Shown here in pieces: positions 1-7,736 of a DNA stretch of 7,736 nt. A model generated the notes under the pieces. The model ran no database searches. It was not told the origin of the DNA and was given only the letters and a program-made list of their open reading frames with translations. The DNA is from a virus (lineage: Duplodnaviria > Heunggongvirae > Uroviricota > Caudoviricetes), in the IMG/VR virus record IMGVR_UViG_3300029762_000084. One strand, given 5' to 3'. The position numbers were made by a program, and so were the translations under genes. How positions within the stretch are numbered: position 1 is the first letter of the stretch; the number at the start of each line of letters is the position of its first letter.

Positions 1-545
1 TCCCTGCATTCAACAAAGCACTGGCAACATTTTCAGGAAGTATCGTATCGCTCATTGCGACCAAAGTTTTACGCTATACAGCCCTAAGAACGAAAGAGCT
101 TCGTTCCATGCAATGGAAGAACGTCGATTTTGAAAACAGGATTATCACTATCGACGCCAGTGTGATGAAGGGACGCAAGATTCATGTTGTCCCGATGTCG
201 GACCAGGTGGTTGAACTTCTCACTACGCTAAGCTCCATCACTAAACCAGTATCAGAGTTTGTTTTTGCCGGGCGCAACGATAAGAAGAAGCCAATCTGCG
301 AGAACGCGGTATTGCTTGTGATCAAACAAATCGGCTATGAGGGTCTGGAAAGCGGTCACGGATTCAGGCATGAATTCAGCACAATTATGAACGAGCACGA
401 ATGGCCTGCTGACGCTATTGAAGTGCAACTGGCACATGCCAACGGCGGATCTGTGCGTGGAATTTACAACCATGCTCAGTATCTCGATAAGCGCAGAGAA
501 ATGATGCAGTGGTGGGCGGACTGGCTTGATGAAAAGGTTGAGTGA
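1..545 (+). CDS. int: Phage integrase (tyrosine recombinase), C-terminal catalytic domain; 5' end lies upstream of the window
   Basis: Frame is open from position 3 to the TGA stop at 543-545 (the track ORF 108..545 is the part after an internal Met). The translation carries the tyrosine-recombinase catalytic residues: Arg in ALRTKEL, His-x-x-Arg in HGFRHEF, and the Tyr region LAHANGGSVRGIYNHAQY. The C-terminal MMQWWADWLD is typical of P4/CP4-57-type integrases as I recall them. Confidence 0.9.
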   Translation, partial: PAFNKALATFSGSIVSLIATKVLRYTALRTKELRSMQWKNVDFENRIITIDASVMKGRKIHVVPMSDQVVELLTTLSSITKPVSEFVFAGRNDKKKPICENAVLLVIKQIGYEGLESGHGFRHEFSTIMNEHEWPADAIEVQLAHANGGSVRGIYNHAQYLDKRREMMQWWADWLDEKVE

Positions 546-567
546 ACGACATTATGAACAACAGGAG

Positions 568-608
568 AACACACAAAACCTCGCAAAAATTACAAAGATT
601 TGTGTGTT
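568..608. repeat. Perfect 10-bp inverted repeat (AACACACAAA ... TTTGTGTGTT) with a 21-bp spacer, between the convergent integrase and tailspike stops
   Basis: Read directly: 568-577 aacacacaaa and 599-608 tttgtgtgtt are exact reverse complements. The stem is AT-rich, the loop is long and there is no clean U-tract, so it is a weak intrinsic terminator at best and could instead be a protein-binding site or part of attP. Confidence 0.5.
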
Positions 609-626
609 AGTACTTATCATTGCGAT

Positions 627-2573
627 TTAAAGAATAATTCTTTCAACCTTCCAAGTTGCAGATCTACTTCCTGAAATTCCAACTCCATTTGAATCTTTGA
701 GAAGAATTCTAAATGATGTTTCTGTTACCAAATCATACGTTGCATTTATTGCTGCGCCATCTCCTATCGATATTGAGATAAAATCAGGCACAACTCCAAG
801 TCCGTGAGTTATTATTTGTCCATTTGAATAAACCCCAGTTCCTATTTTAGTCGTTGCATACCCGGCATTGTTTGCAAGGACAACATTAACCGAATTTGCT
901 CCTAATTTAGCAATCTTCCTATCAGATGAAATCTCTGTAGATTGTATTGCATTATTTGAAATAACTGCATCTTTTATAGCCCTGAAATCTCCAGGTGTTC
1001 CTGATACAGCATTAACAAGTATTGCATACTGCATACTTCTATCACTTCTTTTATTGCCGAAAGCATTACCGCAAATTGTTGTCCCGGTAAATCCAGATGC
1101 TCCCGTGTTATCAAGAAGAATTCCGCACCTATATGTATTTGATGTATCAGAAGGCAAACCTATACCTCTTATGGAATTATTGGATACTATATTATTATCT
1201 GGCTTGACATTTGCATTATTGCAGTAAATGCGAATTCCAACATCACAAAATGCATCTAATACATTATCAGATATAACATTACCCGCTCCCCACACATCAA
1301 TACCCATAAACGAATCAGCACCATCTCCAAAAAATTTATTTTGAGTAACTATTGTTCCGCTACCCCTAATCAATATAGCAGGCCTTGGAATGCTTGAAGT
1401 CTTTTTGCTATCATTGTAGCCATGATTATCGTTTATATGAGATTCCCCCCCCGCACTATCTATGCAGCAATTACACGAATCTATTATATTTTTATTTATC
1501 CTTACATAGACAGAATCGTGTTTTATACCTGTAATAAAATTTGATATGGAATTTGATACAAAACTAGTTGCCTTACATGGCAATGAAACGCCATGTATAG
1601 CGTCCTTAGACGCTCCTATGGCAACAAAATGTATCCCTGTAACAATTGCTGGGTTCTCATTAGATGATGTGTCACCTATGGTAATAGCAAAAGAATTCTC
1701 ATCTTCAGGACCATCAATTGTTAATATCGTTTGTGGCGTATATCCTTGAGATATTTGCGATCCATTTCCTGAACCAAACCCTCTCATACTTACAAAAGAT
1801 GGGATTCTTAGTTTTTCTGTTACTCTACAGTTGCCCCCCCAAAAAAATTCCTCTTTAACATGGGCAGCGGCCAGCATGATTGGAATTGTATCATCTTTAA
1901 CTCCATCAAGCGTCGCTCCATAATTTCTAAGGTCATTGGTTTCATCCCCATTTAAATAACCAATACATCTCCATCCTGTTGAGGTATATCTGGCAAATTT
2001 ATCATCTGGGGGAACAGTAAAAGGAGGAACTGTCATTTCTCCTCCAGTTATTTCATTTTCATATACCCAAAACAACCCATCATAATCTTTGATTGCGCAT
2101 CGGTTGTCACGAATGATATTTTGCTTGTCATAGTTCCCACAATATGAAAAACCAGTTGCTAATTTCTGTAGATTTGTTCCTGATGCTGAGTTTATTAATG
2201 ATGCGCCATTTTCGCTAGTTAATACATTATTTAGAGGGTCAGGATCATACTTCAGCACATTAGGAAAATAGAACTGCTGCGCACCGTACGCATCATAAAC
2301 AGCCATAGAATGGCCTTGCACGGTTACGAATTTGGCAATCTGTCCGTTATATACAGGATACCCGCCAGCGTTAATGATGATTGGCTGTGCAACAGGAACG
2401 TGAGAACCGTCTTCATTCTCTACATAAACCTGAATCTGGTTTTCAGGATTTACCGGGTCAGTGTCAATTTTTCCGATATAAATTTTGCCATTGGCAACCG
2501 CTTTAAAAGAACGCGCCATAGTGAAGAGTTGCGAAGGCATGCTTACCACAACATTTGCGGTGATATCTGACAT
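627..2573 (-). CDS. Tailspike protein: P22 gp9-type N-terminal head-binding domain plus a divergent beta-helix-like receptor-binding/depolymerase domain
   Basis: From the Met at 2573 the protein begins [59 protein letters not shown]...[15 protein letters not shown]...NVLKYDPD, which closely matches the head-binding domain of P22 tailspike gp9 as I recall it. The remaining ~530 aa is N/G/S/I/T-rich and repetitive, consistent with a parallel beta-helix. GGAG sits about 8 nt upstream of the 2573 ATG; the track ORF runs to 2621, but homology favours 2573. Stop is TAA at 627-629. Confidence 0.9.
1445..1452. repeat. Homopolymer tract C8 on + strand (G8 on the tailspike coding strand)
   Basis: Read directly: gattccccccccgcac. 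It is in frame within the tailspike and encodes the Ala-Gly-Gly-Glu of ...DSAGGESH... Confidence 0.95.
1834..1847. repeat. Compound homopolymer tract C7A7 on + strand (T7G7 on the tailspike coding strand)
   Basis: Read directly: ttgcccccccaaaaaaattc. It is in frame within the tailspike and encodes ...EEFFWGGN... Confidence 0.95.
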
Positions 2574-2694
2574 TTCATTGCTCCAGACGAATGATATGAT
2601 GCAACCATGATGTGATTGCATACCGAAATGGTACTATTGAGTATTTATCCAGTAGGTTACGATGCCATTCCACCCAACTGGTGAGGCATCAAGG
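2574..2694. promoter_or_regulatory. Divergent intergenic region between tailspike and Mnt-like gene; candidate promoter/operator region
   Basis: A 121-bp non-coding gap between two divergent start codons. It contains ATGAT(G) direct repeats and a 6-bp inverted repeat, atgcaa-N11-ttgcat, at 2599-2621. I could not identify a sigma70 -35/-10 pair with confidence by eye. Confidence 0.35.
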
Positions 2695-2961
2695 ATGTAC
2701 AGCAAATACGATGAGGCGCAGTTTCACTTGAGACTTCCGCATGAACTCCACGCGAAAATTAAGCAGCGTGCGAAGATGAATAACAGATCGCTGAACTCAG
2801 AGATAATTGCAGCGATTGAAGAATCGTTGGCTAAACAAAGCTCTGCATCCGTTTACATTGACGATGCAGAGCGTATGGCAGAACAACAATCTGATATGGT
2901 TAAGAAAATGGTTTTTGAAACGCTTAAGACCATGTATAGCAATAATAAAAAGGAAACATAG
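2695..2961 (+). CDS. mnt: Mnt-like ribbon-helix-helix transcriptional repressor (Arc/Mnt family)
   Basis: The N-terminal QFHLRLPHELHAKIKQRAKMNNRSLNSEIIAAIEESL fits the Arc/Mnt RHH pattern of beta-strand plus two helices. The C-terminal DAERMAEQQSDMVKKMVFETLK closely resembles the P22 Mnt tetramerisation region (NDAERLADEQSELVKKMVFDTLK, from memory). GAGG lies 8 nt upstream of the ATG at 2695; the track's upstream ATG at 2662 has weaker support. Stop is TAG at 2959-2961. Confidence 0.8.
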   Translation: MYSKYDEAQFHLRLPHELHAKIKQRAKMNNRSLNSEIIAAIEESLAKQSSASVYIDDAERMAEQQSDMVKKMVFETLKTMYSNNKKET

Positions 2962-3031
2962 AAATCTAGTTTCCGGCTAAAATGGCATTGCCTTCATGCT
3001 ATCCTGTGAAAAACTAAGGAGAGTTAACCAT

Positions 3032-3517
3032 ATGAAAAAATTACTGTTAATTATCCCGCTTCTGCTGGTTGGATGCGCAAAAGTAAGTGACTATCAAGCA
3101 AGTTGCGAACAACGCTATCAAAAGCTTAGCGATATGGCTAATTGCCTTGATGCCAGTGTGAAGAACGACTCACGCATGGCATCAGCACCAACACCTAAAC
3201 TATATGTCCTTGCTGCAAAGATGCTCGGGCAAGGTGTCGATGAAGGCAAGATAAGTGACGCACAGGCAAGACTTGAGCTTCAGAATCTTTATGTTCAATT
3301 ACAAAGCCAAGAACAAGCCCAACAAATAGCACAAAGCCAAGCATTCCAGCAGGCTTTATTGAATTATCAGGCTGTAAACACAATGCAAGCGATCGAGCAA
3401 AAAGCGAGACAGCCTGTTATAACTCAACCCTATCCAACACGAGTTGACACTTACACAAACTGCAATTCAGGATTTGGAAACACGGTAACATGCAACAGTA
3501 GCAGTAGCATCAGATAA
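3032..3517 (+). CDS. Putative lipoprotein of unknown function (161 aa) with a Gln-rich predicted coiled-coil centre
   Basis: AAGGAG lies about 8 nt upstream of the ATG at 3032. The N-terminus MKKLLLIIPLLLVGC is a typical signal peptide with an L-V-G-C lipobox. The residue after the lipid Cys is Ala rather than Asp, suggesting outer-membrane sorting. The mature protein has four further Cys and a Q/A-rich heptad-like segment (LELQNLYVQLQSQEQAQQIAQSQAFQQALLNYQ). The track's upstream start at 2996 has no RBS. Confidence 0.75.
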   Translation: MKKLLLIIPLLLVGCAKVSDYQASCEQRYQKLSDMANCLDASVKNDSRMASAPTPKLYVLAAKMLGQGVDEGKISDAQARLELQNLYVQLQSQEQAQQIAQSQAFQQALLNYQAVNTMQAIEQKARQPVITQPYPTRVDTYTNCNSGFGNTVTCNSSSSIR

Positions 3518-3607
3518 CAATCAGCAAAGGTATCGCCTATGCAGAGGGATACGATAAACCTCGCGTTCTACATATTTGGTTTTTGCACGTTCCTGGTGTT
3601 TGAAAGG

Positions 3608-5605
3608 CTATTCTGACAACGAATCAGACTTCGCACCCTGCGTCAGTGCATTAATCGCTTTTTGCGCTTGCTGCATGGCTTTCTCAAACGCTGTCGATCC
3701 GCGTGGTGTGTTTGCCATTCGTAGCATTGCATTTCTGAATGGCTCACTCTCATAGGCGCGAGTAAGAAGTCCGTAGCTTACCGCTGCGCCAGTTGTCGCC
3801 GGGTTCATTGCTGTCCCATACCCGATAATGAACGGGATGGTTTGCTGCCCTGTTGGTGTTGTTACTGCCGCTTTTGCAGCCTGCTGCGTGGATTGCAGGT
3901 AGTTTTTCAATCCTTTCAGATAAGCAGCGTCCTGCCCCTTAAATGTGATGCCAGTCTGGTTTTGCAGGATGTTAAGCTGCCGAAGGAACTGGTCAGGGGA
4001 TCCGCCAGATTTCTCCATCGCCTTTCCAATGATGCCATTGCGCATTTGCGCCCTGCCAACACGACCAACTGAGTTATACAGCGTCTTAATTTCCGATTTG
4101 TTCTTGCTGAATAGCATGTTGTTGACAACTTCCGGCGTCAGGTCTCCTTTCATGAGAACATTCTTCAGCCTGGTATTCTTTAGTTTCGCCGCTTCGTCAG
4201 CGTAGACGGCATTGGCCTGCTGATATTTACGGAGAGTATCGTTGCCAAGATTCTGACCAATGGCACCATTGATATCGTCAGTCATTGCCTTGTAAACGCG
4301 CTGAATGGCAGCATCGGAACGGTTTGGTAACACTGGTCGCTCACCCTTCACGTCCATTCTGAACTGGCTGCGCAGGTCGCTTAATTGCTTCAAATCCAGA
4401 TTTACCGGACCATCAGGGCCAGCATTGCGAACAAGCTCATCACGATATGACTGAAGTTTTGAAATTGTCTCGTTATCAGCTACCTTACCAAGCTTCTGCA
4501 GATTAGATATCTCAGTATCAATCTGCTGAATTGCTCGCGCAGGCTGAATGTTTACTCCAGCCATAGCATTCTGAACCTGCTCCAGTCGATTACCGGCGGC
4601 ACGACGAATTCCTGATGTTTTCGCTTTAAGGCTGTCAATAACAACAGCTGGATCATACTCACCGAATTTATCAGCAAATCTCTGCACCAACTGGCTTCTC
4701 GCTTCCTGTTGCGTTGCTCTCATTCCGCTTGTGCCAGCCAGGGGGATATTTTCCGCTGTCGTCTGCGCCATTTTCCCGACGCGGGAAGTAGGCTGTAACA
4801 GGTCTGTGGTGTGCAGAGGAACTCCTTCACGCTCTGCAAATCTGATAGCCTGCTGCGCTTCTGGCGCAATAGCACCACGAACGCCACGATAAGCAGCACC
4901 TAATCCACGTCCGGCAGCGTTAATAGCACCGCCAGCCAGCACACCAACGCCTAAATCGGTGGCGAGTGCTTCCGCATCATCTTTCGCACTATTTGCAGCA
5001 AGTGATCCAACTGCGTTTTCAGCGAGAAGGCGAGTTGCACCCTGAGCAATTCGACCAGCAAGTGTTGGTGCCTGTGTTGCCGCTCTCTCAACGCCAGCAG
5101 GAGTGAGGTAAGGCAATGCTTCAGCAAATACCCTTCCCTCTGTCGTTTGTGGAGTCAGCGCGCCTTGCTGAAGGCCAAAGTCCTGCTCTAATCCCTGCGT
5201 TGTTACTCGTGGCGCTGGTTGATATGTACCATCGCCAATGCCGAGTTTACCGCCAGCCCAAGCCGCCGCGCTTGTTACAGCATCGGCAACTGATGCAGGT
5301 ATGTTTGCCACGTTCACGCCAGCCTGCACCAGTCCGCGACCAGTCTCTTTTACTGCTTCGCCAAGATCAGACATAAATCCACTTTGCTGTGGTTGTTGCT
5401 GTGCTACTGGTTGCTGTGTCTCCACTGGCTGCACAGATGGCAATGGATAGGCAGCATAGAAAGCTTGCTTAGCCTGCTCTGCATTTTCTCCGGCTTGCGG
5501 GGCCACGACTTCATTGAAGTATTGCTCCTGAGCCTGCGCTTTTTGTTCTGGTGCTAACGCCTGATACTGTGGAGAGGCGATAACATCTTTCCATGCTTTA
5601 GCCAT
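3608..5605 (-). CDS. DNA ejection (injection) protein, P22 gp16-like
   Basis: A 665-aa ORF that is last in a gp7-gp20-gp16-ordered block. Its ATG overlaps the upstream stop (TAATG at 5603-5607), with GGGGTGA upstream. The protein is Ala/Gln/Gly-rich and low-complexity. The assignment rests on synteny and size (P22 gp16 is about 609 aa, from memory), not on a sequence search. Confidence 0.65.
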   Translation of the reverse strand: MAKAWKDVIASPQYQALAPEQKAQAQEQYFNEVVAPQAGENAEQAKQAFYAAYPLPSVQPVETQQPVAQQQPQQSGFMSDLGEAVKETGRGLVQAGVNVANIPASVADAVTSAAAWAGGKLGIGDGTYQPAPRVTTQGLEQDFGLQQGALTPQTTEGRVFAEALPYLTPAGVERAATQAPTLAGRIAQGATRLLAENAVGSLAANSAKDDAEALATDLGVGVLAGGAINAAGRGLGAAYRGVRGAIAPEAQQAIRFAEREGVPLHTTDLLQPTSRVGKMAQTTAENIPLAGTSGMRATQQEARSQLVQRFADKFGEYDPAVVIDSLKAKTSGIRRAAGNRLEQVQNAMAGVNIQPARAIQQIDTEISNLQKLGKVADNETISKLQSYRDELVRNAGPDGPVNLDLKQLSDLRSQFRMDVKGERPVLPNRSDAAIQRVYKAMTDDINGAIGQNLGNDTLRKYQQANAVYADEAAKLKNTRLKNVLMKGDLTPEVVNNMLFSKNKSEIKTLYNSVGRVGRAQMRNGIIGKAMEKSGGSPDQFLRQLNILQNQTGITFKGQDAAYLKGLKNYLQSTQQAAKAAVTTPTGQQTIPFIIGYGTAMNPATTGAAVSYGLLTRAYESEPFRNAMLRMANTPRGSTAFEKAMQQAQKAINALTQGAKSDSLSE

Positions 5606-6993
5606 TAATCACCCCATAGTGAAGAAAAGTTACTGCTGGCTGCTGGCTGTGATACCTGTGCAGGTTGAGATTGCTGCCGCTGAGATTTACCAACATTAAC
5701 GTTATATTGTTGGTTGTAATTGTTGGTGTATTCCTTAATCTCACGAATCGACTGCTGCATAGCCTCCGGGCTTGAATAGTCAACCTGCGGCATCCCCTGA
5801 AAATACATCTTCGCTTCTGCAACGGTGTTAATACCACTGGCACCCATGTCCCTTGCTGCCGCCACACCCTGATTCTGCATTCTGCCCTGAATCCGTTGTG
5901 CTGAGTTATATAACTGGCGCTGCTCTTTTCCTGTTAATCTGCTGCGAACATCAGCACCAATTGCTGGATTACCTGCACCGCCTGTCATTCCTGTCATGAA
6001 ATCGAGAGCAGAAGCGTCTGCATTTGCGATCGCTTCGATATCCTTCTTCATGGCATAGTTTTGAGCTGATGCAGACGATGTTGCAGGCGCTGCGATTGAA
6101 CTGGCAGGAACGCGAACCATATTCCCCTCGTTGTCGATGCCTTCGTAGAACGCATTTGCCCCAGCGCCGTGAAGTTTCCCGCCAACCGTTACAGTTCTGC
6201 CATCTGATAACTGAACTGTACGCTCATCATTCCCAGCGGTTCCTCTTGTTGACGCTCGCTGCATTGCCAAATCCTGCCCGCGTCGCGCAGTAGAAGCAGA
6301 TAAGTCCTGACCGCGCATCGTGATGTTCTGGCCTCGTGCTGTTAGCGCCTCGCCAGCCTGATTGCTGCGGATTGTCTCTGCAAGTTTTCCGCGATCAATC
6401 TCACGACCAGCCATCTTGTCCTGAACATTGAAGTAATCAATCGGACCAAGAGCAGCCATTCCAAGGTGATCAACAAACTCACCAAATCCTGAAGGATTCT
6501 GCTGATACATCTGAGCAACGTTATTAGGGTCAACACCGACGCGCGCCAGCTCATTGGCGTTGTTTTGCAGCCATGATTGCATTGCTTCTGGAGAAGATGA
6601 CGCAAGACGTGCGCCAGCCGCTAATGTACCGATAGAATTACGCTGGTCTTCATCAATGAATCCCATGCCTTTACGAACGGATTCAATCTGGTCTGGATAT
6701 TGAGTAGCCAACTGACGCAAAGCACCGCGATCACCAGAAGCATAAGCATTAGCGTATGCCTGCTGAAATTCTTTCTGCCGCTGAGCCTGCTTTTCCTGCT
6801 GAAACACCACCGCAATACCTGAAAGGCCTTGCAAAGCAGTCAGCCCAACATTGTTAGCGCCTGAACGCTCAATATCATTGTTCTGCCTGATAAGCTGAAG
6901 CGTATTGCCGATGTCATTTACGCTCGGAGCGTTTGAGTTGACGCCGCCGATACCAGCCAACAATCCGCCGTTTGTTCCTTGCCAAGTAGCCAT
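5605..6993 (-). CDS. DNA ejection (injection) protein, P22 gp20-like
   Basis: A 462-aa ORF (P22 gp20 is about 471 aa, from memory) lying between the gp7-like and gp16-like genes. GGGG lies 5-8 nt upstream of the ATG at 6993. Stop is TAA at 5605-5607. Confidence 0.65.
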
Positions 6994-7002
6994 GATTACC
7001 CC

Positions 7003-7695
7003 TTAAAACAACGAGCCAAGCAATCCGATACCAGCACCAATGCCAGCGCCCCAAGGCGTTGATGTTCCCAAAAGGCTGGCAAGACCTGCACCGGCAATCG
7101 CACCAGACGTGCCACCGCTAATTGCAGTCTGAAGACTTGATGGTTTATTGGCATTAGCAGCGGCAAGTGCTGCGCTTTGCTGTGCAATGCTGCTCATGTT
7201 GTTGGCGTACGTCTGCCCGGCGTTTGCCTGACCTTGCAGCGCACCAAGCCCAACGTTTGCCAGATTGTTGTAATTGCTCATCTGATTTGATAACCAAGAC
7301 TGACCGAGAGTCGGCGCGATCGTAGCCAGTTGATTGCTTGTGGCTGTCGAACCAAGTCCACCCGTCGCCTCCGCAGCAGCAAGACTCTGGTAACGCGCCT
7401 GATCTGCAAGGTCTTTATACTGCTGAGAGTTGTAATACTGATTAAGTGCCTGCCCCTGACCTTCTAAACTGGAAAGATTCTGAAGCTGGTTAACATACTG
7501 CTCCGCAAGCGGCGTGAACGGAGCAAGGTTTTTCATGATCGTCTGCCACTGCTGATTTTGCAGGTCTGCGGCATACTTCTGGGCTTCTGCTGCATACTTT
7601 GCGCTTTTATCAGAGCTACCACCTTTCCCGCCTTTTTCAGGGCACCAAGGTTCCTCGCCGCGCAGTTTTCTGCCCAGCTTAAATGCATATAACAT
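7003..7695 (-). CDS. DNA ejection (injection) protein, P22 gp7-like
   Basis: A 230-aa ORF (P22 gp7 is about 229 aa). Its N-terminus MLYAFKLGRKLRGEEPWCPEKGGKGGSS resembles the P22 gp7 N-terminus as I recall it. The C-terminus is Gly/Ala-rich and hydrophobic (GAIAGAGLASLLG...GAGIGAGIGLLGSLF), consistent with a membrane-inserting ejection protein. GGGAGA lies upstream of the ATG at 7695. Confidence 0.7.
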   Translation of the reverse strand: MLYAFKLGRKLRGEEPWCPEKGGKGGSSDKSAKYAAEAQKYAADLQNQQWQTIMKNLAPFTPLAEQYVNQLQNLSSLEGQGQALNQYYNSQQYKDLADQARYQSLAAAEATGGLGSTATSNQLATIAPTLGQSWLSNQMSNYNNLANVGLGALQGQANAGQTYANNMSSIAQQSAALAAANANKPSSLQTAISGGTSGAIAGAGLASLLGTSTPWGAGIGAGIGLLGSLF

Positions 7696-7697
7696 GG

Positions 7698-7736
7698 CTA
7701 TCTCCCGTGATTCAGGAAGTCGATTAGTTCTTCGCG
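7698..7736 (-). CDS. Probable 3' end of the preceding late gene (in P22 order this would be the gene before gene 7); truncated by the window edge
   Basis: Minus-strand frame is open from the window edge to a TAG stop at 7698-7700 (translation ...REELIDFLNHGR*), two nucleotides before the gp7-like ATG. That is only 12 codons, so coding status is inferred from operon packing alone. Confidence 0.3.
   Translation of the reverse strand, partial: REELIDFLNHGR

Follow-up and report, generated by a model that had tools for sequence, protein, structure and literature searches.

Layout of the locus

The window, by which we mean the whole 7,736-nt stretch of DNA analysed here, comes from a P22-like prophage, of which it covers the end nearest the integrase gene. 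It contains the 3′ part of intS, a tailspike gene, an Arc/Mnt-type repressor gene, a lipoprotein-like ORF, and the ejection genes gp16, gp20, and gp7 (Table 1). This gene order matches that of annotated prophages, and one related annotated prophage has an identical layout following tRNA-Arg (argW) and intS. The ejection genes gp7/gp20/gp16 and the immI (mnt) region precede the tailspike gene and the integrase adjoins it, which is the position that tailspike genes occupy in the genomes of Lederbergvirus and other P22-like phages. PHROG and PADLOC scans of the receptor-binding module of the tailspike and of the neighbouring ORFs returned no functional assignments.

Table 1. Coordinates of the features discussed in the text (positions in the window; aa, residues of the tailspike protein)
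Feature	Position	Strand	Evidence or property
intS, 3′ part	to 545	+	ORF list, Pfam/PHROG
Exchanged cassette: last ~85 bp of intS, intergenic hairpin, whole tailspike gene and its ribosome-binding site	460-2587	.	~99% identity across prophages
Long hairpin just 3′ of tailspike stop	568-608	-	RNA fold -20 kcal/mol, z -3.8; 0/200 shuffles as stable
Tailspike gene, 648 aa	627-2573	-	ORF list
Tailspike stop codon	627-629	-	ORF list
Receptor-binding part	627-2228	-	GC 36.7%, GC3 22.7%
C-terminal beta-sandwich, aa 571-648, NG..ITHGL..P.FI...F.IL.KDS.G...W	630-863	-	AF2; conserved across family
Right-handed parallel beta-helix (predicted), aa 211 to ~570; starts with diverged cap motif	864-1943	-	
SCNCCID motif, aa 366-372	1458-1478	-	On consecutive beta strands of the AF2-predicted helix
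Linker and small N-terminal beta subdomain, aa 113-210	1944-2237	-	Shared with close homologues P0002-P0007 and the KKE7M tailspike only; AF2
Recombination junction, DPD/PLNNVL	2230-2242	-	Megablast ends, DNA alignment, GC3 change point, start of protein similarity
Head-binding (virion attachment) domain, aa 1-112, ends NVLKYDPD	2238-2573	-	Pfam PF09008, E 2.1e-66; GC 43.8%, GC3 41.7%
Shine-Dalgarno GGAG	2581-2584	-	Read from sequence; 7 nt upstream of ATG 2573
Arc/Mnt-type repressor gene	2662-2961	+	Pfam Arc/Mnt match
Lipoprotein-like ORF	2996-3517	+	
Ejection genes gp16, gp20, gp7	3608-7695	-	Pfam P22_gp7, Inj_translocase; PHROG DNA transfer protein for gp16; GC 50-52%, GC3 45-49%

The tailspike is encoded by a real ORF, listed on the minus strand as spanning 627-2621. 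Its start codon is likely the ATG at 2573 and not the listed ORF start at 2621, because a GGAG sequence lies 7 nt upstream of the former and because the same start is annotated in RefSeq copies of the gene. The long hairpin immediately downstream of the stop codon was detected by RNA folding and was missed by a simple terminator scan; it is probably the terminator of the late or tailspike transcript.

Homology break and base composition at the domain junction

P22-like phages are the textbook example of tailspikes in which the head-binding domain is conserved and the receptor-binding modules are interchangeable. The window tailspike has the same plan as other P22-like tailspikes, with a head-binding domain followed by a linker, a beta-helix, and a C-terminal domain. 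The first-pass annotation of this DNA had assigned the first ~115 residues to a P22-type head-binding domain, and the protein indeed matches the full Head_binding profile of Pfam over aa 1-112. Compared with the modular Lederbergvirus tailspikes (P22 gp9, Sf6 gp14, HK620 gp9, and the CUS-3 tailspike), the head-binding domain of the window protein is 85-91% identical to those of the E. coli and Shigella members, and the junction falls at the same KYDPD motif; at the DNA level the head-binding part of the window gene is ~98% identical to that of other argW P22-like prophages.

Beyond this domain the resemblance ends. Among all PDB sequences, P22 gp9 (2xc1, 8tvr) and the Sf6 tailspike (7sg7) could be aligned over aa 1-117 only, and with phmmer P22 gp9 aligned over aa 1-114 only, with no colinear similarity detected past the junction. 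The C-terminal 536 residues have no detectable similarity to P22 gp9 or to the Sf6, HK620, and CUS-3 tailspikes beyond the helix cap (see below), and homology to the gp9 endorhamnosidase (residues ~125 to 666; catalytic residues E359, D392, and D395) was not found in the module. This agrees with the earlier reading of the remainder of the protein as unrelated to P22 gp9.

The position of the break is sharply defined. An alignment of seven P22-like tailspike genes (the window gene, HK620, Sf6, CUS-3, Sf101, and two E. coli prophages) is near-invariant up to ...AAGTATGATCCTGA (KYDPD) and cannot be aligned directly after it, with DNA identity lost after CCTGA at approximately position 2238. Megablast matches from other prophages, found in thousands of E. 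coli genomes, stop at 2230, 2239, or 2242, and protein similarity to the tailspikes of lytic phages begins at L114. The match had originally been placed as ending just after NVLKYDPD, which is correct to within a few bases, and the break in similarity at the domain boundary was borne out by the seven-gene alignment.

The base composition changes at the same place. Hand counts had suggested 27-38% GC in the receptor-binding part and ~55% in the ejection genes; when computed in full, the direction and the position of the shift held, while the contrast proved slightly overstated (36.7% versus 50-52%). GC content is not uniform within the tailspike gene either (43.8% in the head-binding part versus 36.7% in the rest). 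GC3 differs between the head-binding part and the rest of the gene (Fisher p = 2.7e-5) and between the receptor-binding part and the ejection genes (p = 6e-21). The maximum-likelihood GC3 change point falls at codon 108 of the tailspike gene, with a log-likelihood ratio (LLR) of 9.45 that was equalled in none of 500 permutations. The tailspike modules of HK620, Sf6, CUS-3, and Sf101 have 44-46% GC, and the GC3 of the window module is far below theirs. An AT-rich receptor-binding part is not peculiar to the window gene, as the unrelated tailspike module of ZY22049, an E. coli P22-like prophage, is similar in this respect (36.8% GC).

These values bear on whether the module is foreign at all. 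If its AT-richness reflected amino acid composition or a local mutation bias, the gene could always have belonged to this phage lineage, and GC1 (42.7%) and GC2 (44.8%) of the module are indeed close to the phage average, while the ZY22049 tailspike raises the possibility that low GC is general to such modules. However, it is mainly the third codon positions that drop in GC (to 22.7%), for which amino acid composition offers no explanation, and the drop lies within ~5 codons of the point past which neither the DNA nor the protein resembles other P22-like tailspikes. Furthermore, what ZY22049 carries at this junction is another insert, unrelated to the window module, and members of the window module's family are also found on unrelated chassis. 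We consider a native AT-rich gene to be largely refuted already and very improbable.

Predicted fold and relatives of the receptor-binding module

The structure of the module was predicted with AF2. A model of the full-length tailspike built from 8 sequences was unusable (pLDDT 52) and was replaced by a monomer model of aa 116-648 built from an 18-sequence alignment (pLDDT 83.2, pTM 0.77), which comprises a short beta subdomain, an extended series of short strands, and an all-beta C-terminal domain. The subdomain (aa 113-210) is predicted as short beta strands with pLDDT mostly of 56-85, falling below 50 in the first ~20 residues, and distant family members can be aligned with the module from about aa 210 onward. 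The C-terminal domain (aa 571-648) is all-beta with pLDDT of 84-92 except in the last few residues. Foldseek searches of the model against the PDB and against viral models both agreed with a beta-helix. Structure prediction and fold search thus favour the proposal, made when the sequence was first read, that the module might be a pectate-lyase-like beta-helix, and we assign it by prediction to the right-handed parallel beta-helix fold of the pectate-lyase-like superfamily (PF12708/PF13229 type).

Profile comparisons locate the similarity to known proteins at the start of the helix. The family profile finds the NVK.FGAKGDG.TDD cap motif of solved beta-helices (GH55, phi29 gp12, phi92 gp150, and Sf6), and PF12708 is matched by 9 of the 18 module-family members and PF13229 by one. 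Searched alone, aa 116-648 of the window protein matched no Pfam family above the gathering score and no PHROG. With hhalign, the family profile aligned with the Sf6 tailspike in the cap region alone (66 columns, probability 92%) and nothing was aligned with the HK620 tailspike. As similarity to solved or characterised enzymes is confined to the N-terminal helix cap, catalytic residues cannot be transferred by homology. Three residues are invariant among the 18 family members (D372, N383, and D417) and eight are conserved in at least 90% of them (C367, E377, H384, R403, K413, D440, R509, and D511). The family-conserved carboxylates of the central rungs, D372, E377, D417, and D440, are candidate catalytic residues on the basis of this conservation.

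The cysteine cluster that the first-pass annotation had singled out as unusual for a beta-helix tailspike is present at aa 365-376. It does not appear to be a distinctive oddity: C367 is kept in at least 90% of the 18 family members, C370 is frequent among them (pattern SC..CID), and C369 is restricted to the close subfamily. The whole protein has 12 cysteines. We considered whether the CxCC motif might bind a metal or form a disulfide and set this aside, since C369 and C370 are not conserved family-wide; there is no sign of a metal site. The plain reading is that the cluster is structural within the helix, with no special role evident.

Relatives of the module are few. A search of 5.8 billion protein clusters returned one 99% cluster of 91 members, which are from E. 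coli wherever a host is named, and six proteins at 45-48% identity, while an exhaustive HMMER scan of 1.84 billion representatives returned 13 family members. In phage databases, the only match extending beyond the head-binding domain was the tailspike of Escherichia phage KKE7M, a phi92-like Justusliebigvirus, which is 43% identical to the module. The first-pass annotation had proposed a search for the nearest relatives of the C-terminal domain, and these proteins are the outcome.

The KKE7M tailspike and the tailspikes P0002-P0007 of uncultured T7-like phages and siphoviruses are colinear with the module from L114 to the C-terminus (43-48% identity) and share with it SCNCCID, ESH..NHGY, NKFFGDG, and the C-terminal sandwich. 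They differ in being carried on lytic chassis and in their N-terminal adaptors, which are Tail_spike_N with or without T7 tail-fibre N. Tail_spike_N (PF18668) is present in P0002-P0007 and absent from the window tailspike, which has Head_binding instead. Overall, the homologues at 43-48% identity have Tail_spike_N, T7 tail-fibre N, endosialidase N-extension, or Mtd_N adaptors, so that at least five kinds of N-terminal adaptor occur in the family when the P22 Head_binding domain of the window gene is counted. They are found in a T7-like podovirus (at the gp17 position), on a siphovirus-type 57-kb contig, and in the phi92-like myovirus KKE7M. The modules on lytic chassis are 90-94% identical to one another despite their unrelated chassis, and the window module forms a separate branch at 45-48% identity to them. 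There is no DNA-level similarity between KKE7M or P0002-P0007 and the window, and at less than 50% protein identity their glycan specificity may differ from that of the window module.

The homology break at KYDPD, the coincident GC3 change point, and the occurrence of homologues on unrelated chassis are three independent lines of evidence for horizontal acquisition of the module, as had been proposed from the end of the P22 match and the AT-richness. The DNA of the lytic-chassis modules has ~45% GC and ~40% GC3 regardless of the GC content of the chassis (37% around the KKE7M tailspike gene), and the window module is the most AT-rich member of the family. So low a GC3 suggests that the module spent a long time in the genome of an AT-rich phage. 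An AT-rich donor can only be inferred, because the nearest relatives are 48% identical with ~45% GC and the donor was not found. No potential donor closer than this turned up in the 5.8-billion-cluster search, the exhaustive scan of representatives, or IMG/VR, where the module was found at 2 loci; blastn-distant searches against 50,697 phage records gave no DNA matches to the module, and the GTDB species representatives did not yield a donor.

Taken together, the gene very probably encodes a two-part mosaic tailspike, with a swapped-in module for putative glycan binding or cleavage, and belongs to a temperate phage of the P22-like (Lederbergvirus) type that is integrated at argW. The head-binding domain would dock the tailspike trimer on the tail hub, and its near-identity among P22-like phages is explained by the need to fit a conserved virion. 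The remainder (aa 113-648), consisting of the linker, the small beta subdomain, the right-handed beta-helix, and the C-terminal beta-sandwich, forms the exchanged receptor-binding module, with the helix (aa 211 to ~570) as the presumed glycan-binding and depolymerase body. By analogy with tailspikes of solved structure, the helix most likely binds a host surface polysaccharide and cleaves it endolytically, which would let the virion reach the outer membrane. That the module is no endoglycosidase but a lyase acting on polysaccharide, an enzyme that deacetylates or otherwise modifies it, or an adhesin that only binds seems rather unlikely to us. The module probably entered by recombination at the junction between KYDPD and the linker, from a source other than the P22-like gene pool. 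Its specificity is predicted to be unlike that of P22, as first proposed, given that it has no detectable similarity to the gp9 endorhamnosidase and that its carriers are E. coli.

Lederberg-, Justusliebig-, Kayfuna-, and Kagunaviruses, among others, have been documented to swap receptor-binding domains with one another (Pas et al. 2023, PMC10408124), with the same combination of a conserved anchor and a swapped receptor-binding domain as in the window tailspike; the window module does not appear in part 1 of the two parts of Table S1 of that study. Boundary sequences around the tailspike of CUS-3 and K1 phages are annotated in GenBank CP000711 (PMID 16689790). The mechanism, a domain swap changing host range, is ordinary and well known, and the understanding of P22-like systems is unchanged by this tailspike. 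What is new is a rare, uncharacterised beta-helix family added to the P22-like repertoire, its low GC3, and an apparent link to serotype O8. Receptor-binding modules set phage host range, and they are useful for serotyping, phage cocktails, and glycan-cleaving reagents.

Cassette exchange, host serotype, and candidate receptors

Module DNA was found in 2 of 5,426 complete E. coli genomes, compared with 2,765 for its flanks. The two hosts are OkiPb01694 (cattle, Japan) and A35 (rat, Australia). P22-like prophages integrated at three different sites share the interval 460-2587 at ~99% identity: the OkiPb01694 prophage lies beside ybhB/bio and the A35 prophage beside torT, and the neighbouring genes are diverged or unrelated. 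The immI region of both these prophages is of another kind, containing arc and ant, and in both the intS stub is annotated as an N-terminally truncated pseudogene. An identical tailspike protein is also encoded by an argW prophage whose immI region is of the arc-ant kind and by two contigs from gut metagenomes that share the layout of the window. IMG/VR contig L013 is 98.3% identical to the window over positions 1-2587 and diverges beyond; its tailspike copy appears frameshifted. Since the same interval recurs at ~99% identity at other sites with differing neighbours, the whole tailspike gene and its downstream hairpin move from one P22-like prophage to another as a cassette. The locus is a clean illustration of exchange on two time scales: the domains were swapped at KYDPD long ago, whereas the whole gene, together with the hairpin and the 3′ stub of the integrase gene, has moved among prophages recently.

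Comparison of alleles gave 16 synonymous and 3-4 nonsynonymous codon differences, which indicates that the tailspike gene is under purifying selection. A decaying prophage remnant was ruled out by the intact ORF, the identical copies in several samples, and this 16:3 ratio of synonymous to nonsynonymous differences.

Wherever the serotype or O-locus of a carrier is known, it is O8. OkiPb01694 and A35 both have an O8-type wzm/wzt mannan locus, four NCBI isolates with the tailspike protein are named O8:H49, and a fragment of the protein is present in STEC MHI813 (AFDZ00000000), which is O8:H19 (PMC3491183). Prophage tailspike type is known to correlate with host serogroup (PMC10408124). OkiPb01694 and A35 also have an identical Wzx-type cluster between galF and gnd, consisting of rfbBDAC, a flippase, an acyltransferase, and four glycosyltransferases, and differ by 3 mismatches in 30.7 kb at the polysaccharide locus. 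Their prophages are ~2.5% different and are inserted at different sites. Near-identical hosts with diverged prophages at different sites indicate that one host clone was lysogenised twice, by different phages with the same tailspike. This fits a tailspike matched to the surface of the host clone, and does not single out a polysaccharide. The near-clonality of the two complete-genome hosts at the O-locus weakens any statistics on serotype association.

On the surface of O8 strains, two polysaccharides are candidates for the receptor: the O8 mannan and whatever the rare galF-gnd cluster makes. The second of these, the polysaccharide of the rhamnose-type Wzx cluster (a K-antigen or a second O-type polymer), is a tentative but serious possibility. 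Strain 200164 has the cluster together with a disrupted O8 wzm. The cluster occurs in only 5 of the 5,426 complete genomes, and both module-bearing genomes are among the five, while the O8 wzm/wzt locus occurs in 308 genomes, of which just 2 have the module. Moreover, Pas et al. (PMC10408124) predict a different tailspike subtype, G7C RBP1-like, to be O8-specific, and this subtype is dissimilar to the window module. However, the two hosts are essentially one clone at the galF-gnd locus, so the co-occurrence of cluster and module counts as one event, and the factor common to the other carriers, labelled O8:H49 and O8:H19, is O8. The cluster itself has no annotated wzy and has IS and group II intron remnants at its gnd-proximal end, and may therefore be inactive.

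For the O8 mannan there is a precedent in coliphage Omega8, whose virion-borne endo-alpha-1,3-mannosidase degrades the O8 antigen and has no determined sequence (Prehm and Jann 1976, listed in PMC5380687). Like this O8-specific phage, the module is associated with O8 wherever the serotype of its carriers is known. As the Omega8 enzyme has no sequence, its likeness to the window module is one of host serotype alone, and the window receptor may be another polysaccharide. It is conceivable, if unlikely, that the module is an O8-mannan-specific endo-mannosidase, the first sequence of an Omega8-type virion enzyme and the founder of a new beta-helix glycoside hydrolase family. The other members of that family would then be only the 13 representatives recovered from the 1.84 billion proteins scanned.

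Edge of the tailspike cassette and its alleles

The tailspike cassette carries along a stub of the 3' end of intS (see table); the annotations of the prophages at the bio/ybhB and torT sites list this stub as a pseudogene truncated at its N-terminus. In the E. coli prophage ZY22049, which has an unrelated tailspike gene, another copy of this intS segment, with 87% identity, is located between that gene and intS. On the left-hand side, the crossover in tailspike exchange seems to take place in the 3' end of the integrase gene.

Feature coordinates (L numbers denote retrieved loci)
Feature	Location	Strand	Remarks
intS 3' end stub	window 460-545; L001 and L002 6836-6919; L004 1792-1861		
D210 variant	window aa 210, codon 1944-1946	-	
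Homologous tailspike genes	L003, L005, L007		
Lipoprotein-like ORF	window 2996-3517	+	lipoprotein signal, PHROG 6067
Arc/Mnt-type gene	window 2662-2961	+	
Host polysaccharide loci	L016 12629-16562; L018 19914-23847 (host chromosomes); L019 94-2746		

The tailspike copy on the IMG/VR contig IMGVR_UViG_2529293138_000011 loses its frame at codon ~377, within the conserved GGESH motif. The alignment is 2588 long, one base more than the 2587 of the window stretch, which is consistent with a 1-nt indel; the frame loss marks an inactivated prophage copy or else results from a sequencing error. Residue 210, where the small N-terminal subdomain meets the helix cap, is aspartate in the window allele and in L020, and tyrosine in all other alleles and all homologues (LNGYxET).

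Homologous modules in lytic phages

The modules on T7-like, siphovirus and other lytic-phage proteins are 90-94% identical. These modules and the corresponding tailspike module of the phi92-like phage KKE7M have a GC content of ~45%, while that of their chassis ranges from 37% to 51%. This high identity and similar composition across different chassis point to a very recent spread of the homologous module among lytic coliphages.

Genes flanking the tailspike

The lipoprotein-like ORF has a lipoprotein signal (MKKLLLIIPLLLVGC, from M13) and hits PHROG 6067, a family of unknown function, at E 9e-109; Pfam and PADLOC scans returned no match. It is located between mnt and gp16, an interval that in P22-like phages is a site of morons such as sieA or hkcB/C. 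The encoded lipoprotein is a candidate for superinfection exclusion or surface modification. The immI region of the window retains one Arc/Mnt-type gene, without arc or an antirepressor gene; mnt, arc and ant are all present in the prophages with the same tailspike (L001, L002 and L020).

Host polysaccharide loci

The hosts have the O8 mannan locus together with a rare galF-gnd Wzx-type cluster. No wzy was found among the annotated genes of this cluster, whose gnd end bears ISAs1 and group II intron remnants. These strains may display the O8 mannan or the product of the galF-gnd cluster. Strain 200164 carries a truncated O8 wzm next to a group II intron and a fragment of IS3.

Follow-up and report, generated by a model that had tools for sequence, protein, structure and literature searches.

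The DNA analysed here, called the window throughout, is a stretch of 7,736 nucleotides (IMG/VR record IMGVR_UViG_3300029762_000084) that comes from a P22-like prophage of E. coli, of which it is the late-right end. Its genes and features, in window coordinates, are as follows.

Off the window start to 545, plus strand: integrase gene, 3' part
627-2573, minus strand: tailspike gene of 648 aa (PF09008, relatives, and annotation in two complete genomes)
627-2237, minus strand: low-GC receptor-binding domain of the tailspike, about 530 residues
1426-1428, minus strand: TAA that ends translation of the G9 form (+1 slip), as computed; deposited protein P0025
1433-1435, minus strand: TAA that ends translation of the G7 form (-1 slip), as computed; matched by an actual protein, P0024 / EGX04329.1, 379 aa
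1445-1452, minus strand: G8 homopolymer, CCCCCCCC on the plus strand and GGGGGGGG on the coding strand
1834-1847, minus strand: compound tract T7G7 (on the plus strand, A7 at 1841-1847 and C7 at 1834-1840)
2238-2573, minus strand: head-binding domain, tailspike residues 1-112 (Pfam PF09008)
2662-2961, plus strand: Arc/Mnt-type repressor gene (immI-type Mnt)
2996-3517, plus strand: lipoprotein-like ORF
3608-5605, minus strand: gp16 (the same-length gene in the related loci L008 and L009 carries PF26808)
5605-6993, minus strand: gp20 (PF16928)
7003-7695, minus strand: gp7 (PF25688)

The longest tailspike ORF, which is also the only long ORF at the G8 tract, runs from 627 to 2621 on the minus strand (664 aa). 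Following the Pfam match and all relatives, we place the start 16 codons inside it, at the MSDIT of position 2573, which gives the 648-aa protein that RefSeq annotates in two complete genomes as a 'phage head-binding domain-containing protein'. The Pfam Head_binding profile matches residues 1-112 with an E value of 2.1e-66, and sequence searches of the PDB matched residues 1-117 to entries 7sg7, 2vky, 8tvr, and 2xc1; the PDB sequence matches are the Sf6, P22, and HK620 tailspikes, and all are confined to the N-terminus. The gene is placed as in the gp9 family, after the gp7, gp20, and gp16 ejection genes and the immI region with its Mnt-type gene, and it resembles the tailspikes of P22, Sf6, and HK620 both in this position and in its N-terminal 112 residues. 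Members of the gp9 family join an N-terminal head-binding domain to a beta-helix endoglycosidase. Unlike in those three tailspikes, the receptor-binding domain found no sequence match in Pfam or the PDB; its GC content is 36.8%, against about 50% in the ejection genes. An AlphaFold2 model built on a 10-sequence alignment had a mean pLDDT of 52.6, too poor to place the tract or catalytic residues. A Foldseek search with this low-confidence model returned top matches that were all beta-helix tailspikes (Det7, Sf6, and HK620), at TM-scores of only 0.19-0.28, which may back a description as 'beta-helix tailspike-like' and no more. This is the only tailspike gene in the tail module, both here and in the related loci.

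We recovered the receptor-binding domain in 2 of 5,426 complete E. coli genomes and, at the DNA level, in no cultured phage; KKE7M is the only cultured phage that matches at the protein level, with 45.9% identity. Nine protein clusters from a database of 5.8 billion sequences match it. A single cluster, of 91 members, does so at 99% identity; the other eight stand at 45-48%, and the relatives in that range carry other N-terminal adaptor domains (PF18668 and the T7 tail-fibre N-terminus). Gapped-pattern scans of the tract flanks, TGCATAGATAGTGC N5-11 AATCTCATATAAACGA, gave one match in IMG/VR and none in either the JGI metagenome contigs or the GTDB species-representative genomes. Because these scans were nearly empty, the census of tract states was taken from protein-cluster look-ups.

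The G8 run is the only homopolymer of at least 8 bases in the window. It is read as gcG GGG GGG Gaa, encoding Ala374-Gly375-Gly376-Glu377, and it belongs to the block that is most strongly conserved in the receptor-binding domain, SCNCCID-AG-ESH--NHGY-DS. Counted from the start of the longest ORF, the same four residues are numbers 390-393. When the window was shuffled 200 times with its dinucleotides preserved, a G8 or C8 run appeared in 11 of the shuffles; a G run of at least 8 appeared in 4% of 20,000 synonymous-codon shuffles within the tailspike gene. The run is thus real and mildly unusual, and at about 4-5.5% by chance it falls short of statistically striking. The original prediction had placed it inside the tailspike coding sequence, in frame as given, and had anticipated that a +1 or -1 change would truncate the protein at about residue 375; both statements agree with what we find.

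Computed translation of the G7 form ends in AGGNLI followed by the stop (379 aa), and that of the G9 form in AGGGISYKR followed by the stop (382 aa). Both predicted products are on record as proteins, P0024 and P0025 respectively, so that truncation in either direction, as originally proposed, is seen in sequence records as well as by computation. When the G7 and G9 products were predicted for five allele backgrounds differing at the N-terminus and looked up exactly, only these two came back. A switch to an alternative C-terminus was considered and ruled out, since both shifted frames reach TAA within 3-6 codons. A further protein of 222 aa, P0018, did not turn up as a called gene; very probably it represents the ORF that follows the G7 frameshift, called in another way.

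Tracing the short members of the 99% cluster led to three frameshifted versions of the tailspike gene, two of them at the G8 site. In GCA_022977275.1 (L004) the tract is G9 and the gene is split into 382 and 248 aa. In IMG/VR UViG_2529293138 (L003) it is G7, leaving ORFs of 379 and 248 aa, the former at 2046..3185 of that locus. The G7 product is deposited as EGX04329.1 from E. coli STEC_MHI813 and occurs on 6 contigs, including AFDZ01000019, GCA_000225205.2, and Logan assemblies of SRR5031183 and SRR6061346; three contigs whose DNA was read (L010-L012) are all G7 and mutually identical. Altogether, G7 was seen in an NCBI assembly, an IMG record, and assemblies of at least two separate SRA runs. 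Every other locus read at the DNA level, namely the window and 11 more, has G8, as have 10 full-length 648-aa proteins retrieved from the 99% cluster.

Comparison of tract length across related genomes, which the original prediction had proposed as a check, therefore returned G7, G8, and G9 in otherwise identical prophages, the states being those of consensus assemblies compared between isolates. The G9 locus L004 and the G8 locus L017 (GCA_001615485.1) align over 6747 bp with 0 mismatches and a single gap, which is the tract; the G7 locus L010 and the G8 locus L020 (GCA_018682855.1) align over 6141 bp, again with 0 mismatches and the tract as the one gap. Each matched pair shares its neighbouring prophage and host genes, that is, the same chromosomal site. 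Since the members of a pair differ at the tract alone, tract length changed while no other base in 6 kb did, and within about 6 kb no position mutates as fast as the G8 site. In every variant the gene has no indel besides that in the tract, and other homopolymers of 6-8 bases within the same 6-8 kb are constant. Neither nonsense mutations nor indels outside the tracts occur in the 7 aligned DNA alleles or the 10 full-length proteins. The G7 prophage belongs to a repeatedly sampled clone, and its neighbouring prophage genes are intact.

The same gene contains the T7G7 tract, which was absent from the original prediction. It is read as ttT TTT TGG GGG GGc and encodes Phe-Phe-Trp-Gly-Gly, residues 243-247. 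The third frameshifted version lies here: in ERR10391391 / GCA_026407645.1 the second tract is T7G6, the first is G8, and the gene is split into 251 and 404 aa. In L002, L003, and L019-L021 the second tract is interrupted as GGGGTGG through a synonymous G>T change (GGG to GGT) in the A35 / MHI813 clade. Interruption of the G8 tract was found in none of about 20 alleles, which are 1-1.5% divergent and in which only three synonymous sites are involved. Frameshifts at the G tracts affect two or three of roughly 20 lineages, and both +1 and -1 changes occur.

Relatives at 45-48% identity encode AGSE at the site of the G8 tract, as GCT GGC TCT GAG or GCW GGA AGT GAG, and both the G tract at this site and the T7G7 tract are absent from them, which confines the tract to this E. 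coli allele family. The family is shallow, with 1-1.5% divergence and 67 variable sites in 1947, and because its alleles are at least 98% identical, conservation of the tract among them is uninformative. The original prediction had stated that it would fall if deep sequencing showed no variation in tract length and homologs used non-repetitive codons at this site; the homologs do use such codons, but length variation exists in related genomes.

Three known systems offer points of comparison. The receptor-binding protein genes of Campylobacter Fletchervirus phages contain hypermutable poly-G tracts (Sorensen et al. 2021, Cell Rep 35:109214, as cited in PMC10877375), and the likeness consists in poly-G inside a phage receptor-binding protein gene, frame switching by +/-1, and natural variants. 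Fletchervirus phages are lytic, in a host known for hypermutable poly-G tracts, with several tracts and receptor-binding proteins and with heterogeneity within single stocks, whereas the coliphage described here is temperate and has one essential tailspike and 8 G, with variation seen between isolates only. Several alternative receptor-binding proteins, with which an OFF state in one would be viable and would alter host range, are not found here, the tail module having a single tailspike gene. The contingency loci of T2/T4, namely homopolymers in agt and rIIA (Gomez, Barrick & Waters, bioRxiv 10.1101/2025.10.21.683753), are alike in that mononucleotide runs of at least 6 bases in coliphage genes yield +/-1 frameshift nulls; in that study, such nulls had reversion frequencies some 1,000- to 10,000-fold above those of point mutants. 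Those genes differ in being conditionally dispensable, with a demonstrated trade-off (TgvAB vs McrBC; RexAB). The same authors, surveying BASEL phages, found runs of at least 6 bases under-represented (0.77x) in tail-fibre-type genes and ascribed homopolymer depletion to selection against runs in essential genes (10.1101/2025.10.21.683753). Finally, the 7C tract of M. tuberculosis glpK provides an example of homopolymer phase variation in an otherwise stable genome (bioRxiv 10.1101/717272). It resembles the present tract as a G:C run of 7-8 coding bases with frequent frameshift variants among near-identical isolates, and differs in its demonstrated reversibility and selectable phenotype (drug tolerance).

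We favour, at a probability of roughly 60%, the reading that the G8 tract is an incidental replication-slippage hot spot that recurrently inactivates the prophage tailspike, and not a switch maintained by selection. Slipped-strand mispairing is established for homopolymers in general. At this G:C run, such mispairing during DNA replication would add or remove one G, and the shifted frame would meet a TAA within 3-6 codons, leaving a fragment of 379 or 382 aa that would retain the head-binding domain and lose the C-terminal ~270 residues. In P22 gp9, trimers mature only with the help of the C-terminal part, and mutants in gene 9 yield non-infectious tail-less heads. By analogy, the fragment should fail to form a functional trimeric spike and induced particles should be non-infectious, which is why we infer that G7 and G9 are null alleles. 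The tract itself may have originated as a by-product of an AGSE-to-AGGE change combined with GGG codons, and inactivation of the tailspike would be recurrent and, in principle, reversible by slippage, probably with no adaptive value. The third independent frameshift, T7G6 at the second G tract, also speaks for a hot spot. Some considerations weigh on the other side: two or three of roughly 20 lineages with G-tract frameshifts is a high fraction, frameshifts in both directions occur, and a G7 fixed in a repeatedly sampled clone is equally to be expected of an OFF state that is tolerated or useful; the lack of interrupted G8 tracts among about 20 alleles weighs only weakly, given how little these alleles diverge. 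Homopolymer slippage in a P22-like tailspike was not described in any paper that our literature searches returned, and a search for indel rates by run length in E. coli yielded no citable figure.

We consider it very unlikely that the tract is stably G8 in nature and that G7, G9, and T7G6 are homopolymer miscalls of sequencing or assembly. Homopolymers are classic error sites of 454, Ion Torrent, and nanopore data, which may underlie the variant assemblies; G9 (a single assembly) and T7G6 rest on one data set each, and the variants are otherwise identical to their G8 relatives, as an error would also appear. Against this, G7 is reproduced in AFDZ01000019 (NCBI), in IMG 2529293138, and in independent Logan assemblies of SRR5031183 and SRR6061346, other 7-8-base runs in the same loci show no discrepancy, and about 20 other assemblies are consistently G8. 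The suggestion made in the original prediction that the run could be simply a sequencing-error hotspot thus fails as a full account: because G7 recurs across data sets, in NCBI, IMG, and at least two SRA-run assemblies, part of the variation would be left unexplained. Least likely of all the readings is recoding, in which ribosomes would shift frame, or RNA polymerase would slip, on the G run and so make expression leaky, an idea that is compatible with the other readings. In the G7 allele the heptamer G GGG GGG is phased as X_XXY_YYZ, so that slipping by -1 would bring reading back to the original frame, leave the protein sequence with its Ala-Gly-Gly-Glu as in the wild type, and yield some full-length spike. 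However, the 91-nt RNA segment 3' of the tract does not fold more stably than its shuffled versions (z = -0.54, with 57 of 200 shuffles equal or better), which leads us to reject a programmed frameshift stimulator, and in the G8 allele the quick termination of both alternative frames, within 3-6 codons, leaves no trans-frame product. Neither a stimulator nor a functional trans-frame product, the marks of a programmed -1/+1 frameshift site, is therefore found here, and heptamers made of G alone are not known to act as efficient frameshift sites in E. coli.

An evolved contingency locus, in which selection keeps G8 since reversible ON/OFF switching of the tailspike benefits phage or lysogen, is in our judgement unlikely. 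The OFF state could, for example, silence an O-antigen or capsule depolymerase or halt infectious particles within a clone, and ON could restore horizontal spread. Two features of such loci are present: a coding mononucleotide repeat in which +/-1 shifts the frame (codons 374-377), and length polymorphism among close relatives (the G7/G8 and G8/G9 pairs); a third, maintenance beyond chance or across homologs, is not seen. The idea gains from the natural occurrence of all three states on identical backgrounds, from the inheritance of G7 in a clone whose remaining prophage genes are intact, from the uninterrupted G8 tract in all alleles seen, and from the presence of two G tracts in one low-GC gene. 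Precedents exist in T2/T4 (10.1101/2025.10.21.683753) and in Campylobacter Fletchervirus (Sorensen et al. 2021, cited in PMC10877375). It loses, on the other hand, from the depletion of runs of at least 6 bases in tail-fibre-type genes (10.1101/2025.10.21.683753), from a shift of frame that stops at once without an alternative C-terminus, from the lack of any reversion event among the compared genomes, and from an allele set too shallow for conservation to carry weight. An on/off switch in the evolved sense, which the original prediction had entertained, accordingly goes unsupported: the tract occurs within chance (4-5.5% in shuffles), the 45%-identity homologs are free of it, and its sister tract is broken by a synonymous change in one clade. 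P22-like phages have a single essential tailspike and no second spike, so an OFF state means non-infectious virions and is lethal for transmission, which is a further reason why an evolved switch finds no support. The E. coli host is, moreover, mismatch-repair proficient, and in such a host an 8-base run is expected to slip at rates orders of magnitude below those of classical contingency loci. A more specific proposal, quite unlikely in our estimate, is that G8 acts as a reversible phase switch on the sole tailspike of a temperate coliphage: lysogens would toggle between a transmissible (G8) and a 'tail-less' (G7/G9) prophage, OFF would be favoured inside clones, ON would be regained by slippage whenever horizontal spread pays, and G7, through a -1 slip, may be slightly leaky. 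Were this true, OFF might be favoured because, for instance, lysogens would make no depolymerase against their own polysaccharide and would not infect kin, and phage contingency loci would extend to an essential virion gene and to a prophage in a mismatch-repair-proficient host.

If the tract slips as the comparisons suggest, one base would decide whether the prophage makes infectious particles. Annotation pipelines would call the tailspike intact in some isolates and split in others, and, for this family, what is predicted about host range and prophage 'intactness' would depend on a run of 8 bases. Since isolates matched as G7/G8 and G8/G9 are at hand, the site provides a natural test of the contingency-locus idea in an essential receptor-binding gene of a temperate phage. 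If the tract is merely incidental, it would still offer a small, clean example of homopolymers biasing prophage decay.

The receptor-binding domain of the tailspike differs sharply in composition from its surroundings, with a GC content of only 36.8% compared to ~50% in the adjacent genes, and is very rare: among 5,426 complete genomes of E. coli, it occurs in just 2. The following features of the spike gene and its upstream neighborhood were delineated:

627-2237, minus strand: receptor-binding domain of the tailspike
~1400-1480, minus strand: cysteine-rich block SCNCCID-AG-ESH--NHGY-DS---S---RPAILIR, tailspike residues ~365-390
1834-1847, minus strand: slippery compound tract T7G7, the second tract of the tailspike gene, codons ttT TTT TGG GGG GGc (FFWGG)
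2574-2621, minus strand: 16-codon upstream extension of the longest tailspike ORF, preceding the conserved MSDIT/MTDIT start
2662-2961, plus strand: Arc+Mnt-domain gene, 99 aa, directly upstream of the tailspike
2996-3517, plus strand: 173-aa ORF between gp16 and the Mnt-like gene

The 16-codon extension is probably untranslated, and residue numbers taken from the ORF list are shifted by 16 relative to the conserved start. Within the gene, the T7G7 tract has a natural frameshift allele, T7G6, carried by ERR10391391/GCA_026407645.1, and in the A35/STEC_MHI813 clade a synonymous change breaks its G run (GGGGTGG). The G8 run encodes part of the cysteine-rich block, which is nearly unchanged between the window tailspike and its 45%-identity homologs, with AGGE in the former corresponding to AGSE in the latter; the block could represent an active-site or metal/disulfide motif.

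Comparison of the gene neighborhoods with those of related prophages carrying the same tailspike revealed variation on both flanks. Downstream, the tailspike lies tail-to-tail with a full integrase gene in the window (1-545, plus strand) and in three related loci (L003, L007, and L010), while in L001 and L002 the integrase is reduced to an 84-nt 3' remnant (7306-7389) followed by the host genes ybhB-bioA and torT. The downstream region of L004 and L017 adjoins a PBP5-type carboxypeptidase gene (Peptidase_S11). These differing neighbors indicate that the same tailspike is carried by prophages at at least four chromosomal sites. Upstream, the immI region of the window holds only the Arc+Mnt-domain gene, whereas L001, L002, L004, and L010 encode two Arc proteins plus the antirepressor Ant in this position, which marks the module upstream of the tailspike as mosaic. 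A signal of the lipoprotein type (MKKLLLIIPLLLVGC) is present in the adjacent 173-aa ORF, which matches no Pfam family and whose sole match is phrog_6067 (unknown function; E 9e-109). In P22-like phages, the spot between gp16 and the Mnt-like gene is a typical moron/superinfection-exclusion position.

Distant relatives of the receptor-binding domain comprise eight protein clusters at 45-48% identity, in which the N-terminal adaptor domains differ (PF18668, T7 tail-fibre N-terminus), and a single cultured phage, KKE7M, matches it (45.9%). The receptor-binding domain hence looks like a module swapped between unrelated phage types.

Follow-up and report, generated by a model that had tools for sequence, protein, structure and literature searches.

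A Mnt-family repressor gene without arc or ant, divergent from a phage tailspike gene, and the predicted operator class to which it belongs

The 7,736-nucleotide stretch of Caudoviricetes DNA analysed here (IMG/VR record IMGVR_UViG_3300029762_000084, from a P22-like phage of E. coli; hereafter, the window) carries a gene for a Mnt-family repressor which, together with its predicted site, apparently forms a distinct and functional specificity class. What is new here is the division of Mnt proteins into predicted reading-head classes, each with its own palindrome at the position of the P22 operator Omnt. The orphan arrangement as such, which a sequence-only reading of the window had contrasted with P22 immI, is common and already described: among 5,426 complete genomes of E. 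coli, 231 contain at least 80% of the spacer plus the gene, and phages Sf101 and IME10 also show the mnt–tailspike arrangement. 'Ant morons' reduced to mnt have been reported for ST64T, ST104 and Para1, and Fig. 3 of the same paper (PMC2629481) also depicts the E. coli B7A prophage; the Mnt-only arrangement of phage L has been covered as well (PMC8022706). On balance, the gene probably encodes a functional repressor that has changed its specificity, regulates itself and acts within the intergenic region between mnt and tailspike. Its homology, domain make-up and gene order, the palindrome particular to each class, purifying selection and the single copy of the site are seen directly in the sequences; its DNA binding, promoter use and direction of regulation we infer.

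An Mnt-type gene between the tailspike and gene 16 homologues

The repressor gene (2695..2961, plus strand, stop included) encodes a protein of 88 aa, in which PF03869 (Arc; E = 8e-15; 54.8 bits, curated cut-off 20.4) recognises the N-terminal RHH domain and PF11423 (Repressor_Mnt; E = 4e-12; 46.1 bits, curated cut-off 20.9) the C-terminal part, across residues 57–81. PDB entry 1mnt matched residues 6–78 (E = 5.7e-19) and 1qey residues 56–83 (E = 1.2e-6). Identity to P22 Mnt reaches 47% across 76 aa, with 18 identities among the C-terminal 34 residues. These matches support the assignment of the gene as a Mnt homologue with a Mnt-type C-terminal domain, in line with what had been read from the letters, including the Mnt-like character of the C-terminal region. 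From conservation of that domain (helix codons for residues 56–83 at 2860..2943, plus strand), the protein is probably tetrameric through the Mnt-type C-terminal tetramerisation helix, as is P22 Mnt, which in this form occupies a single operator as two dimers.

An in-frame ATG upstream, at 2662, would open a 99-aa ORF and was rejected as the mnt start. The ATG at 2695 was preferred because a Shine-Dalgarno sequence read as GAGG (2683..2686, plus strand; kept in both orphan classes) lies 8 nt upstream of it, because the N-terminus MVYSKYDE is conserved out to Serratia, and because some relatives have frame-breaking indels inside 2662–2694.

On the other side of the spacer, the start of the tailspike gene (627..2573, minus strand) was placed at 2573, since the tblastn alignment to residues 1–112 of P22 gp9 begins there. 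The N-terminus of the tailspike is a P22-type head-binding domain (PF09008, E = 2e-66), and its receptor-binding part is unrelated. A Shine-Dalgarno sequence, GGAG (2581..2584, minus strand), can be read 7 nt before the ATG; the sequence of this region, TGCTCCAGA, is common to most spacer variants, which are otherwise unrelated. The mnt gene is divergent from the tailspike gene across a spacer of 121 bp (2574–2694), and both this geometry and the absence of arc and ant from the window, two further points of the sequence-only reading, were confirmed: in tblastn searches of the window with P22 Arc and Ant, the sole match was the Mnt ORF itself.

Downstream of mnt by 70 nt, and on the same strand, lies a lipoprotein-like accessory gene (3032..3517, plus strand; 161 aa, lipobox LLVGC) with a full-length match to phrog_6067, of unknown function. 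No plus-strand terminator was called between the two genes in a consensus scan of 2400–3700, and the lipoprotein gene may be co-transcribed with mnt, which it accompanies in about half of the QFHLRLP loci. Together, the two genes sit between the homologues of gene 16 (3608–5605, minus strand) and gene 9, which is the 'ant moron' slot of P22 immI. An apparent truncation of the integrase gene was set aside, as the gene simply runs off the window start.

Reading-head classes and their palindromes

The predicted DNA-reading beta-strand of the window protein, AQFHLRLP (codons 2716..2739, plus strand), aligns with PQFNLRWP in Arc and PHFNFRMP in P22 Mnt, with identities at 5/8 and 3/8 positions, respectively, and to this extent the earlier description of the strand as more Arc-like than Mnt-like stands. 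The reading head, too, is nearer to that of Arc than to that of P22 Mnt. The contact residues, which from Arc and Mnt work we take to be Gln9, His11 and Arg13, place His at the central position where Arc and Mnt share Asn, and the predicted head is thus not that of Arc. Nor is it the head of P22 Mnt (His6, Asn8 and Arg10, plus Arg2 of the arm), and the N-terminal arm is unrelated to that of P22 Mnt. Across the 42-residue RHH domain, the window protein is equidistant from the two repressors (17/42 identities to each), and we regard it as a Mnt family member with a different predicted specificity.

Grouping of loci by reading head revealed a consistent pairing with palindromes. The class HFNFRM, in which arc-ant is kept, is paired with GTCCACnGTGGAC in 68 of 81 loci; the orphan class QFNLR with GACCACnGTGGTC in 62 of 68; and the class QFHL, to which the window belongs and which is likewise orphan, with TACC-N5-GGTA in 150 of 160. 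Each palindrome occupies the exact P22 Omnt position, and no locus carries the palindrome of another class, TACC-N5-GGTA being found in none of the loci outside its own. Most non-matching loci are one base off their own class motif, and no palindrome precedes the gene in a subset of HFNFRM loci, those of CUS-3 type, where a second mnt paralog lies upstream of mnt. Species representatives from Serratia and Escherichia sp. obey the QFHL pairing, the Citrobacter representative is a pseudogene showing the QFHL motif with one mismatch in an operator arm, and the distal operator arm is mismatched in 10 of the 160 QFHL loci. A fourth pairing, QFNFRM with ATATCACCGTGATAT, occurs in Phlomobacter. The Pmnt -35 sequence ATTGAG is common to all classes, and the adjoining upstream 17 bp are class-specific.

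The predicted operator of the window, ATACCGAAATGGTAC (2620..2634; core TACC-N5-GGTA, 17-bp register 2619–2635), holds the same position relative to ATTGAG as the annotated Omnt does in a gap-free alignment with P22, where the sequence is GGTCCACGGTGGACC; the P22 Omnt sequence is absent from the window. More broadly, the 75 nt of spacer nearest to mnt can be aligned with the Pmnt/Omnt region of P22, which has been annotated by experiment. TACC-N5-GGTA provides a two-fold symmetric operator of ~17 bp beside the gene's own divergent promoter, with a symmetry weaker than in P22 (4+4 or 5+5 bp). Because the ATACCGAAATGGTAC/GGTCCACGGTGGACC difference tracks the reading-head class across ~310 loci (which represent three or four lineages rather than many independent events), the operator specificity very probably differs from that of Omnt, as the sequence-only reading had proposed. 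Neither TAGA nor TCTA boxes are present in the spacer 2574–2694, and without a TAGA box an operator of Arc type is absent. The symmetry of the predicted operator is partial (4+4 bp), and chance alone would be expected to produce a 4-bp inverted repeat within 121 bp.

The predicted operator occurs once in the window and once each in the complete genomes of Sf101 and Gally, where no second copy was found at up to 2 mismatches. As each of these genomes has one site, and neither contains an Arc or Ant homologue, the target must be local. A scan of IMG/VR with ATACCGAAAYGGTAC returned at least 118 new loci, at least 53 of them beside this mnt type, and at least 65 matches on unrelated contigs. In at least six unrelated loci, two ATACCGAAAYGGTAC copies separated by 515 bp precede small genes that are likewise unrelated (as read in L317).

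Arc and Mnt are textbook models of beta-sheet DNA recognition. The natural same-register pairs H-N-R/GGTCCAC, Q-N-R/AGACCAC and Q-H-R/rTACC, perhaps joined by Q-N-R(F)/TATCAC, would represent three, possibly four, directly testable reading-head/operator combinations that could refine the recognition code.

Promoter elements and repeats in the spacer

On its distal side the conserved mnt module ends with the predicted operator, and it is exactly at this edge of the palindrome that spacer variants cease to be homologous. Next to it, a -35-like hexamer, TTGAGT (2637..2642, plus strand), is homologous to the -35 of P22 Pmnt (TTGAGA) by alignment to the annotated promoter, and is kept as TTGAG, TTGTG or TTGTT in all classes. 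A -10-like hexamer, TACGAT (2658..2663, plus strand), lies inside TTACGATGCCATTCC, the segment that varies least among 58 unique spacers; the two hexamers are spaced by 15 bp in the window and by 17 bp in VSe13-type spacers. This Pmnt-like promoter was not called by the consensus promoter scan, which across 2400–3700 returned two promoter-like sites versus 2.7 expected by chance, a count that supports no promoter; CTGACA-17-AATGAT (2567–2595, plus strand) was the sole scanned site in or beside the spacer.

On the minus strand, the scan called no promoter in 2400–3700. A weak, uncalled candidate, ATGGCA-17-AATACT, agrees with the consensus at 8 of 12 positions, and its start would fall inside the operator, as does that of Pant in P22. 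The hexamers corresponding to Pant run from TTGACA/TATATT in P22, through TCGGCA/TATATC in phage L, to ATGGCA/TAAATA in the window. Judged by these comparisons, Pmnt elements are retained in all classes and the Pant equivalent is decayed; the window spacer has no convincing tailspike-facing promoter.

Rfam at E ≤ 1 gave no match on 2300–3700, and hence no sar-like or other known RNA. A repeat search detected ATGCAACCA-N5-TGATTGCAT (2599..2621, minus strand), an inverted repeat in the tailspike 5' UTR that abuts the operator and, as minus-strand RNA, has a 9-bp stem with one G-U pair. Natural variants restore a Watson-Crick pair at the stem mismatch from either arm, and in Escherichia sp. E1V33 the stem is doubly changed (ATTCAAT...ATTGAAT). 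The status of this hairpin is uncertain since its folding energy is not significant (z = -1.3); across this repeat, the GATGCC/GGCATC leader repeat and the VSe13/E1V33 counterparts, z ranges from -0.2 to -1.6, again without significance.

The spacer length of 121 bp is identical in 68 of 80 IMG/VR loci, although the loci vary in tailspike head, in gp16 type and in the genes that follow downstream.

Proposed function, rival explanations and known systems

We propose that the window Mnt, through Gln9-His11-Arg13, would bind a single operator, ATACCGAAATGGTAC at 2620–2634, located immediately upstream of its own promoter -35 and where the 5' UTR of the tailspike begins. By binding there, it would set the transcription of a small prophage-expressed unit, consisting of mnt and here probably the lipoprotein gene, and would silence in the lysogen any remaining initiation that the spacer directs towards the tailspike; in the lytic cycle, late-operon read-through would supply the tailspike. 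The arc-ant segment that in P22 is placed under Omnt/Pant is absent, and the Pant equivalent has decayed. Control of its own or of tailspike expression is plausible because the Pmnt-like -35 and the tailspike 5' UTR flank the site, and because in Gally, a prophage with the same mnt–tailspike architecture belonging to the other orphan class, mnt and tailspike are induced together and separately from the late operon (PMC9928086). The earlier suggestion that the protein may control the tailspike or itself draws strength from both observations.

Published RNA-seq shows the Gally tailspike and mnt genes induced in macrophages with log2FC of 4.4 and 5.3 (the latter about 40-fold), while the injection-protein genes beside the tailspike are flat or repressed (PMC9928086), a hint that tailspike expression in a lysogen can be turned on from this region. 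Against the function proposed here, Gally mnt is at background level in LB stationary phase, and its deletion had no effect on macrophage survival, the one phenotype assayed (PMC9928086). GALLYPH_13, which is the lipoprotein gene and 96% identical to that of the window, is expressed near the accessory-gene ('moron') threshold in the lysogen, and GALLYPH_14, on the same strand as the tailspike, is highly expressed (PMC9928086). These data bear on a rather unlikely alternative, in which the cassette would be a dedicated gate controlling late-operon-independent transcription into or at the tailspike, either as a roadblock or by repression of a weak Pant-derived promoter, and giving a conditional prophage tailspike. 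Consistent with this, the cassette directly adjoins the 5' UTR of the tailspike even where a full arc-ant module and other Mnt paralogs lie beyond it (L347, L423, L299), Mnt and Arc may affect late read-through into gene 9 (PMC2629481), and the weak minus-strand candidate starts inside the operator. However, the induction of the Gally tailspike could reflect read-through from GALLYPH_14, a gene with no counterpart in the window; the candidate promoter has its 8/12 match only and was not called, and the Pant hexamers look decayed. Bound repressors are, moreover, poor roadblocks to antiterminated late transcription. Clearly unlikely, in our view, is the broader proposal that the cassette is not an immI relic but a stand-alone, condition-responsive switch physically joined to the tailspike gene, for late-operon-independent expression of the tailspike and neighbouring accessory genes, as in Gally within macrophages, with the classes as insulated versions of it; if true, the classes would also offer three or four naturally occurring pairs of beta-sheet and DNA site from which to decipher the Arc/Mnt recognition code.

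P22 Mnt is known from genetics to repress Pant in trans, and an orphan Mnt might similarly repress Pant of superinfecting relatives of the same operator class, shielding the lysogen from Ant-mediated induction. Such a role would fit purifying selection on orphan genes that have no target gene in cis, as well as the existence of several specificity classes, as expected of an immunity determinant; we nevertheless consider it very unlikely, given that no arc-ant was found divergent from the operator in ~160 QFHL-class and 68 QFNLR-class loci, that among the IMG/VR exact matches listed the operator never precedes ant and lies either beside this mnt type or on unrelated contigs, and that the ant region of CUS-3 contains none of the three palindromes. 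Whether mnt without ant is a relic is a question raised in the papers on the genomes of phage L, ST64T and epsilon34, with decay of a degraded immI considered for phage L (PMC8022706). The missing arc and ant, the decayed Pant equivalent, the Citrobacter pseudogene with its mutated operator arm, a truncated ant between a QFHL-type mnt and the tailspike in one relative (L283), and the lack of a phenotype of Gally delta-mnt in macrophage survival, the sole phenotype assayed (PMC9928086), would all suit a remnant devoid of current function. Set against this, median pairwise dN/dS is 0.093 for QFHL and 0.096 for QFNLR, on a par with P22-type mnt (0.081); intact ORFs exist in hundreds of Escherichia, Shigella, Salmonella and Serratia genomes; promoter, Shine-Dalgarno sequence and palindrome are conserved amid mosaic flanks; and Gally mnt is strongly regulated, which makes a functionless remnant highly improbable.

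Searches with Arc across 87 QFHLRLP-class loci matched nothing except the Mnt ORF itself. Part of what the sequence-only reading would have accepted as refutation, namely relatives with ant or arc nearby that show a simple deletion remnant, is indeed seen: the truncated ant of L283, together with the complete arc-ant modules situated across the mnt cassette from the tailspike in L347, L423 and L299, indicates that the cassette was historically tied to ant modules. Nevertheless, the cassette is conserved as a unit and under purifying selection, and is no fresh deletion scar. L283 was also rejected as decisive proof of a simple arc-ant deletion because its C-terminal ant fragment joins the usual tailspike-UTR hairpin segment, for which mosaic recombination is a better fit than an ancestral state. 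As far as selection and operator data indicate, orphan mnt is maintained, meaning that ~4% of complete E. coli genomes carry such a repressor; the understanding of P22-like phages is unchanged unless a new role is shown experimentally.

Compared with P22, the window protein has the two-domain architecture of Mnt (RHH plus C-terminal tetramerisation helix), its gene occupies the immI slot between the homologues of genes 16 and 9 and is transcribed away from the tailspike, and the promoter region is homologous, with the ATTGAG -35 and a palindrome in the Omnt register. In contrast to the P22 order mnt - Pmnt/Oarc/Pant/Omnt - arc - sar - ant, the window lacks arc, ant and sar, and the strong Pant that overlaps Pmnt in P22 has not been kept. 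The predicted reading head, H-N-R in P22 Mnt, is Q-H-R in the window protein, the N-terminal arm is MYSKYDEA as against ARDDP, and the palindrome, TACC-N5-GGTA, is less symmetric than GGTCCACnGTGGACC of P22; the RHH domains are identical at just 17 of 42 positions. With P22 Arc, the window protein has in common the RHH fold, the beta-strand pattern QF.LR.P, and Gln9 and Arg13, whereas Asn11 of Arc is replaced by His. Arc is a 53-aa dimer without a tetramerisation helix, unlike the 88-aa protein with its Mnt C-terminal domain, and it uses a 21-bp TAGA-box operator, while the palindrome of the window is in the 17-bp Omnt register and not that of Oarc.

In L347 and L423, a QFHL-type mnt-operator cassette is placed directly upstream of the tailspike, as in the window, and beside a CUS-3-like module in which an additional pair of Mnt paralogs is accompanied by a small Arc-like gene, by ant and by another gene resembling ant. 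The window has just the tailspike-proximal cassette and not this module; CUS-3 itself carries a P22-type mnt and a PQVNLRLP paralog. Phages L, ST64T, ST104 and SE1, as well as E. coli phage Gally, resemble the window in having mnt divergent from the tailspike without arc or ant. They differ from it in their reading head (PQFNLRLP; Q-N-R, as in Arc) and palindrome (AAGACCACnGTGGTCTT), in Mnt proteins that are 54–58% identical to the window protein, in spacers of 135–146 bp, and in a tailspike-proximal spacer half that is unrelated to that of the window. They have in common with it the Pmnt elements and the leader GATGCC...GGCATC, and their orphan mnt genes are under the same purifying selection as those of the class to which the window belongs.

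Gene order and the Mnt-like protein

The window comes from a P22-like (Lederbergvirus) genome, at the end of its late operon. On the plus strand, an integrase gene runs off the window start and ends at 545; the tailspike gene (627-2573, minus strand) carries the P22-type head-binding domain PF09008 (E 2e-66). A 121-bp spacer (2574-2694) separates it from the Mnt-like gene (2695-2961, plus strand), and beyond lie a lipoprotein-like gene (3032-3517, plus strand) and, on the minus strand, homologues of the P22 ejection-protein genes 16, 20 and 7. Once flipped, the genes stand as in P22: 7-20-16, accessory genes, mnt and 9, with arc-ant missing before 9. A tblastn search of the window with P22 Arc and Ant returned nothing but the Mnt ORF, which confirms the sequence-only reading of an Mnt homologue divergent from the tailspike gene without arc or ant in the window. 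The integrase and tailspike genes converge with 81 bp between them, in a gap without O-antigen-modification genes; this order (1-626) looks like that of virion or circular DNA and unlike that of an integrated prophage, with attP expected within 1-626 or just past it.

The protein scored well over the cut-offs of both Pfam Arc (PF03869, 54.8 bits) and Repressor_Mnt (PF11423, 46.1 bits), and matched both solved domains of P22 Mnt (N-terminal 1mnt, E 6e-19; C-terminal 1qey, E 1e-6), with 47% identity to P22 Mnt over 76 residues. Its beta-strand (AQFHLRLP) had been judged nearer to Arc than to Mnt, and alignment agreed (5/8 residues in common with Arc, PQFNLRWP, versus 3/8 with Mnt, PHFNFRMP); the 42-residue RHH domain is equidistant, with 17 identities to each. 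The C-terminal region, also described earlier as Mnt-like, proved to be the main source of the protein's Mnt character, its helix being identical to Mnt at 18 of 34 residues. At the middle position of the reading head the window protein has His, whereas both Arc and Mnt have Asn, so that the head is Q-H-R, neither Arc's Q-N-R nor Mnt's H-N-R; the base-contacting residues are predicted from published work on Arc and Mnt.

Reading heads, palindromes and the spacer

Searches with Mnt of P22, Gally, VSe13 and the window yielded ~310 loci, which we sorted by two features: the N-terminal strand and the bases in the Omnt register. Reading head and palindrome varied together across these loci, the classes being lineages and the independent events numbering three or four, not hundreds. 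P22-type HFNFRM heads accompany GTCCACnGTGGAC (exact motif in 68/81), with ant present in 80/81 and arc in most; QFNLR heads (Gally, L, ST64T, SE1) accompany GACCACnGTGGTC (62 of 68), and QFHL heads (window, Sf101, IME10, VSe13) TACC-N5-GGTA (150 of 160), arc-ant never being divergent from mnt in either of these two classes. Exceptions were mostly one base off their own class motif, and none of the ~310 loci carried that of another class; an HFNFRM subset with a CUS-3-like order, mnt coming after a further mnt paralog, lacks the upstream palindrome. Species representatives from Escherichia sp. and Serratia obey the QFHL rule, and a Citrobacter copy, a pseudogene, has the QFHL motif with one mismatch and a mutated proximal arm. 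Pluralibacter and Pectobacterium follow the P22 rule, with arc present, and Phlomobacter provides a fourth pairing, QFNFRM with ATATCACCGTGATAT.

Among 58 unique upstream regions of the window's class, drawn from 161 loci, the mnt-proximal ~75 nt (CATACC to ATG) are kept in all and align gap-free to the Pmnt/Omnt region of P22, whose annotation is experimental; the part nearer the tailspike comes in several unrelated versions, which have little more than the SD (TGCTCCAGA) in common. The 17 bp preceding ATTG are AGGTCCACcGTGGACCT in P22 and CATACCGAAATGGTACT in the window, with -35 and -10 hexamers TTGAGA and TATCAT spaced by 17 bp in P22, and TTGAGT and TACGAT spaced by 15 bp in the window; VSe13-type spacers have 17 bp. 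The window's palindrome core, the predicted operator, occupies 2620-2634, followed by the -35-like (2637-2642) and -10-like (2658-2663) hexamers and the mnt SD GAGG (2683-2686). On the other strand, the Pant hexamers (TTGACA/TATATT in P22) look decayed in phage L (TCGGCA/TATATC) and in the window (ATGGCA/TAAATA). A consensus promoter scan called none within the spacer in either direction, with no excess over chance.

Other elements share this region. An inverted repeat, ATGCAACCA-N5-TGATTGCAT (2599-2621), abuts the predicted operator; its single mismatch is repaired from either arm in natural variants, Escherichia sp. E1V33 has a doubly changed form (ATTCAAT...ATTGAAT), and unrelated spacer versions have different hairpins at this place (CCGCAGC...GCTACGG). 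G-U pairs improve the repeat's pairing on the tailspike-sense strand, and its RNA folding energy was not significant. A perfect 6-bp inverted repeat, GATGCC...GGCATC (2661-2666 and 2685-2690), brackets the mnt leader, its left arm overlapping the -10-like hexamer and its right arm the SD. P22 lacks this repeat, which both orphan classes (QFHL and QFNLR) keep; longer transcripts could form it as an RNA hairpin, or another factor could bind there.

In several relatives the spacer, normally 121-135 bp, is enlarged to 654-1457 bp by inserts placed right where the tailspike gene begins, between its start and the predicted operator; the gene's first codons are duplicated and the operator-Pmnt-mnt part is intact. 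The inserts carry, on the mnt strand, a 166-aa ORF (related loci L028, L237, L244, L250) or a 179-aa ORF (L036, L044, L059), both HNH/homing-endonuclease-like as judged by eye; that of L046 has transposase-like ORFs and looks like an insertion sequence.

Maintenance, expression and origin of the orphan gene

Median pairwise dN/dS over 78 codons was 0.093 for QFHL, 0.096 for QFNLR and 0.081 for P22-type mnt, indicating ordinary purifying selection on orphan mnt. The window and the complete Sf101 and Gally genomes each contain a single copy of the palindrome, with no further site at ≤2 mismatches in these sequences, and neither complete genome holds an Arc or Ant homologue; the sole recognisable target is therefore the site beside the gene's own promoter and the tailspike 5' UTR.

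Gally, a QFNLR-class phage, has the same architecture as the window and a 96% identical lipoprotein gene, and was studied in LF82 lysogens (PMC9928086). In LB stationary phase its mnt did not exceed background; within macrophages, mnt rose ~40-fold (log2FC 5.3) and the tailspike gene ~20-fold (log2FC 4.4), neighbouring injection-protein genes were flat or repressed, and mnt deletion left survival unchanged (PMC9928086). The region is thus transcribable independently of the late operon and orphan mnt is regulated; these data do not reveal Mnt's action. Gally also has an extra, highly expressed same-strand gene that the window lacks, GALLYPH_14, and read-through from it could feed the Gally tailspike gene.

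The lipoprotein-like gene downstream of mnt has a lipobox (LLVGC), no Pfam or NCBIfam assignment and a full-length match to phrog_6067, of unknown function; roughly half of the loci in the window's class have it, and its slot is that of sieA in P22. Its 96% identical homologue, GALLYPH_13, is near the moron threshold in LB and induced in macrophages. A terminator-like element (2947-2974, minus strand) overlaps the mnt stop codon, with a GGAAAC/GTTTCC stem, an 11-nt loop and then TTTTTATTATT; the scan left it uncalled, the loop exceeding the length that it accepts. Transcription passing through mnt towards the tailspike gene would end here unless antiterminated, and a bidirectional terminator is annotated at the corresponding position in phage L.

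In three related loci (L347, L423, L299) a full module lies beyond a QFHL- or QFNL-type mnt as seen from the tailspike gene, which the mnt-operator-tailspike UTR cassette still adjoins; the L347 module, read in detail, comprises other Mnt paralogs, a small Arc-like gene, ant and a second ant-like gene. In a fourth, L283, the stretch between predicted operator and tailspike gene holds a fragment from the C-terminal end of ant (93% identity to residues 191-300 of P22 Ant), and its junction at the usual UTR hairpin segment suggests mosaic recombination. The simple deletion remnant envisaged in the sequence-only reading thus holds in part: with ant modules or a fragment in relatives, the cassette belongs to the ant-moron world and probably lost arc-ant, but it is conserved as a unit and is no recent scar.

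Upstream of ant, the CUS-3-type ant region has an Arc-like RHH ORF of 46 aa that lacks annotation (MKVKTLRMPEKLEK...), at 6640-6800 (minus strand) in L312 (CUS-3), inside the annotated 'bsq2 boundary sequence', and at 7913-8053 in L347; CUS-3 has been described as lacking arc (PMC2629481). A 15-mer, GTACCGTTTCGGTAT, occurs twice, 515 bp apart, in at least six unrelated viral contigs (L317, L322, L345, L356, L383, L392); in L317 a small ORF lies just downstream of each copy, and the two ORFs look paralogous. These paired copies are probably unrelated to Mnt.

On balance, we lean towards a functional repressor of the Mnt family with a specificity class of its own, which would regulate its own small prophage-expressed unit and silence residual tailspike-directed initiation via one predicted operator (2620-2634). 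A dedicated gate on the tailspike seems unlikely to us, and trans-immunity against Ant-bearing relatives decidedly so. That the gene is a functionless relic we regard as very improbable, given the dN/dS values.

Distribution and published arrangements

At least 80% of spacer plus gene was found in 231 of 5,426 complete E. coli genomes, where the copies are annotated 'Arc family DNA-binding protein'. The named phages Sf101 and IME10 carry the window's Mnt type, VSe13 Mnt is 64% identical with the same reading-head class, and Gally and vB_EcoP-720R6 (annotated 'Mnt') have the tailspike start and lipoprotein region in common with the window. Close relatives are encoded on 248 IMG/VR stretches; among the best 80 of these, none had arc or ant within 5 kb, the spacer was exactly 121 bp in 68, and tailspike heads (55-100% identity), gp16 types and downstream genes varied.

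The 'ant moron' was defined between genes 16 and 9 in PMC2629481, which describes ST64T, ST104 and Para1 as having mnt and one unknown gene only, and draws the E. coli B7A prophage in its Fig. 3; the window's 1.2-kb region is present in strain B7A with 97% identity. The mnt-only arrangement is already known; to this, the present analysis adds a class-specific operator prediction and evidence of selection.
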